This document shows positions 1 to 64,000 of a DNA stretch of 64,000 nt, piece after piece. The notes beneath the pieces are model-generated. The model had not been told where the DNA came from and did no database searches. It worked only from the letters and a program-made list of their open reading frames with translations. This DNA comes from Alphaproteobacteria bacterium. Its GTDB lineage: Bacteria > Pseudomonadota > Alphaproteobacteria > Rhizobiales > NORP267. Position 1 is the stretch's first letter, and each line of letters begins with the position of its first letter. The position numbers and the translations under genes were made by a program. The stretch lies in assembly GCA_028599125.1 (NCBI GenBank), contig JAQRMX010000028.1:3898-67897 (forward strand), written 5' to 3'.

Positions 1-1349
1 GACCGAGCATGAGTAATTGCCTCCATGGTCTGCGGTTTCACCCCGTCATCAGCGGCAACAACGACAACAACAATGTCCGTTACACTGGCTCCACGCTCGC
101 GCATGGCCGTAAAAGCAGCATGACCGGGCGTATCAATAAAAGTGATCTTTTTCCCTTCGCTAACTTCCAGCTGATAGGCTCCTATATGCTGCGTGATTCC
201 TCCCGCCTCACCAGCGGCAACACCTGTCTCCCGCAACGCATCAAGCAATGATGTTTTGCCATGATCGACATGGCCCATAATCGTAATCACAGGAACACGA
301 GAAGAAAGATCTTGCTCATTATCTTCAAAATTAAATAAACCGACCTCAACATCCGATTCCGCAACACGACGGACCGAGTGACCGATTTCCTCAGCAACAA
401 GTTGCGCAAGATCTGCATCGATGACATCACTCAGCGTGCATATATGACCCTGCTTCATGAGCAAATTGATCACATCACGCCCCCGCTCTGCCATACGATT
501 GGCAAGTTCCTGGATTGCAATCGTCTCAGGGATCACAACCTCTCGGAGAATTTTCTGCGGAAGATCCTGATTCAAGGCCTGTTTGCGCGCACGCTCCCGT
601 TGACGACGGATAGACGCCATGGAGCGGGCACGTTCACTCTCGTCATTAAAAGCATTGGAAATTGTCAAACGACTGCGACGACGCTGACGGTCCATATCGC
701 GTGCCGCAGGTTTCGGAGGAGCCTTAGCCGGAGATTTCGGGATCGACTTGACAGAAAACGAAACCTTTCGAACTGTTTCAAAGTCGGCAGCTGGAATGCC
801 CGAGCGTGACTTGGTATCAGGAAGCATGTCACCGGCAGCTGGTCCGGAAGGTAATGGGGCCTCCGAAACGCTCTTAGCCTCAGGCTTTTCTGCAACAGCA
901 GCGGCCTGTTCGCCCTCAACGAGTTGAAAGGAAGCAGGGTCACTCTCCGGGATAGAGTGCGATGCTTGACAAAGTTCCTCTTTCAGAGAATCACGATCTG
1001 CACGAGCAAGCGCTTCAGCAAGCACCTGACTGCGCGCCTCCCTCTCTCCTTCCGTCAATGTACCCTGAATGGCTGCACCAGTCTGTTCGGAAGACTTTTT
1101 CGGCACAGAAGAATTAACTTTCAGAGCAACAGAACCACCGACAGAATCAGAGGTAGCTGTAGAATCTGCCTGTTTATCGGCAGGATGTACAACGACACGC
1201 TGTTTTTTCTTCTCCACAATGACCGATTTTGAACGGCCGCGGGGAAAATTCTGCCGAATTAAACCCGAGTCAAACGTGCGCCTGAGTGACAACGTCTTGC
1301 TATTTTCAGGACACGGGAACCCGTCATCCTTTTCCTCTGTATCGCTCAT
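1..1349 (-). CDS. infB: Translation initiation factor IF-2, N-terminal ~449 codons (the rest runs off the left edge)
   Basis: Missing from the ORF track because there is no stop in the window. The reverse-strand ATG at 1349 gives [10 protein letters not shown]..., followed by a long low-complexity N-terminus. GTPase motifs were read directly: [14 protein letters not shown] (RC of ~245-290) and [10 protein letters not shown] (RC of ~100-135). It follows nusA/ylxR as in the canonical operon. Confidence 0.93.
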
Positions 1350-1377
1350 TCATTCCCTTACCTAGAACGACTCATGG

Positions 1378-2013
1378 CTACATCGGAGCTTTTGCAGAAC
1401 CTTCGTCTCCCTGACCAGAGAGAAAGCCGTTCCTGTCTCCAAAATCCACGAATCTCATAATCTTCTTCGCAAAAGCCGCACCCACCTGAGGTAATGCGGC
1501 ATGGATCACATTTAAAAGACCCAAAGCCTGTCCCAATTCCACAGATGTAAAAACCCTCACAAGCGCAACACGATCAACCTGACCACCCGCTGTCAACGCA
1601 GCACGCAACTTGCTCAGCCCATCCAACGACCCATCCGACGCATGCAAAACGCACGAAAGAACCTGATGACGCGCCGAATTCATCACGCAGGTACTTCCTA
1701 AAATCAGGACACCAGCCTTACGGGAAAGGCATAAGGAATCCAGAGATGCACGGAAAAGCTGCTGATGAACCTGCTCTGACAAATCATCATCTACCTTAAC
1801 AGGACGCCCGAAAGCGCGCTCAAAAACAGACCGGCGACGAACGGCAACATCCAAAATCCGCGAACGAGCTTCAACCCAGCAACCCCGACCCGGAAGACGC
1901 TCCCGAAGATCTGGAACAACACGACCAAAAGGATCCACAACAAAGCGAATCAAATCAGCCTTTTTTCCTGACGAACGAGACACAATGCAGCGACGCTGCG
2001 ACGGCCCACACAT
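1378..2013 (-). CDS. YlxR/DUF448-family RNA-binding protein of the nusA-infB operon
   Basis: 211-aa ORF between nusA and infB. It carries the DUF448-like segment RRCIVSR...LIRFVVDP...PDLRERLPGRGCWV, in the conserved operon position. Confidence 0.75.
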   Translation of the reverse strand: MCGPSQRRCIVSRSSGKKADLIRFVVDPFGRVVPDLRERLPGRGCWVEARSRILDVAVRRRSVFERAFGRPVKVDDDLSEQVHQQLFRASLDSLCLSRKAGVLILGSTCVMNSARHQVLSCVLHASDGSLDGLSKLRAALTAGGQVDRVALVRVFTSVELGQALGLLNVIHAALPQVGAAFAKKIMRFVDFGDRNGFLSGQGDEGSAKAPM

Positions 2014-2134
2014 AACGATCCCCGCAAAAAAGGTCTCCGGAGAGAACCTGCATAAAACAGAAACAAACAGGAAAATCTAAAAACAAATGTGATTTCTATG
2101 ATATCGACCACGCTTTACTTTTGCAACACCCTCC

Positions 2135-3742
2135 TCATGCGCTATCTTTCTCATGCACTGATTCGGGGATCGATCCGGATGCTGACATATCACGGGCATC
2201 AATCCAGCCACAACGCACGCGTGCCGACATGACAATCTCCTCCGTTTTCTTACGACAAAGGGAAAAAGGCGACAGAAAACCCGCATGATGCTCGGTATTA
2301 TCGCCTTTGCACTCCGTCCAGCCAATCAGATCATCAGGAACAAGACCGGCTAAATCTTCCATAGTCTTCACGCCATTCTCTCCAAGCACAACAAGCATCT
2401 CGTTCGACAAACCATCAATCTCCAGCAAACGATCCTCTATCTCTAGGGAAGACCGCTTCTCATTTATCTCGCTTTCCTTTTTCTGTAGATAGTCTCGTGC
2501 CCGGACCTGAATCTCTTTCGCCGTGTCCTCATCAAACCCCTGAATGGAAGCAATTTCCTGAAGCAGGACATAAGCAACTTCATCAACAGATGAAAAGCCT
2601 TCCGATGCTAAAAGCTGACCAATAACCTCATCAACATCAAGCGCTTTAACAAACAGGCCACTACGTTCCGTGAATTCCTTCTGACGACGCTCCGATTCCT
2701 CGGTCTCCGTCATAATATCGATATCCCAGCCGGTCAGTTGGGAGGCCAAGCGCACATTCTGACCACGGCGACCAATCGCACGAGACAATTGATCATTGGG
2801 AACAACAACTTCAATACGCTTTGCCCCTTCATCAAGCACAACCTTAACAACCTCCGCAGGTGCCAAGGCATTCACAATAAAACCCGCCGGATCAGAAGAC
2901 CACGGAACAATATCAATCTTCTCACCATGTAATTCGTTCACCACCGCCTGAACACGGCTTCCCCGCATCCCAACACAGGCACCAACAGGATCAATCGAGA
3001 CATCTTTCGATTCAACGGCGATCTTTGCACGCGAACCGGGATCACGGGCCACAGACTTTATCTCAATGATACCATCATAAATCTCCGGGACTTCCTGCTT
3101 AAAAAGCTTAACCATAAACTGCGGATGACTCCGGGAGAGAAAAATCTGGGCTCCGCGCGGCTCACGACGAACATCATAAATATAGGCACGCATCCGGTCT
3201 CCATAAGAAAATGTCTCTCGTGATAAACCATCCGCACGGCGCATCAAACCTTCCGCAGAACCAAGATCAACAATCACATCTCCATATTCCACACGACGAA
3301 CTGTACCGTTCACAATATCACCGATACGATCCTTATAATCATGATACCGATGCTCACGCTCTGCTTCACGAACCCTGTGAACAATGATCTGCTTTGCAGA
3401 CTGCGCCGCAAGACGACCAAAATCAAAAGACGGAAGTTCCTCAGAAATAGAGTCTCCGGCAGTGACATCAGGATGTGTGATCTGCGCTTGCAAAACCGAA
3501 ATTTGCCGCGCAGGTTCCTCTACATCCTCAACTACTTCAAGAACCCGTGTTAAACGAATATTCCCCGTCTTCGAATCAATCTTGGCAACAATCTCATTCT
3601 CACTCCCGTAACGAGATTTGGCGATTTTTTCAATCGCATCCTCCATCGCCAGAAGTATGACATCCCTGTCAATTGATTTCTCCCGAGCAACAGCATCCGC
3701 AATCTGCAGAAATTCAACCCGGTTCACCATCGACTGGATCAT
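2135..3742 (-). CDS. nusA: Transcription termination/antitermination factor NusA
   Basis: ORF 2135..3784. The likely start is an internal Met (MIQSMVNRVEFLQIADAVAREKSI...). KH-like segments GACVGMRGSRVQAVVNEL and AIGRRGQNVRLASQLTGW are present, and the context is rimP-nusA-infB. Confidence 0.95.
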   Translation of the reverse strand: MIQSMVNRVEFLQIADAVAREKSIDRDVILLAMEDAIEKIAKSRYGSENEIVAKIDSKTGNIRLTRVLEVVEDVEEPARQISVLQAQITHPDVTAGDSISEELPSFDFGRLAAQSAKQIIVHRVREAEREHRYHDYKDRIGDIVNGTVRRVEYGDVIVDLGSAEGLMRRADGLSRETFSYGDRMRAYIYDVRREPRGAQIFLSRSHPQFMVKLFKQEVPEIYDGIIEIKSVARDPGSRAKIAVESKDVSIDPVGACVGMRGSRVQAVVNELHGEKIDIVPWSSDPAGFIVNALAPAEVVKVVLDEGAKRIEVVVPNDQLSRAIGRRGQNVRLASQLTGWDIDIMTETEESERRQKEFTERSGLFVKALDVDEVIGQLLASEGFSSVDEVAYVLLQEIASIQGFDEDTAKEIQVRARDYLQKKESEINEKRSSLEIEDRLLEIDGLSNEMLVVLGENGVKTMEDLAGLVPDDLIGWTECKGDNTEHHAGFLSPFSLCRKKTEEIVMSARVRCGWIDARDMSASGSIPESVHEKDSA

Positions 3743-3803
3743 TCCACGCCTCCCAAGATTACAACGTCTATATAACGCCGACACCCATCACACAATTGCC
3801 GCC

Positions 3804-4415
3804 CTATTCAACGGAATATGAAACATCATCCGAAGCATCACCCTCCGGCATCGTTCGGGATGGAGAAGACAGACCCAAGCGAACCAGATCTTCCATCATA
3901 ACGAGGCGAACCTCACGAATCAAAGAAAAAGGAAAACGACGCCCCTCAGTCTCTTCGTCATCTCCACGACACCGAAGAGACACCGAAGCGCTATCAACCC
4001 CAAAAAGAGAACCACGAAACCGACGCTGACCATCAAGAAAATCATAGGTCTCAAGCTTCACCTCATGACCAGACCATTGCTCAAAATCACAGATACGAAC
4101 AAGGGGACGATTAATCCCGGGTGAAGAAACTTCGAGATGATAAGGACCCTCAACAGAACTTTCAACATCCAGAAAAGCAGACAAACCCCGGCTCACTTCA
4201 GAACAGCCGCCTATATCCATAGTCCCGTCAGAACGCTCCGCCATAATCTGCAATGTACAACCATTGAGATTCAAAAGACGCACCCGAACAAGACGAAAAC
4301 CCAAATCGCAAATGACCGGCTCCACAACACAGGCAAGACGCCGATCCTCTTCCCGTTCCAGAATCACGCGGGGCTCATCAGCAACAAAAAACATCTTGCC
4401 CGAATCTGACGACAA
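3804..4415 (-). CDS. rimP: Ribosome maturation factor RimP
   Basis: 203-aa ORF immediately upstream of nusA. It contains the RimP-like segment LEVSSPGINRPL. Confidence 0.9.
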   Translation of the reverse strand: MSSDSGKMFFVADEPRVILEREEDRRLACVVEPVICDLGFRLVRVRLLNLNGCTLQIMAERSDGTMDIGGCSEVSRGLSAFLDVESSVEGPYHLEVSSPGINRPLVRICDFEQWSGHEVKLETYDFLDGQRRFRGSLFGVDSASVSLRCRGDDEETEGRRFPFSLIREVRLVMMEDLVRLGLSSPSRTMPEGDASDDVSYSVE

Positions 4416-4487
4416 AATGCAAACTCCTCGGATAAAAGAAAAAAAATAACGAAAAAAGACAGAAACAAAGGCGATAAAAACACAAAG

Positions 4488-4514
4488 GGAGCAGACCCTA
4501 ACGAGACCTGCTCC
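4488..4514 (-). terminator. Possible intrinsic terminator or leader hairpin between trmB and rimP
   Basis: On the minus strand, a 7-bp stem GGAGCAG (13-nt loop) CTGCTCC is followed by T-rich CTTTGTGTTTTTATCGCCTTTGTTTCTGTCTTTTTT. The stem is short and the loop long, so support is weak. Confidence 0.35.
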
Positions 4515-4750
4515 TCAGCATAAAACCGCACAATACGCCCCGCTGCTTGCTCACTCTATCATTTCTGCCTGTAATTGCAAGCAAAGTCGGGAACAGACTC
4601 TCCGCATCTCTCCCTACAACCCCGGGATCCTCTTCATTTTCTCTTCATCGTTGAAAAAATAAAGGCTGGATATAAAACCCAATAAAAAAGGAAAAGAAAG
4701 AGAAAATCAGGATATTAGGACCGCAGGTCTATAACAAAACAATAAAAAGC

Positions 4751-5479
4751 TTACAGACAAAACGGAACAACAGGCTCACGCAAAAAACAAAGATAAGAAG
4801 AGGGTCTCCCGAGACACGCCGCTTTCGCCTCATAGCGCGTCACAACAGGCCAGTCATCAGGACGTACACGCCAATCCCGGGCACAACAAGCCTGCCACCG
4901 AAATGACGGGTGACGATAAATACGACGCAATATCCAGTCAATATAATCTGAAATATCGCTGGCAATGCGCAATTCTCCACCGGGCGCAAGCAAACGCGCA
5001 CATTCATCAATCATCTCTGATGAAAAAAGGCGGCGCTTCTGATGCCGTGCCTTTGGCCAAGGATCAGGAAATAACGTAAATATGCGCGTTAAAGACCCAG
5101 AGGGAAATAAGGGAAGCAAATCACGAACATCGCCATCATAAATACGTATATTCTCCAGATTTTCCGCCTCAATGCCCGAAAGCGCCTTCACCATCCCGTT
5201 AATAAAAGGTTCAACACCAATCAGACCGCAAAGAGGATTGAGACGCGCCTGCGATAATAAATGCTCCGCCGAACCAAAGCCGATCTCAAGCCAGATTTCT
5301 TCAGGAGAAAAAGAAAATAAATCCCGTAAATCTTCAGTAAATGAGGAAGGTGTAATACGGAAACGCGGTAAAAATTGATCAATGAGACATTTTTGCGAAG
5401 GCCGCAGCCGATACCCTTTCCGGCGACCATAAAAACGATATGCCGGTACAGACTCCCGAGACAAAACACCTACTCCCAA
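4751..5479 (-). CDS. trmB: tRNA (guanine-N7)-methyltransferase TrmB
   Basis: 242-aa ORF with a TTG start. It has the SAM-binding EIGFGSAEHL segment and the FPDPWPKARHQKRR motif. Confidence 0.9.
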   Translation of the reverse strand: MGVGVLSRESVPAYRFYGRRKGYRLRPSQKCLIDQFLPRFRITPSSFTEDLRDLFSFSPEEIWLEIGFGSAEHLLSQARLNPLCGLIGVEPFINGMVKALSGIEAENLENIRIYDGDVRDLLPLFPSGSLTRIFTLFPDPWPKARHQKRRLFSSEMIDECARLLAPGGELRIASDISDYIDWILRRIYRHPSFRWQACCARDWRVRPDDWPVVTRYEAKAACLGRPSSYLCFLREPVVPFCL

Positions 5480-5526
5480 AAGGCCTTATGAATAAAAAAG
5501 AAAATGACTCATAAACAAAGCTTCCT

Positions 5527-6699
5527 TCATAGCAGGGCCTTCCTTATCTCTTCAACAAGATCCGTCCGCTCCCATGAAAATCCCCCATCATCATCTGGTA
5601 AACGACCAAAATGGCCATACGCTGCCGTCCGCTCATAAATCGGCAGATCAAGACGAAGATGACGGCGAATACCAAGAGGCGAAAGATCCATAAGAGACTG
5701 AAGGGATGCCTCCACCAAACTCTCTCCAACAATACCCGTTCCATGAAAATTGACATAAAAAGATAAGGGCTTGGGAATGCCAATTCCATAAGAAATCTGT
5801 ATCGTGCAACGCTCAGCTAGACCCGCCGCAACAACATTCTTCGCCAGATAACGCGCCGCATAAGCAGCAGAACGATCAACCTTGCTCGGATCCTTGCCCG
5901 AAAAAGCACCCCCGCCATGCGGGGCCGCACCTCCATAGGTATCAACAATAATCTTACGACCCGTCAAGCCACAATCACCCTCCGGCCCTCCGATCACAAA
6001 ACGACCCGTCGGATTAACGTAAAAATCATCATCGGGGCACATCCAGCCGGAAGGAAGAATATCTTCGACAAAAGGCCTTACAATCTCACGGACCTCCTCC
6101 TGGGACAATCCTTCGTCATGCTGCGTCGAAACAACGACAGATGTCGCGCAAACCGGCTGACCGTCCTCATACCGCAAGGTTACCTGGCTCTTCGCATCAG
6201 GACCAAGACCTTTGACCGCGCCGGAAAAGCGTGCTTCCTCAAGCTTCTTCAAAATACGATGAGCAAAGAAAATAGGTGCCGGCATCAGAATATCCGTCTC
6301 TTTGCAAGCATAACCGAACATAATACCCTGGTCGCCCGCCCCCCCAGCAGCACGACTGCCAGACCCGTCTACACCGATCTCAATATCAGGAGATTGCTGG
6401 TGAACATAGACATCTACACGCGCTTTCTGCCAGTGAAAAGACTCTTGCTCATAACCGATTTTTTTCACAATTTCACGCGCAATCTCTTCCATCCGCTCTA
6501 CCGTAACAGAGTCAGGACCACGGACCTCACCTGACAAAATAATCAGGTTCGTTGTGACGAGAGTTTCCAACGCCACTTTTGAAGTCCCCATCGTACCGAG
6601 AAATTCATCAACAATAGCATCTGAAATGCGGTCACAAATCTTGTCCGGATGACCGGAAGAAACGGACTCACTCGTAAAAAGATAAGAAGAACGAATCAC
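5527..6699 (-). CDS. metK: S-adenosylmethionine synthetase
   Basis: GTG start with GGAGG 9 nt upstream. Motifs [25 protein letters not shown] and [19 protein letters not shown] are present. Confidence 0.97.
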
Positions 6700-6729
6700 A
6701 GGAAATTACCTCCAAAAAACAAAAAAACA

Positions 6730-6747
6730 TTGCTTAAAAAAAAGCAA
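6730..6747 (-). terminator. Weak AT-rich hairpin plus T-run after the HTH regulator gene
   Basis: Minus strand reads TTGCTT-TTTTTT-AAGCAA followed by TGTTTTTTTGTTTTTTGG, directly upstream of the metK RBS. The stem is only 6 bp and AT-rich. Confidence 0.3.
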
Positions 6748-6765
6748 CCCGATGAACAATGAAAA

Positions 6766-7167
6766 TTAATCAGCTTCCGCCATGCTGCGGACAAATTGGG
6801 CAATATTGCGACGAATACGAGGATCTTTGATTCCGATAAAAGCGCGAACCAGTTGCAGACCATCACTGGATTGATAAAACTCAGTGATGTAATCATGCTG
6901 TTCATCCTCTGCAAGACCCTTGGACCTTTCCAGACTAACTGCAAGGCCCTCATAAAAATAAGAAATAGGCGTATTAAGTGTCTTCGAAATATCCCATAAA
7001 CGGCTTGCGCCAATCCGATTGCTTCCCTTTTCATACTTTTGAATCTGCTGAAACGTCAAACCAAGACTGCTGGCCAGCCTTTCCTGGCTCATCTTCAGAA
7101 GAGCACGGCGAAGACGCACGCGACCACCTACATGGACATCAACAGGATGAGGAAGTTTTTTTTGCAT
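6766..7167 (-). CDS. XRE-family helix-turn-helix transcriptional regulator
   Basis: 133-aa ORF with an HTH segment LKMSQERLASSLGLTFQQIQKYEKGSNRIGASRL. Confidence 0.75.
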   Translation of the reverse strand: MQKKLPHPVDVHVGGRVRLRRALLKMSQERLASSLGLTFQQIQKYEKGSNRIGASRLWDISKTLNTPISYFYEGLAVSLERSKGLAEDEQHDYITEFYQSSDGLQLVRAFIGIKDPRIRRNIAQFVRSMAEAD

Positions 7168-7553
7168 GCAAAACTCTACAAGTTAATCACGTGACCAGAA
7201 CAAAAAGCAAAGATATAGAAAAGCCTGTTCGTTCTATCTAATCCGGAGAGCATAAATGGTCAAGCAATAGGAATAAAATATCAATAAAACATCCAGAAAA
7301 CAATCAAATCAAATCGAAAAAAATACTATATCAAGAAAAAATATTCTATGCGGATAACACATCAATAAGTATACGCTGAAAATAAAAAACGACCGCTTAG
7401 AACCACCGAAGAAAAAAATGTCCATCAAAAAGTGTCTCATCACCAGAAAAACTGTCCGGAGACGGGATAAGAAAAATCTTCCTCATCCCAAACCCGTATA
7501 TATTTTCCTACCCATTAACCCATTTTCCAGCACACGCGTCTTTGAACAACAGT

Positions 7554-9164
7554 TCATCTATTCATAGGCCTTAAAACAAAAACAAGAAAAATGCTAGAAA
7601 ACAACATGAAAAAGAGAATCCAGTTTCCAAATTTCACAAAAATCGTCTTCGGCAAAGGCTGTGGCAACCGGCCATCCAGTACAGCACGTGTGCCGGCAGG
7701 AACAAACGTCCTCATGCGACCATAAGGATCTATAATCGCTGAACCGCCGGTTCCAACAGCGCGCACAAGGGAGACACCTTGCTCAATTGCCTGCAAACGT
7801 GCACGATGCAAATATTGCCATGAACCCGCAAAAAGCGTGATCATGCCGCCATGGCCGAGATTTAAAATCCATTCTGGATGAACCAAGCCAAAATCTTGTC
7901 CTAGGGAAAGGGCAATTTCAGGTCCGATCAACGGCAAAAATGCAGGAGTTCCCGGGAGATCAATCGTGGAACGAACAGGACCGGAAATTATGCGCCCCTC
8001 TAGGCCATCAGGGAAATCAATCTTCAAAAGATCAAATAAAGAGTGAAAAAATAAGCCGAAGGGCACGCGCGCAACACGGTCATAAACAGCCAGAAGACGA
8101 GCCTCATTATCAAAAGCCAGAAAGGAATCGTAAAGCAGAAACTGTCCCGGTCGCTCAGCAGCCTCACGGCGGAACGCCCCCATCAGCAAAAGCGTACCAG
8201 GGGGAAGTAAACGAACAAGAGACAGACGGACCTCCTTGTCGTCTTCAGGAAAAAAAAATCCATACGCACCCGGCCAAATCAGATGCGTCACATCCTCAGC
8301 TCCTGAGAAAGACGGAGAAGTTGCCTTATCGCTCAACGCCCAGTAGGATGAAAGGATTGTCTCCCCCTCTTTTGGAGACCAGAAAGCCTTGTGAGGTTGA
8401 ACAACACGGAGGCGAACCGACTCAAAAACAGGTAAGTCCCCAACAGGAATACGCCACAAACCATAAATAAAAATCAGAAAAAGCAAAAAAGAACCAGAAA
8501 CAGGCACAAACCAGACCGCTTCCCGAAAATCACTACGCCTCATTCCAATAATCGAAGGACTCGAAAAAATCAAAACACACAGAAATGTAAGACCCTGAAC
8601 GCCAACAATTGATGCAAATTGCATCAAGGATTCAAACGCCGCAAGACCTTCTCCGAAGCGATTGAGAGGAAATTCAAACGGTATCTGAACACGAAACCAC
8701 TCTCCTATGGTCAACCCCACTGCAAGCGCAAAAACACGACAGCCACCTGAAGACCATAAAAGATAGGCAATAACAGTCCCTGAAGCCATACTTGCTGAAA
8801 GTAAAAACAGAGCCAGAAAAAATTCAAAAAAGGCCAAAAGCTGGCTATCAGACCCGTCGCCTATCATGACAAAAGCAAGCCAATGGAAACAAGACAAAAA
8901 ATAACCAAAGCCAAAACACCAGCCAATAACGGCTGCCGTCAAAAAGCGCTTGAAAATGCTCAAACAGGAAGCGCCAGAACCATCACGGCCCGACAGAGAA
9001 CCAAGACCGTCTAGAAGCCAGACCAGAATTGAGAATGTTACGAAAAAAACAGGAAGTATATGAAAAGGGGCCAGAGCAAGAGAAGAGAAAGCACCAGAAA
9101 GAAAGGCTATCAGCGCCCGACGCCATCCCCATAAAATAACAATCCGTGATGCAAATGATTGCAT
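7554..9164 (-). CDS. lnt: Apolipoprotein N-acyltransferase
   Basis: 536-aa ORF with a polytopic hydrophobic N-terminal half and a C-terminal carbon-nitrogen-hydrolase-like half. It sits downstream of corC/ybeY as in the conserved miaB-ybeY-corC-lnt cluster. Confidence 0.9.
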   Translation of the reverse strand: MQSFASRIVILWGWRRALIAFLSGAFSSLALAPFHILPVFFVTFSILVWLLDGLGSLSGRDGSGASCLSIFKRFLTAAVIGWCFGFGYFLSCFHWLAFVMIGDGSDSQLLAFFEFFLALFLLSASMASGTVIAYLLWSSGGCRVFALAVGLTIGEWFRVQIPFEFPLNRFGEGLAAFESLMQFASIVGVQGLTFLCVLIFSSPSIIGMRRSDFREAVWFVPVSGSFLLFLIFIYGLWRIPVGDLPVFESVRLRVVQPHKAFWSPKEGETILSSYWALSDKATSPSFSGAEDVTHLIWPGAYGFFFPEDDKEVRLSLVRLLPPGTLLLMGAFRREAAERPGQFLLYDSFLAFDNEARLLAVYDRVARVPFGLFFHSLFDLLKIDFPDGLEGRIISGPVRSTIDLPGTPAFLPLIGPEIALSLGQDFGLVHPEWILNLGHGGMITLFAGSWQYLHRARLQAIEQGVSLVRAVGTGGSAIIDPYGRMRTFVPAGTRAVLDGRLPQPLPKTIFVKFGNWILFFMLFSSIFLVFVLRPMNR

Positions 9165-9438
9165 GAGCCGTCCCCGAGAAGAGCGCCTCCTGCCAAAGAA
9201 TCAGGCAAGAAAAAAGACGATCCCAGCGAATAAAACCACAAACGCAACCCTACAGAACCATAATCAATCACCGATAATACACGGCTACGAACACAAAACA
9301 AATGGAAGAACAGAAAAATACGCAAAAAAAGAAACCGCAACAAACAGAAACGCCGTCAATACCATCCGCCATCACCCATAAAATAACAATCCGAGCCTAT
9401 CCGGGCGTGATACAAATGACTTCCAAAACCCGATACCC

Positions 9439-10419
9439 TTAATCCTCCTTCCTATGACAATGGATCCTCAAAACCTTGACTCTCCGCAGATCCGCATCAA
9501 GAATCTCAAATGTAAGGCCACCTTCCTCACAAATCACGAACTCACCGCATGCAGGAACACGACCCGAGAGGGAAAAAATAAGACCGCCAAGTGTTTCAAC
9601 TTCCTCCTCCACTATCGATAAATTAATATTCGTACCAATCAGACGCCTGAGATCCTCAATTGAAGCACGCGCATCAGCAACATAGCTCCCATCCTTTTCA
9701 TAAACAATCTGCAGTGGTGTGTTCGTATCATGCTCGTCTTCAATCTCACCGACAATTTCCTCAACAAGATCTTCAATCGACAAAAGTCCTTCGGTCCCAC
9801 CATATTCATCAACAACAACAACAAGATGAGTACGATTGGCCTGCATTTGGACAAATAAATCAACCGCAAACATAGAAGGAGGAACAAACAGAACGCGACG
9901 GACAAGGTAAGTCGACGAAAGTCTACTAGATAAATCAACCTGCTGGAGATCAAGCGATAAATCCGAATCTTTATCCAAACAGGCCGTACGGGTGATGTAT
10001 GCCATCATATCCTTGATATGAACCATACCCGTAGGATCATCTAGTGTATCCCGATAGGTTGGAATCCGCGAATGACCCGCTTTCCCAAAAAGCGTCAACA
10101 AATCATCAAGCCTGATCCGTTCATCAACCGCAACAATATCAGCCCGTGGGACCATAACGTCTTCCACACGCAAACGGCGAAATCCCAAAACATTCAAAAG
10201 CATTAAACGTGAGGGGCCCCGTTGTTCCAAAGCTGTCTCCAGATTCTCACGAATTGAAACGTCCGAACCAAACCCGGCTAAATTTTTCAGGCCCCGGAAA
10301 AAACCTTTTCCCACCTTACGTCCCCGGTCTTCAACGCCAACCGTCCCCGCTGATCCGTAAAAAAGACCACGCACCCACACCGACACATCACAAAATATCT
10401 GTTTTATCAATAAAAACAT
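9439..10419 (-). CDS. corC: CorC/HlyC-family CBS-domain protein (magnesium/cobalt efflux-associated)
   Basis: 326-aa ORF with a CBS-pair region (VMVPRADIVAVD...) and the CorC_HlyC C-terminal segment DEYGGTEGLLSIEDLVEEIVGEIEDEHD. Confidence 0.88.
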   Translation of the reverse strand: MFLLIKQIFCDVSVWVRGLFYGSAGTVGVEDRGRKVGKGFFRGLKNLAGFGSDVSIRENLETALEQRGPSRLMLLNVLGFRRLRVEDVMVPRADIVAVDERIRLDDLLTLFGKAGHSRIPTYRDTLDDPTGMVHIKDMMAYITRTACLDKDSDLSLDLQQVDLSSRLSSTYLVRRVLFVPPSMFAVDLFVQMQANRTHLVVVVDEYGGTEGLLSIEDLVEEIVGEIEDEHDTNTPLQIVYEKDGSYVADARASIEDLRRLIGTNINLSIVEEEVETLGGLIFSLSGRVPACGEFVICEEGGLTFEILDADLRRVKVLRIHCHRKED

Positions 10420-10420
10420 C

Positions 10421-10930
10421 CTATGAAAATCCGATATTCCGTTCCGGTCTTAGAAGAGAAAAAGAGAAAAAATGTTCTAGAATATCCCGCTCAATTCCCT
10501 CCATCGTCTCCGCTTCGGAAAAAGAGACATGATCATAGCCGCAAAGATGAAGAAGGCCGTGTACAATCAGATGGGCAAGGTGATCAACAGGCTTTTTCCC
10601 ACTTGACAGCGCCTCACGAATAATCGTCTCTCTCGCAAAAACAAGATCACCAAGAAAACGGCAGGGAACACCCTCACCTGGAGGAATTTGAGGAAAAGAA
10701 AGAACATTCGTAGAGTTATCAACGCCCCGATACTCCAGATTGAGGCGATGGAGAAGAACATCATTGCCAAAAACAACACCAAGCTCCGTCCCGGAAGCAA
10801 AATCCAGGGAAACCTTCCGGAACGCCGCATCAACAACCTCATGAACAAGACCTTCAAGATCACCAAATTCGAGACCCCATTCCTTTTCTTTTACACATAT
10901 ATCAATAATCACATTGATCCCACCAAACAA
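10421..10930 (-). CDS. ybeY: rRNA maturation endoribonuclease YbeY
   Basis: 169-aa ORF with the zinc-binding motif HLIVHGLLHLCGYDH. Confidence 0.92.
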   Translation of the reverse strand: MFGGINVIIDICVKEKEWGLEFGDLEGLVHEVVDAAFRKVSLDFASGTELGVVFGNDVLLHRLNLEYRGVDNSTNVLSFPQIPPGEGVPCRFLGDLVFARETIIREALSSGKKPVDHLAHLIVHGLLHLCGYDHVSFSEAETMEGIERDILEHFFSFSLLRPERNIGFS

Positions 10931-11065
10931 AAGGAATAAGGAAACGAATATGTTAAAAACAATAAATCACAGGAAACAGTACGGGAAACACGACACCCTT
11001 TAAAAAATATCATTGCTCCTAAAAACAGCAAACCAGAACCTCGTTTCCCAAAAGCCGACCGACGG

Positions 11066-12478
11066 TTATAAAGCCGGACCCCCGAAAGGGGAAGAAACCT
11101 CATCAATAACACCCAGCAAGCCATTAGGACGAATACCTGTTATGCGCACCGGACACACACAGCCATAAAGCGACGCAGGTGCGTCCACATAAACCGTCTG
11201 ACCATAAGGAGATCGGCCCCCGAGACGACCAGAAGCAGAACGGCGATCATTCCTGTCCAGAAGTATAGGCAAAACACGGCCCATAAAGGCCTCATTGAAA
11301 GACCATTGTTGACGGGACAACTCCCCCTGCAACGCCGCGAGGCGCTCTTTCTTGACAGGCTCAGGAACGATCGCTTTCATTCGCGCCGCTGGCGTACCGG
11401 GCCTTGCCGAATATCTGAATGAATAAGCCTGCGCAAAACCAACCTCCCTTACCAAAGACATTGTGGCCTCAAAATCAGTATCGCTTTCCCCCGGGAATCC
11501 CACAATAAAATCTGAGGCAAGCGCAATATCCGGACGGGAAATCCGCAGACGACCTATAATGTCCACATATTGCTGTGCTGAATATTTCCTATTCATTCCA
11601 TTTAAAATGCGATCTGAACCAGATTGGACAGGTAAATGCAAATAAGGAACAAGCTCCGGGAGAGAGCCATGTGCGGCAATGAGGGACTCACTCATATCAG
11701 AAGGATGGCTCGTCACATAGCGCAGATAAGAAATACCCGAAAGCGCCGCAAGATGACCCAAAAGATCGGCCAGATCAGACGTACGACCGTGAGGACCAAT
11801 GCCATGATAGGCATTCACATTCTGGCCAAGCAAAACAATTTCTACAACCCCGGATTCTGCCAGACCCCGCGCTTCCTCAACAATATCTGCAACAGGACGC
11901 GAGACTTCCATGCCACGTGTGTAAGGGACGACACAAAAAGTACAGAATTTGTCACACCCCTCCTGCACAGTGAGAAACGCCGAACGGCCACGGCTCTTAA
12001 GAGCAGACTGCGATGCTTTCGGCAAGGAGGCGAATTTATCCTCTGCAGTAAAATCAAGCTCCACCACTTTCTCACCACGCCCAGCCCGCTCGAGCAAATC
12101 AGGCAAACGATGATAAAGCTGCGGACCAAAAACCATGTCAACGACTGGTGCGCGATGAAGAATCTCTTCACCTTCCGCTTGTGCGACACAACCTGCAACT
12201 GCAATGAGCATAGACTGTCCATCTGCAAAACGCTTCTGCTTGATAGCGCGAAAATCATCTACCTCCGAATAAATCCTCTCTGTTGCTTTCTCACGGATAT
12301 GGCAGGTATTCAGTATAACAAGATCCGCCTCTTCAGGGACCACCGTTGTATGATAACCACACTTTTCCAGAAGATCACTCATCCGATCTGAATCATACAC
12401 ATTCATCTGACAGCCATATGTCCTGATAAATACTTTTCTTTCAAAACTAGAGGTTACTGTCACATTTACATCGCTCAT
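11066..12478 (-). CDS. miaB: tRNA-2-methylthio-N6-dimethylallyladenosine synthase MiaB
   Basis: ORF 11066..12529. The likely start is the internal Met (MSDVNVTV...). It has the N-terminal [10 protein letters not shown] segment and the radical-SAM cluster motif [12 protein letters not shown]. Confidence 0.95.
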
Positions 12479-12671
12479 CAAACCACCTTCAAATTCCTCG
12501 GACAAATGCAATAGGCGATAAGGTAACATCCGTTAAAAAACGCCCAATACGAAACACCTCTTTCATTTCCTTTCTGAAAACAAGGACGGAAATTCGCTCC
12601 GGAAAATTAAAAATACATCAGCATGAATCCTGAACCCCGAAAAACAAAAAATAGGAAGCCTGTGCAAAACC

Positions 12672-13163
12672 TCATCCCTCCTTGATTCTCTCCGGTGGAG
12701 ATAATTTCCAATCACTCAGAGAAAAGGAAAAAGAAAGGGCATCAATACAACCCGTCTCTCGATGATAATAGCCCACGCGGCGACCTGTCTGAACAAAGCC
12801 ATGAGCAAGATATAAGTGCAAAGCCTCTTCATTATCTACCGCAACCTCCAGAAACAGAAAAGAAACTTCCCGGCAACGCAACTCTTTCACAATCGTCCCC
12901 AGAAGACAGGAAGCAATACCCCTACGCCAAAAAACAGGATGGACCGCAAGTGTGATAATTTCTCCTTCCCTCTCAACTACACGCACCAATATAAAACCCG
13001 CAAGAGGCAATTTGCTCTCAAGGCGCACAGCAAAACAAATCATATGCGGACTCTCCAAAAAGGACGAAAAAGCTTCGCGAGACCAGCCCCCTCTTGGAAA
13101 CGCCGCGCCGTGAACAAGAGACATAAAAACAACCTGATCCGGACCAGCAGGATAGATAATCAT
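12672..13163 (-). CDS. rimI: Ribosomal-protein-alanine N-acetyltransferase (GNAT)
   Basis: 163-aa GNAT ORF (ITLAVHPVFWRRGIASCLL). It overlaps tsaB by 4 nt, the usual tsaB-rimI pairing. Confidence 0.8.
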   Translation of the reverse strand: MIIYPAGPDQVVFMSLVHGAAFPRGGWSREAFSSFLESPHMICFAVRLESKLPLAGFILVRVVEREGEIITLAVHPVFWRRGIASCLLGTIVKELRCREVSFLFLEVAVDNEEALHLYLAHGFVQTGRRVGYYHRETGCIDALSFSFSLSDWKLSPPERIKEG

Positions 13164-13885
13164 GAAACAGATCTTCCCGCTGATAGGCTAGGTTTTTCTC
13201 CGGGCATACGAGCACCGGGGGAACGCAGGTAAAGCAAGCGGACACGTGAAGACGGAACAGGAAAGGTCAGCGCAAGATCGGCAAACACAGAAAGGTCAAT
13301 CCCCTCACTCCTCTCAAACCACGACACACCTTCAGACGCGCTTTTAGAAGAAAGGTGAGAACATAAAAATGAGGCTCCTTTGCCGGAAACGTCAAAAATA
13401 CCAAGAGGACAAGAAACAGCCTCCTCACGCCACACTGCAAATTCCGCTGGACTGATAGCCCTCGGTTCATCCAGCGGCAGGGCCGTTGCATCGAACTTCT
13501 GGCCATAAAATGCAGTCTCAGAAATGCAAAGAAGAAGGGCAAAAGGACCAGATGGCAATAAAGAACGAACCAAAACACCCTTTGCCAGAACGTGAAGGCT
13601 GCCGATCCCGAACAGAGGACGACCGGTGACAAGCGCAAACCCCCGACAGGCAGAAAGGCCGACACGCAGACCAGTAAAATTACCTGGACCGATGGTAACA
13701 GCAAAAGCATCCATGTCCATGAAACGAACCCCAGCCTCGGTCATCACTTCATCAATCATGGGCATGAGCGACTCCGCAGATCCCTGTAACATCGCCAACT
13801 GACGCGCTACAATACGCCTGTCAGTGCTGTCAAAAAAGGCACAGCCACAGAGACTCAGGGACGTATCAACAACAAGAAGCCTCAT
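13160..13885 (-). CDS. tsaB: tRNA threonylcarbamoyladenosine biosynthesis protein TsaB
   Basis: ORF 13160..13930. The likely start is MRLLVVDTS. The TIGPGNFTGLRVGLS motif is present. Confidence 0.85.
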   Translation of the reverse strand: MRLLVVDTSLSLCGCAFFDSTDRRIVARQLAMLQGSAESLMPMIDEVMTEAGVRFMDMDAFAVTIGPGNFTGLRVGLSACRGFALVTGRPLFGIGSLHVLAKGVLVRSLLPSGPFALLLCISETAFYGQKFDATALPLDEPRAISPAEFAVWREEAVSCPLGIFDVSGKGASFLCSHLSSKSASEGVSWFERSEGIDLSVFADLALTFPVPSSRVRLLYLRSPGARMPGEKPSLSAGRSVS

Positions 13886-13994
13886 CAGAAAAAAATCCGC
13901 AAATAACAACATAACACACCGAACAGGCACATCCCTTAAAAGGAAACGCTTCCCTTCGGGCCGGAAAAATTAACCTGAACAAACACAACATTCC

Positions 13995-14558
13995 CTAGAT
14001 AGAACAAACCTCCGTGACTTCCGGTATAAAATGGCGCAACAAGTTTTCAATCCCGTTCTTCAGCGTAACTGTTGAACTCGGACAACCAGAACACGCGCCA
14101 CGCATATGCAGAAAAACGATTCCTTTCCGGTAGCTATGAAAAACAATATCCCCCCCATCATTCGCAACAGCAGGACGGACACGGGTATCCAGCAATTCCT
14201 TGATCATCTCAACAATCTTCTGATCAGCAGCATCAAATTGCTCATCACGGATCTCTTCAAGCATCTCCGAGTCTCTGATCACCGGTGCCCCGGACGTAAA
14301 ATGCTCCATAAATACACCAAGAATGGCAGGTTTGAGATGCGACCACTCCCAGTTATCACTCTTGCTTACCGTGACAAAATCTGTCCCGAAAAACACGCTT
14401 CTTACGCCCTCAACACCAAAAATCGCGCCCGCAAGCGGTGAAATGCGGAACGCTGTCGCAGAATCAAGAAATTCCCTTGTCCCAGACGAAAGAACGGGTT
14501 GGCCTGGAAGAAATTTCATGGTTGCTGGATTTGGTGTCGCCTCTGTCTGAATAAACAT
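13995..14558 (-). CDS. NifU/Nfu-type Fe-S cluster assembly scaffold protein
   Basis: 187-aa ORF with an Nfu_N-like start MFIQTEATPNPATMKFLPG and a C-terminal CSGCPSS motif. Confidence 0.85.
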   Translation of the reverse strand: MFIQTEATPNPATMKFLPGQPVLSSGTREFLDSATAFRISPLAGAIFGVEGVRSVFFGTDFVTVSKSDNWEWSHLKPAILGVFMEHFTSGAPVIRDSEMLEEIRDEQFDAADQKIVEMIKELLDTRVRPAVANDGGDIVFHSYRKGIVFLHMRGACSGCPSSTVTLKNGIENLLRHFIPEVTEVCSI

Positions 14559-14714
14559 TGTCCTCGCTCCTAAGCTCCAAAGACCATGAAAAAGCGCACA
14601 TTCATTCTATAGTCGAAATATGACAATATTCAATCCGGATAAAAAAAACTCCCGCTCCGGGGGAAAAAACGATCATTCCGGAAAAATAAAATCAAATAAG
14701 AAAAAATAATAAAA

Positions 14715-15218
14715 TCAGACGAGCATATCAATGCCCTCATCATTCAAATTGCCCGGCACAAGCGTAATAAGGACCGGAAGAGGCTCGTCCCTCTCGCTCA
14801 CCAGAGACATCACCAGAGGCCCTGGCCCTTCAGCCCCTTTGGCTGCCGAGGCAAGCAGCAAGGTCCCTATTTCCTTATCTTCTGCGATCAGTTCAACAAC
14901 CTGGCGGGCACGGCTGCCTTCCTTGACAACCAATTCCGCTTCAATAGCTGATTCCTCCCGGACAATAGCAGAAAAGCGGTGCAAAATATCATACGCCTTC
15001 TCTCTGGCATCTTCACGTATGAGAGATTCGACATTGATCCAATGCTGAAAATTCGCAGGGACGATAACATAAAGCAGAACGAGACGGCAGCACTGGCGCG
15101 AGGCACAGCGCATCGCAAAATAAAGCGCACGCTCACACTCCTCCGTATCGTCAATGACGACAAGAAACTTACGCCGCTCTGCCACATCTACCATGAAGAC
15201 ATGCTGCCACAAGGACAA
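14715..15218 (-). CDS. Universal stress protein (UspA-family)
   Basis: 167-aa ORF with a Usp-like alpha/beta pattern (KFLVVIDDTEECERAL... LLLASAAKGAEGPG). Confidence 0.7.
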   Translation of the reverse strand: MSLWQHVFMVDVAERRKFLVVIDDTEECERALYFAMRCASRQCCRLVLLYVIVPANFQHWINVESLIREDAREKAYDILHRFSAIVREESAIEAELVVKEGSRARQVVELIAEDKEIGTLLLASAAKGAEGPGPLVMSLVSERDEPLPVLITLVPGNLNDEGIDMLV

Positions 15219-15305
15219 GGTTTACTGCAAGTTAAATTTATATACCCTCATCTCCGCAAACCTACTCAAGACCCCGAAACACAAAAGATATAAGGATGAC
15301 TTCAT

Positions 15306-16355
15306 TCATCTTAAGGTAAAACCAACAATCTCTTTTACAGATTTCAGGACAGGACCGGCAATCAAACGGGCACGCTCCGCTCCATCTCTCAAAATAGTGT
15401 CAACATGAGAAGGATCAGAAAGAAGGGCTTTCACCTCTCGACCAATAGGTGTCAATTTCGCTACAGTAAGATCAATCAAGGCCTGCTTAAACAGGGAAAA
15501 GCCACATCCCTGATACTCATGGAGAACGTCCTGAGGTGTCAATCCACCTAGAGCTGCATAAATTACCACAAGATTTTTCGCCTCCGGACGCGCCTCTAGT
15601 TCCTCAAAATGATCTGGTAAGGGATCAGAATCCGTTCTGGCTCTGCGAAGCTTAAGCGCAATCACATCCGCATTATCCGTCAAATTCAATCGCGAATGAT
15701 CTGAAGATGCCGAAGATGACATCTTCTTTAACCCATCCCGCAGAGACATAATCCGGCCTGTAGAAGCCGGTACCACAGGTTCAACCAACGGAAAATAAGT
15801 TGGCCCAAAACCACAGGCAGAAATTGACTCTTCAAAGTCTGTGTTAAATTTTTGCGCAATATCACGTGTCAGCTCCAAATGCTGCTTCTGATCTTCACCA
15901 ACAGCGGAATGCGTCGCCCGATAAGCAAGAATATCCGCTGCCATCAAAATAGGATACGTGAAAAGACCGACAGATGCATTCTCACGATGCTTCCCTGCCT
16001 TATCCTTAAACTGAGTCATCCGGTTCAGCCATCCAATGCGGGCAATACATCCTAGAATCCACGCTAACTCGGTATGTTCAACAACCTGGCTCTGTTTGAA
16101 AATAAGGCTACGGGACGGATCCACGCCACTGGCGATAAAACAGGCAGCAACCTCACGGCTCCTCAGAGACAATTCCAAAGGAGCCTGAAAGCTCGTAAGC
16201 GCATGCGCGTCAACAACGCAATAAATACATTGAAATGTCTCCTGCAACGCTACAAAATTACGTAGCGTCCCCAGATAATGTCCTAAATGGAGATGACCGG
16301 TTGGTTGAATACCCGAAAAAACCAGTTCTTTGAAAACAGAAGGGCCGGAGATCAT
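15306..16355 (-). CDS. trpS: Tryptophan--tRNA ligase
   Basis: 349-aa ORF with a HIGH-type motif [15 protein letters not shown] and a KMSKS-type motif KKMSSS. Confidence 0.95.
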
Positions 16356-16510
16356 GTAAACATCCTCCTAAAATGCGCTACAGACCAGACTAAATTTTAA
16401 AACAGCCGCTCCAAACACTCTTTTGCCAGAATAAATGCATCACCTACGCCGGAGATAAAAAACGGAAACGAAAGACTTCACCTAGCATATATCATGACGA
16501 ATCAGAAATT

Positions 16511-18070
16511 TCAGAGATTCCCCGTCAAACGGCCCCACATCTTTAGAAAATTCACCTTCCCCAAAAGAGAGGCCGCAAGAAAAAAAATCAACATTGAAAG
16601 GCCACACAAAACAAAAAGTAAAACCACCCGAATCAGTTCAGTTCCACTCTCAAACAGAGGAGAAAAAAACGAACCCAAAGGCCAAAGACATAGGCCCAAA
16701 ATAACGCTCGCAAGAAAAATGCCTCGTGAATGAACCCTCAAATCCTCATCCAGATCAAAATGACCACGATAAACCAAAACGCTCCACAGAAGCACTACAT
16801 TGACCCAGCTGCTCAAGGACGTCGCGATAGCAATACCGACATGCCCGAAAGGAAAATAAAGAAGAATACTAGCAAGAACATTCACAAGCAGATTGATAAG
16901 TGAAAACCACATCGGAATATGCGTATCACCGCGTGCAAAAAAAAAGGGCAAAAGAACTTTAAGAAGAACAAAGGAAGGAAGACCGACAGAAAACGCCATC
17001 AAAGCCCAAGAAATAGGAAAAACAGAAGAGGCTTCAAACGCACCACGCTGAAACAAAACCCGAATGATCGGATCAGCCAGCATAAAAAAGGCTACGGATA
17101 ATGGCAAAGTGAGAAGCAGAGAAATTTCCAGAGAACGGTTCTGGATATCATGCACATGCGCCAACTGACCCATTTTGAAACGGCGTGACAAATCAGGCAA
17201 CAAAACAACGCCGAGAGCAATGCCTATCACACCGAGCGGAAGCTGATAAATGCGTTCTGCATAATAGAGATAAGAAATTCCGCTTTCCTGTAAGGAAGCA
17301 ATCGCCGTTCCGAAAATGAGATTGATCTGCGTGATCCCACCCGAAATAACGCTCGGAATCCCTTTGAAAACAAGCCGGCGCACATCAGGGGACCACACAG
17401 GACGACCCAACTTCAAAATCAGGCCAGTATGGCGACTGGCACGCCAAAGCACAAAAAGTTGCATAGCCCCGGCAAGCATAATCCCGAGGCACAGAACAAA
17501 GCCAGAAAAAACAACCTCACCATCCCAAAAAAAAGACAGCATGATCAAAATAAAAATCAGCACCAAATTGAGTAAAATAGGCGCAGCAGACGAAGCTGCG
17601 AAACGACCGAATGCGTTCAAAATGCCAGCAAAAAGGGTCATCACGGACATACACAACAAATAAGGAAAAGTGAGCCGACTGAAAGAAATGAGCAAATCAT
17701 ATTTTGCCGCTTCCTGAACAAAGCCGGGTGCAAAAAGATAAAGAACCCATGGCATGAAAATTTCAATACAGACCGTAAAAATCACTAAAATAAAAAGCAA
17801 CCCGGACAGAACATCCTGTGCAAAACGACGCGCGGACTCCTGCCCGTCACATTCAAGACGTTCAGAAAAAAGAGGAACGAACACAGACGTAAACGCACCT
17901 TCCGCAAATAAACGGCGAAACAGATTGGGAAGGCGCAAGGCGACAAAAAACACATCCGCTACAACGCCCACTCCTAAAATACCGGCAATGAGAACGTCCC
18001 GAAAAAAACCAAATAACCGACTTATGATCGTAAAACCGCCAACCACGGCAAAAGAGCGAAACAATTTCAT
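16511..18070 (-). CDS. murJ: Lipid II flippase MurJ (MviN)
   Basis: ORF 16511..18121. The likely start is MKLFRSFAVV. The MurJ N-terminal signature SRLFGFFRDVLIAGILG...LRLPNLFRRLFAEGAFTSVFVPLF is present, and the protein is polytopic. Confidence 0.92.
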   Translation of the reverse strand: MKLFRSFAVVGGFTIISRLFGFFRDVLIAGILGVGVVADVFFVALRLPNLFRRLFAEGAFTSVFVPLFSERLECDGQESARRFAQDVLSGLLFILVIFTVCIEIFMPWVLYLFAPGFVQEAAKYDLLISFSRLTFPYLLCMSVMTLFAGILNAFGRFAASSAAPILLNLVLIFILIMLSFFWDGEVVFSGFVLCLGIMLAGAMQLFVLWRASRHTGLILKLGRPVWSPDVRRLVFKGIPSVISGGITQINLIFGTAIASLQESGISYLYYAERIYQLPLGVIGIALGVVLLPDLSRRFKMGQLAHVHDIQNRSLEISLLLTLPLSVAFFMLADPIIRVLFQRGAFEASSVFPISWALMAFSVGLPSFVLLKVLLPFFFARGDTHIPMWFSLINLLVNVLASILLYFPFGHVGIAIATSLSSWVNVVLLWSVLVYRGHFDLDEDLRVHSRGIFLASVILGLCLWPLGSFFSPLFESGTELIRVVLLFVLCGLSMLIFFLAASLLGKVNFLKMWGRLTGNL

Positions 18071-18311
18071 GAGTAAAAGACATAAACGATTTATACAAAA
18101 AAAGAAAAAAATAGACTCCATGAAAAAAAAACAGCCCGGTAAACCTGAAAAGATTTCGGGGAATTAATATCCCTGCACAAAAAAACGAGCGTTACACATG
18201 CCGAATGTGCCCTTATAGCAATATTCAAGGGAAAAACCGGAAGATAAAAAGCGAAAAAACACTCTCAAAGAAGAGGAAGCATATCAACAGCCTCAGGATG
18301 TTTCAAAACCT

Positions 18312-21074
18312 TCAGAAACAAAGACGCTTCAAACGATAAAGAACATCGAGTGCCTCTCTGGGCGTGAGCTCATCAGGAGCAATTGTCTCAAGAAAAGCAA
18401 CAACCTCATCACTATTTTCATAATCTGAAACAACAGCTCCCGATTGGCTGGAAAAAAGAGGAAAATCATCAATAATATCTGGGTCAATTCGATTCTTTCC
18501 CTGCTCTTCCAGAGTATTTAAAATTGAATCGGCACGCTTGATTACAGCCAGAGGCAAACCAGCGCGACGGGCAACATGGATACCGTAAGAACGATCAGCA
18601 ACGCCATGGATCGCCTCATGTAAAAAAATAACCTCCCCTTCCCATTCTCTCACACGCATGGTTGCATTCACAATTCGCCCAAGACGCCCGGACAAATTCG
18701 TTAATTCATGAAAATGGGTAGCAAATAAAGTACGGGCACGGTTAACATCATGCAAATATTCCACACAAGCCCACGCAATCGATAAGCCGTCAAAGGTGGA
18801 TGTCCCTCGCCCAATCTCATCAAGAATAACCAGAGAGCGCTCGCCCGCCTGATTGAGAATTGAACCTGTTTCCACCATTTCCACCATAAAGGTGGAACGA
18901 CCACGCGCCAAATCATCTGCAGCGCCCACCCGCGAGAAAAGTTGATCAACAACGCCGATATGCGCCTGGCGGGCAGGAACGTAAGAACCCATTTGGGCCA
19001 GAATCGCAATTAACGCATTCTGACGCAGAAACGTTGATTTTCCAGCCATGTTCGGCCCCGTAATCAACCATATCTGACCAAGACCATCTTCCCCTTCTGG
19101 AGGACCAAGATTACAATCATTAGCAACAAAGGAAACCCCATCCCGTTTCAGAACGTGACGCACAATAGGATGGCAGCCTCCCTTAATTGAAAAGGCAAGA
19201 CTGGAATCAACGCAAGGTCGCGTGTAATCCTCCATATGCGCAAGAACCGCCAGAGACGCATAGACATCAACAACCGCAAGTGCCGCAGCAGACAACTTCA
19301 CAGCCTCACTGCGTGCAAGGACAAGCGCACATGAATTTTCAAAAATACCCTGCTCAATTGACAACACTTCCTGCGCGGCAGAGAGAATACGTGACTCAAG
19401 TTCACTCAGTTCTCCTGTCGAAAAACGCAAAACATTGGCACTGGTCCACCGATGCGTGAAGGTTGTATTCAAAGGCGCCTCAAGCAATTTTGAGCCAGAT
19501 TGAACGCTGACCTCAACAAAATAACCGAGCATATTGTTATGTTTTATTTTAAGCGATTTGATCCCCGTAAGAGACACATAGCGTGCCTGCAGGGAGACAA
19601 TTACTTTCCGGCTTTCACTCCGTAAATCCCGTGTGTCATCAAGATCTTTACTATAACCCGCACGAACAACGCCACCATCCCGGACCGACAGCGGAAGTTC
19701 ATCGGCCAAAATCTCTTCCAAATGTGAAATCAGATCCACATGATCCCCGATAAGATCAGGGATCAATTCTGCCACCTTTTCAGGAAGCACAGAAAGATCG
19801 GCCCCGCAGGCCCCGCTCAACGCTGCGGCAATAAGAGCGGCACTCTTCAGTCCCCTTGTCATTGCGCCAAGATCACGTGGCCCCCCCCGACCTAAAGAAA
19901 GACGGGAAAGCGCACGGGCTAGATCCGGTGCAGATTTTAGTAACTGCCGAACCTCTTCACGCAAATCTACTGAACCCAAAAAAAAGCCCACGGCCGCAAG
20001 ACGAGCATTAATCTCAACATGATCTGTCAAGGGGCTCGACAAGCGCTCAGAAAGCAGACGCGCACCGGACGCCGTCTGCGTCCGGTCAATTACAGACAAA
20101 AGACTCCCTTCAACCTTTCCGCGTAACGTTTGTCTCATTTCTAGATTCAGACGCGTCGCCGGATCAATGCGCATCACACCGCCACAAACCTCAAGACGCG
20201 GTGGCGAAATCACAGGGCGTTTTCCAGCCTGCGTCATATTAACATAAGAAATCAACGCACCACAGGACGATAATTGCGCCCGCGTAAAAGGGCCATAGGC
20301 ATCAAGAGTCCCCAGATTAAAATAATCGCAAAGACGCCGTTCTGCACGCACCGAGTCAAAATGATCCTGCGGTAAAGGCGTCACCGTCAGGTCAGGGAGA
20401 CGCAATGAAGGGATAAGTCTGTCATCCTTCAGCAACGAATCCGCAATGAGCAGCTCGGAAGGAGAAAGCCGGGCCATATCTCCCTCAACATCAGAAAATG
20501 ACGTTGCGGAAACATGGAAAGCACCCGTCGAAATATCCAGCCAGGCAAGCGAAAGTGCTTCCAACTCCTGACCTTTTACCTGCGAAAGAGCAGCCAGATA
20601 ATTGCTGCGACCAGCTTCTAAAAGCGTATCTTCCGTTAGAGTTCCGGCTGTAACGAGACGGACAACATCACGGTGGACAACAGATCGAGGCCCACGTTTC
20701 TTCGCTTCCGAAGGATCTTCAAGTTGTTCACAAACCGCTACCCGATGACCCAGTCTTATTAGGCGATGAAGATAGTCCACAGACGCATGGACCGGCACGC
20801 CACACATAGGCACATCCTCACCCATATGACGGCCACGTTTCGTCAATGAAATGCCAAGAGCACGACTGGCAATTTCTGCATCCTCAAAAAAAAGCTCGTA
20901 AAAATCACCCATCCTGTAAAAAAGCAAAGAACCGGGATTGGCGATCTTGATTTCAATATACTGCGCCATCATCGGCGTAGCACGGGAGACCGCACGACAA
21001 AGCCCATCCGTCTCCGGAGTGTTCTTTAAGAGAACCGCAGTCTTCTTATCTTTTTCAAAAAAAACATCACTCAT
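18312..21074 (-). CDS. mutS: DNA mismatch repair protein MutS
   Basis: ORF 18312..21107 (TTG). The first ATG gives MSDVFFEK.... Motifs TPMMAQYIEIK, FYRMGDFYELFF and Walker A GPNMAGKSTFLRQ are present. The gene appears full length. Confidence 0.97.
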   Translation of the reverse strand: MSDVFFEKDKKTAVLLKNTPETDGLCRAVSRATPMMAQYIEIKIANPGSLLFYRMGDFYELFFEDAEIASRALGISLTKRGRHMGEDVPMCGVPVHASVDYLHRLIRLGHRVAVCEQLEDPSEAKKRGPRSVVHRDVVRLVTAGTLTEDTLLEAGRSNYLAALSQVKGQELEALSLAWLDISTGAFHVSATSFSDVEGDMARLSPSELLIADSLLKDDRLIPSLRLPDLTVTPLPQDHFDSVRAERRLCDYFNLGTLDAYGPFTRAQLSSCGALISYVNMTQAGKRPVISPPRLEVCGGVMRIDPATRLNLEMRQTLRGKVEGSLLSVIDRTQTASGARLLSERLSSPLTDHVEINARLAAVGFFLGSVDLREEVRQLLKSAPDLARALSRLSLGRGGPRDLGAMTRGLKSAALIAAALSGACGADLSVLPEKVAELIPDLIGDHVDLISHLEEILADELPLSVRDGGVVRAGYSKDLDDTRDLRSESRKVIVSLQARYVSLTGIKSLKIKHNNMLGYFVEVSVQSGSKLLEAPLNTTFTHRWTSANVLRFSTGELSELESRILSAAQEVLSIEQGIFENSCALVLARSEAVKLSAAALAVVDVYASLAVLAHMEDYTRPCVDSSLAFSIKGGCHPIVRHVLKRDGVSFVANDCNLGPPEGEDGLGQIWLITGPNMAGKSTFLRQNALIAILAQMGSYVPARQAHIGVVDQLFSRVGAADDLARGRSTFMVEMVETGSILNQAGERSLVILDEIGRGTSTFDGLSIAWACVEYLHDVNRARTLFATHFHELTNLSGRLGRIVNATMRVREWEGEVIFLHEAIHGVADRSYGIHVARRAGLPLAVIKRADSILNTLEEQGKNRIDPDIIDDFPLFSSQSGAVVSDYENSDEVVAFLETIAPDELTPREALDVLYRLKRLCF

Positions 21075-21218
21075 TCCGCTAGTATAATTGAATTGCAAAA
21101 AAGACAAAACAACCGCGAAAAAACACCCCCCGCAAACAAGATCATTGTCTTATTCATAGTTCTCCAAAAACAGCCGGAAAATCATTCAATGGATAAAACG
21201 AAACCAGACAGGAAGAAA

Positions 21219-23651
21219 TCATAAGATTCTGGCTCCACGCGTGGATGAGCGGCGGCCGGACCAACGTTTCAAAACTGTAGCAAGCTCATCTGAAACAAAC
21301 GGTTTCGAAAGAAAATCATCCATTCCAGCATGCAAACAGGCAATACGGTCAGCATCACACGCATAACCCAGCATAGCAATAACAGGAATGGAACCTGTAC
21401 CCTGACCTCCCGTTCCTGAACTCAGCGCCCTGATTTGACGTACCGTTTCCGGGCCATCCATCTCCGGCATATGGACATCCATCATTACCACATCAAAAGG
21501 GGACCCCTTTTCATCCTGATCCCGAAGGTGCCTCAAGGCTGCTTCACCCCCATAAACATGAACGACATCGTGTCCTTGTTGCCTCATCAACATACCCGCA
21601 AGGCGCGCGCAGACCTCATTGTCTTCTGCAAGAAGAACACGAAGACCCGACTGTTTTTTCTTGGTCGGAAGCAGACAGGGGACAGGAGTGCATGCTATTT
21701 TCTCTTCCCCATGATCAAGAATGTGGGAAAAAAGGGATGCCGGACGGACCGGCCGTACAATATAGGAATCAAAACCCAGATCACCCATACGGGATACTTG
21801 ATTACGCTCGTTAAGACGCAAAAGGGCAATTCGCTTCTTAACGGGGAAAAAAGAACAGGAAGACAAGAGCCCAGACACAGAATCCGCATAGGATAAATCC
21901 GACAGGATAACAGGCTGCTCTCCCTGATCTATGCCCTCAACAAGCCAAAACAACGATAAGCCCACATCATCAAATTGTTTCACAGAACCTCCGGCATCAC
22001 AGACAATATTCGCCAGACGTGGCCCTTCCATGACCGAATTCGATAAAAGCGCAACCCGATAACCGCGCAAGACCATATCAACAGAGACAACAGGTGCACC
22101 TGCATGCGCAAATGAAAGTTCAAAAGAGATTACATTTCCCTTCAGGGGAAAGCGTTCCAAGTGAACTAAACCTCCCATAAGCTCAACAAGGAGATGCGAG
22201 ATAACAAGGCGCAAATCAGAATGATTCTGCCCTCCCTCTAACAAAAAGTCAGAAAAATCAAAATTTTTCCTCGTATTTTCCAGAAAATCACTTGCGATCC
22301 CGAAACCCGTATCGCGAACAGAAAAACATAGCCGCAGCTGGCGGGTTGATGGATCCCAGTGCTCCTCGGCAAGCGATACATCAATCGCAAGCCCACCGCA
22401 CTCACAGGAGGCAAGCCTGTGCGCTGCAAAATCAAGAAGAATACGGCGCAAACATGATTCATCACCAAAAAGAAGACGCGGGACATCGGGATCAATCATA
22501 CTCCCAAGATCCAGACCCCGCTCTTCTGCCTGAGGCGCAAGTAGTTCAATAACCGTCTGAACCAGATCTCCAAGGTCAAAAACAACAGGATAAAATTCAA
22601 CAGCCCCTGAATCAAGCTTTAAAAAATCAAAACTTTCATTCATAAATGAAAGGAGAGACTCAGAAGACCGTTTCACCATAGACGCACAAGACCTCTGTTC
22701 TGATGTAAGAGGTGTATCAAGCAGAAACCCCGTTTTGCTCAGAATATTATTAAGGGCGGTCCTCACCTCCTCACTAAGAGCAAAAAGACACCCGGTGACG
22801 TGCGGACCCTCTCTGTTCCTGCCATCAACAGGCAAAACATCCGGCGCACGAATCTTTTCCCTCACATCATACCCGACACTCCGGATCTCAATCAGTTCAC
22901 CGGAGGCATCATAAAATGGAAAATCAAGCCAGGATACCCATCTCTCGCCAACAGAAAGAACCAAGTTCTGATCATAAACACCGGGACGAGGGACTATACG
23001 GCCTGCTGTAGTCCCACAGAATTCTCTCTCTGGATTGAGCAGTTTCGGGTGATAAAAAGACCCGACAAGCCGGGAGCGATTGCTCCCAAAAAAACGACAG
23101 GCCATATCATTCACAAAAATTATCTGGCCAAATACATTGCGGCACAAAAGCATACGGCCCTGACCGTCATCTACAGGAAGGGAACGCTCCTCACGGTCAT
23201 GAAGAGATTTATTCTCGGCTTCCAGATCCCTGATCCGCTGCTGTGCAATAGCAAAAATGCCAGAATGCTCAGCACACTCATAACGAAGTGAACGCCTCAT
23301 ACGAAAAAAGGAATAAGTCAAACCAAAAACAGAGAGCAGAGCACCTGTAAAGACAAACGCCGAAAAGGACCATAATAAAAGTAAAAACAAGGCAACAAAA
23401 AGAAAAGCCAAGAGGCCTGCGAATGAAGCAGGGGAAATCCTTTCAACAAAAAGCCAGTTCAGATAGGACTCTTCTTTCTCTTTTTTCCCCGGTACCAATG
23501 AAGAAAATTCGTTAGCGCACGCTTTACTATAAGACTCAAATACGCATGGTCGACCAAGATCAATGGCCATAAATGCCTCCCCCCCTTTTTCTTTTTCATG
23601 TCCTCCCTTTTGATATTCATCTGAAAAGCCAGACATCTGGCAAATCTTCAT
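21219..23651 (-). CDS. Membrane-bound hybrid sensor histidine-kinase-like protein with C-terminal receiver domain; the kinase core looks degenerate
   Basis: 810 aa with two hydrophobic helices (~aa 75-115) and a PAS-like region. The HisKA-like helix reads LSEEVRTALNNIL where SHE(L/I)RTPLN is expected. The HATPase region keeps DTGFGI, but the N-box and G2-box are degenerate. The receiver has LLAEDNE, MMDVHMPEMDG and SKPF. Confidence 0.8.
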   Translation of the reverse strand: MKICQMSGFSDEYQKGGHEKEKGGEAFMAIDLGRPCVFESYSKACANEFSSLVPGKKEKEESYLNWLFVERISPASFAGLLAFLFVALFLLLLWSFSAFVFTGALLSVFGLTYSFFRMRRSLRYECAEHSGIFAIAQQRIRDLEAENKSLHDREERSLPVDDGQGRMLLCRNVFGQIIFVNDMACRFFGSNRSRLVGSFYHPKLLNPEREFCGTTAGRIVPRPGVYDQNLVLSVGERWVSWLDFPFYDASGELIEIRSVGYDVREKIRAPDVLPVDGRNREGPHVTGCLFALSEEVRTALNNILSKTGFLLDTPLTSEQRSCASMVKRSSESLLSFMNESFDFLKLDSGAVEFYPVVFDLGDLVQTVIELLAPQAEERGLDLGSMIDPDVPRLLFGDESCLRRILLDFAAHRLASCECGGLAIDVSLAEEHWDPSTRQLRLCFSVRDTGFGIASDFLENTRKNFDFSDFLLEGGQNHSDLRLVISHLLVELMGGLVHLERFPLKGNVISFELSFAHAGAPVVSVDMVLRGYRVALLSNSVMEGPRLANIVCDAGGSVKQFDDVGLSLFWLVEGIDQGEQPVILSDLSYADSVSGLLSSCSFFPVKKRIALLRLNERNQVSRMGDLGFDSYIVRPVRPASLFSHILDHGEEKIACTPVPCLLPTKKKQSGLRVLLAEDNEVCARLAGMLMRQQGHDVVHVYGGEAALRHLRDQDEKGSPFDVVMMDVHMPEMDGPETVRQIRALSSGTGGQGTGSIPVIAMLGYACDADRIACLHAGMDDFLSKPFVSDELATVLKRWSGRRSSTRGARIL

Positions 23652-23763
23652 TCATCCGGAAAGAACAGCGCAATAAACGATTGCAGATATTCAATCTTCA
23701 AAATTCCTTTCCAAAATATTGACAAAAGAAAGAACGCCCCCCTTCACCGTAAATAAAAAACGG

Positions 23764-23781
23764 TCTCTGCGCGCATAGAGA
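23764..23781 (-). terminator. Possible intrinsic terminator after comM
   Basis: Minus strand reads TCTCT-ATGCGCGC-AGAGA followed by CCGTTTTTTATTT. The stem is only 5 bp, so support is weak. Confidence 0.3.
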
Positions 23782-23832
23782 GAAAAATGCAATCATGAGC
23801 TCAAATATGCGATAAAATGGAAAAACACCTCA

Positions 23833-25365
23833 TCAAATCCCGCTACCGCAAGGAGAGAGCAACCTGCGATAATGAAGGGCTTCAGCTAAATGACTCTTCA
23901 GGACAACCGGCTCTCCCTCAAGGTCAGCCAATGTCCGCGCGACCTTCAGGACACGATGGTACGCACGTGCGGAAAGATAAAGTTTGTCAAACGCCGCGCG
24001 CAAAAAATCCTGCCCCTCACTGTCAACAGAGGCGACTTCTTCAAGGACATTCCCTGGACAAAGAGCATTAACCCGGACCGTCTCCAAACCAAGAGCCGTA
24101 AACCGTTCAATTTGCCGCTTCCTTGCCGATGCAACACGTAAAGCAACCTCCGCACTCCCCTCTTCCGGAGCTGGTAGAAGCAAATCGGATGCACTCATTG
24201 CAGGAACAACAATCTGCAAATCAATCCGATCAAGAAACGGGCCGGAAAGGCGCGAAACATACTCCGTTACACAGCGGGAACCACGCATGCAGACATGGCC
24301 GGGCATCCCTGACATACCACAGCGGCATGGATTCATCGCCGCAACAAGCTGTACGCGGGCAGGATAGACAATGCGATGATTGACACGAGCAATAGCAACC
24401 TCGCCATTTTCAAGAGGCTGGCGAAGAGAATCAAGAACGTGAATCGGGAATTCCGGTAATTCATCCAGAAAAAGAACACCCAGATGCGCAAGAGAAACTT
24501 CTCCGGGACGGCCACGATGGCCGCCGCCAATCAAGGCACCCATACTACTTGAATGATGGGGGCTCCGGAAAGGACGACGGTCAGAGAGACATTGCTGATC
24601 CAGATGACCTGCCAAAGAATGGATCATGCTCACTTCCAACATTTCCGGAGGAGACAAGGGAGGTAAAATCGACAGTAAGCGCATCGCTAACATGGATTTT
24701 CCAGATCCAGGCGGGCCAATCATTAAAAGATTATGCCCACCAGCCGCAGCAACTTCCAATGCATGCTTTGCACTTTCCTGTCCTTTAACATCCCGCAAAT
24801 CCAGCAAGGATCTTTCAACGCGCATGGGAGACATTAAGGGGCGTGAGAGAACCTGAGTTCCGGAAAAATGATTAACAAGGGCAACAAGATTCCGTGGGGC
24901 AAGAATAGACATATTCGGATCCGCCCACGCCGCTTCCGGACCACAATCAGCAGGACAAATCAACCCGGAATTCCGCGCATTGGCATCAATTGCTGCCGGT
25001 AAAGCTCCTGCTACACGCGATATTGAGCCATCAAGCGCTAATTCACCGAGGACTATGAAGCCGTCCAGTGCATCTTGGGGGATCACCCCCATTGACACCA
25101 TCAGGGCCAGAGCAATGGGAAGGTCATAATGAGTGCCTTCCTTGGGAAGATCCGCGGGTGCCAGATTAATTGTCACACGCTTTGATGGACAAGACAGACC
25201 AATCGCGTTCAATGCCGATCTGATCCGCTCCCGGCTTTCCACAACAGCTTTATCCGCAAGACCAACAATCGTAAAGGCAGGCAACCCAGGTAAAATACGC
25301 ACTTGAACTTCAACCTGGCAGGGTTTAACCCCAACAAACGCAACCGTTGAAACCCTTGCTATCAT
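23833..25365 (-). CDS. comM: YifB/ComM-family Mg-chelatase-like AAA+ ATPase
   Basis: 510-aa ORF with an N-terminal Lon-protease-like segment (FTIVGLADKAVVESRERI) and Walker A IGPPGSGKSMLA. Confidence 0.9.
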   Translation of the reverse strand: MIARVSTVAFVGVKPCQVEVQVRILPGLPAFTIVGLADKAVVESRERIRSALNAIGLSCPSKRVTINLAPADLPKEGTHYDLPIALALMVSMGVIPQDALDGFIVLGELALDGSISRVAGALPAAIDANARNSGLICPADCGPEAAWADPNMSILAPRNLVALVNHFSGTQVLSRPLMSPMRVERSLLDLRDVKGQESAKHALEVAAAGGHNLLMIGPPGSGKSMLAMRLLSILPPLSPPEMLEVSMIHSLAGHLDQQCLSDRRPFRSPHHSSSMGALIGGGHRGRPGEVSLAHLGVLFLDELPEFPIHVLDSLRQPLENGEVAIARVNHRIVYPARVQLVAAMNPCRCGMSGMPGHVCMRGSRCVTEYVSRLSGPFLDRIDLQIVVPAMSASDLLLPAPEEGSAEVALRVASARKRQIERFTALGLETVRVNALCPGNVLEEVASVDSEGQDFLRAAFDKLYLSARAYHRVLKVARTLADLEGEPVVLKSHLAEALHYRRLLSPCGSGI

Positions 25366-25433
25366 ACGAGCCCCCCGTGCCCTGACGCCGATAACAAAAC
25401 AGAAAAACTACGACGTTAAATAAAGAGTGCAAT

Positions 25434-25466
25434 GGAACCACAAAGGAAACACAAAGGAAACACAAA
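25434..25466. repeat. 11-bp tandem repeat, 3 copies (ggaaccacaaa ggaaacacaaa ggaaacacaaa)
   Basis: Read directly in the comM/gshB intergenic region. Confidence 0.9.
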
Positions 25467-25701
25467 TAAAAAGAAGTTAAATATGATTAAGACATTAAAT
25501 AAAAACAAAAAATGTGCACAATACAAACAATACATGACATTTTCATAATATAGGGAGAAATAAAAAAGCCTTTCACTGAGCAAAGACGCATCTTATGTAA
25601 ACTTATAAAAAGGGGTGATTTATTGAAATAAGGGCGATCTATAAAGAAAAACTCTAAATTCATGAGAGAGGTAAAATAGTAAAGCAGAAAAAAGACGCGC
25701 C

Positions 25702-26655
25702 TTACCGTACGCTCTGAAGGCGTAATTCAATTACATCCCAGAACAAGGAAGAGATATCAGGACCTCCACAGTTCAGAATCTCCCGTATCCCACCGGGAGA
25801 CGTCACATTCACTTCCGTCAGGTAATCACCAATCACATCAATGCCTACAAGAATCAAACCCTGTTCCTTGAGAAAAGGACCCAGACGATCACAAATCTCA
25901 AAATCACGCGCCGAAGGTACCGCAGCCTCTGCGCGCCCCCCCGCATGCATGTTGGAGCGGATATCGGAGGAGGATGGAACACGATTCATCATTCCGGCAA
26001 AAACACCGTCAATTAGGATAATTCGTTTATCACCTTCCAAAACTGCAGGAAGATATTCCTGAACAACAAAAGCATCCTTAAAAACATCGCAAAATAACTC
26101 CAGAAAGGCCGCTATATTCTTATCATCAGGCTTGACACGGAATACCCCCCTCCCGCCGTTTCCATAAAGGGGCTTCAAAACAATATCATTGTGCTTCAAA
26201 CGAAAGTCCCGAACAGATTCGGGATCTCGGGTGATTAAAGTAGCGGGCATCAGATCACTGAAAGTCCTGACAAAAAGCTTCTCTGGTGCGTTACGAACAT
26301 GAACAGGTTCGTTAATCACAAGGATACCGGGAGAAAGCCATTCCAGAATATAGGTGGTCGTAATATAGCTCATGTCAAAAGGAGGGTCCTGACGGAGAAG
26401 AATCGCATCAACCTCTCCCAAATCCTGCTGCCGTAGCTCACCTGCAGAAAAATGGCTTCCGACTTTATCGTAAAGCACAACGTCCCGCCCCCGCGCGACA
26501 ACACGCTCTCCTTCCCACAACGATAGGGCTGACGGTAGGTAATGAAAAAAGGAGTGAGAACGCTTTTGCCCCTCAAGCATCAGGGCAAAAGTAGTATCTT
26601 CAGCAATATTGATTCCTTCCAGAGGATCCATTTGAACAGCCACACGTAAGCCCAT
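25702..26655 (-). CDS. gshB: Glutathione synthetase
   Basis: ORF 25702..26682. The likely start is MGLRVAVQMDPLEGINI, which parallels the E. coli GshB N-terminus. The ATP-grasp segment KPLYGNGGRGVF is present. Confidence 0.93.
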   Translation of the reverse strand: MGLRVAVQMDPLEGINIAEDTTFALMLEGQKRSHSFFHYLPSALSLWEGERVVARGRDVVLYDKVGSHFSAGELRQQDLGEVDAILLRQDPPFDMSYITTTYILEWLSPGILVINEPVHVRNAPEKLFVRTFSDLMPATLITRDPESVRDFRLKHNDIVLKPLYGNGGRGVFRVKPDDKNIAAFLELFCDVFKDAFVVQEYLPAVLEGDKRIILIDGVFAGMMNRVPSSSDIRSNMHAGGRAEAAVPSARDFEICDRLGPFLKEQGLILVGIDVIGDYLTEVNVTSPGGIREILNCGGPDISSLFWDVIELRLQSVR

Positions 26656-26987
26656 GAAACCGCCTCCCCTACACTCAAGCACACCGTCCCCGACGCGCTA
26701 ATCATACGCTCATTCGGAAGAAACAAATGACAGAAAAAAACCTCTCATAGTCAAAACAGAAAAGAGAAACACATAAGGCAGACAAAAAGAAGACTAGGGG
26801 CCCTCCGAACCTTTTTGCTATCTGTTAAAAAACCTCAACGGTAACAGGCCCGATATCCATACGGTTCCTTCTTCACTTTATGGGGAATAGATTATGATGA
26901 ATAGAAAAACCGGAACCTTTCTCCAGAATGAGATGATGGTAATCGGAAATTTCAAATCAATCAACGGTTCTCATAAATCCTTAACCG

Positions 26988-27029
26988 AATCTATACCTTA
27001 AAATAATCTATACCTTAAAATAATCTATA
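26988..27029. repeat. 17-bp tandem repeat, ~2.5 copies (aatctataccttaaaat)
   Basis: Perfect copies at 26988-27004 and 27005-27021, plus a partial copy at 27022-27029. It lies in the 490-bp gshB/yraN intergenic region. Confidence 0.9.
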
Positions 27030-27144
27030 ATGATCCTGTTTTCTCTTTGAGAGTAATTCTACTTATGAGGGAGTATTTCAAGGAGACAACCATAGGTTTA
27101 ACTGTGTGCCCCTATAAACCACAACAAAAAATATATCATCGCTA

Positions 27145-27582
27145 CTATAAAATCTCAGAAAACTCAAAACATCTCCCATAAACAAAAAAATGATACAAAG
27201 GATAAACAACAACCAAATTCAGACTCGCACTCCAGCATGGTGGAAGCTGCCCCTTTCTAGCTTCTTTCTGTAACCAGACAGATGCCGCATTACGAATACG
27301 CCGCACCTGAAAAGAAGACAAGACTTCTCCCCCTTCCGCAGGCCCCGAACGCCCCTTCACTTCAAAAAAAGAAAAATGTGTACCCCGACGCACGATCAGA
27401 TCAATTTCACCAAGAGATGTACGAAAACGACGGCCCAGAATCCTGTAACCCCGACAAAACAAAATAAAGCTAACCATCCCCTCCGCACGAAGACCTAGAC
27501 GATAAGCCCTTCTTTTTCTCTCCCGCTGATCTTCTTTTCTTTCTTTCATTACACTTTCAACATGATACAGCCCCCTTATCAA
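27145..27582 (-). CDS. yraN: YraN-family (UPF0102) endonuclease-like protein; start uncertain (alternative Met at 27549)
   Basis: Contains the segment GEIDLIVRRGTHFSFFEVKGR typical of YraN/UPF0102. It neighbours gshB and the LpoA-like gene. Confidence 0.8.
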   Translation of the reverse strand: MIRGLYHVESVMKERKEDQRERKRRAYRLGLRAEGMVSFILFCRGYRILGRRFRTSLGEIDLIVRRGTHFSFFEVKGRSGPAEGGEVLSSFQVRRIRNAASVWLQKEARKGQLPPCWSASLNLVVVYPLYHFFVYGRCFEFSEIL

Positions 27583-27655
27583 ACCGCCCCTGCCATATTA
27601 TCGCAAGTGGGAAACACTAAGAAATAGGGATAAACAGAAAATACAACAGATAAAA

Positions 27656-27715
27656 CAAATAAAATTTCATATAGCAATCATTAGGCAAATAAAATTTCAT
27701 ATAGCAATCATTAGG
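27656..27715. repeat. Perfect 30-bp tandem duplication (caaataaaatttcatatagcaatcattagg x2)
   Basis: Copies at 27656-27685 and 27686-27715 are identical. They sit in the divergent yraN / LpoA-like intergenic region. Confidence 0.95.
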
Positions 27716-27874
27716 ATTGAACGATATAAAGCTAGAAAAAAGGTTCGGCAGGGGCATGATTGAAAGCAATGCGGGTAAAAAAGCATATAGCGCAGAGTAG
27801 GAATGAGGAGAACGAGACTTTGACTTCCGAGAGAACCAATCACGATAAATTCACCAAGCAAGGAAAGAGACAAA

Positions 27875-29155
27875 GTGCAGGACACAAAAACGAAGTCTCC
27901 CGGAAGCAGAAAACAAAACCGACGACACCTCAGTGATTGGCTGAAAAGGCTCGCTCTTATCCCCGCTTTTCTGATATTAACGGCCTGCGTTCCCGGTATC
28001 CGGCAAAACTATCCCACTTACCCTGTTATCCCGCAAACAGTCAGGTCCGAAATTGGCACCGGATCCGTCAAAGTTGCCCTTCTCCTTCCCTTCACAGGGC
28101 ATGGTGACAGCCAAGAGATTGCAGTCACTATGTCACAAGCCGCAAAAATGGCCATCAGTGAGCTGCCGGATTCCAATATCAAACTTATCCTCAAAGACAC
28201 AAAGGGAACCGCAAAAGGAGCGGCGGCTGCCGCCAGAGAGGCCATTGCTGCAAGAGTCGAAGTGATCCTCGGCCCCCTCTTTTCTCCTTCTGTTGTTGCT
28301 GTTGGAACCATTGCCAGACGTGCAAAAATACCAGTTATCGCATTTTCCACAGATGCAAATGCCGGAAGCCCCGGTGTCTACCTCCTGAGTTTTCTTCCGC
28401 AGGAAAATATCTCCCAGATCGTTTCATACACGGCTGAAAAACGCAAAATGACGTTCGCGGCTCTTATACCGGAAACAATTTATGGCACTCTTGCCGAATC
28501 CGCCTTTTTGCAGGCCGCAGCGGCAAAGCGCGCGTCCATCGCTGGAATCATCAGATATACATATGAACCCAAAGAAATGATGCAGGCCGTTGCCGCATTA
28601 TCCAAGATTGTAAAAACACAGAATGTTGATGCCATTCTCCTCCCGGACAGCCCGAAAATGCTATTACAACTCTCCCCTTATCTGGCCGGTCATGAGCTCA
28701 CAAACGGAAAAATAAGATTTCTGCTTTCAGGGCAGTGGGATGATCCTTTTATAAAGCATAATTCCCTCCTTATCGGCAGTTGGTACGCCGCTCCACGAAA
28801 AGAATACTGGGAAAATTTCACCTTCCGCTACAAAGCAAATTTCGGTGTGAAACCAGTCTGGCGGATTGCGACACTCGCCTATGATGCCATTAGCCTTACC
28901 ATCGCTCTCGCCCGCTACCCTCAGGGAGAACGTTTTAACAAGGAAACGCTCACAAATCCGGGAGGGTTCAGGGGGCTGGATGGTATTTTTCGCTTTACAG
29001 AAAGCGGCCTCACGGAACGACGTCTGGATATACTGGAGATACAACAAAATGGGAGAACACAGGTCATCATGGCTGCCCCCGCCCAGTTCATGGGAACCAG
29101 TGCAGCCCAGAAAAGACGGATGCTTCTATCCAGAACACCCGCCCCTAATCAATAA
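27875..29155 (+). CDS. Periplasmic-binding-protein type-1 lipoprotein (LpoA/LppC-like penicillin-binding-protein activator or Leu/Ile/Val-binding family)
   Basis: 426 aa with a GTG start. It has a signal peptide with lipobox FLILTAC. The PBP1-like core reads VKVALLLPFTG...ILGPLFSPSVVAV...IPVIAFS. Confidence 0.7.
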   Translation: MQDTKTKSPGSRKQNRRHLSDWLKRLALIPAFLILTACVPGIRQNYPTYPVIPQTVRSEIGTGSVKVALLLPFTGHGDSQEIAVTMSQAAKMAISELPDSNIKLILKDTKGTAKGAAAAAREAIAARVEVILGPLFSPSVVAVGTIARRAKIPVIAFSTDANAGSPGVYLLSFLPQENISQIVSYTAEKRKMTFAALIPETIYGTLAESAFLQAAAAKRASIAGIIRYTYEPKEMMQAVAALSKIVKTQNVDAILLPDSPKMLLQLSPYLAGHELTNGKIRFLLSGQWDDPFIKHNSLLIGSWYAAPRKEYWENFTFRYKANFGVKPVWRIATLAYDAISLTIALARYPQGERFNKETLTNPGGFRGLDGIFRFTESGLTERRLDILEIQQNGRTQVIMAAPAQFMGTSAAQKRRMLLSRTPAPNQ

Positions 29156-30308
29156 GTTCAACTATAAGACGATTAAGGACTGCGCGGCCCTCTACCGTTA
29201 CTGCCAAACGCCCATCCTTGTGGCGCGTAATAAAACCAAGCGCTTCCAATGACGCGATGCGCTCCGGGTTCAGGTTTGTCCCGGAAAGTCGGCGATACCG
29301 ATCAAGATCAATCCCTTCAACAAGACGAAGACCCATGAGAAGAAATTCCGCCCCCGACTCCGCAGGGGAAAGAGGTACGTCCTGCTCAAGACCTATTCCA
29401 TTCTTTTCCACCATGGAAAGCCAGGTTTCCGGCAAACGAAAAGCAGATGCCGCATAGCGCACACTCTTCTCGAAAAAACGACCATGCGCCCCGGCACCAA
29501 CGCCAATATAATCCCCGTAACGCCAATAAATGAGGTTATGGCGAGATTCCGAACCAGGACGGGCATGATTGGAAATCTCATAAGCCGGTAACCCAGCCGC
29601 TAGACATAAATCCTGCGTTAAGTCAAAGAGCGTACGGCCCCTTTCCTCCAGAGGCATAACAAGGCGCCCGGAACGTTCAAGAGAATAAAAAGCGGTTCCC
29701 GGTTCAATCGTCAATTGGTAAAGAGAGAGATGATCAGCAGCCAAAGATAACGCCAGAGAAAGTTCTTCACGCCATTCATCTTCTCCCTGATCAGGATGGG
29801 TGTAGATAAGATCAAAAGACAACCGCGGAAAAACAAGACGCGCTAGTTCCATAGATCGGAGCGCTTCGGCAGCATCATGCTGACGACCTAATGTCCTGAG
29901 CGTCGCATCCCTGAGTGACTGGACACCTAGGGAAAGACGATTGACCCCGGCACTACGGTAGCCCGCAAAACGAAGCGAATCCGAACTTGTCGGATTTGCT
30001 TCCAGAGTAATTTCAACATTCTCATCTATTGACCAGTGGCATGAAATTGCTTCCAGAATTTTAGAAACCACACGCGGATCCATTAAAGATGGTGTACCGC
30101 CTCCAAAAAAAATACTTTCCAGACGCCTTCCAGATCCGGATGTGCGTACCGCATAGTAATCCAGTTCACGAATCAGTGCCGCTGCATAACGGAATTGATC
30201 CACCTCTTTATGCCGAACATGAGAATTGAAATCACAATAGGGACATTTGGAGGCACAAAAAGGCCAATGTACATAAATACCAAAATTACCACGTAGCTCC
30301 ACAGTCAT
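29145..30308 (-). CDS. hemW: Radical-SAM heme chaperone HemW (HemN-like, oxygen-independent coproporphyrinogen oxidase family)
   Basis: 387 aa with the radical-SAM motif HWPFCASKCPYCDF. It lies upstream of rdgB-rph, as is common. Confidence 0.9.
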   Translation of the reverse strand: MTVELRGNFGIYVHWPFCASKCPYCDFNSHVRHKEVDQFRYAAALIRELDYYAVRTSGSGRRLESIFFGGGTPSLMDPRVVSKILEAISCHWSIDENVEITLEANPTSSDSLRFAGYRSAGVNRLSLGVQSLRDATLRTLGRQHDAAEALRSMELARLVFPRLSFDLIYTHPDQGEDEWREELSLALSLAADHLSLYQLTIEPGTAFYSLERSGRLVMPLEERGRTLFDLTQDLCLAAGLPAYEISNHARPGSESRHNLIYWRYGDYIGVGAGAHGRFFEKSVRYAASAFRLPETWLSMVEKNGIGLEQDVPLSPAESGAEFLLMGLRLVEGIDLDRYRRLSGTNLNPERIASLEALGFITRHKDGRLAVTVEGRAVLNRLIVELID

Positions 30309-30314
30309 GGGAGG

Positions 30315-30974
30315 CTATAATTCCTGTGACCGCAAGGCACGATCCCACAAGGCAGCGAAAGCCCGCGCCCGATGAGAAAGGCCGTCTCCTTTTCCTGGAG
30401 CCCAGGAATGTTTTTCTTCTGCACTCATTTCACCGAAGCTGCGCTCATAGCCCTTGGGACGGAAACAGGCATCATAGCCAAAACCCTCGTCTCCCTGCGG
30501 AGGAAAGATGATCTCACCTTCGACCTCCCCTGAAAAATGCTGCAGATGGCCATCAGGCCAGGCCAGTGATAGAACAGAAACGAAACGCGCCCCACGCGCG
30601 GCAGGCCCAAGCGCCCCCACCTGACGCAAAGCAGTATCAACACGCGCCATGGCTTTTGCAAAATCACGTTCTTCACCTGCCCATTCAGCTGTATAAATAC
30701 CGGGCGCACCGAACAGGGCATCAACACATAAACCAGAATCATCCGCCAGGGCAACACAATTGGTCGCCCTGGCGGCAGAAAGAGCTTTAATCGATGAATT
30801 CTCAGCAAAAGTCGTTCCATTTTCTACAGGAACAGGCAGACCAAGGTCTCGGGCTGATAAACAGGAAATACCAAGCGGTTCCAAAAGCAAACCAAGCTCC
30901 CGCTGCTTGCCCTCATTATGGGTCGCAAGCACAAGACGTCCGCCGATAAGATGAGAGACAGAAGAGGATATCAC
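30315..30974 (-). CDS. rdgB: dITP/XTP pyrophosphatase RdgB
   Basis: 219 aa with motifs [14 protein letters not shown] and GFGYDACF. It overlaps rph by 4 nt. Confidence 0.92.
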
Positions 30975-31681
30975 GATACCAGAAGACTCTGCAACCGAAC
31001 AAGCTCCAGCGCTCCTTTTTGTGCGGCTCTAAGCAGGTGTGAAAGCTCGTCACCGGAAAAAGGATGCTTTTCCGATGTGACCTGGACCTCAACAAGAGCG
31101 CCACTTCCAGTCACCACAAAATTGGCATCCGCATCAGCAGTAGAATCTTCCTTATAATCGAGATCAAGGAAAACAGAGCCACTGCAAATACCGCAGGAAA
31201 TGCCTACCACATGATCCAAAATAGGGTCCGCCTTAAGGATATTACGTGTCTTCATCCACTGGATACAAGCATGTAGCGCAATCCACGCGCCCGTGATCGA
31301 GGCCGTGCGTGTCCCTCCATCAGCTTGCAGAACATCACAATCAATGATAATATGGTGCTCCCCCAGCGTCTTTAGGTCAATGACAGAACGCAGTGAACGG
31401 CCAATCAAACGCTGTATCTCTTTTGAACGACCTGATTGTTCCTGTCTTGAGTCGCGCTTGTTTCGTTCAGCTGTGGCGCGGGGTAACATGGCATATTCGG
31501 CGGTTATCCAGCCTTTCCCGCTTCCACGAAGCCAGAAAGGAAGGCGCTCTTCAATACTGGCCGTGCATAAAACATGGGTTTCACCGTACTTGACGAGGCA
31601 GGATCCCTCCGCGTAACGGGAAAAACCAGGTTCTAGCGTGACAGGACGTAAATCATCGGGTAATCGTCCGGAAAGGCGCAT
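30971..31681 (-). CDS. rph: Ribonuclease PH
   Basis: ORF 30971..31801. The likely start is [20 protein letters not shown]. The motif [17 protein letters not shown] is present. Confidence 0.95.
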
Positions 31682-32074
31682 AAAATTCAGAAATCCAAAT
31701 TCAGAAGTCCATCCTAACAGGACCGGTGAGTGACAGAACCGAACTTGCCGGTCACTTGACTTAGAGATAACCATACTATTTAACAGTTTTACTGTTACCA
31801 TTGCAAAGTATTTCTTCCCAAAAAGGGAAAAATCATATCTTCAGGAAAATATTTGAACAAGGAAAAAGAGGAGAAAAACGGTATCGCAGAGGTGATATTT
31901 CTGCACACCTGCCATCTCGTTTAAAACTCGGGCTGACAGGAGTATAATTCCAGAAATCATCCAAGATGCGGTATCATGCTGAACAGGCACATCAGAACCG
32001 CATATGAACAGCACATTCAAAGGCGCGCGCGGCTCAAGAGATAAAGACCATGTTCAAAACCTTTACGAGGCACC

Positions 32075-33139
32075 ATGCCCCATAAAAAAAGAATATTTGC
32101 GCAGCTTAATGAACGGTCTCACAAAATTTTTTGCTCCATTGTGGAAAGCTATCTTGAAAACGGAGAACCCATCGGGTCACGCAACCTAAGCAAGGCTCTG
32201 CCCATTAAGCTCTCACCTGCCTCTATACGCAACGTTATGGCAGATCTTGAAGAACGGGGCTTTGTCTACGCTCCCCATGTGAGCGCTGGGCGCTTGCCAA
32301 CACAAAAGGGATTAAGATTCTTTGTTGATGCCTGTCTTGAACTGCGACAACTCAGCAAAAAAGAGCAGGACGAAATTGATTCTACAATCGGAAATCTTGA
32401 CGCAAGGCCCAATTATGAAACCATCTTGTCTGAAACCTCTGATCTCCTGTCAGGTCTGAGTTGCTGTGCCGGTGTCGTCCTGGAGTCTAAGGGAGATAAA
32501 AAATTACAACAAGTTGAATTCATCCGCCTGGAAGACACGAAGGCGCTGGTGGTCCTTGTAAGTACGGACAGGGAGGTTGAAAATAGGATCATAAATATAC
32601 CCCTGGATATACCGAATTCAAGCCTGATTGAAGCAAGCAATTATCTCAGCACCCACTTGCGCGGACGCACAATCACGGAAACCAAAGCCTTTATTGAAAG
32701 AGAACAAAAAGTAGAAAAAGCACAGCTTGACTCACTTACAAGGACGCTCGTAGAAGCAGGAATTGCAAGCTGGCAGGAAAATGCTTCCGGAAATAATAGG
32801 ACTCTCATAGTGCGGGGGCAAGCTAAGCTACTCAACAACCTGAATGCGTCTGAGGATATTGAACGGGTGAGGCAATTATTCATTGATCTGGAGAGAAAAA
32901 GCGAAGTCATGGAGCTATTTAGCTTAGCAGAAAAAGGAAATGGTGTCCGGATCTTTATCGGATCAGAAAATAAATTATTTTCCCTCTCCGGATCCTCCCT
33001 TGTCCTTTCGCCCTATTACGATTCGGAAAAAAAGGTTATCGGTGTCCTCGGTGTAATTGGGCCTACACGCCTCAACTACGCCCGTATTGTCCCTGTCGTT
33101 GACTATACAGCAAAATTGGTGACACACCTTCTCACTTGA
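32075..33139 (+). CDS. hrcA: Heat-inducible transcription repressor HrcA
   Basis: 354 aa with an N-terminal winged-helix region (IVESYLENGEPIGSRNLSK). It is divergent from rph and followed by grpE. Confidence 0.92.
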   Translation: MPHKKRIFAQLNERSHKIFCSIVESYLENGEPIGSRNLSKALPIKLSPASIRNVMADLEERGFVYAPHVSAGRLPTQKGLRFFVDACLELRQLSKKEQDEIDSTIGNLDARPNYETILSETSDLLSGLSCCAGVVLESKGDKKLQQVEFIRLEDTKALVVLVSTDREVENRIINIPLDIPNSSLIEASNYLSTHLRGRTITETKAFIEREQKVEKAQLDSLTRTLVEAGIASWQENASGNNRTLIVRGQAKLLNNLNASEDIERVRQLFIDLERKSEVMELFSLAEKGNGVRIFIGSENKLFSLSGSSLVLSPYYDSEKKVIGVLGVIGPTRLNYARIVPVVDYTAKLVTHLLT

Positions 33140-33261
33140 TTTAAAAGGCAGAAAAACACATATAAAAGCAAACACCTACCCTGCCCGCACCCCGCAATAG
33201 GTAAGTTGCATGATAAGACGCATCAGATGCATAAAAGGAAATTCAGGAGAATAAAAAGAAA

Positions 33262-34071
33262 ATGAACGATACGTATAAACAGGATCAGGCACAAGCACAA
33301 GCACAAGCACAAGCACAAGCACAAGATCAGGATCAGGATCAGGATCAGGATCAAGCACAGACACAGACACAGACACAGACACAGACACAGACACAGACAC
33401 AGGATCAAGCACAAGATCAGGAGTGGGCGGAACGCAAAGAAGGAGAGGCCCCTGAAAACGTTACCGGAGAATCTTCTGGTAAATTCGGTGACCCGCCGAA
33501 AGGGTTGGACGCACTGGATAAGAAAGATTTATCAGAAAGACTGCTCCGGGCCTTAGCTGAAACAGAAAATATACGACAACGCTCTGAACGCCAGATACAG
33601 GACGCACAGGTCTATGCCGTAACAAATTTCGCGCGGGATATCCTTTCTGTCTGTGATAATTTAAAACGGGCTCTTACCAATATACCGGAACAAGAAGACA
33701 AAGATGAGGAGCCGGTCCTGCGCGCACTGCGAGAGGGCCTCGGCATAACCGAACAAGAAATGTCCAAGACACTGGAGAAATATAAAATCCGCAAAATTGA
33801 TGCTCTCAATCAACGGTTTGATCCTAATATTCACCAGGCTATGTTTGAGGTTGTACAAACCGATATTCCTGCCGGTACGGTCATCAAGATTTTTCAGGAT
33901 GGTTATTGCATCCATGACCGTGTTTTACGACCTGCCATGGTCGGCGTCTCAAAAGGTGGCCCCAAAGTGCCGCCACCACAAAAAACCATTACAGAAGACA
34001 AAGAACCCGCACAGATGAAATCAGAGACAACTGATATACCGCCAACGGAGGCCGCAACAGACGAAAAATAG
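33262..34071 (+). CDS. grpE: Nucleotide exchange factor GrpE with a repeat-encoded low-complexity N-terminus
   Basis: 269 aa. The GrpE core runs LLRALAETENIRQRSERQ... to ...DGYCIHDRVLRPAMVGVSKG. The N-terminal ~45 aa are (QA)n(QD)n(TQ)n. Confidence 0.9.
   Translation: MNDTYKQDQAQAQAQAQAQAQDQDQDQDQDQAQTQTQTQTQTQTQTQDQAQDQEWAERKEGEAPENVTGESSGKFGDPPKGLDALDKKDLSERLLRALAETENIRQRSERQIQDAQVYAVTNFARDILSVCDNLKRALTNIPEQEDKDEEPVLRALREGLGITEQEMSKTLEKYKIRKIDALNQRFDPNIHQAMFEVVQTDIPAGTVIKIFQDGYCIHDRVLRPAMVGVSKGGPKVPPPQKTITEDKEPAQMKSETTDIPPTEAATDEK
33289..33402 (+). repeat. Three adjacent in-frame hexanucleotide microsatellites inside grpE: (GCACAA)6, (GATCAG)4, (ACACAG)7
   Basis: Counted directly: GCACAA x6 at 33289-33324, GATCAG x4 at 33325-33348 (then gatcaa gcacag), and ACACAG x7 at 33361-33402. 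Confidence 0.95.
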
Positions 34072-34311
34072 CAGACCGATAGGAACCGCCCCTCTTCACG
34101 CAGTATCACGCAGTAGAAAAGCTAACCGGGGCATGGCCACACAGCAGAAAACAGCATAATAGAAAGGCAATGGAGTGCTGGAAAAAGACCTCCCCGAAAA
34201 AACCACTCCGGAAGAAAAAAAACAATAGCCGTGCAGCCCCGCCCGTAAGCACAAAAATAATGCAAAGTGCCCACGCTTCACACCTGAAGCCCTCAAAGAA
34301 CCGACTGCAGG

Positions 34312-35223
34312 TCAGCTCATATAAAGAGCCGCCGCGCGCCCCGGCGTTATATTTGGAGACGGCGTTTTTCCAGATAATGCACCCTGCATCTCTAAAAAGC
34401 GGATTGAAGCGGTCAATTGCTCCAGCCGCAGTCTCTTACGAGATGGTAAAAGGATCTCTGATTTCGTGCTATCGTTTATTTGATCAACTAAACGATCATA
34501 TTCCCGTTTTTCGGCGGAAGAGAGTGCTTTGATCTCACGTTGAGTCTCCAGTTTTTTCAATTGAGTGGAAATATTGCGCAGCTGATGCTTTGCGGCTTCG
34601 CTTTTCGGACGCTCCTGGACTCTTTCCAGAGCGCGTGATCTGAGACGCTCAAGGCTTTCATGCCGTTGTTTCTGCGCGCCCCGCAAAGGGGCGGCAAGAA
34701 GATCGTCAACTTTTCCGGTCAAGGCTTTCAGACGGGCATTTCCTTTTACATCGACATATTCCTTGCCCATAATAGCATAAGCCTCCCGGTAAAGCTGGAG
34801 ACGTTCTTTATGCTCTGAGGCTGATAATCCCGCAGAACCCGACGCTTTTGCCTCCAGGAGGCTGATTTTCTCTTGCTTCTTCGACAACATTTTTGTTTGC
34901 GCGGGGGACAAGGCCGTCTTAAACCCAAGGAGATGTTTTCTTTCCCGATCAAGACCTTTGACCAGCAACCCAATCGATTCATCGGAACGCGAATGTGCAC
35001 CAGCAGAAAAAAGAGCTGAGGCTCCACCTTGAAGTGCCCCCCCCAATGCGCTGGAAAAATGTGAGGCTGAAAGAAACAATGTGCGACCCTCCCCGATCAA
35101 GGTCGTCATCTTTGCAATTATCCGGGGTGCCATTATCCGGGAAAGATGACGTTCAATTCCGTGAACCGCACCCTTCACAAACCGGTGCCTTCCTTCAACA
35201 TTCCCCCAACGACTTTGAGACAA
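34312..35223 (-). CDS. Hypothetical coiled-coil-rich protein (orphan); start uncertain (TTG at 35223, first ATG at 35133)
   Basis: A 303-codon stop-free frame between grpE and dnaK on the opposite strand. It is rich in Lys/Glu/Arg/Leu/Ala with heptad-like stretches, and has no TM segment or motif I recognise. The only support is ORF length and protein-like composition. Confidence 0.45.
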   Translation of the reverse strand: MSQSRWGNVEGRHRFVKGAVHGIERHLSRIMAPRIIAKMTTLIGEGRTLFLSASHFSSALGGALQGGASALFSAGAHSRSDESIGLLVKGLDRERKHLLGFKTALSPAQTKMLSKKQEKISLLEAKASGSAGLSASEHKERLQLYREAYAIMGKEYVDVKGNARLKALTGKVDDLLAAPLRGAQKQRHESLERLRSRALERVQERPKSEAAKHQLRNISTQLKKLETQREIKALSSAEKREYDRLVDQINDSTKSEILLPSRKRLRLEQLTASIRFLEMQGALSGKTPSPNITPGRAAALYMS

Positions 35224-35372
35224 GAATATAGTGAAAAAGGAATTAAAATAATGTTAAGCATATATTTATTCCTCTTCCTCTCGGGAACAGAAAAAACAAG
35301 GAGGAAACGAAAGGCCCGTTCATTAAAACAATGAAAAAGACTGAAAAAAGAGTCTCATGAACATATAATGGC

Positions 35373-35401
35373 CTTGAAGAACATAGCACTTGCCCCTATA
35401 T
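35373..35401 (+). promoter_or_regulatory. Sigma-32 (RpoH)-type heat-shock promoter upstream of dnaK
   Basis: CTTGAA (35373-35378), a 14-nt spacer, then CCCCTATAT (35393-35401). This matches the CTTGAA-N13-15-CCCCATnT consensus. It lies ~300 nt upstream of the dnaK ATG. Confidence 0.6.
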
Positions 35402-35704
35402 CTAGGACTTGTCTCTGTGAAAGCGTGGATGTATTCAGCGCAATCATGTGTCTTTTCGTTTCGGTGAAAATTTCTGTAATCACGGAAAAAACCTTTCTTT
35501 TCTTCCCTGTCTTCTAGATTTCGGAGAGCAGAAAAGAAAGGCTCCCGGGAAAGAGGGTTTCGTAAGGAAAGTAAAGCGTCGCAAAGAGCACAGAGGGGGG
35601 ACTAAAGAGCGGTTATAAGGGACAAGGGAATATAAGTTAAATCGTTTGGGGAACATATTAGTAGCCCCAAGAGTCTAACCGGATTTTATGCGAGGATTTG
35701 GTCC

Positions 35705-37633
35705 ATGGGAAAAGTGATGGGTATTGATCTCGGAACGACGAATTCGTGCGTCTCCGTGATGGAAGGCAAAACACCTAAGGTTATTGAGAATTCAGAGGGT
35801 GCACGTACAACGCCTTCCATGGTTGCCTTCACGGAAGAAGGTGAACGTCTGGTAGGACAGCCAGCTAAGCGACAGGCTGTGACCAATCCTGAACATACCC
35901 TTTTTGCTTTCAAGCGTCTCATCGGACGAACGTATAAAGACCCATTAACACAGAAAGACAAAGGGCTTGTTCCCTATCACATTGTTTCTGCCGACAATGG
36001 AGACGCGTGGATAGAAGCACGTGGTGAGAAATATTCTCCTTCACAGATTTCCGCTTTCGTTCTCCAGAAAATGAAAGCAACGGCAGAGGAATATCTCGGG
36101 GCCAAAGTTGATAAGGCCGTCATCACAGTTCCTGCTTACTTCAACGACGCCCAACGTCAGGCAACAAAAGATGCCGGAAAAATTGCTGGACTTGAGGTGC
36201 TGCGCATCATAAATGAGCCAACAGCAGCAGCACTTGCCTACGGGCTTGAAAAAAAAGGGAGCGGAATTGTTGCCGTTTACGATCTCGGAGGTGGCACATT
36301 TGACGTGTCCATCCTCGAAATCGGAAGTGGTGTCTTTGAAGTGAAATCCACAAATGGAAACACCTTTCTTGGCGGTGAAGATTTCGATATGCGCCTCGTT
36401 TCATGCATGGCTGAAGAGTTTGAGAAAGAAAACGGAATTGATCCGCGTAAGGACAAGCTCGCCCTCCAGCGTCTCAAAGACGCCGCAGAAAAAGCAAAAA
36501 TTGAACTCTCCTCATCCCAACAAACAGAGATCAATCTCCCTTTCATAACCGCAGATGCAACGGGACCGAAGCATCTCACAATGAAGCTAACACGCGCAAA
36601 ATTTGAATCCATGGTTGATGATCTTCTTCAGAAAACCGTTAAACCCTGCGAAGACGCATTAAAGGATGCAGGGCTTAAAAAGGAAGAAATAGATGAAGTC
36701 GTTCTCGTTGGAGGAATGACACGCATGCCTAAAGTTCAGGATCTGGTAAAAGACCTGTTCGGGAAAGAACCAAGCAGAGGCGTCAACCCTGATGAAGTTG
36801 TTGCCATGGGGGCCGCTATTCAGGCCGGTGTTCTTCAGGGGGATGTGAAGGATGTTCTGCTCCTTGATGTTACGCCGCTTTCTCTGGGCATTGAAACACT
36901 GGGCGGGGTCTTCACAAGGCTCATTGACCGAAACACAACCGTTCCTACAAAAAAAAGCCAGACATTTTCTACCGCAGAGGATGGACAGACGGCTGTCACG
37001 ATCCGTGTGTTTCAGGGAGAACGGGAAATGGCCTGCGACAACAAGCTCCTTGGGCAGTTTGACCTCGTCGGTATCCCTCCCGCTTCTCGTGGAATGCCAC
37101 AGATTGAGGTCAGTTTTGATATTGACGCCAACGGAATCGTCAAAGTCACGGCCAAGGACAAGGCAACAGGAAAAGAGCATGAAATACAAATACACGCATC
37201 CGGAGGCCTCTCAGACGCTGATATAGAAAAAATGGTTAGGGATGCCGAGGAAAATGCCGAGGGGGATAAACAGCGGAGGGAGCTGATCAATACCAAAAAT
37301 CAATCGGAAGCTACAATTCATTCCACAGAAAAAGCCCTCTCTGAGCATGGTGATAAAATAGAAGAAAACGAAAAAGCGACAATTGAAACGGCTATCAAAG
37401 ACTTGAAAAGTGTACTTGAAGAGGAAGATATTGGGGCAATAAAAGAAAAAACCACTCTCCTCGCTCAGGCCGCCCTGAAACTTGGAGAAGCCCTGTATAA
37501 GGACGGACAGGACAGACAGAACGGACAGGACGAGACCGCAGACGCCATGGGCGGTAACATGAGGGACGAGAATATCCTTGATGCCGATTTCGAAGAAATG
37601 AAAAATGCTGAGGGAGAAGACAAGCCTGCATAA
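35705..37633 (+). CDS. dnaK: Molecular chaperone DnaK (Hsp70)
   Basis: 642 aa with motifs [16 protein letters not shown] and [15 protein letters not shown] sits 9 nt upstream of the ATG. Confidence 0.98.
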
Positions 37634-37801
37634 GCTCGTACGCTTTTTCTGTCTCCTCACCGGAACCGCCTCGTTAAAAAAGGAGGTCCTGTGAGGGAGA
37701 GAGGATGTTTGCAGGGAAAGATAAGCAAGGTGTTCACGGACAGCAAAAGAACCGCTGCTCTGAAACTGTTTTAGTATCATCCGGGAGATATAGACGTCTT
37801 C

Positions 37802-38917
37802 ATGGCCAAAAAAGATTTTTACAGTCTCTTGGACATTTCCAGAGACGCCGAGGAAAAAGAGATAAAAGCAGCATTCCGCAAGCTTGCCATGCGTTATCAC
37901 CCGGATCGCAATCAAGATAATCCAGAGGCTGATCAGCGCTTCAAGGAAATCAACGAAGCTTACGAAATTCTTAAAGACCCGCAAAAGCGGGCAGCCTATG
38001 ACCAGTTTGGTCATCAAGCATTTGAGGCAGGCGGGTCTGGGAATGCGAGCGGTGGCTTCTCCTCTTCTATGCCCGATTTCTTTGAAGACCTCTTCGGCAA
38101 TATCATGGGAAAAGGGCAGCGGCAGGAGAGAGGCGGCGCTGATTTGCGCTACAATATCGAAATCTCTCTTAAAGATGCCTATCAGGGTAAAATAGAAAAA
38201 ATAACAGTCAAGTCCGGCGTCAGTTGCAAACAGTGCAACGGATCCGGGGCCGCAGCAGGATCAAGTCCTAAAAATTGTTCCACCTGCAGTGGAAATGGAA
38301 AAATTTACGCAAGACAAGGTTTTTTCAGAATTGAGCAAACCTGCGTTGCGTGCCAAGGACGTGGGCAAGTCATTGAAAAACCTTGCAATATCTGTTCTGG
38401 GGCCGGACGAACGTCGCAGGAGAGAACCCTTTCTGTGAACATACCTGCAGGGGTTGAAGATGGAACGAGAATACGCCTCTCCGGCGAGGGAGAGGGTGGA
38501 ATACGGGGGACCCCCTCCGGAGACCTTTATGTCTTTCTCTCCATTAAACCACATCTCTTCTTCCAGAGGGACAGGGCTGACCTTTTCTGTCATGTACCAA
38601 TCTCTATGACTAAAGCCGCACTGGGCGGACATATTGAAGTTCCAACCATTTCTGGCACAAGGACAAAAGTAAAAATTCCTGAGGGGATACAGTCCGGAAA
38701 ACAAATCCGCCTTCGGGGACAGGGAATGCCTCTTATGAGAACAAAGCAAAGGGGTGATACATATATCCAGGTCATGGTTGAAACGCCTTGCAATCTCAAC
38801 AAAAAGCAAAAAGATCTGCTCATGCAGTTTGAAGAGGCCTCAAGTGACAGCAATAATCCGGAATCGTCTGGTTTCTTTGCAAAAGTAAAAGAGTTTTGGG
38901 GAGGAATCAGTAATTAA
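37802..38917 (+). CDS. dnaJ: Molecular chaperone DnaJ
   Basis: 371 aa with a J-domain HPD (RYHPDRN), a Gly-rich linker, and four CxxCxGxG motifs ([32 protein letters not shown]). Confidence 0.97.
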
Positions 38918-39016
38918 ATTTCATTCCCTTTTCATACCGCGAATCAGGCATCTGTATGGAAAAACTTCTGCACAGGTTATAGAAAGGCTCCCGTCGAAAA
39001 AGAGTGGATATCAAAA

Positions 39017-39619
39017 ATGAAAAAGCAGCACAGTAAAGAAAAAGGATATTTTCATTTCCTTCTGAAATGGATCAGAAATCCCTCTCTGATCGGGTCTGTT
39101 GCTCCTAGCAGTAAAGCCTTGTCCCGCAAAATGGCCAGACAGGTTAATCCTTCCGTTCCAGGACTCATTATTGAGCTCGGACCGGGAACAGGGACTGTTA
39201 CAGACGCACTGATTGAATGTGGAATTGATGAAAATCGGCTTGTACTGATTGAAGCTGATGAAGAATTTGCTGCACTTTTACTCCTGCGGTTTCCAAAAGC
39301 ACAGATCATTATAGGCGATGCCTATGAAATCGCCGCTCTGACAAAGAACCTTCCTGTCCCTGTTTCCGCAATTGTTTCCAGTCTTCCCCTTTTTACCCAA
39401 CCCCTTGCACGACGGAAGGTTTTATTACAGGAAGCATTGCTCCTGTTACAAAACAAGGAAAAAAATGAGGCACAGGGCGCTTTTATTCAGTTTACCTATG
39501 CGCTGAAATCTCCTATTTCCCCTGATAAAGATCGTTTCTCCCTTCACGGCACGCGCCGCGTCTGGTGGAATATGTTTCCTGCGCGGGTCTGGATATATCG
39601 CCCCGTGAATAATCCATGA
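39017..39619 (+). CDS. Class I SAM-dependent methyltransferase, phospholipid N-methyltransferase (PmtA)-like
   Basis: 200 aa with the segments IGSVAPSSKALSRKMA and IIELGPGTGTVT (SAM-binding). The PmtA-like assignment rests on recalled family features, not on a search. Confidence 0.65.
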   Translation: MKKQHSKEKGYFHFLLKWIRNPSLIGSVAPSSKALSRKMARQVNPSVPGLIIELGPGTGTVTDALIECGIDENRLVLIEADEEFAALLLLRFPKAQIIIGDAYEIAALTKNLPVPVSAIVSSLPLFTQPLARRKVLLQEALLLLQNKEKNEAQGAFIQFTYALKSPISPDKDRFSLHGTRRVWWNMFPARVWIYRPVNNP

Positions 39620-39744
39620 AGAGATAGTCCTGTAGGGTCCGTTCTCCGTACCTTTTGCGGCCTCTCCTCCGTCTTTCCTTTTCATAGAGCACAGGGCACT
39701 GAACGCGCGAAGTAAAAACAGCACTACTACCGCACATTTTCTTC

Positions 39745-40488
39745 TTGTCATACGAAGGCATACTTTTGAAAAAAAAAACGCCTCTTGAACCGAAAGACCG
39801 TCTTATCCTCGCCCTTGATCTGCCTTCAGTAAATGATGCCCGTTACCTAGTAGATAAGATCGGGGAAACGGTTTCAATTTACAAGATCGGTTACCGTCTC
39901 GGCTATGCAGCAGGTGGTCTTGAGCTTGCTCAACAGCTGGTTGAGCAGGGAAAGCAGATTTTTCTTGATTTCAAACTGCATGATATCCCTCAAACCGTAA
40001 GCCAGGGGATTAAATCCCTCAGCAGGACGGGCGCGTCTTTCCTGACAGTTCATGCTTATCCACAGACCATGCGCGCCGCCATTAAGGGACGAGGGGCGGG
40101 AGACCTCACATTACTTGCGGTAACGGCACTGACATCTTATGACGACACAGACGCGGCGGAAGCCGGCTATGCTCTCAATATTCATGACCTGACTGCACGT
40201 CGTGCCCGACAAGCCTGTGAAAGTGGCATGGACGGACTTATTATCGCTGCAACCGAGGCTAAGGATATCAGAGCAATAATCGCTCCTCATATTGAACTGA
40301 TTACGCCCGGTATCCGGCCTTTCGGAGCGCTCGCGAATGATCAGAAACAAACCATGACGCCCGGAGAAGCACTAAAGGCCGGGGCTGACCGGCTCGTCAT
40401 CGGACGCCCCATACTTTCTGCCAATGATCCTAAAGAGGCCGCAAAGCAGATCATGGATGAAATTAACGAAGCTTTGACGACCGCATAA
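39745..40488 (+). CDS. pyrF: Orotidine-5'-phosphate decarboxylase; start uncertain (TTG)
   Basis: Motifs LILALDLPS and DFKLHDIPQTV are present, along with the C-terminal segment RLVIGRPI. Confidence 0.9.
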   Translation: MSYEGILLKKKTPLEPKDRLILALDLPSVNDARYLVDKIGETVSIYKIGYRLGYAAGGLELAQQLVEQGKQIFLDFKLHDIPQTVSQGIKSLSRTGASFLTVHAYPQTMRAAIKGRGAGDLTLLAVTALTSYDDTDAAEAGYALNIHDLTARRARQACESGMDGLIIAATEAKDIRAIIAPHIELITPGIRPFGALANDQKQTMTPGEALKAGADRLVIGRPILSANDPKEAAKQIMDEINEALTTA

Positions 40489-40571
40489 AATATCAATTTA
40501 TATAAAATGTTAATCTATAAAGGACGAAATCCTGTGAATACTCTTTCCCTTCTTAAAAAAAGGAGCCACAC

Positions 40572-41420
40572 ATGTCCCTGATGCGTCTTGTCATTTCTGG
40601 AGCAACAGGACGCATGGGAAACACACTAATACGGACCATTCATCGGAGTCCTCATGCTGTCATCACAGGGGCCATCACAGGACCTCAGGACCCTCATCTG
40701 GGCCAGGATGCCGGGATCTGTGCAGGGCTTTCTTGCATAGGTGTCCCCCTGACTGACGACCCCGCTACGGCCCTTAAGCACGCCGATGGCATCATTGATT
40801 TTTCAACACCGGAAGCAAGCCGACGACTCGCTCTTGACGCGGCAGAAGCCGGAATCGTCTCTGTCATTGGCGTGACTGGATTTTCGACTGGAGAGGAAGA
40901 TGACATTCAGGCCGCCGCAGAGCGGATCCCGATTATAAAATCTGCAAATATGAGCCTGGCTGTTGCCCTTCTTGCGAACCTCCTCTTCCGGGCTGCTGAA
41001 ATACTAGATGAAAGCTTTGATATCGAAATCCTTGAAATGCACCATCGGAACAAGGTGGACGCCCCATCAGGCACTGCATGGATGCTTGCCCAGGCTGCCG
41101 CACAGGGAAGGAATGTACAACTTGAAGACTGTGCTGTGAAAGCTCATACATCTGATACAGGAGCTAGAAGTGCAGGCCAGATTGGCTTTGCGGTCTTGCG
41201 GGGCGGGTCTGTTGTTGGGGATCATCATGTTATTCTCGCGGGTGATGATGAGCAGATTGAATTGACACATAAAGCTCAAAATCGCAATATCTTCGCTCAT
41301 GGAGCCCTGAAGGCCGCTTTGTGGGGCCTTCATCAGGAGCCGGGTCTTTATTCTATTGCCGATGTCATCAGATCCACTGATCTGAAAACGAAATTTGATC
41401 TGAAAGCGAAAGAAGAGTGA
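40572..41420 (+). CDS. dapB: 4-hydroxy-tetrahydrodipicolinate reductase
   Basis: 282 aa with motifs ISGATGRMG and [15 protein letters not shown]. It overlaps gpmA by 4 nt. Confidence 0.93.
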
Positions 41421-42037
41421 TAAAAAAACAGTTTCTCGTTTTGCTGCGTCATGGACAGAGCACATGGAATGCGAAAAACCTTTTCACGGGGTGGAAAAAT
41501 CCTGATTTATCCCCATACGGGCAGGAAGAAGCCCGTCTTGCTGCACAAAAATTGCAGAAGCGTGACCTTTCCTTTGACATTGCTTATACCAGCAGACTCA
41601 CACGTGCCCGACATACCCTCTCAATCATTCTTGAGGAACAAGAGCGGACTCACATCCCGATTGTGGAAACGGAAGCTCTCAATGAACGCAATTACGGGCA
41701 GCTCTCAGGCGTTAATAAAAAAGAAGCAGAGCTAAAATGGGGAGAAAATCAGGTTCAGTTATGGCGCCGTTCTTATGAAAAACCTCCTCCGGGAGGGGAG
41801 AGTCTCAAAGATACGGCAGCACGAGTTCTTCCCTTCTACATCCGGCATATCATGCCTGAGTTGCTCTCGGGACGCAATGTGCTCGTTGTTGCCCACGGAA
41901 ATTCACTGCGGGCGTTGATTATGGTTCTGGAAGGCTTTGATCCGCAGCAAATTACCCAGCTTGAAATTAATACAGCTGTTCCGATCATTTACCGGATTAA
42001 TCCGGATTCAACGGTAGATTCAAAAGAAATCCTTTAG
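41417..42037 (+). CDS. gpmA: 2,3-bisphosphoglycerate-dependent phosphoglycerate mutase
   Basis: 206 aa with a GTG start. The catalytic motif [10 protein letters not shown] and the later segment [10 protein letters not shown] are present. Confidence 0.95.
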
Positions 42038-43031
42038 CAACAGGAGCCAGAGTTCCTCTCCCTGTAAAAATCGTAAAATCAGGAAAACGCAAAGGGGGGT
42101 ATGCGGCTTCTTGATCCTGATATTCTGAGCAACGAGCCGTAAAGGACTTCAGCTTCACCATAGATCACAATCTTTTCAATGGAGCCTTTTCCTTTCCATG
42201 ACGCTCAAAACCCGTGAGCGAAAAAACGAGGAGGGCAGGGGAATAATATTCGTTGCGCAGAAAAAACATACTTAAATCCTGAATTTCAAATTCTTCTGCC
42301 TAACATATAAGTTAGTTTCAAATCACTTTGGAAAAACAATCTTCTCACACGAGCGGTCAATGAGTTTTATGATTTTTTCTACCCGCCTTCCATTCATACC
42401 TGCTTTGTCATGGTGAAAACTGATCCAGTGTAAAATAGGGGTTACTCCGGAAACTATAGAAAGCAATTCATCATGCATATAGTCTCGTCCGCATAAAAAA
42501 TTAAATTAAGCGCGGCATCTCCACGTTTTTTCCCATCTTTGAAAAAAAGATTTGTCAAGCTTAGTGAAAGCTATACGTACCGGTTATCAACCTATGTGGT
42601 GTAAGTTCGGGACTTCATTGAATGAAAAAAGGACATTCCCCCCTCAGCTAAAAAAGACAGACGGATGATATCCGCCTCTGCTGCCATGAGCAGAAATTTA
42701 AGGAATCAAAGGCGGATATAATCTTCTGAACCGCAAAAAACAACCCTTGCAATTCACTAAAACTGCCGCATCCCTCACACAGATTGTAGACAAAAGAACT
42801 TCACAAGAAGGCAACAAGCCGGAATACAAACTCCCCTTTCCCGAAACCTATAAAGCGCTGCACGACCAGACAATGTAGAACACATTGACTATGAAAACAG
42901 GGAAGATAAAAGAAGGAGAAACAGGAGACAGAAAACACCTTCCAGATCCCCGGCCCCACCCCCTGATTTTTGAAAAAACATTTAGAAGAATACAGAGCCT
43001 GATACAGGCAGCGCGCAGCAGGAACTCTTAT

Positions 43032-43676
43032 ATGGCAACGCATCTTTCCAAAAAACAAATCGAAAATCTCTTCCAACAGCTTCAGACATATCACCCTATA
43101 GCTAAAACCGAACTCAACTTCACGAACCACTACACTCTCCTCACTGCGGTTATCCTCTCGGCACAGGCAACCGATGCAAGCGTTAATAAAGCAACAGGGC
43201 TTTTGTTTGCTCTTGCCGAAACTCCAGAAAAAATGCTGGCTCTCGGAGAACAAAAGCTGTGCGACTATATCAAAAGCATCGGCCTTTATCGTAACAAGGC
43301 AAAACATATCATCAAGACAGCTCGAATACTCATGGAACAGCATAAAAGCAAAATTCCCAAAACACGGGAAGCGCTTGAAAAATTACCTGGTGTCGGGCGC
43401 AAAACAGCTAATGTTATTCTCAATGTCGCTTTCAATGAACCAACCATTCCCGTTGATACCCATGTCTTCCGGGTTTCCAACCGCACAGGTCTCTCGGACG
43501 AAAAAAACGTCCGGGAGGTTGAACGCGATCTGGAACGGCATATCCCCCCCATCGCCAAATCACAGGCCCATCACTTGCTCGTTCTTCATGGTCGCTATAT
43601 CTGTAAAGCACGGAAACCTCTTTGCAACCGGTGCCCTATCGATTCTCTCTGCTTATTTTCAGAGAAAATCTTCTGA
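43032..43676 (+). CDS. nth: Endonuclease III
   Basis: ORF 42885..43676. The likely start is MATHLSKKQIE. It has a helix-hairpin-helix segment LPGVGRKTANVIL and a Fe-S cluster loop CKARKPLCNRCPIDSLC. Confidence 0.93.
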   Translation: MATHLSKKQIENLFQQLQTYHPIAKTELNFTNHYTLLTAVILSAQATDASVNKATGLLFALAETPEKMLALGEQKLCDYIKSIGLYRNKAKHIIKTARILMEQHKSKIPKTREALEKLPGVGRKTANVILNVAFNEPTIPVDTHVFRVSNRTGLSDEKNVREVERDLERHIPPIAKSQAHHLLVLHGRYICKARKPLCNRCPIDSLCLFSEKIF

Positions 43677-43792
43677 AAATACAAGACAAAAAAACAACCT
43701 TGCGACATAAAAACACATCATGGTTGCCGCCGTCACTTACATGGCTATACTCTCAGGTGCTTTTTTCATCTCTTCATATTCTGGAGTTCTCA

Positions 43793-44788
43793 ATGTATAA
43801 AAAATTTGATGTCCTCGGGATCGGGAATGCAATCGTTGATATTCTTTATCCCGTAACAGATACATATCTTGAACAAAATAACCTCATCAAGGGCACTATG
43901 CGCTTGATAACTGAAGAGGAAAGCAAAAAACTTTACGCGGGTATAGGAGAAAAAAAAGAAATCTCAGGCGGTTCAGCGGCCAATACGATTGCAGCTCTTT
44001 CCTCTCTCAGTATGAATTGTGCCTATATTGGCGTTGTTCGTGATGATCCCTCCGGAAAAAGCTTTCGAGAGGGTCTCACCGGTCAAAATGTACATTTCGA
44101 AACAGCGCCACGTAAAAAAGGCCTCCCGACCGCATGCTCATTCATACTCATCACTCCGGATGGAGAGCGCACAATGAATACCTTCCTGGGGATTTGTAAT
44201 ACGCTTGAACCGGAAGATATTGACCCGGAATTGATCAAAAGCTCAAAAATCATATATCTGGAGGGCTATCTGTTTGATCCTCCTCTGGCAAAACAGGCCT
44301 TTTACAAAGCTGCTGATCTTGCACGAAAGGCAAATAACAAGGTTGCCCTCACGCTCTCGGATGCCTTCTGTGTTGACCGCCATCGCCATGAATTTCTTGA
44401 CTTTATCAAAAATAAAGTTGATATTCTTTTCGCCAACGAGATGGAAATCACAGCCCTTTACGAAACTGAAAGCTTTGAAGAGGCGTGTAAAAAAGTTCGT
44501 TCTGATGCTCCTATGGCAGCTCTCACACGAAGCGAAAAAGGTTCTGTCATCATCACAGGAGACCAGACCCACAGCATACCTGCACAAACGCTTGATCAGG
44601 TGATTGATCTTACCGGAGCAGGAGATATCTACGCCGCCGGCTTCCTGTGCGGCTATACAAGGCAGCTTCCCTTGTACCGTGCTGCCATGCTCGGCAATAT
44701 CTGTGCCGCAGACATTATCTCCCAGATCGGTGCCCGTTCAGAAAATAACCTGCTTGAGAAAGCAATCACAAAAGGGTTCCACTTATAA
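43793..44788 (+). CDS. PfkB-family carbohydrate/adenosine kinase
   Basis: ORF 43622..44788. The likely start is MYKKFDVLGIGNAIVDIL at 43793. The C-terminal PfkB signature DLTGAGDIYAAGFL is present. Confidence 0.85.
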   Translation: MYKKFDVLGIGNAIVDILYPVTDTYLEQNNLIKGTMRLITEEESKKLYAGIGEKKEISGGSAANTIAALSSLSMNCAYIGVVRDDPSGKSFREGLTGQNVHFETAPRKKGLPTACSFILITPDGERTMNTFLGICNTLEPEDIDPELIKSSKIIYLEGYLFDPPLAKQAFYKAADLARKANNKVALTLSDAFCVDRHRHEFLDFIKNKVDILFANEMEITALYETESFEEACKKVRSDAPMAALTRSEKGSVIITGDQTHSIPAQTLDQVIDLTGAGDIYAAGFLCGYTRQLPLYRAAMLGNICAADIISQIGARSENNLLEKAITKGFHL

Positions 44789-44848
44789 CACATTGAAGGC
44801 GCACACGTGGAAGAAAAGCCCCGGTGCCAGACGGAAGCAAATGTTTTT

Positions 44849-44872
44849 GATAAAGATAAAGATAAAGATAAA
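44849..44872. repeat. (GATAAA)4 microsatellite
   Basis: Counted directly in the convergent intergenic region between the PfkB kinase and hisE-coaA. Confidence 0.9.
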
Positions 44873-44934
44873 AAACAGAGAGCCATCCCGAAGGACTGGT
44901 AACGCCTTGCAGGGAAAGCCCAAAACGCAGGAGA

Positions 44935-46215
44935 TCAGGACTGACGCAGATATAGTTGCGTAATCTGGTGATAAAATCCCTTTTCGAGAACGACATCAGC
45001 CTGCGTACGGCTGGAGAGAATATTCTCGTGCAGATTTAAAAGATTTACCTCCTCCCAGATTTTTTCAGCAATGCCAACGACAGCTTCATCATCAAGATCA
45101 CTGTAACGCTGAAAGAAAGAAGTGGCATCACGGGAAGACTCCGCACGCAGACGCATGAACCGCTCCACATACCACTGGCGAAGCATTTTTTCTCCCGCCT
45201 GAAGATAAATCAGAAAATCCAGATAATCCGAAACCGAGGATCCGGTCTGTGACTCTTCAGGAGGATAAAATGCAGAACACAGATTAATACCTTCCAGAAT
45301 GATACACTCAGGCTGCTCAATCCTGGTAAATTCTCCAGGCAATATATCATAAACCTGATGTGAATAAATCGGGACCTGCACAGCAGGAAGACCCGCTGTA
45401 ACAGCTTTCAGAAAATCAAGAAAACGAGCATTATCAAAGCTTCCAGGGAAACCTTTTTTCTCAAGCAGACCCTTCCGCTTAAGAATGGCATTAGGGAAGA
45501 GAAAGCCATCTGTTGAAACCACATCAACCTTCGGACAGTGAGGATATTTTTCTAATTCAAAACGCAAAAGACGAGCTGTTGTTGATTTTCCTACCGCGAC
45601 AGAACCCGTAAGACCAATAAGGAAAGGGCCCGCTTTCCTCGATTTTCCTGTAACTAAACCAAAAAGGGCAGGTGATGCTTCCATAAGAAAAGAGACAATC
45701 TGCGATAGATGCAAAGCCGGGCTCTCCATTTCTTTTTCCGGACTCCTAACATCCGGATCGTCCTTTCTGTCCTTTTCCTTCAGGCAGCATAACGCGCTCT
45801 CACGAAGCCTGACCTCTTCCTCCCCTGAAAGGCAACGATGAGACGGAATATCAGAATGAGAGAGCCCCTCCCCCTCATCAGGACTGGAAAGCAGATTCTT
45901 TCTACGAGAGGCCTTCTCCTCATGACCTGATTGCCCCAGACGCCGTTCCAGTACCCTCATAACCTGCTCCAGAGAAACCTCTCCTGCCTCAAGAAGAACC
46001 AAAAAATGATAGAGCAGATCAGCGGCTTCATGGGCAAGCTGATCCTTATTTCCTGACAAAGCCGCAATAACCGTTTCAAACGCCTCTTCGCCAAATTTTT
46101 TTGCACAGGCAGCAGATCCGGCATCAAGGAGGCTTTTCGTGTAAGACGTCTGCGCCTCTCCATAACGGCGTGAGACAATGAGCTCTCTCAATGCAAAAAG
46201 ACTAAACGCCGCCAT
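44935..46215 (-). CDS. hisE-coaA: In-frame fusion of phosphoribosyl-ATP pyrophosphatase (HisE) and type I pantothenate kinase (CoaA)
   Basis: ORF 44935..46344. The likely start is the ATG at 46215 (MAAFSLFALRELIV...). The HisE part reads TSYTKSLL...FGEEAFETVIA...EAADLLYHFLVLL. About 100 aa further on, the CoaA part has the P-loop GLTGSVAVGKSTTARLL, then VSTDGFLFPN and LILEGINL. No stop codon lies between the two parts. Confidence 0.85.
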   Translation of the reverse strand: MAAFSLFALRELIVSRRYGEAQTSYTKSLLDAGSAACAKKFGEEAFETVIAALSGNKDQLAHEAADLLYHFLVLLEAGEVSLEQVMRVLERRLGQSGHEEKASRRKNLLSSPDEGEGLSHSDIPSHRCLSGEEEVRLRESALCCLKEKDRKDDPDVRSPEKEMESPALHLSQIVSFLMEASPALFGLVTGKSRKAGPFLIGLTGSVAVGKSTTARLLRFELEKYPHCPKVDVVSTDGFLFPNAILKRKGLLEKKGFPGSFDNARFLDFLKAVTAGLPAVQVPIYSHQVYDILPGEFTRIEQPECIILEGINLCSAFYPPEESQTGSSVSDYLDFLIYLQAGEKMLRQWYVERFMRLRAESSRDATSFFQRYSDLDDEAVVGIAEKIWEEVNLLNLHENILSSRTQADVVLEKGFYHQITQLYLRQS

Positions 46216-46324
46216 GTCGGCCTCTGCTATTTCTTTTTCCACTTCCTTTATGCACAGCTCAGAACTCCACGCGCAGAGAAAACATCCATGCAGATCAGGA
46301 AATGACGAAAAAAACAATATGGGG

Positions 46325-47113
46325 TCACGGCCATGAGCAATCATCCTCTCTCACCGGAATATCTGCTTTTCTCATATACGCCTTCGCCTGAGGGATTGTG
46401 AATGTACCAAAATGAAAGACAGAGGCAGCAAGAGCTGCATCTGCTCCTCCTTTCTGAAAAACATCAACAAAATGATCAAGTGTCCCCGCCCCACCAGACG
46501 CAATCACAGAAACACCAACAGCATCAGTAATGGCACGCGTTAGCGGCACATCAAAGCCCTCTCCCGATCCGTCCCGGTCTATTGATGTGAGCAGGATTTC
46601 CCCTGCCCCATACGTAACGATTTTTCTTGCAAAATTAATCGCACATAGTCCCGTTGCCCAGCGTCCTCCCTGAGTAAAAACCTCCCATCGAGGGGGAAAA
46701 TTTGGACCAGAAACCTGTTTTGCATCAATAGACACTGTAATGCACTGGCTGCCAAATTTCTCCGCTGCACGCTGCACGAAATGTGGCTCTTCCACGGCGA
46801 TTGTCCCGAGAGAAACCTTATCCGCACCGGAAAGAAGAAGAGCACGGATAGCATCAAGGCACCGGATCCCCCCCCCTGCACTAAGAGGAATGAAACAATT
46901 TTCTGCCGTACGTTCCAATATATCAAGCATGAGCGGCCGTTTTTCATAGCTAGCCATGATATCAAGAAAACATATTTCATCGGCACCTGCACGGTTATAC
47001 GCGATGGCAGCTTCAACCGGATCTCCGGCATCCCGCAAGGCAACAAAATTGAGACCCTTTACAACCCTGCCTTCCTTGACATCAAGACAGGGAATGAGAC
47101 GTTTTTTAAGCAC
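46325..47113 (-). CDS. hisF: Imidazole glycerol phosphate synthase cyclase subunit HisF
   Basis: ORF 46325..47260. The likely GTG start at 47113 (or 47119) gives [20 protein letters not shown]. It overlaps the hisA stop by ~8 nt. Confidence 0.95.
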
Positions 47114-47840
47114 ACACACACCCGAGAAGTTCAAGAGCCGCAGAAAGTTCCATACGGCCATCATAAAGTGACCGACCAATAATAATGCCCTCAAGATGTG
47201 AACAGTCCGGTTCAAGCAGGCGCCGCACATCATCAAGAGAGGCAATCCCACCAGAGGCAATCACGGGAATAGTGGTTGACTCGGCAAGTAATAGCGTAGC
47301 TTCAAGGTTAATACCTTTCAAAGCACCGTCACGCCGGATGTCCGTAAAAATAATTGCAGAAACACCTGCCTCTTCAAGGCAAGGAAGCATCTCTCCGGCC
47401 ATCAAAGAACAGGTCTTTACCCATCCCTCGATGGCAACCTGCCCATCTCGTGTATCCAGACCCACGGCGATGCGATCTGGAAACTCTCGGCAAGCCTGAT
47501 GAATCAAATTAGGATCCAGAACTGCAGCAGTGCCCAAAATTATGCGGGCGATCCCCTTTTCAAGCCAGAATGAAATATCATCAAGGCTCCTTATGCCGCC
47601 TCCTAGCTGAATCGGTAGATCAACAGCGCTCAGAATATCTTCAATCACAGCAGAATTACAGGAGCAACCGGCAAACGCGCCATCAAGATCAACCACATGA
47701 AGCCATTGAGCCCCCTGGTCAGAAAAATATCGTGCCTGTGCCGTAGGATCAGGGTTGTAATGTGTTGCCTGGGACATATCACCTTGCGACAAGCGCACAC
47801 AACATCCTTCTTTCAAATCAATCGCAGGAAATAAGATCAT
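47106..47840 (-). CDS. hisA: ProFAR isomerase HisA
   Basis: ORF 47106..47849. The likely start is [17 protein letters not shown]. The C-terminal segment IIGRSLYDG is present. Confidence 0.93.
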
Positions 47841-48499
47841 GGCTTCCATGTAAGAAAATCCGCAAGAAGCGAAAGCCCAAATCTTCCGCTTTTCTCCGGA
47901 TGGAATTGTACCCCGACCAAGTTATCTCGCGCAATCATTGCCGTTACAGGACGACCATGCATTGTGCAGGCGACCACATGCTCCGCCCCGGATAACGGTA
48001 CAAAAGCGTAGGAATGGATAAAATAGGCGTGCGCTCCCTCTTTCTCAGAAGAAATAGCAGACAAAACATCATGCGCACGAACAGCTGTGAGTTGGTTCCA
48101 CCCCATGTGCGGGATCTTTACCCTCTCACCACCACAGAGCGGCGGTGTCATCAATGCCACATGACCATCAATCCAGCCCAGACCTGTCTCAAAACCATGT
48201 TCCAGACCATGGCTGGCCATCAGTTGCATACCGACACAAATACCAAGAAAAGGGCAGCTTTCACGACGTACACGACAAATCAGAGCCTCCACCATACCAG
48301 AAATCCCCTGAAGACCACGCATACAACCCCGGAAAGAACCGACACCCGGCAGAACAATCCGGTCAGCATGCACAATCTCACGAGGATCATTGCTGACGCG
48401 GAGCGTGCAAGACAGACCCCACTCACGGATCACAAATTCAAGAGCTTTCTGAACCGAATAGAGATTGCCAGAACCGTAATCAATAACCGTAACATTCAT
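47837..48499 (-). CDS. hisH: Imidazole glycerol phosphate synthase glutamine amidotransferase subunit HisH
   Basis: 220 aa with VIDYGSGNL, the nucleophile motif GICVGMQL, and the C-terminal segment VQFHPEKS. Confidence 0.95.
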   Translation of the reverse strand: MNVTVIDYGSGNLYSVQKALEFVIREWGLSCTLRVSNDPREIVHADRIVLPGVGSFRGCMRGLQGISGMVEALICRVRRESCPFLGICVGMQLMASHGLEHGFETGLGWIDGHVALMTPPLCGGERVKIPHMGWNQLTAVRAHDVLSAISSEKEGAHAYFIHSYAFVPLSGAEHVVACTMHGRPVTAMIARDNLVGVQFHPEKSGRFGLSLLADFLTWKP

Positions 48500-48957
48500 G
48501 CTCCTAATTTTCCGATCCTGAACCCAGATAATCCAATAGGCATCCGATAACGTTCCGGAAGAGATATCTCTTCCGGAATGTCCTCACAAAAAGGAGAAGA
48601 AGAGGAAGAAGAGGAAGAAGAAGAGGCCACTTCAAAAAAAAACAGCACTTCTGCCATTTTTTTATTTTCCGCAACGAACATATCCACAAAAGCATAGCCC
48701 AAATAGAGCAGATATTTTTGATAAAATAAGGAAACTTTACAACTCAAAAGGCAGGACAAAAACAAACAGGCCGATAAAGAAAGGTAAAATAAGTCGTATT
48801 CCCAAATCAAATATTTAAAAGCAGAATTCATTAGAAAGACATAAAGCAGGAGCGAGCTAGGAAAGAAGAAAAGCCAGCTAAAACCCTCTTTGACAAAAAC
48901 AAGCTCACCAGAAACATTCGAGGTGCAAGGCCACTGATAGACAGAATAAATTTTCAC
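48496..48957 (-). CDS. DUF2628-family small membrane protein (his-operon associated), copy 1, with a poly-Ser tract
   Basis: 153 aa. The start MKIYSVY...LVFVKEGFSW and the hydrophobic core resemble the conserved hypothetical gene found between hisB and hisH in Rhizobiales. It overlaps the hisH start by 4 nt. Ten consecutive Ser codons lie at 48593-48626. Confidence 0.65.
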   Translation of the reverse strand: MKIYSVYQWPCTSNVSGELVFVKEGFSWLFFFPSSLLLYVFLMNSAFKYLIWEYDLFYLSLSACLFLSCLLSCKVSLFYQKYLLYLGYAFVDMFVAENKKMAEVLFFFEVASSSSSSSSSSPFCEDIPEEISLPERYRMPIGLSGFRIGKLGA

Positions 48958-49919
48958 TGAGACTCCTTGGATTTTACACTCTCCCCCTGCCTACAAGACA
49001 AAGGCACAGCTGAAATAAAAGGATAAAGGAAGAAAGAGACCATGAAAAGGGAAACAGAAACGACAATTCAATGCCCTGTATACCCAGATGATCAAAATCT
49101 GGAACATGTACAGGAGCAAAAGCAAACCCCCGTCTCAACGGGAGACATGACATAGATCTTCCGTACATGCAAGATCGCAAAAACTAACCGACCGGCAAGA
49201 AAAGCTACAGAAAAACGCAAATGAATCCTGTATCCCCATATTTCCTCGAAACATAAGCTGTGCTTTAGCACGCATCGTTCAGAAAAAAGCTACAAGCGTC
49301 TTAAAAAGAGGAACAGATCCCCCTCCCGGATTTTCCTTCAGCCCTGACAGAAAAGTGAACCATCTTCTCCTTGACTGCGAGCTCTGAATAAATTTTCATA
49401 AACAATGAAAATGCAAAAGAGCCTCTCTTGAAGAATTCATTTTCTGCAAACCCCTGGATCGCAGAAGCGGACGTTCCCTTTTATCCGAATACAAAAAGAA
49501 CACATGACGAATCACAGACACGCCTGCATAATTAAATTTCGAAAGACAGAAGACAAGAAATTAGAATAAAGAAAAGAAAAAAGCACCCTAATTAAAATCC
49601 TACCTGAAAAGGGCACTATCACTGAACAGTGTGCCTACAGATAGAATCTGCCCTCATAAACAAACCCCTCATTTAATTCCGGCTCGAGAAAAATTCCAAA
49701 ACAAAAAACAGAACGGCTTTTCCTCTATAAAATCAATTTCCTGAGTGCTCCAAACTGAAAGCTATCAGCGCCGCCCCGTACAGAGGCATGAGAGAGTCGA
49801 AGTCATCGAAGAGAGGCTCTTGGAACGAACACTTATTCCTTCCTCCTCCGGCTTTCTTTGTGCAGAAACAAACCAAGCCCAACGGTAAAAAAGAAAGTAA
49901 ATTATAAAACCGCGCGCAC

Positions 49920-50378
49920 TCACAATAAATCAGAATGCCGGCCCGGAGAGGACGGAAATTTCTGATTCAGAAACGCCAGCATGGCCATTTCTTTAGAAGA
50001 CCCTTGAGATTTACCGATCAGAGAATATCCTTTTTTATTCAGATTTTTCTTAAGAAGAGCTCCCGCATTAAACCCAATAAAGAAAAACAAGAATATATCA
50101 AAGCTAAAAAACAATAAATCAAACTGGAAAAAAGCAAGATTATTCCCGAAATTATCAAGAGAATTCATTTTAAGAGTGCTATAAATCAAAGGCAAAAAGA
50201 AATAAAGCACAAAGCAATAAAGAAAAAACGAACGCCAGATTCTGTGCCAAGAAAACCATAAAAGCGGGAATAAACCCGCGGGCCAGTTAAATCCCTCTTT
50301 AACAAGAATGATGTTACCGGATCCGATGGAATCTGAATTTTCGTATATAGAGTATAATTTCATAGACATTTTTTTCAT
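49920..50378 (-). CDS. DUF2628-family small membrane protein, copy 2 (start uncertain: 50378 or 50363)
   Basis: 152 aa. It contains MKLYSIYE...ILVKEGFNWPAGLFPLLWFSWHRIW, then hydrophobic helices, then GFNAGALLKKNLNKKGY. This matches my recollection of DUF2628 better than copy 1 does. Confidence 0.7.
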   Translation of the reverse strand: MKKMSMKLYSIYENSDSIGSGNIILVKEGFNWPAGLFPLLWFSWHRIWRSFFLYCFVLYFFLPLIYSTLKMNSLDNFGNNLAFFQFDLLFFSFDIFLFFFIGFNAGALLKKNLNKKGYSLIGKSQGSSKEMAMLAFLNQKFPSSPGRHSDLL

Positions 50379-50862
50379 TTATTGATTAAACTGGGACTGG
50401 TAAATAAAATTACAGATGATTTTAAGATCATCCGTAAAATATTTTCTCTGAAATTATAAAAAAGATTTCTAAAGATAATCCTTACACATCTCTAATTACA
50501 GAAAACATCCAAATATAATGGCGTTTTCCTGCCACAATTAGTACGACTTATTAAGTAGCTGATCATATCAGGGCCGCTCATCCAGATCAGACAAAAATAG
50601 GATATGTTCCGATTTGGGCATAGTTTTCTTGATCAGGGTTTGCTCCGCACCTCTAAAAAGCAAACAAAGAAAGGAAGAAAAACTCTGAAAAGCCCAAACA
50701 TCAATTTGAATGATCTGCCCCCTTCAGAGCAGGGAAGGCTCTATCCCGATCAGTCAGGCTCTTGTCTTCAAACCAATAAGTCTAACGCCTCTGCAGAGAA
50801 ATATCTATCAGATGAATGGCTTTCCGGGAGTCCTTTCCTGAGGTAGGCCTGACCCGGGAAAA

Positions 50863-51465
50863 TCACAGATTACCCTTAGTAGAAGGGATACGACCCCCTT
50901 GACGAGGATCACGCAACAACGCAAAGGATAAGGCGCGCGCCACACATTTAAAGCACGCCTCCGCAATATGATGGCTATTAACACCATTATCGGCACGAAC
51001 ATGCAAAGTCAGAGCTGCATTATTCACGAAAGCCCTGAAAAATTCTTCTACAAGATCAACATCAAAGCTGCCAATTTTCTCACATCCAAACGCGACATCC
51101 CAACGCAGAAAGGACCGCCCGGAAATATCAAGAGCACAATGCAATAAAGCCTCATCCATCGGCAGGGCAACATCCGCATAACGAGAAATACCGGATTTAT
51201 CTCCAAGTGCCTCTTTAAAGGCCTGACCAAGAGTGATCCCTACATCTTCAACCAAATGGTGACTGTCTATCTGTGTGTCACCCCGCGCGAAAATATTCAT
51301 ATCAACTAGAGAATGGCGGGAAAACTGTGCCAACATATGATCAAAAAAGCCAACATCTGTGTCAATCTTGTAACAACCATGACCATCAAGACTGATCTCG
51401 ATAGTCACCTCTGTCTCTTCTGTTTTACGGCTGATCCGAGCCTTACGTTCAACCTGTTTCGTCAT
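50863..51465 (-). CDS. hisB: Imidazoleglycerol-phosphate dehydratase
   Basis: 200 aa with motifs IDSHHLVEDVGI and NSHHIAEACFK. Confidence 0.95.
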   Translation of the reverse strand: MTKQVERKARISRKTEETEVTIEISLDGHGCYKIDTDVGFFDHMLAQFSRHSLVDMNIFARGDTQIDSHHLVEDVGITLGQAFKEALGDKSGISRYADVALPMDEALLHCALDISGRSFLRWDVAFGCEKIGSFDVDLVEEFFRAFVNNAALTLHVRADNGVNSHHIAEACFKCVARALSFALLRDPRQGGRIPSTKGNL

Positions 51466-51917
51466 TTTCTCTCCTGTGTCGCGGAAATCGCAAATAACAG
51501 TCCCTTTTCAAGATTTTATAGCTCCACATCCCACACAAATAGAGATGTGCCGTTATTCAAGTCCTCTCCTAGAAAACCTGAAGCCTGTGCTTCCCCCTTG
51601 AGAAGAGTCCGGAACAATAACCGTCACCTGTTCTCACAGGATTTTCAGCTTTATGAGAGACCGTCCCGATGTCATTGAAGGGAGAGGAGGACTTAAAAAA
51701 TAAGCGCCCAAAAACAGATAACCCGGCAAAAGCACTTTCCTGTGAAACAACCGGAAAGACGGAACGCCACGTAAGGGTCCCCTGCTCTCAGGGAAAGACG
51801 ATAAATCGCATTTTACACTTGCGAAATGTCTATCAGATCTTACACTAAAGCTCAATCATCAAACGCAGGATTAGGAAGTCCTAACCCCGGACGACACTCG
51901 AATATAAAGAGGAAAAC

Positions 51918-52505
51918 ATGCAAAATGAAAAACCAAATTGGCATGGTACGACAATATTGTCTGTCCGAAAAGGCGGAAAAGTAATCATTGCAGGGGATGG
52001 ACAGGTCAGCGCGGGGAGCACTATCGTCAAACATAATGCCAGAAAGATCCGTCGTTTATCAAATAATGTCCTCATTGGGTTCGCCGGTAGTACCGCAGAT
52101 GCCTTTACCCTCTCTGAAAGGCTTGAAGAGAAGCTTGAGCGCTATTCCGGACAACTCATGAGAAGCTGCGTGGAATTGGCAAAAGACTGGCGACAGGACC
52201 GCTACCTGCGCCGATTGGAAGCCATGATGCTGGCCACTGATGCCACTATTACACTCATGCTCAGTGGGGATGGGAATGTCCTGCAACCTGAATTTGGCGT
52301 TGCCGCAATCGGCTCCGGGGGAAATTACGCTCTAGCCGCCGCGATGGCCTTATATGAAACGAATGAAGATGCCGAACAGATTGCCCGTAAGGCAATGAAC
52401 ATCGCTGCAAGGATTTGCGTCTATACCAATGAACAAATTATCCTTGAAACGCTGGACGTAAAAGAGCCGCCGGAAAAAACTTTCGAAAAGACAGATGAGA
52501 TATAA
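51918..52505 (+). CDS. hslV: ATP-dependent protease subunit HslV
   Basis: 195 aa. The segment [23 protein letters not shown] contains the catalytic Thr. It is followed by hslU. Confidence 0.95.
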
Positions 52506-52576
52506 GCTTTGCGATCCTTCACCGGATAGGCACAGCTTAGGATTGATCTACAGAAAGATAAAGGTATAATCCGTCT

Positions 52577-53890
52577 ATGACTGACCTGCGTCCCCGTGAA
52601 ATCGTTGCCGAGCTTGACCGCCATATCGTTGGTCAAGAGAAAGCTAAAAAAGCCGTCTCCGTTGCTTTGCGCAACCGCTGGCGACGCAAGCAGCTTCAGA
52701 GTCCCCTGCGCGAAGAGACATTGCCCAAAAATATCCTCCTTATCGGTCCTACCGGTGTCGGAAAAACTGAAATTGCACGGCGTATGGCAAAACTAGCCGG
52801 GGCACCTTTCATCAAGGTGGAGGCAACCAAATTCACGGAAATCGGCTATGTCGGGCGGGACGTCGAACAGATCATTCGAGACCTCCTTGAGGTCAGCATA
52901 AGCCGCGTTCGTGAGAAAAAACGGCAAAAAACAAAAAAAAGAGCCGAAAAAACAGCAGAAGATATTGTGATATCCGCGTTGGCAGGTAAGGGTTCCAAGA
53001 GCAGTACGCGGGAGCATTTTCTCACGAGGTTCCGTAACCGGGAACTTGACGCGGTAGAAATTGAGATTGAAATTGAAGAGCAAAGCAAGATGCCGGGGTT
53101 CGAAATCCCGGGCATGCCGGGCGCACAAATTGGCATGATTAATCTGGGAGATATGTTCGGAAAAACGCTCAATCAAAACAAAAAATCTCAGCTCATCAAT
53201 GTGCGGGATGGCTATGAAATCCTCATCATGCAGGAGAGTGAAAAATTACTTGATCAGGAACAACTGATTAGCGAAGCGATCAAACTCGTTGAAGAGGAGG
53301 GTATCGTTTTTCTTGATGAAATTGATAAAATCTGCGTTTCGAATGAACAGGCAGGTAAAGGCGGCGGAAATGTAAGCCGCGAAGGTGTCCAGAGAGACCT
53401 TCTACCTCTTATTGAAGGAACAACCGTCTCAACACGTCACGGTTCAGTTAAAAGCGATCATATCCTCTTTATCGCATCCGGGGCTTTCCACATCGCCAAA
53501 CCCTCGGATCTTCTTCCTGAATTGCAGGGACGGCTTCCCATTCGTATTGAATTACACAATCTTGTCAGGGACGATTTTATCCGTATTCTCACAGAACCGG
53601 AAGCAAGCCTCGTAAAACAATATATTGCATTATTCAAGACAGAGAATATCTCTTTATCTTTCACGAAGGCCGCTATTGAGGAAATTGCCGACACAGCTGT
53701 CAAAATCAACTCAATTGTCGAAAATATCGGGGCACGAAGGCTCCATACTGTTATGGAGCAAATCCTTGACGAAATCTCTTTCAGCGCTTCGGATCGCGCT
53801 GGAGAAAATATTGTAATAGAAGCCGAAGACGTCCTTATGCGCATGGATGAATTCAAAAAAAGTGCGGATCTAAGCCACTTTATCCTTTAA
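52577..53890 (+). CDS. hslU: ATP-dependent protease ATPase subunit HslU
   Basis: 437 aa. It starts [22 protein letters not shown] and has Walker [16 protein letters not shown] and Walker [10 protein letters not shown]. Confidence 0.97.
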
Positions 53891-53916
53891 ATCATCCCCC
53901 TTGTGCTCCAGAACTC

Positions 53917-54543
53917 TTAGTGAGACGAGCGGCGTGCCGTAGCTCTTAACCGGACATAAAGGGCACCTTCTCCGCCATGACGAGGGTGAGCAATTGAATA
54001 CCCGCTGACAAGAGATAAAAATGGCGGTTGAGGCAACCACTCCCGTACAGCATTCCATAAAACGCCCGGTCTGCCAGGAATAGGAACACCAAAAGGCACT
54101 CTCTCCCCGTAATGCCGCCCTTTTCCAGTAATCACCAGAACAAACCGAACTTCCTCTTGATGAGCCCGTATCAAAAAATGCAGCAAGTTCACACGCGCAC
54201 CCTCATAATTTAGTCCGTGCAAATCAATCTTGTACCTGATTTTCTGACGCCTCCCGGAAAGTTTGCGCAGAAAACGATATTCAATGAAAGGAGAAACAGC
54301 CGCCCGCGTATTTGGTCGTTTGTCCCTCCTCTCCTCTCCTGTAGGAACAATCTGCCCCTTACATTCTAAAGAGCGATGCCCCGAAAGCGGCGGTGGGATA
54401 GGAGCAAGTCCTGAAAGGAAGCATGCATACCCTCCATCGGAGCACCTTCCGTGTAAAGGGTTAATCATACGCTTTTCCTGATTCCAAAGAGCGATTTCAT
54501 CCGGTGTCAAAAAACGCCTCCCGGATTGGTTCCTTTCTGACAT
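53917..54543 (-). CDS. Smr-domain protein
   Basis: 208 aa with the C-terminal Smr segment IDLHGLNYEGARVNLLHFLIRAHQEEVRFVLVITGKG. Confidence 0.8.
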   Translation of the reverse strand: MSERNQSGRRFLTPDEIALWNQEKRMINPLHGRCSDGGYACFLSGLAPIPPPLSGHRSLECKGQIVPTGEERRDKRPNTRAAVSPFIEYRFLRKLSGRRQKIRYKIDLHGLNYEGARVNLLHFLIRAHQEEVRFVLVITGKGRHYGERVPFGVPIPGRPGVLWNAVREWLPQPPFLSLVSGYSIAHPRHGGEGALYVRLRATARRSSH

Positions 54544-54555
54544 CCGTTATGCTTC

Positions 54556-55770
54556 CTACTTCCCTGCCCATTTTGGCAAAGGTAATCCATGTGGTAATAA
54601 AATAACAAAAGCACCGGGATAACGGATTACGCTCGCATGGTGGCCGGCAGCTTCACCGGAACCGAAAAAAATATCCCCACGCGCAGGACCTACAATCGCG
54701 GCTCCCGTATCTTGCGCAATCATGAGATGATGAAAGGGGCTAGAAAAACTCGTTCCAACTTCCGGGGCCTGCGTCTCAATCCATACCGGGATACCAAGAT
54801 CATAGAGCTTATGATCAACTGCAAGACTTCGCCGCGCTGTCAGGGCGATATTCATGGCTCCTATAGGACCGCTTTCAAAATCTCTAAGTAAAGCCGAATT
54901 GAAAAAAACAAAAGACTCATTTTTCCACATAAGACGATCCGCCTCGTGAGGACGGTCTTTCAACCATTGACGAAGCACATCGGCTGTCAGATCAGAAGGA
55001 GGAATGTCGTAAAGTTTACGAATGACATTGCCAACAGAGGTATAAGGATGTCCATTTTTTCCTGCAAAGGAAAGACGCAGAATTCGTCCATCGGCAAGAC
55101 GGACACGTGAAGAGCCCTGAATGTGGATGAAAAAAGCCGTCACTTTGTCGCGAAGCCAGACAAGCTCAAGAGCGTCCCCGACCAAAGCCCCTTGCTCAAT
55201 CTCCTGCCTGGTGTAATAAGGGAAGAGATGCTCACCGACACGGCGGGCGGAAGTTAATATATCGCTCAGATTAACAGGCCGCTTTTTCCCCCGCAAAGAC
55301 ACAAGATCACGGGGAGGACGGTATATAGGAACATGAAAATTATTGTTCGGAACAAGGGAGCCATTCACTTCCGGTTCATAATAACCTGTAAAAAAACCCT
55401 GTTTTCCACGGTTGGAATAGACACGGTAAGGCCGGAAATTCTGCTCAAAAAAGAAACGAGCCGCCGCATTAACAGCGGGGACAGCCCCGGCCTCCCGGCA
55501 AACCCTCCGCCACAGCGTACGCACCGCTGGTCTTTTTTTAATGCGGGCAACAAGGTGAGAACAGGAAGAGGAAAAAACCCTTAACGCCTCAAGCTGATTA
55601 TCATCTGTCCATCCCCGCAGGGAAGAAAAGGATAAAAATCCTAGTCTGGGCTCCGAACCTAATGCAGGTGAAAGAGAACTCCCCTCCCCTGAAACCAAAA
55701 AGAAAACAACGAAAAATATTCTTGGCACCATACAGCTATCACAAAATTTCATCCCCGCAGGAACGCACAT
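54556..55770 (-). CDS. mltA: Membrane-bound lytic murein transglycosylase A; start uncertain
   Basis: 404 aa with an N-terminal signal-like hydrophobic segment and MltA/3D-domain-like segments (GYYEPEV..., AVDHKLYDLGIPVWIE, AQDTGAAIVGPARGDIFFG). Confidence 0.85.
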   Translation of the reverse strand: MCVPAGMKFCDSCMVPRIFFVVFFLVSGEGSSLSPALGSEPRLGFLSFSSLRGWTDDNQLEALRVFSSSCSHLVARIKKRPAVRTLWRRVCREAGAVPAVNAAARFFFEQNFRPYRVYSNRGKQGFFTGYYEPEVNGSLVPNNNFHVPIYRPPRDLVSLRGKKRPVNLSDILTSARRVGEHLFPYYTRQEIEQGALVGDALELVWLRDKVTAFFIHIQGSSRVRLADGRILRLSFAGKNGHPYTSVGNVIRKLYDIPPSDLTADVLRQWLKDRPHEADRLMWKNESFVFFNSALLRDFESGPIGAMNIALTARRSLAVDHKLYDLGIPVWIETQAPEVGTSFSSPFHHLMIAQDTGAAIVGPARGDIFFGSGEAAGHHASVIRYPGAFVILLPHGLPLPKWAGK

Positions 55771-55791
55771 GAAAATACCGCACTAGAGGCC

Positions 55792-56460
55792 CTATTCTGT
55801 GGTAACAAGAAGCCAGTTAGGATTAGATGAAGACAAATCGCGCGAAAACGTCCACTTATCAATGACTTTCCGGGGCACATTTTTTGCTGCTTTGTCATCT
55901 TCCGATAATTTGACATCAACCATATCACTAACAAAAGAAACGGTCAGATAAGCCTTATTTCCTTCAAGCCACCCATCTGTGATCCGCTTCTCACTGATTC
56001 CCACGAAAAACGTACCGACGAATAACTCTGTAGCCGCACGCTCCTCAATAACTCTGCAAAATTCCTCATAAACATCAGGGGCTAGAAGAGGCTTCAAATC
56101 AGCCTTTTCACCTTTTTCAAAGGCCACAATGATCGTTTCATGGGCAATTTCGGCTCCTTCCAGGAAAGAATCAAGTCTGAAGCGGGAATCAAGATGACGC
56201 ATCTTAGTAAATAACCCGTCAGGCAGGCTACTTGAAACAGCATACGCCTCACATTCATCAGCCTGAGTCAGAGGAACAGATTCACCCTGAAACCCATCAT
56301 CCTTACCGTTCGATAAGCCCCCCCTATCCGTCTCCAAAGGAGATTTACATGCCTTTTCATCCCGCTCAGTCCTTACACCTAAAACGCTGTAAAGCCGGAA
56401 AAAAACAAATAAACCAACCACAAGAAAGAACAAGCTGTATAAATCGAAAAAATTATCCAT
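55792..56460 (-). CDS. Tim44-like domain membrane protein
   Basis: 222 aa with an N-terminal TM helix and a C-terminal Tim44-like region (FLEGAEIAHETIIVAFEKGEKADLKPLLAPDVYEEF). It sits in the conserved position next to mltA and opposite fxsA-secB. Confidence 0.75.
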   Translation of the reverse strand: MDNFFDLYSLFFLVVGLFVFFRLYSVLGVRTERDEKACKSPLETDRGGLSNGKDDGFQGESVPLTQADECEAYAVSSSLPDGLFTKMRHLDSRFRLDSFLEGAEIAHETIIVAFEKGEKADLKPLLAPDVYEEFCRVIEERAATELFVGTFFVGISEKRITDGWLEGNKAYLTVSFVSDMVDVKLSEDDKAAKNVPRKVIDKWTFSRDLSSSNPNWLLVTTE

Positions 56461-56677
56461 AGAACATTATTCACCTTTAAAGCTGCCTGGGATATACTAT
56501 CTTACCTATAGTTTAACATATCGTCTTTTATCCTGCTCTTCAATCAAACAATCAAACATCCGGATCAAATGTCTGCGGTAAGCCATGAGTTTTCACGAAT
56601 GCTTTCTTTTATATTACCTCTCCTCCCTCTTCCTGAAATTCAAAAAACGCGAAGCAAAAAAGGATAAAGCGCCTCCA

Positions 56678-57196
56678 ATGTTCATTTTGATCCTTCTTCT
56701 CTTCATCCCTCTCTCTTTTTTCCTTCTGGAGAGCACCGTCATGATTTTTTTCAGCAATTACATAGGAGTACCAAAAATGCTCTTTTGCCTTCTTGCTACA
56801 ACCCTGACCGGTGCGTTTCTCCTGAAAAAGAATTTTTTTCCAAAAATAATCGACGTGGTCAATAAGAACAGGCAATATGAAGATACACTCCCTGCACTTT
56901 CCATGATAAGCAGGAGCTTTTTAATTATTGCTGGTTTCCTGCTCCTTATTCCTGGATTTATAACCGACGCAGCAGGAGCCCTTCTTCTTTTTCCTCCGGT
57001 AAGACATTTTCTTGTCTCCCGCATACTGAAGAGCTCTCTGTTTTTCTTCACAGATATCCGATACTACCCTTATGATGACACATCATCCTCTTCCTCGCCA
57101 GATGAACATAAAATTCTAGAGGGAGAAATCATAAATGAAAACAGCACAGACACACCTGCGCACCTCCGGGATAAAAAATCGTTGAAGTCTTCGTAA
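56678..57196 (+). CDS. fxsA: FxsA-family membrane protein
   Basis: ORF 56585..57196. The likely start is MFILILLLFIPLSFF at 56678. The FxsA signature LLLIPGFITDAAGALLLFPPVR is present. Confidence 0.8.
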   Translation: MFILILLLFIPLSFFLLESTVMIFFSNYIGVPKMLFCLLATTLTGAFLLKKNFFPKIIDVVNKNRQYEDTLPALSMISRSFLIIAGFLLLIPGFITDAAGALLLFPPVRHFLVSRILKSSLFFFTDIRYYPYDDTSSSSSPDEHKILEGEIINENSTDTPAHLRDKKSLKSS

Positions 57197-57544
57197 AATT
57201 AACCTCTTCCTCACACTTCTGGAAGAAAAGGGGACGGTAGAAAAGAAAAAAGAGAGGTAAATCTTGCTCGGGTAGAAAAATCATGATAGCGGGAAACATG
57301 ACTCTATTAAAAGGATATTATGGCGACTCTCTCTTCTAGCTCATTTTATTCTTATGCGGGAAGACCTATTTCGGGACATGTGTGAAAAAATCAGATGATA
57401 TCTGGAAAAAATTATCCAGGAGTCTATAATGGCCTGATGTGCCGTTCCTTAACAGGCAGATCCCCGGTACAAAAAACAAAAATTCAGTATTTCAGTATAC
57501 GGAAATGCGTAAATAAGCAAAAAATCAGCGAGCGAAAAAAAGCT

Positions 57545-58084
57545 ATGAGCGAATATAAAAATCAGAGTTTGTCCGGGAAAAGTGCAGAGGTGAAAGAGGA
57601 GGAAGAACGGAATGATGGACAGAAAAAAAATCCATCATTCAATATGCTCGTCCAATATGTCAAAGATTTCTCTTTTGAAAATCCGGGAGCACCGCATTTC
57701 CTGGGAGGAGATAATCGGAAGATTTCAATTAATATTGATATAAATGTCAATGCCCGTAGTATAGGACAGACTGATTATGAAGTCTCCTTATACCTTGAAA
57801 GTAAAGCTGAACGTGATGCTGACGTTGTTTTCTCCGTTGAGCTCTCATATGCTGGAATATTCAGGCTTACCAATATCCCTCAGGAAAGCATACAGCCCTT
57901 AATACTTGTTGAATGTCCACGATTGCTCTTTCCTTTCTCCCGTCAAATCATCGCTGATGTAACCCGGAATGGCGGTTATCCTCCCTTGATGATTGATCCC
58001 ATTGATTTTGGGGCGCTCTACCAGCAACGTGTAGCTGAGCAGGAAAAAGAAACCCTTGCGGCAGAGGGCAATAAGATCAATTAG
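57545..58084 (+). CDS. secB: Protein-export chaperone SecB
   Basis: ORF 57395..58084. The likely start is the ATG at 57545 (MSEYKNQS...). The SecB core reads [19 protein letters not shown]...[34 protein letters not shown]. Confidence 0.9.
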
Positions 58085-58805
58085 ACCGATGAGGCTTCCT
58101 GTATTTTAACCATTTCGCCTCTGTTCCTAAAAGAGTAAGCATGTTTTTCCATGCCTCTTGTTCTGTTTTTGTCCAGATACCGCGATAGGGGCTTTCCCTT
58201 TCCGGTACTGATTTCGGTACTGATTTTCTGATTCGTTTTTTTTCCGCACCCTCCTCCTGCAATCCTCTTATCTCGAAAAGGAAGGATTTCTGACGATATT
58301 CAATCAATTCCAGATAGACATCTGCCAGAAGTCTAGCATCAATCAGTGCCCCGTGTGCTCCGGAACGTGAAGACAAGTCAATCTTGTAACGTTTGCACAA
58401 AGCATCAAGGGAGGCAGGAGAACCGGGATAACGACGACGCGCAAGAAACAGGGTATCAATAACCCTCTCCTCTGAAAGCGGTCTAAGGTTCGCACGCTCC
58501 AGCTCTGCATTGATGAAGGACATATCAAATGAGGCATTGTGAATAATCAAATGCGCCTCACCAATAAAATCCAAAAACTCTTTCCCTAAATCAGAAAAAA
58601 GAGGTTTATCTTTCAGAAAATGATCGGAAAGACCATGAATGGAAAGAGCCTCATCCGGCATTCTGCATTCCGGGTTGAAATAAGCGTTCCATGTCCTCCC
58701 GGTCTGTACATGGTCAATGAGTTCAACGCAACCGATATCAACAATTCGATCGCCCTTTAACGGATTTAGCCCCGTTGTCTCAGTATCAAGTACAATTTGA
58801 CGCAT
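58077..58805 (-). CDS. dnaQ: DNA polymerase III epsilon subunit (3'-5' exonuclease)
   Basis: 242 aa with Exo motifs [18 protein letters not shown] and [14 protein letters not shown]. Its 3' end overlaps the secB 3' end by 8 bp (convergent). Confidence 0.93.
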
Positions 58806-58817
58806 AAAACCAACCTT

Positions 58818-59429
58818 TCAGCGCAAAGATACGATCTCGTCCCTACCTGATATAACAGATAAAATATGCGTGATCATCTGCTCCATTTTTTCGGGACTAT
58901 CCGTTGTATCAATAAGAAAATCCGCCCGCCTGCATTTTTCTTTTTCACTCATCTGTCTCTTGAGGAGAGAGGTAATCCAAAGATCACTTATTCCCTCCCG
59001 TTTCTGCAAGCGCGCTTTTTGAAGGGAGGCTTGCGCCTTTGTGACAACCACAAAATGACACAAGACTTCGTAACCGGTTTCAAAAAGAAGAGGAATATCC
59101 AGAACGACATTTTTTTCCCCTTTTTCACGGCATAGATTCAGAAAAGCATGTATCTCTGCCTCAATGAGAGGATGAACAATTGATTCAAGTCGGTTAAAAG
59201 CGGACGGGTCAGAAAGAAGATGCTCCCGCAGACGCTGGCGATCTATGTCTTTCCCTTCAAGGACCCCTGTAAATGCATTTGCAACCGGCAGAACGGCCGC
59301 CCCATCCCCGCTATAGAGCTTCCGGACGCCCTCATCAACATCAAAAACCGGAATGCCGCGCGCAGCAAAAAGGCGCGCACTCGTTGATTTGCCTGTCGCA
59401 GCAGAACCCGTTATCCCTATAACCTGCAT
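58818..59429 (-). CDS. coaE: Dephospho-CoA kinase
   Basis: ORF 58818..59504. The likely start is MQVIGITGSAATGKST (P-loop) at 59429. Confidence 0.9.
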   Translation of the reverse strand: MQVIGITGSAATGKSTSARLFAARGIPVFDVDEGVRKLYSGDGAAVLPVANAFTGVLEGKDIDRQRLREHLLSDPSAFNRLESIVHPLIEAEIHAFLNLCREKGEKNVVLDIPLLFETGYEVLCHFVVVTKAQASLQKARLQKREGISDLWITSLLKRQMSEKEKCRRADFLIDTTDSPEKMEQMITHILSVISGRDEIVSLR

Positions 59430-59462
59430 TATCGTTCTTGTGCCCTGTAAAAGATTTTCATT

Positions 59463-59500
59463 CCTGAAAATTCCTTTCCGCCCTGAAAATTCCTTTCCGC
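59463..59500. repeat. Perfect 19-bp tandem duplication (cctgaaaattcctttccgc x2)
   Basis: Copies at 59463-59481 and 59482-59500 are identical. They lie 34 nt upstream (minus-strand sense) of the coaE start, in the 169-bp maf/coaE gap. Confidence 0.95.
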
Positions 59501-59598
59501 GCAAAAAATCACCCGATAGAAATTTAGCAGGAAAACAAGAGAGAGAGACCAGAGAAAAACATTTTTATTTCCTCCGCATAATTGCTTCAATAGAAACA

Positions 59599-60213
59599 TT
59601 ATGAAGGTAAAATAAGTTCCGAACGCAAAAAATTCAGCAAAGGAAGGAGCGGTAAACCGAGAATTGTGAAATAATCACCCTCAATCCTTTCAAAAAGTTG
59701 TATGCCGTTTTCTTCAAAACGGTAAGCCCCGAGCATAGAGATATATGGTTCAGAACACCCGGAAATATAATTATATAGAAAACTATCGCTGAACGGACGC
59801 ATTGTCATATGGGCGACATCTGCATACCGCCAAAGCACGTTATTATCACGAACACAGACCACTCCTGAATGTAAACTATGAGACTTCCCCCGTACTTTCT
59901 GAAGAAATTGATGCGCCTCCCTCGGGCCCGAAATTTTGCAAAAAATACAGCCTTCAAAGAATAAAATCTGATCTGCCCCTATGACACAGGCTCCCGGATA
60001 GCGGGACGTAATGAAACGCGCCTTAGCCTCAGATAAGGAAAGAACTAATTCATCCGGATCTCCTTCTAATTTTTCAGAAAGAAATTCGATCTCATTAATA
60101 TCAGCTGGTTCAACAGAAAATGTAACGCCGGCATCAGAAAGAATCTTAGCCCTGATCGGAGAACGTGAGGCCAGTATAAGCTGAGGCAGAAAAGAGGACT
60201 GTTTCTGTTTCAT
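59599..60213 (-). CDS. maf: Maf-family nucleoside triphosphate pyrophosphatase
   Basis: ORF 59599..60231. A start at 60213 forms an ATGA overlap with the stop of the upstream gene. The motif LILASRSPIR is present. Confidence 0.9.
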   Translation of the reverse strand: MKQKQSSFLPQLILASRSPIRAKILSDAGVTFSVEPADINEIEFLSEKLEGDPDELVLSLSEAKARFITSRYPGACVIGADQILFFEGCIFCKISGPREAHQFLQKVRGKSHSLHSGVVCVRDNNVLWRYADVAHMTMRPFSDSFLYNYISGCSEPYISMLGAYRFEENGIQLFERIEGDYFTILGLPLLPLLNFLRSELILPS

Positions 60214-61058
60214 GGTAATGCGTTTGAACAACGTTCCCTGTAAAGCAAAATCACCGCTGCCGCCGTTTCTTCTATTGAACGGCGTGTTACATCAATCACA
60301 GGCCAATTGTATGCAATACATATCTCCCGTGTTGCAACAATCTCCCGTGCAATGAAACGACGATCAACATAATCAGTCCCGTCATCAGCGTGAAGGGACA
60401 ATATACGACTTCTTCTGATCTGTAAGATATGATCCACATTAGCAACCATTCCTACAACCAGAGCCTCTTTCAGGAAAAATAATTCCTGAGGGAGGGGAAT
60501 ACCTGAAACAAAAGGGACATTAGCTGTTCTTATTCCCCGATTAGCAAGATAAATGCTCGTTGGTGTCTTTGACGTGCGGCTGACGCCGATAAGGACCACA
60601 TCTGCTTTATCAAGATCCTGAACCTGATGTCCATCATCATGAACCATAGTAAAATTAAGCGCCTCTATCCGCTTAAAATAATCAGCATCAAGTACATGCT
60701 GACCGCCCACACGGGGAGTCATTTCCATTCCCAAATAGGAACGAAATACGCTCAAAACAGGATCAAGGACGCAGGTAAAGGGAAGGCCCATGTGACTACA
60801 ATGCTCTTCAAAAGAACAATTAAGATCGGGATCTACCAGAGTGTAAAGAATAATACCTGGGGCTTCACGGATTTCTGAAAGAACCTGATCAAGCCGCTTT
60901 TGCGATCGCACAAGGGAATGAACATGTTCAAGAGCCCGCCTGGAAGGATATTGTGCAGCTGCAGCGCGTGAAATCGCAATCAGTGTTTCTCCGGTTGCAT
61001 CTGATACCAGGTGAACATGAAAACAATCCCTTTCATCTTCCAAACCTGATTGTTCCAT
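60210..61058 (-). CDS. DUF299-family pyruvate,phosphate dikinase / PEP synthase regulatory kinase-phosphorylase
   Basis: 282 aa with motifs HVHLVSDATGETL and the P-loop-like VLIGVSRTSKTPTS. Confidence 0.88.
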   Translation of the reverse strand: MEQSGLEDERDCFHVHLVSDATGETLIAISRAAAAQYPSRRALEHVHSLVRSQKRLDQVLSEIREAPGIILYTLVDPDLNCSFEEHCSHMGLPFTCVLDPVLSVFRSYLGMEMTPRVGGQHVLDADYFKRIEALNFTMVHDDGHQVQDLDKADVVLIGVSRTSKTPTSIYLANRGIRTANVPFVSGIPLPQELFFLKEALVVGMVANVDHILQIRRSRILSLHADDGTDYVDRRFIAREIVATREICIAYNWPVIDVTRRSIEETAAAVILLYRERCSNALP

Positions 61059-61539
61059 TTTATTTCCCCGGATAATGACGGCAGGCTCCCTCCTTTCTTG
61101 TCACTTCATGAATCATGAACAGTGGAAAAAAAGGGGATAAGGTAAAATCGAATCTGTGATTTCTGATATTTTCCCTATTTACAGGAAATTTTATCAACAA
61201 TGAAACTGCCTATGAACAATCGCCTTACAGATTCCATATTCCTTTCCTGCTCACTTCATTCCAACATGAATTACACATGTTGAACAAGGCTTTTTCTCCT
61301 TTGATCAAAAGGAAATAAATATCTGTTAAATTTAATGTTTTTTATTTTCACTTCAGAAATAATCCACAATAGATAAAAAATCATTCCTCTTCCATTATGA
61401 TATGGGGATAAGGATGTGGATCATATTTAATTACCGTAATCCAGAAAGTAACAAAAAAAACAATATAAAAAGATTCCTTTTTTATTTTATTAAGAAAAAG
61501 TAAAACAAACGGATAGAAAGATCAAAAAAGAGAAAATGA
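61059..61539. other. Candidate chromosomal replication origin (oriC)
   Basis: A 481-bp ORF-free divergent gap next to hemE. DnaA-box-like 9-mers were read directly: aggggataa 61132-61140 (2 mismatches), ttatcaaca 61191-61199, taatccaca 61360-61368, tggggataa 61403-61411 and tgtggatca 61415-61423 (1 mismatch each to TTATCCACA/TGTGGATAA). A/T-rich runs lie at 61321-61350 and 61441-61510. Strand composition flips across the gap. Confidence 0.65.
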
Positions 61540-62565
61540 ATGAAATTAAAATCAGTATTTCAAAATCATAAGACTGGCCCTATTCCCGTATGGATGATGC
61601 GTCAGGCTGGCCGTCATTTACCGGAATACAGGGAAATAAGGAAAAAAAATCCCTCTTTTATGTCTCTTTGCTATAATCCGGAAATTGCGTGTGAGATTAC
61701 GCTACAACCTGTGAGACGTTACGGTTTTGATGCAGCTATTTTATTTTCTGATATTCTCGTCATTCCAGATGCCCTTGGTCAAAAGGTTAATTTTGTTGAA
61801 GGAAAAGGAATAGAGATTAATCCTGTTACCAGCGGGAGTGCCCTGGCTCGTCTGGATACCCATCGAATTTTATCGCATTTGCAGCCCGTATTTGAAACAA
61901 TTTCCCGTGTGAGGGAAAACCTTACTTCAGAGACGGCCTTAATCGGATTTTGTGGAGCGCCATGGACCGTTGCTGTTTACATGACAGGAAGTCATGCAGT
62001 ACCGCACCATATGCCTATTCGTTCATGGTCCTATAATGCACCGGAAGACTTTTCTGTTTTGATCTCACTTCTTGTTGAGGCCTCTATTACTTATCTTGAT
62101 GCACAGGTAAAAGCCGGCGCAGACGTCCTGCAAATTTTTGAGAGCTGGGGAAATCTGCTCCCGCAGAAAGAGTTTGAACGTTGGTGTATGGAACCAATCA
62201 GGAAAATTATCAGTGCTCTGAAAGAATCTCATCCTGATGTTCCGGTTATTATTTTTTCTCGGGGTATAGGATATTCTTTTGTGAAGTTGGCAAGCTATTG
62301 CCTTCCGGACGGGTTAAGCCTGGATAGTTCCTTTCCTCTTGATTTTGCTCGTAAACATTTGCAACCACATGTTGTTTTACAGGGAAATCTTGATCCTGTT
62401 CTTCTTGCTGTTGGAGGTCCTTTTCTTGATAAGGCTGTAGATACACTTCTTGATGAACTTGGTGAGGGGGCCTTTATTTTCAATTTGGGACACGGTATTC
62501 TTCCGCAGACACCTCCTGAACATGTAGCTCATGTCGTAAAAAAAATACGCGAAAGGTCTCATTGA
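61540..62565 (+). CDS. hemE: Uroporphyrinogen decarboxylase
   Basis: 341 aa. The N-terminal motif PVWMMRQAGRHLPEYR and the later segment ILFSDILVIPDALG are present. Confidence 0.95.
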   Translation: MKLKSVFQNHKTGPIPVWMMRQAGRHLPEYREIRKKNPSFMSLCYNPEIACEITLQPVRRYGFDAAILFSDILVIPDALGQKVNFVEGKGIEINPVTSGSALARLDTHRILSHLQPVFETISRVRENLTSETALIGFCGAPWTVAVYMTGSHAVPHHMPIRSWSYNAPEDFSVLISLLVEASITYLDAQVKAGADVLQIFESWGNLLPQKEFERWCMEPIRKIISALKESHPDVPVIIFSRGIGYSFVKLASYCLPDGLSLDSSFPLDFARKHLQPHVVLQGNLDPVLLAVGGPFLDKAVDTLLDELGEGAFIFNLGHGILPQTPPEHVAHVVKKIRERSH

Positions 62566-62683
62566 ATGTACGTTACTTTCGGATATTATTCTTGTAAAAT
62601 TGAGTTATTTTTGAAAGGATCTGTCTGAATATGCATAAGAAAGTCTGTATCATTCTTTTCTAGGTGAAAAATTTCTTTTTTCT

Positions 62684-63181
62684 TTGTATTTTTCCTTTTC
62701 TTGTTATTTCTTGTTATTTCTTGTTATTTCTGGTTTTTTTGTGGATTATTTGGTTTTAAAAACACTCCATATCCTTTCTATAATTGCCTGGATGGCTGGT
62801 CTTCTCTACCTTCCTCGCCTTTTTGTTTATCATGCAGACGTATCACCGGAGAGCGAAACGGCGTCTGTTTTCAAACTTATGGAGCGACGTTTGTTGAGGA
62901 TAATCATGACACCGGCCCTAATTGCGAGCTGGATTTTTGGTCTTGGTACTGCTTATGTGTTTGATTTTAAAGCTTTTATGCAACAGCCTTGGTTTCATTT
63001 AAAATTAGGTCTTGTTATTTTGCTTGTAGGTCATCATTTTTTTCTTGCGTATCATGTACGTCTTTTTGCACGGGGAAATAACCACCATAGCGCTATTTTC
63101 TATCGTGTTATTAATGAAATTCCTGTTCCTCTTATCATTCTCATTGTTGGACTGGTTGTTATCCGTCCCTTTGAATCCTAA
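62684..63181 (+). CDS. hemJ: Protoporphyrinogen IX oxidase HemJ (UPF0093/CopD-like membrane protein); start uncertain (TTG 62684 or in-frame GTG 62741)
   Basis: The segment KTLHILSIIAWMAGLLYLPRLFVYH is typical of HemJ, and the protein has four hydrophobic helices. It follows hemE. HemJ homologs usually have only ~6-20 aa before this helix, which favours the GTG at 62741. Confidence 0.85.
   Translation: MYFSFSCYFLLFLVISGFFVDYLVLKTLHILSIIAWMAGLLYLPRLFVYHADVSPESETASVFKLMERRLLRIIMTPALIASWIFGLGTAYVFDFKAFMQQPWFHLKLGLVILLVGHHFFLAYHVRLFARGNNHHSAIFYRVINEIPVPLIILIVGLVVIRPFES
62701..62730. repeat. 10-bp tandem repeat x3 (ttgttatttc)
   Basis: Three perfect copies, read directly. They lie at the 5' end of or just upstream of hemJ, depending on which start codon is used. 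Confidence 0.95.
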
Positions 63182-63492
63182 GCGGTTTTGGGAATTGACA
63201 TTTAAGTATTTTTGATGTTTTGTGTTTCTGTCTTCCCTTTTGAGGGATGATATGCTTATACGCTTCCCGTTTTTGTTCCTGAGAGTGAAGTTGGTTTCGT
63301 GTAGGTGTTTTTCCTGTCCTTCCTTAATAACCGGTCATTTAATAAAAAACTCTTGCATTTCTCATTCCTTGAGTTCGTTTCAGGGATGGAATTCCTGAGT
63401 GGTTTTTTTTTCCGGGATATAAAATATTTTTCTCCGTTTCATGTTCAAGAAGTCTTCCCCCCCCGTTATCACATAATGAATGGAAATGATAA

Positions 63493-64000
63493 ATGCAGGA
63501 AATAAAGCTGCAAGAGCTTAAGTCAAAATCACCAGCGGAATTGTTGAATTTTGCAGAAAAACTTGATGTTGAAGGTGCCAGCACTATGCGAAAGCAGGAG
63601 CTGATGTTTACCATTCTCAAGCAGCTTGCTTTGCGTGAAACCACGATTATCGGGTCAGGTGTTGTTGAAGTTTTGCAGGATGGTTTTGGCTTTTTGCGGT
63701 CTCCGGACGCAAATTATTTACCTGGTCCGGATGATATTTATATAGCACCTAGTCAGATCCGGCGTTTTTTTCTGCGTAGCGGAGATACAGTAGAAGGCCA
63801 GATAAGAAGCCCGAAGGACGGTGAGCGCTATTTTGCCTTGCTCAAAGTAAATACGATCAATTTTGAAGATCCGGAAAATGTGCTTCATAAAATCCATTTT
63901 GATAATTTGACTCCGCTCTATCCTGATAGTCGTCTGCGTATGGAATTTGATGACCCAACGATAACGACAAAAGATATGAGTTCACGGATTATTGATATTG
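63493..64000 (+). CDS. rho: Transcription termination factor Rho, N-terminal ~169 codons (runs off the right edge)
   Basis: Missing from the ORF track because there is no stop in the window. The ATG at 63493 gives [44 protein letters not shown]..., followed by the RNA-binding segment [25 protein letters not shown]. Confidence 0.95.

Follow-up and report, generated by a model that had tools for sequence, protein, structure and literature searches.

The question raised by this locus is whether the non-coding gap between the divergent genes DUF299 and hemE serves as the origin of chromosome replication. The window, which is the whole 64,000-nucleotide stretch of DNA that was analysed, comes from an uncultured low-G+C alphaproteobacterium. 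The nearest named relatives of this host are members of the Hyphomicrobiales. The original prediction had placed an origin in a 481-bp gap between divergent DUF299 and hemE genes, and each of the features it described is found where it was said to be. The gap has 31% G+C (69% A+T) versus 46% G+C (54% A+T) for the window. The three elements that define the locus are as follows.

60210-61058, minus strand: DUF299/COG1806 gene (Kinase-PPPase; pyruvate,phosphate dikinase / PEP synthase regulator), PF03618 E = 6e-84
61059-61539, no strand: candidate chromosomal origin, 481 bp, with a box cluster, skew extrema and no ORF of more than 46 amino acids
61540-62565, plus strand: hemE (uroporphyrinogen decarboxylase), PF01208 E = 2e-107

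The DUF299 gene scores 312 bits against NF003742 (cut-off 225) and hemE scores 391 bits against TIGR01464 (cut-off 303). The gene hemE is a classical indicator for alphaproteobacterial origins and forms the right edge of the gap here, and by analogy with Cori of Caulobacter the DUF299 gene would form the left edge of the candidate origin. Gene order in the surrounding region is hslVU-smr-mltA-tim44-fxsA-secB-dnaQ-coaE-maf-DUF299 | hemE-hemJ-rho-gidB-parA-parB, which contains the dnaQ-coaE-maf-DUF299 | hemE-hemJ-rho neighbourhood that had been claimed for it. A perfect parS sequence (TGTTTCACGTGAAACA) is located 3365 bp to the right of the gap, slightly past the end of the window. The genes aroE, mnmE and mnmG are absent from their conserved origin-proximal positions; this absence and the low G+C content could be signs of a reduced genome, an unproven reading.

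The proposal that this bacterium begins chromosome replication in the gap is supported by the cluster of DnaA boxes, the strand skew, a layout and an AT-rich element that are conserved in relatives, and the nearby parS sequence. The in-silico checks suggested with the original prediction all favour it, as far as the available sequence allows. We hold it with high confidence.

DnaA boxes and AT-rich tracts

There are seven DnaA box-like 9-mers in the gap. The five listed originally, at 61132, 61191, 61360, 61403 and 61415, are all present with one or two mismatches each, and two further boxes with two mismatches had been overlooked, at 61121 (minus strand) and 61437 (plus strand). There is no perfect TTATCCACA box in the gap, and the sole perfect copy in the window is inside pyrF at 40056. 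Box-like words are also observed within genes, specifically in hemJ (62740 and 62895) and in DUF299 (60430). The boxes, AT-rich tracts and one potential methylation site are arranged as follows.

61121-61129, minus strand: weak DnaA box TTTTCCACT, 2 mismatches, converges, as the left member, with 61191 at a distance of 70 bp
61132-61140, minus strand: weak DnaA box TTATCCCCT, 2 mismatches, resembles a W-box, part of the exact 10-mer GGGGATAAGG
61191-61199, plus strand: DnaA box TTATCAACA, 1 mismatch, most strongly conserved element in the gap
61303-61359, no strand: AT-rich tract 2, alternative candidate unwinding element (61307-61347 is 88% A+T)
61360-61368, plus strand: DnaA box TAATCCACA, 1 mismatch
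61403-61411, minus strand: DnaA box TTATCCCCA, 1 mismatch, contains the W-box core TCCCCA, downstream member of a tandem pair
61415-61423, minus strand: DnaA box TGATCCACA, 1 mismatch, exact match to the Caulobacter G-box, upstream half of the tandem pair
61437-61445, plus strand: weak DnaA box TAATCCAGA, 2 mismatches, borders the main AT-rich tract
61445-61505, no strand: main AT-rich tract (87% A+T), with the lowest duplex stability of any 60-mer in 68 kb
61472-61476, no strand: GATTC (GANTC, potential CcrM methylation site), inside the conserved block AAGATTC

The boxes at 61403 and 61415 have the same orientation, with 3 bp (GGA) between them, as had been noted. Their starts are 12 bp apart, which is about one helical turn, and the box at 61415 is located 125 bp upstream of the hemE ATG. 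The 10-mer GGGGATAAGG has only two copies in all 68 kb, one at box 61132 and the other at 61404.

Boxes with at most one mismatch number four in the gap versus a mean of 0.21 expected from 5000 dinucleotide-preserving shuffles of the gap, and none of the 5000 shuffles reaches four. When two mismatches are allowed, there are seven boxes versus 2.3 expected, and 30 of the 5000 shuffles reach seven. No other 481-bp window across 68 kb carries more than two boxes, and at background box density the Poisson probability of finding four or more is 1.8e-5. The origin assignment would have been in doubt if other intergenic DNA had contained such words just as often; with four in 481 bp versus one in the remaining 10.7 kb of intergenic DNA, they are far commoner in the gap.

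These counts bear on the reading that the box-like words are chance occurrences in an AT-rich spacer and that the site is a terminus or is not involved in replication. It is true that every box is imperfect and that AT-rich DNA raises the frequency of words containing TTAT, but shuffles that preserve this composition still fail to produce four boxes. We regard this reading as extremely improbable, and strand skew, gene orientation and comparison with relatives, described below, also argue against it.

The two A/T-rich runs that had been singled out have 87% A+T (61321-61350) and 81% A+T (61441-61510) in a window of 54% A+T, in keeping with the earlier description. The main tract at 61445-61505 is the best candidate for a DNA unwinding element, and it probably also carries the hemE promoter. 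The least stable 100-mer in 68 kb (61453-61553) overlaps this tract, and the segment at 61315-61375 ranks fifth from the bottom in stability among non-overlapping 60-mers of the 68 kb.

An alternative is that the gap is only a divergent promoter and regulatory region through which DnaA controls transcription of hemE and/or DUF299, and that replication starts nearby, such as in the spacer between hemE and hemJ or between hemJ and rho, or outside the available sequence. The box-like words inside hemJ and DUF299 would fit this arrangement, and sigma-70-like hexamers do occur in the gap, but a sigma-70 promoter scan of the gap gives two matches versus 2.8 expected from shuffles. Moreover, no other intergenic region of the 68 kb has more than one box, and there are none in the hemE-hemJ (118 bp) and hemJ-rho (311 bp) spacers, whereas the least stable duplex falls within the gap itself. 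The gap is also homologous to the Caulobacter origin, which has been mapped by experiment (PMC6393856). We consider a purely regulatory gap to be improbable.

Several motifs associated with origins in other bacteria were sought in the gap. There are no exact CtrA sites (TTAA-N7-TTAA) in the gap and only one in the whole window, at 35243. Two sites with one mismatch are present in the gap, which is chance level (39% of shuffles match or exceed this number). Since there is no canonical CtrA site, direct control by CtrA is not expected. A degenerate CtrA-like ATAA-N7-TTAA at 61315-61329, in tract 2, aligns to an exact TTAA-N7-TTAA in one relative (L082). An 810-amino-acid hybrid histidine kinase encoded at 21219-23651 was considered as a possible CckA, which would have pointed to a CtrA pathway; its receiver domain alone resembles CckA models, and the comparison is uninformative.

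The IHF consensus WATCAANNNNTTR has no matches on either strand of the gap, which is weak evidence because the Caulobacter IHF site deviates from the consensus scanned. The gap contains four GANTC sites versus 2.3 expected, which is not a significant enrichment, and three GATC sites (6.2 per kb), a background density given 5.1 per kb in the window. No repeated family of AT-rich 13-mers was found in the gap, and there is no convincing array of DnaA-trios beside any of the seven boxes. Rfam searches of the gap and the whole window returned nothing at gathering score, and therefore an sRNA like Caulobacter CCNA_R0094 is unsupported. The sole Rfam match with E of at most 1, an MS2 hairpin at 61257-61280, was discarded at 20.3 bits versus the 40 needed.

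There are seven copies of the repeat TCACTTCA in 68 kb and three of them are found in the gap (61101, 61251 and 61348). This count looks striking, but 2.8% of gap shuffles give some 8-mer three times and the repeat is not conserved in L082. One could imagine a stripped-down Cori-type origin in a deep-branching low-G+C lineage (closest relatives 61% identical in hemE and 81% in DnaK), wherein direct control by CtrA and IHF has been lost and a lineage-specific factor, i.e. a new origin regulator, acts on the three TCACTTCA repeats or the duplicated GGGGATAAGG boxes. This scenario seems improbable to us.

Strand asymmetry across the gap

The original prediction called for a skew extremum at about 61.3 kb. 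The cumulative GC skew has its minimum at 61393 and the cumulative AT skew has its maximum at 61649, so that the extrema over 68 kb fall within the gap or at its edge. Beyond the gap on the right, only 6.6 kb of this sequence is readable (up to 64000 in the window and up to window-equivalent position 68128 in a Logan contig), and the extremum is therefore a local rather than a replicon-wide one. The regulatory reading outlined above draws some support from the AT skew maximum, which is located just within hemE rather than in the gap, and from the resolution of skew, which is a few hundred bp at best.

To the left of the gap C exceeds G and A exceeds T, and to the right G exceeds C and T exceeds A. 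The sign of this change is that of an origin and not a terminus, because a G- and T-rich leading strand points outward on both sides. Among plus-strand genes, third-position GC skew is -0.13 on the left (17 genes) versus +0.19 on the right (6 genes; Mann-Whitney p = 6e-4), and the corresponding left-right difference in AT3 skew has p = 9e-4. Intergenic DNA alone changes from -0.12/+0.26 (GC/AT skew) on the left to +0.16/-0.22 on the right. Since genes on the same strand and intergenic DNA alone both exhibit the flip, it is not an effect of gene orientation. Gene orientation itself fits forks that move outward from the gap, as the minus strand carries 38 of the 55 genes to the left and the plus strand all six to the right. 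Both the sign of the skew change and this divergence of genes from the gap argue against a terminus.

A different explanation for the skew switch is a recent inversion or a mis-assembly of the metagenome-assembled genome (MAG), wherein the gap would be a relic of an ancestral origin or lie beside a rearrangement breakpoint, and the active origin would be elsewhere on the replicon. The replicon is indeed unclosed and represented by an 82-kb MAG contig, and the loss of aroE, mnmE and mnmG from their conserved positions indicates some local remodelling. However, in an independent Logan assembly of SRR23320467, a 12,461-bp stretch that includes the gap matches at 100% identity. The left skew is uniform over 61 kb, and mutational skew is slow to accumulate. 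In addition, parS and parAB are still adjacent. These observations, and the conservation described below, lead us to consider a relic or breakpoint very improbable, and an active origin in the gap remains our preferred reading.

Conservation among distant relatives

The best hemE identity is only 49% among GTDB representatives and 61% among 5.8 billion proteins, and the closest DnaK matches are from Hyphomicrobiales with 77-81% identity. Thus, there is no close relative with which fine-scale phylogenetic footprinting would be possible, and comparisons are necessarily deep. Six relatives were compared (L082, L083, L084, L085, L002 and L004), with hemE identities of at most 61% and gaps of 41-53% G+C.

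Gene order on both sides of the junction matches five of the six relatives, and the contig of the sixth stops one gene to the left of DUF299. The DUF299 | hemE junction is present in L082, L083, L084 and L085, and the flanking synteny (hisBHAF, hslVU, secB, dnaQ, coaE and maf) matches the free-living relatives L082-L084. This shared gene order is difficult to reconcile with a breakpoint.

A reverse and a forward box located 69-70 bp apart, represented here by 61121 and 61191, are also found in L082, L084 and L002. Box 61191 has the same 9-mer in L082 and L084, and box-like words take its place in L083, L085 and L002; five of the 19 invariant columns in the six-way alignment lie within this box. 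The window, L082, L084 and L004 each carry a tandem reverse pair with a spacing of 11-12 bp, and homologous reverse boxes occur 110-137 bp upstream of hemE in these four and in L002. For the G-box at 61415 in particular, the counterparts in L082, L084, L002 and L004 are 110-131 bp from the hemE ATG. The counterpart of box 61360 in L084 is TTATCCCCA in the same orientation, at 172 versus 180 bp from hemE. Among the weaker boxes, the region of box 61132 and its 10-mer aligns to GGGGATGG in L082, and the aligned counterparts of box 61437 are GTATCCACG in L083 and TGATTCACC in L082. This retention of box positions and orientations argues against chance.

In all six relatives, the gap contains the 40-mer of lowest stability within the 9-21 kb locus, and in five of them this 40-mer is in the hemE-proximal tract. 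The boxes and AT-rich element are therefore conserved rather than decayed, in contrast to what a relic would predict. The distance from a GANTC site to the hemE ATG downstream of it is 68 bp here and in L084 and L085, and L082, L083 and L002 have such a site nearby. Skew in the relatives could be read only over a short range (9-21 kb, too short to decide); it is clear in L082, L002, L083 and L085, and not in L084 or L004.

Possible mechanism and likeness to known origins

The sequence elements, their enrichment, the change in strand composition and the layout retained in relatives are observed, and from these we infer that DnaA binds, which tract is unwound and how transcription contributes. 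DnaA-ATP would first occupy the better boxes at 61191, 61360, 61403 and the G-box at 61415, and the weaker boxes at 61121, 61132 and 61437 would then be filled cooperatively. The tandem pair at 61403 and 61415, with its spacing of one helical turn, would seed a DnaA oligomer that melts a neighbouring AT-rich tract, most likely the one at 61445-61505 on the hemE side. Helicase loading would follow and two forks would depart in opposite directions. Transcription from the hemE promoter within the AT-rich tract may aid opening, and in Caulobacter transcription is reported to help origin opening. ParB bound to parS, 3.4 kb to the right, would segregate the new origins.

The type of origin is already known, and the value of this candidate lies mainly in annotation; it raises no new biological question. 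It fixes position zero and two replichore starts for a lineage known from one 82-kb MAG contig, aids the orientation and scaffolding of assemblies and enables growth-rate estimates from read depth (peak-to-trough ratio). It also adds to a comparative picture of hemE-linked origins across distant alphaproteobacteria. What is retained among them is a convergent pair of boxes at a distance of 70 bp, a tandem pair spaced by one helical turn some 120 bp upstream of hemE, and an AT-rich block near hemE that includes a GANTC site. Beside Sinorhizobium meliloti, this would be one further hemE-linked origin without CtrA motifs.

The candidate differs from the enterobacterial type of oriC, with its SeqA/Dam control, in that there are no dense GATC sites and no AT-rich 13-mer repeats. 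The basal unwinding system is found in Bacillus subtilis and many phyla. It is characterised by tandem boxes with no more than 3 bp between them, of which the upstream one is nearer to consensus, and by DnaA-trios (3'-GAT-5') within about 16 bp (PMC8287927). Here, TGATCCACA at 61415 is followed after 3 bp by TTATCCCCA at 61403, and the upstream box is nearer to consensus. Between the upstream box and the first triplet with a central A there are 13 bp, the spacer length reported most often (PMC8287927). There are three such triplets (CAT TAT GAT), none of which fits [T/A]A[G/A]. Unlike in the basal system, the most unstable tract lies on the opposite side of the tandem pair.

Predicted origins of the Rickettsiales (Rickettsia, Wolbachia, Ehrlichia and Anaplasma) were identified in silico, with the same arrangement in Rickettsia and the same criteria applied to Wolbachia (Ioannidis et al. 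2007, PMC1914354). The gap satisfies these criteria, as it is located beside hemE/COG1806, is the most box-rich intergenic region, exceeds the mean A+T content and coincides with a skew shift. Rickettsiales origins typically have an IHF site and zero to seven CtrA sites, neither of which is present at consensus level here, and some of the predicted origins likewise lack CtrA sites (PMC1914354). In location and motif content, the candidate also resembles the chromosomal oriC of S. meliloti, a member of the Hyphomicrobiales.

That oriC is reportedly hemE-linked, as attributed to Sibley et al. 2006, and so is the candidate. Both lack CtrA sites (for S. meliloti, PMC4433202). They differ in that this genome has a much lower G+C content (46%) and lacks aroE, mnmE and mnmG at the conserved positions near the origin.

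Cori of Caulobacter crescentus, located between hemE and duf299 (CCNA_00001), contains G-boxes, W-boxes and an AT-rich region (PMC6393856; PMC4285127). Cori has five exact TTAA-N7-TTAA sites whereas the gap has none, the gap is far more AT-rich (69% A+T), and neither an IHF consensus nor an sRNA was detected in it. The flanking genes and their divergent arrangement are the same in both. As in Cori, there are only imperfect boxes, including an exact G-box (TGATCCACA) beside a W-box-type site with the consensus TCCCCA (sequences from PMC4285127), together with an AT-rich element, on the hemE side here, and GANTC motifs; parS and parAB are a few kb away. The candidate is thus very probably an origin of the alphaproteobacterial hemE-linked (Cori) type, and an ordinary example of this well-known kind.

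The DUF299-hemE gap and its predicted DnaA boxes

The gap at 61059-61539 is 481 bp long with a G+C content of 31%, and its longest ORF is at most 46 aa. Profile matches and the ORF check agree with the original prediction that it separates two divergent genes, DUF299 and hemE. All five of the DnaA-box-like 9-mers previously proposed were found in place, including the pair at 61403 and 61415, which share an orientation and are separated by 3 bp. Two further 9-mers are added in the following list, where mismatches are counted against the DnaA-box consensus TTATCCACA.

Flanking genes and predicted DnaA boxes of the gap
60210-61058, - strand: DUF299/Kinase-PPPase gene (PF03618, E=6e-84; NF003742 above cut-off)
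61121 (start), - strand: 9-mer TTTTCCACT, 2 mismatches, newly listed
61132 (start), - strand: 9-mer TTATCCCCT, 2 mismatches
61191 (start), + strand: 9-mer TTATCAACA, 1 mismatch
61360 (start), + strand: 9-mer TAATCCACA, 1 mismatch
61403 (start), - strand: 9-mer TTATCCCCA, 1 mismatch
61415 (start), - strand: 9-mer TGATCCACA, 1 mismatch
61437 (start), + strand: 9-mer TAATCCAGA, 2 mismatches, newly listed
61540-62565, + strand: hemE (PF01208, E=2e-107; TIGR01464 above cut-off)

The gap was compared with 5000 dinucleotide-preserving shuffles of its own sequence. There are four boxes with at most one mismatch; the shuffles average 0.21, and not one of them reaches four. With up to two mismatches there are seven, against 2.3 by shuffling (30 of 5000 reach seven). 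No other 481-bp stretch of the window and its 4.1-kb rightward extension (68 kb together) holds more than two boxes. A box frequency equal to that of other intergenic DNA had been named as grounds for abandoning the prediction; since the gap contains four boxes and the other 10.7 kb of intergenic DNA only one (Poisson P = 1.8e-5), it is far richer and this refutation fails. One other reading gives the DnaA boxes of the gap a purely regulatory role and places the origin a short way off, which we consider quite improbable.

Three further one-mismatch box words, including a second exact Caulobacter G-box (TGATCCACA), lie in flanking coding regions, at 62740-62748 and 62895-62903 in hemJ and at 60430-60438 in DUF299. 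Together with the gap, these words place 7 of the 25 boxes of the 68 kb inside 2.5 kb. The sole perfect TTATCCACA of the window, at 40056-40064 inside pyrF, has no other box near it and is most likely a chance occurrence.

An exact 10-mer, GGGGATAAGG, is found at 61133-61142 and 61404-61413 and nowhere else in the 68 kb. Thus, the two TTATCCCC-type boxes have 10 bases in common, which comprise eight of the nine box positions and two bases on the TTAT-reading side. Another word, TCACTTCA, occurs three times on the + strand of the gap (61101-61108, 61251-61258 and 61348-61355), always preceded by a pyrimidine-rich stretch. The whole 68 kb has only seven copies including these three (shuffling p ~0.03), and the word is not kept in the closest relative.

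Strand composition and gene neighbourhood

On the + strand, C exceeds G and A exceeds T throughout the left 61 kb, and the signs are reversed past the gap. The original prediction anticipated a skew extremum at about 61.3 kb, and within the available 68 kb, which include 6.6 kb to the right of the gap, the cumulative GC minimum falls at 61393 and the AT maximum at 61649. The reversed trend goes on to window-equivalent position 68128, the end of L001, a Logan contig (run SRR23320467) that is identical to the window across 12,461 bp.

The flip is not an artefact of gene orientation. Pooled over the 17 + strand genes on the left side, third-position GC and AT skews are -0.13 and -0.02; over the six on the right they are +0.19 and -0.30 (Mann-Whitney p=6e-4 for GC3 and p=9e-4 for AT3). 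In intergenic DNA alone, GC/AT skew changes from -0.12/+0.26 to +0.16/-0.22. Origins have this polarity, with a G- and T-rich leading strand running outward from the gap both ways. Gene strands diverge from it as well: 38 of the 55 genes on its left are encoded on the - strand, and all six on its right on the + strand. Chance occurrence of the box words, or a terminus at this site, is scarcely credible: the box shuffles and the skew polarity contradict it, as does conservation among relatives. The strand asymmetry of the window is unusually strong, with AT skew of up to +0.43 in 2-kb windows.

The surroundings are housekeeping chromosomal genes. The window carries nusA, rimP, metK, lnt, ybeY, miaB, trpS, murJ, mutS, gshB, hemN and rph, then hrcA, grpE, dnaK, dnaJ, pyrF, dapB, hisE/F/A/H/B, hslVU, smr and mltA, and finally tim44, fxsA, secB, dnaQ, coaE, maf and DUF299, followed across the gap by hemE and hemJ. 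In the extension these are followed by rho, gidB, parA and parB. Centromere sites are normally near the origin. A perfect 16-bp parS palindrome, TGTTTCACGTGAAACA, lies 3365 bp right of the gap (L001 13365-13380, window-equivalent 64904-64919), within the 5' end of gidB/rsmG, and parA-parB lie downstream of it. Even when three mismatches are allowed, the 64-kb window contains no parS-like site.

The host belongs to a deep, poorly sampled, low-G+C branch, because the closest hemE among 5.8 billion proteins is only 61% identical, the best DnaK matches (in Hyphomicrobiales such as Tepidamorphus, Ancylobacter, Bosea and Methylobacterium) are 77-81% identical, and the G+C content of the window is 46%, compared with 59-65% in relatives L082, L002 and L004. 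Here rho is directly followed by gidB (L001 11954-13983, window-equivalent 63493-65522), and mnmE and mnmG are missing. The four relatives L082 to L085 all have mnmE downstream of rho, and in L082, L083 and L084 mnmG comes next (L085 ends within mnmE). Likewise, aroE is missing between coaE and maf (58818-60231) and present there in L082, L083 and L084. The three genes may have moved elsewhere or been lost from a shrinking genome. Among fairly closely spaced housekeeping genes there are also ORF-free stretches of about 850-1190 bp (42038-42884, 48958-49919 and 26683-27874), which match no Rfam family at gathering score and might represent decayed pseudogenes, or genes or RNAs that escaped recognition. 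A reduced genome is suggested by the low G+C content, the absence of the three genes from their conserved positions and these stretches.

Two annotations deserve comment. On the Logan contig, the public gene call gives hemJ only 91 aa; starting at TTG 62684, an ORF (62684-63181) encodes 165 aa and spans the whole HemJ model TIGR00701 above cut-off, and the deposited call is probably short at its 5' end. An 810-aa hybrid histidine kinase (21219-23651, - strand) has a clear receiver domain, with HisKA and HATPase below Pfam cut-offs. Its match to CckA models is confined to the receiver domain and is no guide to the CtrA pathway.

Conserved layout and candidate unwinding tracts

Six hemE loci of distant relatives (L082, L083, L084, L085, L002 and L004) were compared, whose hemE proteins are 44-61% identical to that of the window. 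The DUF299-hemE junction and flanking gene order are kept in L082 to L085 as far as the contigs reach, and in L002 and L004 the same position upstream of hemE is occupied by a large - strand ORF. Near the DUF299 end, the window (61121/61191), L082, L084 and L002 each have a reverse and a forward box spaced 69-70 bp apart. In the first three of these the forward box reads TTATCAACA, and it takes up five of the 19 columns that are invariant in the six-way alignment. The window, L082, L084 and L004 have a tandem pair of reverse boxes 11-12 bp apart; in these four and L002, the distance from the homologous reverse boxes to the hemE start downstream is 110-137 bp. The AT-rich block on the hemE side holds a conserved AAGATTC, with a GANTC motif inside. 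This layout is common to the relatives although their gaps have 41-53% G+C, and such long-range phylogenetic footprinting argues for functional and homologous elements. Their short-range skew supports an origin only in part.

It is highly improbable that the gap is a relic or a rearrangement artefact, since an independent assembly is identical, synteny is conserved across the junction and the sequence elements are conserved.

The A/T-rich runs noted previously are evident, with 87% A+T at 61321-61350 and 81% at 61441-61510, compared with 54% for the window. In nearest-neighbour calculations, the hemE side of the gap contains both the 60-mer (61445-61505) and the 100-mer (61453-61553) with the lowest duplex stability anywhere in the 68 kb; among 100-bp stretches, another tract of the gap, 61303-61403, comes fourth. 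Each of the six relatives has the least stable 40-mer of its whole 9-21 kb locus in the gap, five of them in the hemE-proximal tract, 40-60 bp right of the tandem reverse pair where a pair was identified (L085 has none). By its geometry, the tandem pair of a basal unwinding system would favour opening of the left AT-rich tract; the right one is favoured by stability and conservation.

Box enrichment, the skew switch (local to the 68 kb) and the conserved layout support the original prediction, and the gap is very probably a chromosomal replication origin of the hemE-linked alphaproteobacterial type. Perhaps DnaA-ATP takes the better boxes first and fills weak ones cooperatively, wherein the tandem pair, one helical turn apart, would seed an oligomer that melts an adjacent AT-rich tract, most likely 61445-61505. 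Opening might be aided by hemE promoter activity. Helicase loading and two diverging forks would follow, and the copies would be segregated by ParB-parS 3.4 kb away.

Comparison with known origins

The Caulobacter crescentus origin, Cori, also lies between hemE and duf299, and contains two G-boxes, five W-boxes, five CtrA sites, an IHF site, five GANTC and an AT-rich region; its replication needs transcription from a hemE promoter (PMC6393856). In Caulobacter, the G-box reads TGATCCACA and W-boxes follow the consensus TCCCCA (PMC4285127). Similarly, box 61415 is an exact G-box and its neighbour at 61403 contains TCCCCA. Unlike Cori, the gap has no exact CtrA site (TTAA-N7-TTAA) and no IHF consensus, and no GANTC enrichment was found in it. 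Two one-mismatch CtrA-like sites are at chance level, and one of them, ATAA-N7-TTAA at 61315, aligns with an exact site in L082. An origin without CtrA motifs has precedent in S. meliloti (PMC4433202). As far as its boxes go, the tandem pair conforms to the basal unwinding system (PMC8287927); it is followed by only three poor central-A triplets, such that DnaA-trios are not established.

The same hemE/COG1806 arrangement is known from Rickettsia, and origins of Wolbachia and relatives were predicted in silico from adjacency to hemE, the largest number of binding sites in any intergenic region, high A+T content and a shift in skew (PMC1914354). Save for CtrA and IHF sites, the gap shows these features. 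Its use lies in annotation and comparative origin architecture, and it will not surprise a specialist: it adds one more to the already well-known hemE-linked alphaproteobacterial origins.
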